A stretch of DNA of 62,898 nucleotides, the filler included, from Collodictyon triciliatum (taxonomy: Eukaryota), in assembly GCA_043381765.1 (NCBI GenBank). It is 12 parts of 12 records of this genome, joined end to end, with 100 filler letters (N's around TTAATTAATTAA, not from the genome) between each part and the next. Parts side by side here need not be neighbours in the genome. Positions count along the whole stretch, not along the records: positions 33,154 to 38,572 come from JBHJMP010005216.1; 11 more parts are not named here. One strand, given 5' to 3'. Under the pieces are notes generated by a model, which searched no databases, was not told where the DNA came from, and saw only the letters and a program-made list of their open reading frames with translations. The position numbers and the translations under genes are program-made. Position 1 is the first letter of the stretch. Each line of letters begins with the position of its first letter. Below, piece after piece: positions 1-62,898 of the stretch.

Positions 1-22159: not shown

Positions 22160-24272
22160 AAATTCAAATACAAGCCCTCGAGAACAAACTGCTTTTCTTA
22201 AGGTCTTATAATTTCTTCAAAAACTGGGAAATCAAGCGACTCACTAAATTCTCTCACTTCATGAAAACTGCAGTATACAATTCGTCTGAAAGTGAGTTTA
22301 TTTTTTCTAAAAAATATAAAAATAAATATAGAAACAAAAAAAATTCTACCAGTAAAACAAAAATATTTTGAACTCTACAAACTCACCCAACCGTCTTGTC
22401 AGCTGTTGTTCTTCGTCAAGGTCAAATATCAGAAATTGTCTATTTGATATTCAAAGGGCAGTGCCGAATAGTATATAACGCTGAGGTTGGCCGCTCTGAT
22501 GAGACATCCTCTGCACCGGTTTGCCCCTTATACAAATTGTTAATATGCAAGTATGCTTATCCAAGTAAATCATAACAATCGTCTTTAATTTCAAAGGCTA
22601 CTTTTCGAGAGTCATCCGCTTTTGATGAGGAGGACGAAGAGTACGAGGACGAATTTAATGAGGATGGTTACCTTGAAAACCCGACTGAGGAGGAAATGGA
22701 TGAATATCTCGAACTTGAAAAGAATGAAGAATTAAGCATGGACATCTGCAAGCCCAGATTTCGTATAGCTCTATTGAGAAAAACTACACGCTATGTAAGC
22801 ATTACTTGATTAAAGACAGAGTTTTCCTCTTTTAATGGAACTGAAAAGATTTCTCACAGCCCTTAACGTCCAGATGGTTCCTAGAAAGAGACGTATGAGA
22901 CTCGACCTCGCCGTACTTGGATCTGGTGAAATGTTTGGTGAAGGAGGTGTTCTTCAAAATGCACCTCAACTGGGGACAATAATAGCAGATAATAATACAG
23001 AGCTTCTCGAAATCACAAAGACAGACTTTTTGAAACGTACTTTCTTAACCATACGATTTTTTCTATTTCGAAAAGCTGACTGGTTTTTTTTCTACAACAC
23101 AACTATTATGAAGATGATAATTATATTTATAAATATAATGACAATAAATCAAGAAAAAAACAAAAATATAGGAATGGATGATACATCTAGAGCAATGGCG
23201 GAGAGTATTTGGCGAATGAAGAATGATTGGCTGCAACAACATCTGCAGCATATCACAAAGATGAACCCTCATGGGTAGAATTTAGCATAATGACACTAAC
23301 CACGTGAATCGACATAATATACCAATTTCTCTTCATTTTTGCAACTTGATATGTCTTTCACAACAAACTTTAGGCGGCCTGGCCAGAGTTATTATCTTCC
23401 TCAGGCAGCCACAGGGCAGCCGAAATCTGGGTCGAAGTCAGCCAGGCAACTTTATATTTTATTTTATCGTGGCATATAAATTTTAATAAATGACGAGAAT
23501 GTATTGAAAACTTCCTCGCTTTAGCCTGGTTTGTATTCCGCAAGTTTTGGTGTTGACACTACTGCTCGCATTTTTTTTTTGTGACATGAAATTAAAGAAA
23601 TTAACAACAACAATAAAAGGCGCATGAATGAGCTTCCTCCTTTGCCTGAAGAATTGGCCGAAGCGATGAAGCACAGGGCTCGCCGCCCACGACCTCCAGA
23701 CCAGAAAAGATTCGACGAGCTGGTTCATGGAGTTTTTGTTACAAACATAAACGGCATACACATCCCACTTGAATAATCTCGTAACGATATATTATTCCAT
23801 CCCACTTTCAGGCGACTCCCCGTACAAAAAAGCCGTCCTCCCGAAACCGAAAGCAGATGCTGGAAGAAATAACGGCAAAGTTGCAGGAACAAGAACACGC
23901 GTTGTGGATTCAGAAACAAATGCATCTTAGTGAAAAGAGTTCCCCTGCAAAGCCCAGCTTGCCTACCGTCACAAGGACATCCAAAAAGGCAAGAAAATTA
24001 TGACATTGTTGGGTTTGTGTTGTTGCTGTAGAGACTGGCCCCTGATTTTCATTTGAATGTCACAGGTTGAAGAATACAATGTCCCGTCTGTAGCGAATTT
24101 CGACGCAATTGCACCGGCAAAGCACATTTCAAGAATTCCTCATGATAGGTATGTGTCTATATATGTGATTGGGGCGAACATGTACTCACAAAAACAACAT
24201 TTTTTGCCCAGAAATTTCCACCTGCCGCCTCTTCTCCAGGGAACGGCTCAGGACGAGGACATGGTTGCTTAA
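22160..24272 (+). CDS. Cyclic-nucleotide-binding-domain protein (CNBD1/2-like), 5' truncated
   Basis: FLRSYNFFKNWEIKRL, VLRQGQISEIVYLIFKGQCRI and LAVLGSGEMFGEGGVLQNAPQLGTIIADNNTELLEITKTDF form a cNMP-binding beta-roll with an acidic insert. Spliced tail ends EDMVA-TAA at 24272. Confidence 0.8.
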
Positions 24273-24663
24273 CATTTCAATTTCATTATGACAATATTGG
24301 ATGGATTGAAATGGGCATCTTTTTTTTTTTTTTGAATTGGTTGATTTTGATTTGGTTTGTAATGCGACGCCAAAAGCCCGAATTGAAATATTTGAATATT
24401 ATTCGTTAATCGTTCAGTTTAATGCCAATAGGAGACCGGCTTTGATAAGTGATCGGATGGTTGAATGTACCTAGGTGTGGCATGAAAGCTCTCCACTCAA
24501 TCATTAATGTACCGTCTTTCCTTCATTCCTTGTATTCATACATGATTCTTATTGTTTATCTGAGGCGCATCCAATTTTTTATGCATACCATGTTATCTCT
24601 CCGACTGGGATGTGTATCGCCTGCACATACCAAATCATTTCCCATAGTTCGAATAAAAAAATC

Positions 24664-24885
24664 ATGAGGTATGCCATACGAAGAGGACAAAAGTGCACAT
24701 GGTAGATAGCAAACGCTAGTAAGAGAAGACTACTGTGGAAAGGCTAGCACTGTAAATAAATCAGTGATAGCGAGTTGGTCGGGTGGGCGTCCCAACTGGT
24801 TGATTGGTTGAGTGGGTGGTAGTGGTTTGGTTATGCTGTGGGAGATATCGCACGACACATTCCCACATCTCTTCGCTTGTGGACA
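24664..24885 (-). mobile_element. Degenerate 3' fragment of the L1/Tx1-like LINE family
   Basis: Reverse complement aligns by eye with 44660-44860 (gagatgtgggaatg.gtcgtgcgatatctcccaca...caaccaatcaaccagttgggacgccc..gaccaactcgctatcactga) and with 33836-33930. Confidence 0.85.
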
Positions 24886-26819
24886 GGGGCGCACTCGTAA
24901 TGACGGATTGACCAGAAGTATGTTTTAGCTTCAGACACGCTTTTCTTTTTTGTGAGTTTTTTCCCGGTGGAGAGTCAAGGTTATTTCAATAATCGATTTG
25001 TTTCCATGAACGGTGCTTGATGAGCCAAGTGTCATTCCTGGGGCTTCGAGCTGCTCGCATTCTTCAGCAGAACCTTCTATGAGGACGACAGGTTGGACGG
25101 ACTGTCCTTCTTTCAATACGGTTTCCGGGACGTCGCTTGTTACTGATTGTCAAGTGATTGCTGAAGGAGTCTCTTGGATGGGCTTCAGGAGCTAAGCCAT
25201 CTAAAAGTGGTTGGTGGATGTGGTTTACTAGGTGCCATTGTGCTGTCTCCCGATTCTGTTGCAGAGTTGGCTAGGGGCTTCCCTTTTCCTAAGTATCCTC
25301 TTCATGGTTTAAAGGTGACTTTGGTGGGATGCCATCAGTTTGAGGGGGTTGGTAATCTGGAAACTAGCAATTTTTTTCCACTTCGAAAGAGCGATACATC
25401 TACTACAGATACTGCCTCCTTCCAGTTGATTGGCGAGCTTGAAGAAGCACTTTCAGACAAATCAAGTGGTGGTTCATTCATTTTTTCCATATCCATTTCT
25501 TGGTTTTGGGGTCGCTCCTGAACCTTTGTATTTATTGACACTTCAATCACTTCGTCCACGGGGGGTTTGTCACGATTTCTCCCTCAAGGATTGGAAAATG
25601 AGTCGAATTGTTTTTTGGCTTTGTTGGTGGACACTGGGCTTGTTTTACACGTACGATTCTTGAACTTTTGGCCAGTGTTCAGCGTCATAGTTGGCTACTT
25701 TTGTGTCGGAGCCCAAGGTGCGTGTGGTAGCATTTTTGTTGTTTGTATTTGCTTGTGTGGTAGTTGTTGTTTTGTTTTTTGTTTTTTTTGGGTGATTTGG
25801 CATCGCCTGCTATTCCCTCCTTTGATGGGAAGAGTATATGGGATGTAGGACTCTTTGAGGGCATGTATCTCCACAGGACAGCATCCGTCATGAATGAATC
25901 TGTAGGAGGTATTTTCCCCTTCTTTTTCTTCTTTCCTGTTCTTCAAATGTAACGGGTGCATCATTCTTGCATATTCCTGCAGGCTTTGTCCAGCTGACTT
26001 TGATTGGGTGAATTCCCCATACAAATTACCACGCTAACATCTCACTCGTCTCATTTGTGTCGTGAGTTGCGCTTGAACGGGTTTTACTTTTAAGATTAAT
26101 GCCCAATTACATCAATCACACTCAATCGCTGCTTCCAAAGGAGCCGCCAGAGTTGCAGATAATTCTAGGGGAAAAAAGCTTCGTCTCTGACGTGAGCACA
26201 TCGCAGATTCTTGACTTTGCAACCGCCACAACCAAGGAGGCATTTTTCTTAGTTGTCGAGGACGCAGGGGAGCATACAAAGTGGGCAACAGTCCTGAATC
26301 GATGGCTAGTGAGTCTGCTACTCATCATTCTTGTCTTCTCTAGGCCACCATCACAATCACAATCACAATCACAATCACAATCACAATCACAATCACAATC
26401 ACAATCACAATCACAATCACAATCACAATCACAATCACAGCCACAACCACCATATCAATCACCATTACAATCACATCCAATCATTAAAAAAATGAGAAAA
26501 AAAAAAGGTCATTGGATTACCTCCTCCTGCACTTCAGGGTCCCTCAACACTGCTTTCCCCGCGAATCGGCGTAGCACCTCGGTAGTGACCAAAGCATTCA
26601 AACTATGCCAAAGGCATCATAAATGATATCAAACCCGTTGGGAGTCGAAAAAGAGCACTGGCAAATCAGACACTCGCAAGATTGTGTGGACTTTTGTGTT
26701 CATTCTTTTTTCAGCGTTTTTTTCTTTTTCATTTTCGTTCCTCTTTTTTCTTCTTGCTGTCTTCCTCACTCAGTCTCGCTCTTACTCTCACCTTCACTTG
26801 CAGCCTCTCCTTTGGAGCA

Positions 26820-27251
26820 ATGGAAAGGAAAAAGTCAGCGGACAAAGATCGTGATCGTGATCGCGACAGAAAAAGAGACAAGGAAAGAGACAAGGAAAGA
26901 GACAAGGAAAGAGACAAGGAAAGAGACAGAGACAGAGACAGAGACAGAGACAGAGACAGAGACAGAGACAGAGACAGAGACAGAGACAAAGACCGCTACC
27001 GCGATAAGGACCGAGCAAAAGACCAAAAGCCATCGCGACACATAAAGTTTGACGAAGATGGCCGTGCTTTGGCCAGTGAGGCTGAGAGCAAGTCGGAAAA
27101 GCCCACAAAGTCTGCCAACCCTCAGAACCCCGCCCCTTCAGACTCCCCAGCCCCGAAGAGTCTACCGCGGGCTGCAAGCGGGCCAGTCGCCCAACTGAGC
27201 TTGCAAGAGAAGCGCAAGCTGATTTGGGGGGCGAAGAAGGAGGAGCCAAAG
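26820..27251 (+). CDS. RD/RE-rich nuclear protein, RSRC2/SMAP-family-like; first exon only
   Basis: MERKKSADKDRDRDRD.. (coding (GAGACA)n), then LSLQEKRKLIWGAKK, resembling the KRKLLWG motif that precedes the SMAP domain in RSRC2 homologs. Donor gtctgt follows. Confidence 0.6.
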
Positions 27252-27329
27252 GTCTGTGATATATGTATTTTCTCTTTTTTTTTTCTCTCTCTCTCTCTTT
27301 TTTCTCTCTTTTTTTTTCTCTTTTTTTTT

Positions 27330-27362
<33 letters not shown>

Positions 27363-27633
27363 CTTTCTTTTTTTTTCTCTCTTTTTTTTTTCTCTTTTTT
27401 TCTCTCTTTTTTTTCTCTCTTTTTTTTTCTCTCTTTTTTTTATCTCTCTTTTTTTTATCTCTCTTTTTTTATCTCTCTTTTTTTATCTCTCTTTTTTTAT
27501 CTCTCTTTTTTTATCTCTCTTTTTTTATCTCTCNNNNNNNNNNNNNNNNNNNNNNNNNNNNNNNNNNNNNNNNNNNNTTAATTAATTAANNNNNNNNNNN
27601 NNNNNNNNNNNNNNNNNNNNNNNNNNNNNNNNN

Positions 27634-27734
<101 letters not shown>

Positions 27735-27768
27735 CAAAGACAAAGACAAAGACACCAAGCAACGCAGA

Positions 27769-30701
27769 ATGCTGCCCTTCGAAGCACGACGAGCACGACC
27801 CCCGACGAAAAGCGGCCGCGGCCAACTCAGCAGCGAGGAGCTTGTCAACAGCGCACAGAGGCAGCGGCTGCAGCGCCACAAACAGCGCCAAACCGACCAG
27901 TCTGTGCAGCTCCTCCAGCGGCACTTTGTCTGGGCCGCCACTCGCCGCCGCGAGCGCAAAGCCCTTTGGCAGCAGTGGGACGCGCTGGCCTCGCCCGCAG
28001 ACGCAGACCCGCCTTTGCCCGAGCTGGTGGCCCTGTTTCTCACAGCCGCAGGCCGCCGCGAATCGCCCACGGTTCCGGCCAGCGAGCCACTCCAGCGACG
28101 GCTCACCACATGCCTGGGCCTGATTCTGCGCGGCGCAAAGCACGGCGAAGCCCACCGCAACTGGTTCCAGTGCGCGACCCGCACCCGCGCCTTCTTTGAC
28201 GCATCGGCACGCGGCTTGATTCGCTGGACTCTTGCGGCCCTGTGCAGGCTGCACAACACACGCCCAAGCGCGCCGGACGCAAGCGTTTCTGCGCGGGTCT
28301 GGGTTTGGCTTCGGTTTCTGCGCCTGCTGGGAAACCCGGCCGACTGGGCTGCCGATGGCGTCCGGCCGGACCGCGTCGATGATGCCGCCTCTTGGTGGCC
28401 CGCCGATGCGCATCAGAGCCTAGTCGATGCTGCCTGCGCCTTGCTGCAGCATTCGCCTTTGTACGGCGCGGACTCGCGCCTTTCGGCTCTGGCCTGGCTG
28501 CGTGCGCTTGCGGGCCTTCTGGCTGCAGTCGATGCACGCGCTTTTGTGCGCGCGTGTTTGCCTGTGCCCGGCCTTGTCTCGCTGCTTGCGCTGGCCGATG
28601 CGCGCGAGGCTGCAAAGATGCTTGTCCGTCCGGCCCTTGTGGATGCCCTCCAAGCCTCGCTTTCCTCGCTCAGGGCCGTGGCCAAGACGCTGCCCGATTC
28701 CAGAGTGGCCCAGTGGCCTTTTCTGGACGCGGTGAGCAAGAAGGACGGCCTATTGGGCCCAAATGGCTGGCAGAAGCAGACCCTGCCTGACTCGGCCCCT
28801 GTTTCCGTTTGGATCCTGGGGAACTGCCTGGCTTTGCTGCGGCTTTGGGTAAAAAATGGGCCTTTGGGTGGTGATGTTCTGCACAGGTCCGGCTGCGATG
28901 CTGTTTCTGACCTTGTGCGGGCTGCTGCAGATGTGGCGTCCGACTTGAAGGATAGGAATCCAGATGGTCCTTCATGGGCGGGTGCGCTGGAGCTTTTTTG
29001 GTCGGCTGACTCCTTCGTGGCAAATACACTCCTGAGGTTGCACGAAAGTACAGAATCCCTTGTCGGCTCTCCCCCGACACAGCTTGATTCTCAGGACTCG
29101 CCAAAGGCATCATCCTCTCGCTTCGGCTTTTCGTTGTCTGGGATATTTGCAACAAAGACACAGAAAGTAGCTCCGTCCACCGCAAGCACCCTTACAAAGC
29201 AACCTCCCCGGTTTCTTGCTCATGCCTCGCGGCTGTATACTTCGTTGGCCCTTATCGATTCATCAGTGCGAATGTCGCTTTTAAATCACTTGGTTTTTTC
29301 TACAAAGTTGTTGCAGATTCATTCTCTGTACTTTTCTGTGCAGTACGATCGATTTCCTGATGTCTCTCGTTTTGCAGAAACCCTCTTAAGCTCTGATTCG
29401 CAGCTCGCGTCTGTGCTTACCCTTTTGGTTATGTGCTACAATCATATCATTCGCATTTTGGATACGCGAGACATCTGCGAAGCTCAAATTCCCCTGCCTC
29501 TCAATACACTTCGGTCTTTAATCGCAGTTTGCCATCGAGTCGCATTCATGTCCTTATCGCCACTAGAATCAGAAAATGTATCCACAGATTCTACCCATCG
29601 CATACTTTATGAAGCAGCCACAAACTTCAGTCGTGTTCTTTTCCAAAGAGACTCAAAAGCATCTTTTTGTCCTGCGCAACTGTGGATTTTTCCTGATTTC
29701 GCGGTCTCTTTTCATTCATATATATCTATCAATCCGAAAATTATTTTGCATAAATAAGTTGACCATTGTCTTAGATGGAACATAAATTTATACAATTTAT
29801 ATGATATTTTAACCAAAAGCATACAAACTTTTTAACACAATTTATTTCATCCCCCACTACAGTTAGATAGGAATGAGTCAGGTTTTTTTTTCTGTATTAA
29901 TATGATCTCAATCGAATATGCATGAATTTTTTTTTGAAATTGCATCTTTTAGATTCAATACCTAGTCTTTCCTGCCCCACTCTTTTCTTTTCTTTTTCTT
30001 TTTTGACAAAACAATCCAACAAACTTTATATCGGTGTAGGGAAAATTATTTTGAACTCCAAATCCAGGGCAGTTCTGAACAAATTACCCCATTCCGTCCC
30101 ATTTCATGACCGTGCATTATTTTTTCGCCAACTGGTAACTCTCGAAAATCAGCATATTTCAAACCAGTACCTTTGTCGCATCAGGTTTCCCTATTTACTT
30201 GCATTCATGTGGCTGAAGTGCACATATGAAATATAAAAATTTAAACATTCTTGCGATGGTGTTCGATCACAGAGAATAAATAATAAAAGTAAATGAACAA
30301 ATAAATTCAGTATCGATACGTGAATAACATTATAGAAGGGATCGCATCCTGGAGGATAGCATCGTGCAGTTATCTCAAATTCGAGCACAGATTAAATCAA
30401 AGATAAGAATTCAATTCGTTGATTCGCAAGGGTTTGCAGGTTAATGTCTTTTTCAATTTCTCTTTTTTTTTCTTTTTTGCATATACTTTTTTTTAGTATA
30501 TGTTTTTTTTATTTATTGTTTTCCCTTTTTTTTTTTTGTAGCTTTTTTTTGAAATAAATTATCATGTAAAAATAGAGGCTGGTATTGACCAGAATGGACT
30601 TTTCAAGGAATTTATTGAATTGCTTATCGTTCAAATATTCAACCCCAACCTTGGTATTTTTGGAGTTACATCGGTAAAGGCTTGAAAATCGCTATTTTTT
30701 A

Positions 30702-30798
<97 letters not shown>

Positions 30799-32808
30799 CC
30801 TTCGGGTAACCTTAGGCGTGTCTTTCATAAAAATTTAACTTTTTTTTTGTCCTTGCGTACCAATATAAATACCATACAATTTGATAACGAAATCTACTGA
30901 ATCAATTATTTTTTTTTAAAAAAAGCAACAACAATTATATCCATCACCGCTTTCATACATACACCCCGATCACCTCGTATTGCTCGAATTCTCTGGAGTT
31001 GTTTTCGGAAAAGCGATTAGAGAAGGGATTCTAATGAACGTTTCATTTGCCTCTTTCTTCTTAAACAGGTATATTCCAAGGCATGTCTGAGAAAATAGTT
31101 CTGTGAAATTTTTACTATATTTTTTGTCAAAATTTATTGTTTCAATACTTTTTTGCCTATGCTCTTGTTCCATGGCAGAGAAACTTTCTCTTTCTCACAG
31201 GATTCTTGGAATATATAACTCCATCGACGAACTGTCCTCATTAGACCCCGAATTGGACAAAAACTTGCGATTTCTGAAAGAATATGAAGGTGATGTTTAT
31301 AAAAATAATGTTCTCTTGTCCAAAAATTAAAAGAATAAACGATAAGATAAAAAATATTTATGTGAATTTTTGTGTGATTTTTTTTGTGTGATTTATACCA
31401 GGTCTCGCTATCACTCCGTTTCATATTTACTCATATTCCAGGTGATGCGGAGGACTTGTGTCTCACATTCTCTGTGGCAAAGGACGAGCTAAGTCCTGAC
31501 ACCATTGTTGAGCTCATACCAGGCGGAAAGGAAATTGCTGTCACCAACGACAACAAATTCATGTGTATGAAACTTATTTTAAACGCCTTTTAGATCCCCC
31601 TGTAATTTTCAGTTTATTTTGTTCGGGATTATCCGATAACAAACAATCCATTAGAGAAAGTAACGGTAATGGTTCATAGATATTCGTTTGATGGCTGATT
31701 ACCGCTTGAACAAACAAATTAATAATCAGGTATTTGTTGATATATCAAGGTATACATCAATAAGGTCATTGTATTATGGTTGTTTTCTCTTTTATGAATG
31801 AAATAAAAAGAACATTTTTGAATCGAAATATAGTGCAGTGCTTTTATCAGGGGAATACAATTAGCAATATCGGCCGACTGTATGCATCTTTTTCCAACTC
31901 CAAACGAATTGCAAAGGTTAATAAGTGGAGACCATGCTGAGGTTACCCTCCTTTTTAAATAATAAATAAATATAAAATGATTATGATAAAGAAATATATG
32001 ATGGCTAAAATTAAGCTTATTACTTGGTGATTCATCCAGATCAATGTCTCTGACCTAAGACGGAACACTCGTTACACAAATGGATATACGGAAGGAGATA
32101 GGGTCATTCGTTGGTTTTGGGAGGTGGTGGACGAAATGTCACCATCTGATAGACAGGCTCTCCTTCGTTTTGTTACAAGCTGCTCTAAAGTATGTTTTTT
32201 ACTTGTGAATCTTTCTCTGTGTCTTTTTTCTCTTTCTCTTTCTTTAAAAATCCATTTTATTTTTATTCATCTCAAACAGAGGCTATCCTTGTTTCTTATA
32301 TATATTAAAAAATAATAATCAAGATTAGCTTTATCAACTCCTCAGACTGACTGTCGATTCTATAGCCTCCGTTATTGGGATTTCGATATCTGGAACCTCC
32401 TTTTACAATACAAAAAGTCGCTACGGAACAATCTTTTTCGTTCTTTTCATTCAGGTTTGACTTTTCGGTGCATTCTACAAGTCCATGTTTTTTTTCTAAG
32501 ATTATTTTTTCCATTCATTTTACAATCCATACTCCTTTTGCGACCTTTTGCTCCTTATTAGTCAGATTATAATATTTTTTTTCTCTGTTGTCCTCATTCG
32601 AACGATTGAAATGTTGATTTCCATGTAACATTTGCTCACTCACAGCAGCGCTGATTTTTCCCCATTCTGTCACAGTGACACTGACCGACTCCCAACTGCA
32701 TCGACTTGTTTTAACATGCTCAAACTCCCAACGTACGCCAGAAAGGCAACACTCAAGGAAAAACTTCTATATTCAATCCACTCGCGCGCTGGCTTTGACT
32801 TGAGCTAA
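27769..32808 (+). CDS. HECT E3 ubiquitin ligase, UBE3B/UBE3C (plant UPL6/7) type, complete
   Basis: N-terminal IQ-like [76 protein letters not shown]; catalytic [16 protein letters not shown]-terminus GFDLS-TAA at 32808. Confidence 0.95.
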
Positions 32809-32921
32809 ATAAATAAATAAATAAAATTATCATCGTTTGTTATATTTGAGCGAGGAATCCGCACAACCATTAATCCTACCGGTGAAAGTCACCTTCGGGA
32901 CGGGGAGTTCATCTGCCTGTC

Positions 32922-33028
<107 letters not shown>

Positions 33029-33153
33029 CTTTCACCAAACCATTTGGTATACANNNNNNNNNNNNNNNNNNNNNNNNNNNNNNNNNNNNNNNNNNNNTTA
33101 ATTAATTAANNNNNNNNNNNNNNNNNNNNNNNNNNNNNNNNNNNNNNNNNNNN

Positions 33154-33313
33154 AACTATCAGTAACCAAATTATGACACAATAAAACCGTGTCGTTGATT
33201 TTGTCATAGCCATCCGCATTCTTTACAATCGACTTTAGGGATGTTTTCACATTCGGATAGTGTGGTTTTACAGACTTTATATTCTCAGACTCAAGACGTT
33301 TTCTCTTCTTCAT
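33154..33313 (-). CDS. Candidate Fanzor1 (eukaryotic TnpB-derived nuclease) N-terminus, truncated by contig end
   Basis: MKKRKRLESENIKSVKPHYPNVKTSLKSIVKNADGYDKINDTVLLCHNLVTDS: basic NLS plus KTSLKSI..KINDxVxxCxxLV, the pattern I recall from Fanzor1 N-termini. Only 53 codons are visible, with no RuvC motifs. Confidence 0.55.
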
Positions 33314-33634
33314 CTGAAAGTCTCTGTTTTATTTTTTTCCTTTAGAGAACTACCGAGTTTTCGATTTTAATAAAACTTCTGTCAATTAGTCAATTGGTCA
33401 ATTTAATATGTATATAAAACAACTGCACAAAATCAATTGAGGTAAAATTAAGCATCCACCGAGACTCTCAAAATGTGCGCATTGTGGCAAACAAACACAC
33501 CAACTTTTTTTTTACAAGTGATTTGAGACAAAACCCTGAGAGCCCATTCGGCAAGTTCGAAAGGACAGCCGTATAACCATTGCGACTGAAAGTCAACATA
33601 TTGTCCCCAAACAACGTGATTACTGCCGCAAGTG

Positions 33635-33703
33635 TGGATAGTATGCTTTTTTTTTTCCCTTTATTCGATTCAAAGTGTAGCGAGGTTATGCTGGATAGTA
33701 TGC
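33635..33703 (-). mobile_element. 45-nt LINE tail insertion with TSD
   Basis: TSD tggatagtatgc at 33635-33646 and 33692-33703 flanks polyT+ccctttattcgattcaaagtgtagcgaggttatgc. Confidence 0.85.
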
Positions 33704-33794
33704 TTTTTTGAAATGCATGTTTGGTGGTAGGTTTATGGGGTGGGTTCTGTCTGGGCCAACTTAAGGGCTTGTTTGTAATTTTTAATATTACATA

Positions 33795-33955
33795 AATGGG
33801 AAATATTTTTTCCTTTATTCGATTCAAAGTGCAGCGAGGTTATGCCATACAAAGGGGGCGAGATAGGTGCGCATGGTAGAGAGCAAACGCGAGTAGGAGA
33901 GGACGCTATTGTGGAGAGGCAAGCACTGGAAAGAAAAAATCAGGAATGGGAAATA
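33795..33955 (-). mobile_element. 139-nt 5'-truncated LINE insertion with 11-bp TSD
   Basis: TSD aatgggaaata at 33795-33805 and 33945-33955. The insert carries the same tail and aligns to 44780-44860 and 24664-24750. Confidence 0.85.
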
Positions 33956-35799
33956 AAATATAAATTAATTATGGGAATAGAATGGGTTTAAGTGGTTTAA
34001 CCTTGACATATACTAATTATATTATTATGTTATTCAGTTTGCTTCTTGGATTCGTCAAAGCTCATGCTTTTGTCAATCCAGATTTAATTCGATGATTGTC
34101 TGTGCAATAAACTGCTTTCTATGGGTACACTTTCGTTGTATAAAAAGTGTTGTGCTTGAAAGGGATAAAACCAAGTTCGTCACAACCTTTGTTATGAAGT
34201 ATATCCATTTACAGGCTGAATGAGACCGAAGAGAAAGAAAAAGAAAAAGAAAAAGAAAAAGAAAAAGAAAAAGAAAAAGAGATAGAAAAGAAAATGAAGA
34301 AAAGAAAAGATTTTTTTTTATTCACGACAGACTTAGCTGTTGGCGCCCATGCCAACAATATTTTTTCAACCACCAAGCAAGTAATCCGAGGTAAAAAGAA
34401 AGTAATGGCGGATGTGCCATCAGAGGAGTATAGAGATGGGAATAGAGAAAAGAGAGAAGGGGGTGAGAAGAAAAAAGAAAAGAAAAGATAAAAGAATCAG
34501 AGCAACTAAAACTGAGCACTATATTCATAATTATCTTGCTACCCGTGGGTTGATGGCTTGAGCCCGATAGGCCTTTTTTTTTTATTCCCCTTTATTATTA
34601 TTAATCTTATTTGTTTCAAAGAGCTCGCTCTGCCTTATTAGTAGTTTGTTGTACTCACGGGTCGGTGGCAGCTGGCGTCTTGATCGTGGGTGTGTCTCGG
34701 TGCATAACCTGTGTTGTAAGGGATGTGGTAAAGTGACCTTTTCGCTCTCTGCGTTGGCTGCGTCGGCCTTTTCGGTTTGCGTACGATCAGTAGGCATTCA
34801 TAGGCGCGGGGTTGTGGCGCCGGTCTCCTGGTAGGCGGTCTCCTCCTTCTCGGGATCGCGCTCTCCGATCTCTTGCGTGTTTTTTTCCGGCTTCAGAATA
34901 TGGCGAGTTGAGAAAAGAAGCAAAGAACCCCAGTGTAATAAAATATTATTTTCTAGGGAATGTGTCCTTTGTCTCTCTCATGTGCTTATTTCTCGGCAAT
35001 ACAGACTTTTTCTTAATTACCGTACTTTTTTTTTGTTGCTCCTCTCAACTCTGTCTCGATGTGTGATCGCCACATTTATTCACATTGCGATTTAATCTCC
35101 ACCGAAGCCTTTGTAGTGTTGGTGCTCAGTCCATTCCAGTTTGTCTCGCCTCTTGTGATTTCTTCGGGCATTCGCTAAAAGATAATCCCACATGGTATCA
35201 TCAGATTCTGGTGGGCGTAATGGTTGGACTTGTCGTCCAACTGTGCTTCTTGTATGTGATTGGGAAATAAAGCTCTCGCCAATATCATCTGAATATTGGG
35301 AATCCCAACGACGTCGACTTTGTTTGCCTTTCAACTGTTCTTGTGGCTCTAGGAATGCGGATTCCTCTATCGTGTTCGCCGACAAAATGATATGTGATTT
35401 AGTTTCTGAGAGATATGAAACAAAATGAAGTTATTTTTTCGTCCATGAGGTTCAGATTCGAGAAAAAAATAATTATGCGAATGAATTGCATGGTTTGGTA
35501 TTCTTAATGTACACATTTTTAACGCTACCCTTCTTTTTTGTAGTGGACTCGATGTTCTTGTCTATTTTAAACTCACAATCAATTCCCTGGTGGCTCAGAA
35601 CCATGCAAGCATCCCTACATTTAGGACAATTTTTGTTTGCTGCGAGGGGTCTTAATATTTGCTTCCTTCTATTTGTTTGAAAGAATATAATAGAAAGGTG
35701 CAGCAAAAACCAAGTATTTACGCTACATGGCTAGCGAACCAAACACATACACCCCGCTGTCTTGCACAAATTGAATAGAAGAATAGAAAAAAAAGTACT

Positions 35800-62898: not shown

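Follow-up and report, generated by a model that had tools for sequence, protein, structure and literature searches.

The start of a probable Fanzor1 RNA-guided nuclease gene at a contig edge in the Collodictyon triciliatum assembly

The stretch of DNA analyzed here (hereafter the window; 62,898 nucleotides from Collodictyon triciliatum assembly GCA_043381765.1) consists of 12 contigs of ~5.4 kb each, chained by 11 linkers of the form N44-TTAATTAATTAA-N44 with unrelated contigs adjoined, and holds one extra gap of 373 N besides these linkers. The contig spanning 33154–38572 (JBHJMP010005216.1) carries, at its left end, an open reading frame (ORF) on the minus strand. It opens with an ATG at 33313–33311 and continues without a stop to its last whole codon, AGT (Ser53) at 33157–33155, where the contig ends:

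33054–33153, no strand: artificial linker N44-TTAATTAATTAA-N44, marking the contig boundary at which the ORF is truncated
33154, minus strand: T, the first base of codon 54, which in relatives is Tyr (TAY; Y54 in both P0002 and P0003, the relatives described below)
33155–33313, minus strand: first 53 codons of the almost certain Fanzor1 ORF (MKKRKR...NLVTDS), with no stop before the contig edge
33329–33331, minus strand: TAA stop in frame with the ATG at 33313 and separated from it by five sense codons

The translation of these codons (peptide P0001, here the window peptide) is identical to the peptide quoted in an earlier interpretation of this DNA made without database searches (the sequence-only reading), and its claim of a 53-codon ORF holds in coordinates and translation, the strand being minus. 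The contig edge at which it had the ORF run off is real as well, but is a linker internal to the window. As it also stated, the RuvC domain, the omegaRNA and the element ends are absent from the window, in which the 159 bases encode the first 8% of the protein, with no catalytic or RNA parts. We searched the remaining 11 contigs by tblastn with P0001, P0002 and P0003 and found no other Fanzor pieces, with nothing else scoring better than E 0.95, and Rfam at the gathering threshold gave 0 matches over the whole window. Eight other ORFs in the window were compared with Pfam and yielded LRR and cNMP-binding domains only.

Fanzors, the RNA-guided nucleases of eukaryotes, draw interest both as compact genome editors and in relation to how transposons persist. 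The Fanzor1 group comprises eukaryotic and viral TnpB-derived, omegaRNA-guided RuvC endonucleases. The sequence-only reading had placed the ORF in this group on the strength of an N-terminal motif. Taken alone, the 53 residues matched 0 Pfam families at E ≤ 10, and among solved structures they returned chance-level rows only, without reaching a solved Fanzor1; a 21-residue Cry10Aa peptide (E 0.23) and, as a structure match, a transcriptional regulator (E 1.7) were both judged to be chance. The tie to characterized Fanzor1 proteins therefore runs through a longer relative and a family profile. A search for longer relatives in 5.8 billion protein sequences retained only two hits from 16 candidates: P0002 (648 aa), with 75% identity to the window peptide over 53 of 53 residues (E 7e-15), and P0003 (331 aa), with 67% identity over 52 residues. 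When P0002 was in turn compared by sequence with solved structures, its significant matches were to Fanzor1 only, namely GtFz1 (E 2.1e-28), PpFz1 (E 2.7e-24) and SpuFz1 (E 3.7e-23). The two other rows were myoglobins at chance level (E 0.38 and 0.62), and Fanzor2, TnpB and Cas12f did not appear in this search. The GtFz1 alignment starts at residue 17 of P0002, within the segment that is present in the window.

Independently of the close relatives, we built a profile of the N-terminal region from 119 of 126 family members of at least 550 aa, leaving out P0001, P0002, P0003 and a third relative, P0005. The window peptide scored 41.5 bits against this profile of distant family members, over residues 17–52, whereas 2000 shuffled versions of it attained 13.3 at most. 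An ORF open by chance, or an unrelated host protein resembling the motif, would agree with the absence of a significant Pfam or PDB match for the 53 residues alone. This explanation is nonetheless refuted by a match at E 7e-15 among 5.8 billion sequences and by the profile and shuffle test, and its probability is negligible. Searching with the 53 residues, a check proposed by the sequence-only reading with an unrelated host protein as the adverse outcome, brought up P0002 and P0003 and, through P0002, the solved Fanzor1s. Together with the SpuFz1-like fold of P0002 described below, these results sustain the Fanzor1 call, and the window peptide is almost certainly a Fanzor1 N-terminus. Relatives carry a precomputed Pfam label, PF26935, of which a literature search found no mention.

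We then considered whether the ATG is the true start of the gene. The junction tttcag|ATG resembles a splice acceptor and introns do occur in Fanzor genes (PMC10530073), as would be needed if the 53 codons were an internal exon with more N-terminal sequence upstream. However, the in-frame TAA at 33331–33329 makes the ATG at 33313 the first ATG after a stop, and P0002 and P0003 share with it both this initial Met and the sequence MKKRKR. Residue 2 or 3 of the window peptide also aligns to the first codons of giant-virus homologues (E 3e-6 to 5e-6); at these viral loci the alignment runs from locus position 4004 onward, with the ORF start at 4001, and the viral ORFs begin M-K-R-K-K at the aligned position. 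The solved Fanzor1 proteins, too, align from near their own N-termini. These findings argue that an internal-exon boundary at the ATG at 33313 is unlikely, and the reading that places more N-terminal sequence upstream deserves very little weight. Our full best explanation, which we hold to be very probable, is that a Fanzor1 gene truly starts here, 33313–33155 on the minus strand being its 5' end.

For the part of the protein beyond the contig edge we used P0002 as a proxy. In a 77-sequence alignment headed by P0002 (A1), D364 (RuvC-I, VGVDPGK) and E555 (NEFRTSK, directly before the zinc finger) are present in 77/77 sequences each, and R603/D604 (RDxNxxxN) in 76/76. The first zinc-finger pair, C562/C565 (CxxC), is kept in 61/77, and the second CxxC of P0002 lies within FRCLICKEC. 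P0002 also carries a YGDWS motif, and an intron may interrupt its gene around residues 408–440. The match of PF07282 to P0002 was weak (E 0.11) and below the cut-off. The triad described for solved Fanzor1s consists of a D on strand 2, an E on the loop before the TNB and a D or N on a helix (PMC11423790), and an 'alternative glutamate' has been described for Fanzors (PMC10530073). The catalytic and zinc positions of P0002 fit these descriptions. The RuvC and zinc-finger motifs to be sought downstream of the ORF start (D, E, RD and CxxC) were found in the proxy, in the region that lies past the window's contig edge.

An AlphaFold (AF2) model of P0002 built from A1 had a pLDDT of 89 and a pTM of 0.87. 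Compared by Foldseek, it matched SpuFz1 with a TM score of 0.77 normalized to the query and 0.82 to the target, and PpFz1 and GtFz1 with query TM scores of 0.71 and 0.63, respectively. Fanzor2, prokaryotic TnpB (IS200/IS605) and Cas12f belong to the same superfamily and mechanism class, that of RNA-guided RuvC nucleases encoded on mobile DNA. A fold search with P0002 does recover them (probability 1.0), but with a far weaker match than the 0.77 of SpuFz1: query TM was 0.21 for Fanzor2 (9b0l), 0.20 for ISDra2 TnpB (8h1j) and 0.22–0.24 for Cas12f, and the best non-Fanzor1 chain, Cas12X, reached 0.33. With Fanzor1 chains at 0.63–0.77 and non-Fanzor1 chains at 0.33 or less, the fold places the family in Fanzor1 and not in Fanzor2 or TnpB. 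We therefore rejected a Fanzor2 such as mimivirus ApmFz2, for which there was no sequence match either. A prokaryotic TnpB (~400 aa) was rejected on the 648 aa of P0002, on its TM score to ISDra2 TnpB and on the eukaryote-like character of the contig.

The three solved Fanzor1s are GtFz1 from Guillardia theta (9cer), SpuFz1 from Spizellomyces punctatus (8gkh, 9cey) and PpFz1 from Parasitella parasitica (9cf0). P0002 resembles each of them in sequence (E values from 2e-28 to 4e-23) and, over its whole length, in fold, with the same D/E/D triad positions and TNB zinc finger (PMC11423790). It differs from them in that identity in the fold alignments is only 18–20%; the P0002 clade is also compact (~620–650 aa) and lacks the PpFz1 insertion domain (target TM 0.64, the target being longer). 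For the window itself, the comparison with the solved proteins is limited to residues 1–53.

Within these 53 residues, three parts can be recognized with the help of the P0002 model:

33296–33310, minus strand: KKRKR, codons 2–6, a basic cluster and putative monopartite nuclear localization signal (NLS) in a predicted disordered tail
33239–33259, minus strand: YPNVKTS, codons 19–25, the predicted first beta strand (strand 19–25 in the P0002 model, pLDDT mostly >90)
33155–33217, minus strand: codons 33–53, the predicted start of the first long helix (helix 33–62 in the P0002 model, of which the first 21 residues are present here)

The tail is modeled with low confidence in P0002 (mean pLDDT 52 over residues 1–10), and among the 49 family members with at least 8 residues before strand 1, 25 have a basic cluster as defined by a simple pattern. 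NLSs were predicted in ~60% of Fanzors, and 21 of 22 N-terminal ones that were tested proved functional (PMC10530073). An NLS is common but not universal in Fanzor1, and KKRKR at residues 2–6 matches one as a sequence pattern only; the tail most likely serves nuclear import. YPNVKTS would be strand 1 of the WED domain and the helix start would be helix 1 of the REC domain, an assignment we infer from the usual layout of TnpB, Cas12 and Fanzor proteins. In the alignments, the N-terminal strand-helix segment corresponds to the beginning of GtFz1 and PpFz1, and codons 33–53, the helix start, pair with GtFz1 chain residues 412 and onward.

The N-terminal motif that the sequence-only reading gave for Fanzor1 holds up in its broad lines for this clade. 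Four of its positions are widely kept in the family (K23 in 71/75, L26 in 69/75, I39 in 58/75 and V43 in 61/76), but its 'H' position, residue 47, is mostly N family-wide (N in 53/76, H in 16/76), and the window peptide, P0002 and P0003 all carry H there.

A cut-off of E ≤ 1e-3 gave 3147 representative relatives of P0002, and one of E ≤ 1e-30 gave 537. Besides P0003, P0005 and the window, none of the 1.8–5.8 billion proteins searched exceeded 48% identity to P0002, which marks the subclade of the window as small and distinct. In metagenome contigs searched with P0002, one of 184 stretches was confirmed (L001, 21% identical). IMG/VR gave 0 confirmed stretches out of 36 candidates when searched with P0002 alone, and eight loci (L002–L009) when searched with a smaller alignment, A2. 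These eight loci form the next clade out, with 39–47% identity to P0002 over nearly the full length of the latter, and lie on giant-virus metagenome-assembled genome (MAG) contigs of 21–267 kb. Their first codons align to the window peptide at 36–39% identity, and they share with it the M-K-R-K-K basic start and the strand, Y-R-T-V-K-T-S-L-K-S in the viral proteins.

In two of the viral loci, L007 and L008, a stretch of 3447 nt is 99.9% identical, with unrelated flanks on either side. The shared unit is bounded by ~35-nt perfect inverted repeats and contains a 339-aa transposase with HTH and DDE_3 domains (E 1.5e-17), a C2H2 ORF and the Fanzor1 gene, whose stop in L007 is 92 nt from the right end. 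L002 carries a 346-aa DDE_3 ORF in the opposite orientation (DDE_3 E 1.3e-13). The giant-virus copies thus sit in compact Tc1/mariner-IS630-like elements with a DDE_3 and HTH transposase of 339–346 aa, whereas the window has no transposase: tblastn found no remnant of a DDE_3 transposase in it (best E 0.86 and 1.5). The Fanzor–Tc1/mariner association was reportedly first described by Bao and Jurka. It also appears in later published work (PMC10530073), as does the presence of Fanzor1 in giant viruses (PMC10432273). What is added here is a link between the subclade of P0002 and the window and these giant-virus transposons.

Given these neighbors in the family, the contig could itself be giant-virus DNA, as a piece of a viral genome or a recent insertion, and not a cellular transposon copy. 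The viral location of the next clade out, the report of giant-virus Fanzor1 and the annotation of one P0002 relative as 'Transposase, viral metagenome' speak for this. The contig, however, has no stop-to-stop ORF longer than 132 aa in its 5.4 kb and abounds in microsatellites and dispersed repeats, a low coding density that is eukaryote-like and unlike gene-dense viral DNA. Between the contig and the viral loci there is no similarity at the DNA level. The 5' flank of the window ORF is repeat-rich non-coding DNA, and the window peptide is far closer to P0002 (75%) than to the viral proteins (36–39%). P0002, moreover, gave no confirmed stretch in IMG/VR. We consider a viral origin of the contig quite improbable and, from the absence of a transposase remnant, of viral DNA similarity and of long ORFs and from the microsatellites, read it as cellular.

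To place the ORF in its repeat context, we used an index of public sequencing runs, in which 11 rows held parts of 33155–34400 with shares of at most 0.19 and none was recorded as RNA. The indexed runs were one organism-labelled run (X1) together with lake and freshwater metagenomes. X1–X4, all runs being in the form of assembled contigs, were aligned to the whole contig at 33154–38572. From X1, which may be another organism, 390 contigs with 85–100% identity lay on 33155 to ~35330 (48 at ≥99%, 122 at 95–99%, 142 at 90–95% and 78 below 90%), and none on ~35500–38400. In X1, therefore, the leftmost 2 kb of this contig, with the start of the ORF in it, occurs in many diverged copies. The description of the surroundings as littered with transposable elements therefore holds for 33155 to ~35330, where the copies pile up, but not for ~35500–38400. 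Two zones upstream of the ORF can be distinguished:

33314–33652, minus strand: 5' flank common to sister copies in X1 contigs, as an untranslated leader, a promoter or element-internal DNA
33653–35330, no strand: repeat-rich zone of uneven copy depth, marked by X1 depth, loose ends and repeats

The ORF and its 5' flank are joined in a 419-nt X1 contig on 33224–33652 (10 other letters and 10 gaps), and further X1 contigs cover 33185–33362 and 33342–33652. Summed X1 depth ranged from 4 to 878 per bin and fell to 0 beyond ~35500, and contigs from X1, X2 and X4 alike have loose ends at 33936. The uneven depth and these recurrent ends suggest that 33653–35330 is probably a mosaic of several dispersed repeats. 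Within it, 33860–33934 matches 44856–44782 of the window at 86.7%. Short direct repeats are present in the contig at 33154–38572, and a search of the same contig for terminal inverted repeats and target-site duplications gave short, low-identity pairs only, none of them convincing. The ORF is probably one member of a multi-copy family of diverged repeats, and this would probably explain the break in the short-read contig 160 nt into the frame.

The X1 copies also carry information on the state of the gene. A loose end at 33162 (three contigs, agreement 1) translates past the contig edge as TDTYLFARC, the counterpart of TDSYLFVRC in P0002 and SDCYLFARC in P0003, indicating that the gene continues in sister copies. 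Among the copy differences listed in the ORF, the six best supported include three that are synonymous and three that change the protein, I12L, H18D and G35D. The first two of these lead to the residue carried by both P0002 and P0003, and the third to an acidic residue (E in P0002, H in P0003). Differences that are synonymous or resemble the relatives are a weak hint of constraint on the ORF, weak because there are 166 further differences beyond those listed.

These copies bear on the main alternative to a complete gene, in which the ORF is a Fanzor1-derived remnant, either a 5' fragment or a decayed pseudogene, with no functional nuclease beyond the edge. The ORF does lie within diverged repeats with many indels between copies, and joints in X1 skip 42–431 nt, among them 33238–33281 and 33253–33333, inside or across the ORF start. 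No transposase is nearby, and P0003 (331 aa) and P0005 (291 aa), which are among the nearest relatives, are short, though their contigs may simply be cut. On the other hand, all 53 codons are open, the strongly conserved K23, L26, I39 and V43 are all kept, three of the six listed copy differences leave the protein unchanged, and sister copies stay in frame past the edge. We regard a remnant as unlikely, though an alternative to be taken seriously, and lean slightly towards the window copy being full-length and intact. That this copy is also active is somewhat less likely than not.

If the gene is complete, its product would act as described for SpuFz1 and GtFz1 (PMC10432273 and PMC11423790). 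The peptide encoded in the window would contribute the disordered basic tail KKRKR, then the strand YPNVKTS and then the start of the first long helix, and the basic tail would bring the full protein into the nucleus. Homology further predicts that the complete protein, ~650 aa long in the nearest relative, would bind an omegaRNA encoded by its own element. This RNA would come from the element's 3' side, with a transcript that spans the 3' end of the ORF and runs to the element end. The RuvC D...E...D triad of the protein, with the zinc-finger TNB, would then cut DNA that matches the guide next to a TAM. Such cutting could favor retention or spread of the putatively mobile element, and the gene would reside in a multi-copy, diverged repeat family of a freshwater microbial eukaryote.

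What is new here is one more lineage in a family with known members among protists, fungi and giant viruses (PMC10432273, PMC10530073), in this case a protist lineage, and the organism or subclade of the window might already be among the Fanzor lists of these two papers. The fragment is of modest value, pointing to an organism and to a small, distinct subclade as a possible source of a full-length, possibly active element. A bolder and distinctly doubtful extension is that P0002, P0003, P0005 and the window represent a live, multi-copy Fanzor1 lineage of a freshwater protist that is the cellular sister of the giant-virus Tc1/mariner-transposon clade, has since lost the linked transposase and has perhaps gained an intron. 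If true, this cellular-sister relationship would be a concrete case of virus–host exchange of an RNA-guided nuclease. Within this subclade, P0005 is 82% identical to P0002, from which its tail departs after KEKKKY.

Two giant-virus loci from IMG/VR, L007 and L008, represent the next Fanzor1 clade out from P0002, the nearest full-length relative (648 aa) of the window's 53-residue peptide. In both, Fanzor1 was found within a discrete element.

L007:2422-5868, discrete 3447-nt element on an IMG/VR giant-virus contig
L008:2422-5868, discrete 3447-nt element on an IMG/VR giant-virus contig

These element copies are 99.9% identical, with flanks that are unrelated between the two viral contigs, and their ends are perfect terminal inverted repeats of about 35 nt. 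The cargo consists of a DDE_3 + HTH transposase, a 99-aa C2H2 zinc-finger ORF and a 595-aa Fanzor1, with 92 nt between the stop codon of the latter and the right end of the element. As a model locus, the element would be well suited to work on the omegaRNA of this clade.

P0002 carries a 33-residue insertion (residues about 408-440) that is absent from 9/9 giant-virus-clade proteins in the smaller alignment, A2, and that was mostly modelled with low confidence (mean pLDDT of 59, 51 and 50 across residues 411-440). P0005, a 291-aa relative, diverges from P0002 exactly at this insertion point, after KEKKKY, and ends shortly beyond it. The P0002 insertion and the P0005 tail may be an intron that gene callers read through or into.

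Two kinds of repeat involve the DNA 5' of the Fanzor1 ORF.

33635-33709, perfect 18-nt direct repeat (TGGATAGTATGCTTTTTT) on both sides of a 39-nt piece
33860-33934 and 44782-44856, 75-nt dispersed repeat on opposite strands, 86.7% identity

The 39-nt piece occurs a second time at 33806-33845. Sister copies from sequencing run X1 omit 56-57 nt at 33635-33709 (joints 33637-33695 and 33647-33704), and the window's copy thus has a small duplication or insertion of its own here. The 75-nt repeat is common to two contigs of the window, and contigs from three public runs over 33806-33936 pass at 33936 into different, conserved sequence.

The window (1-62898) is a pseudo-molecule of 12 contigs of ~5.4 kb each, joined by 11 N44-TTAATTAATTAA-N44 linkers, such that contigs adjoining here are not implied to be adjacent in the genome. 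Its contig ends bear long microsatellites and minisatellites, which likely account for the heavy fragmentation of the assembly.

51246-51618, 373-N gap, additional to the 11 linkers
within 32920-33030, (ATT)n microsatellite at a contig end, directly left of a linker
within 38448-38567, 8-nt unit in at least 10 copies, right end of the Fanzor contig
2720-3320, long 12-nt-type repeat

Contig 27634-33053 includes a stretch of 43-53% GC, especially at 27634-29757, compared to about 33-38% in most other bins, and may come from a distinct compartment of the genome or else from another organism within the assembly. A Pfam search with its 707-aa open frame gave no match. Elsewhere, three ORFs had Pfam domain matches.

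5534-6223 (-), domain-bearing ORF
8026-8526 (-), domain-bearing ORF
22814-23278 (+), domain-bearing ORF

The ORFs encode either leucine-rich repeats (LRR_1 at E = 1.4e-18, LRRNT_2 at E = 9e-4) or a fragment of a cyclic-nucleotide-binding domain (E = 1.9e-7), and all are ordinary pieces of host genes.
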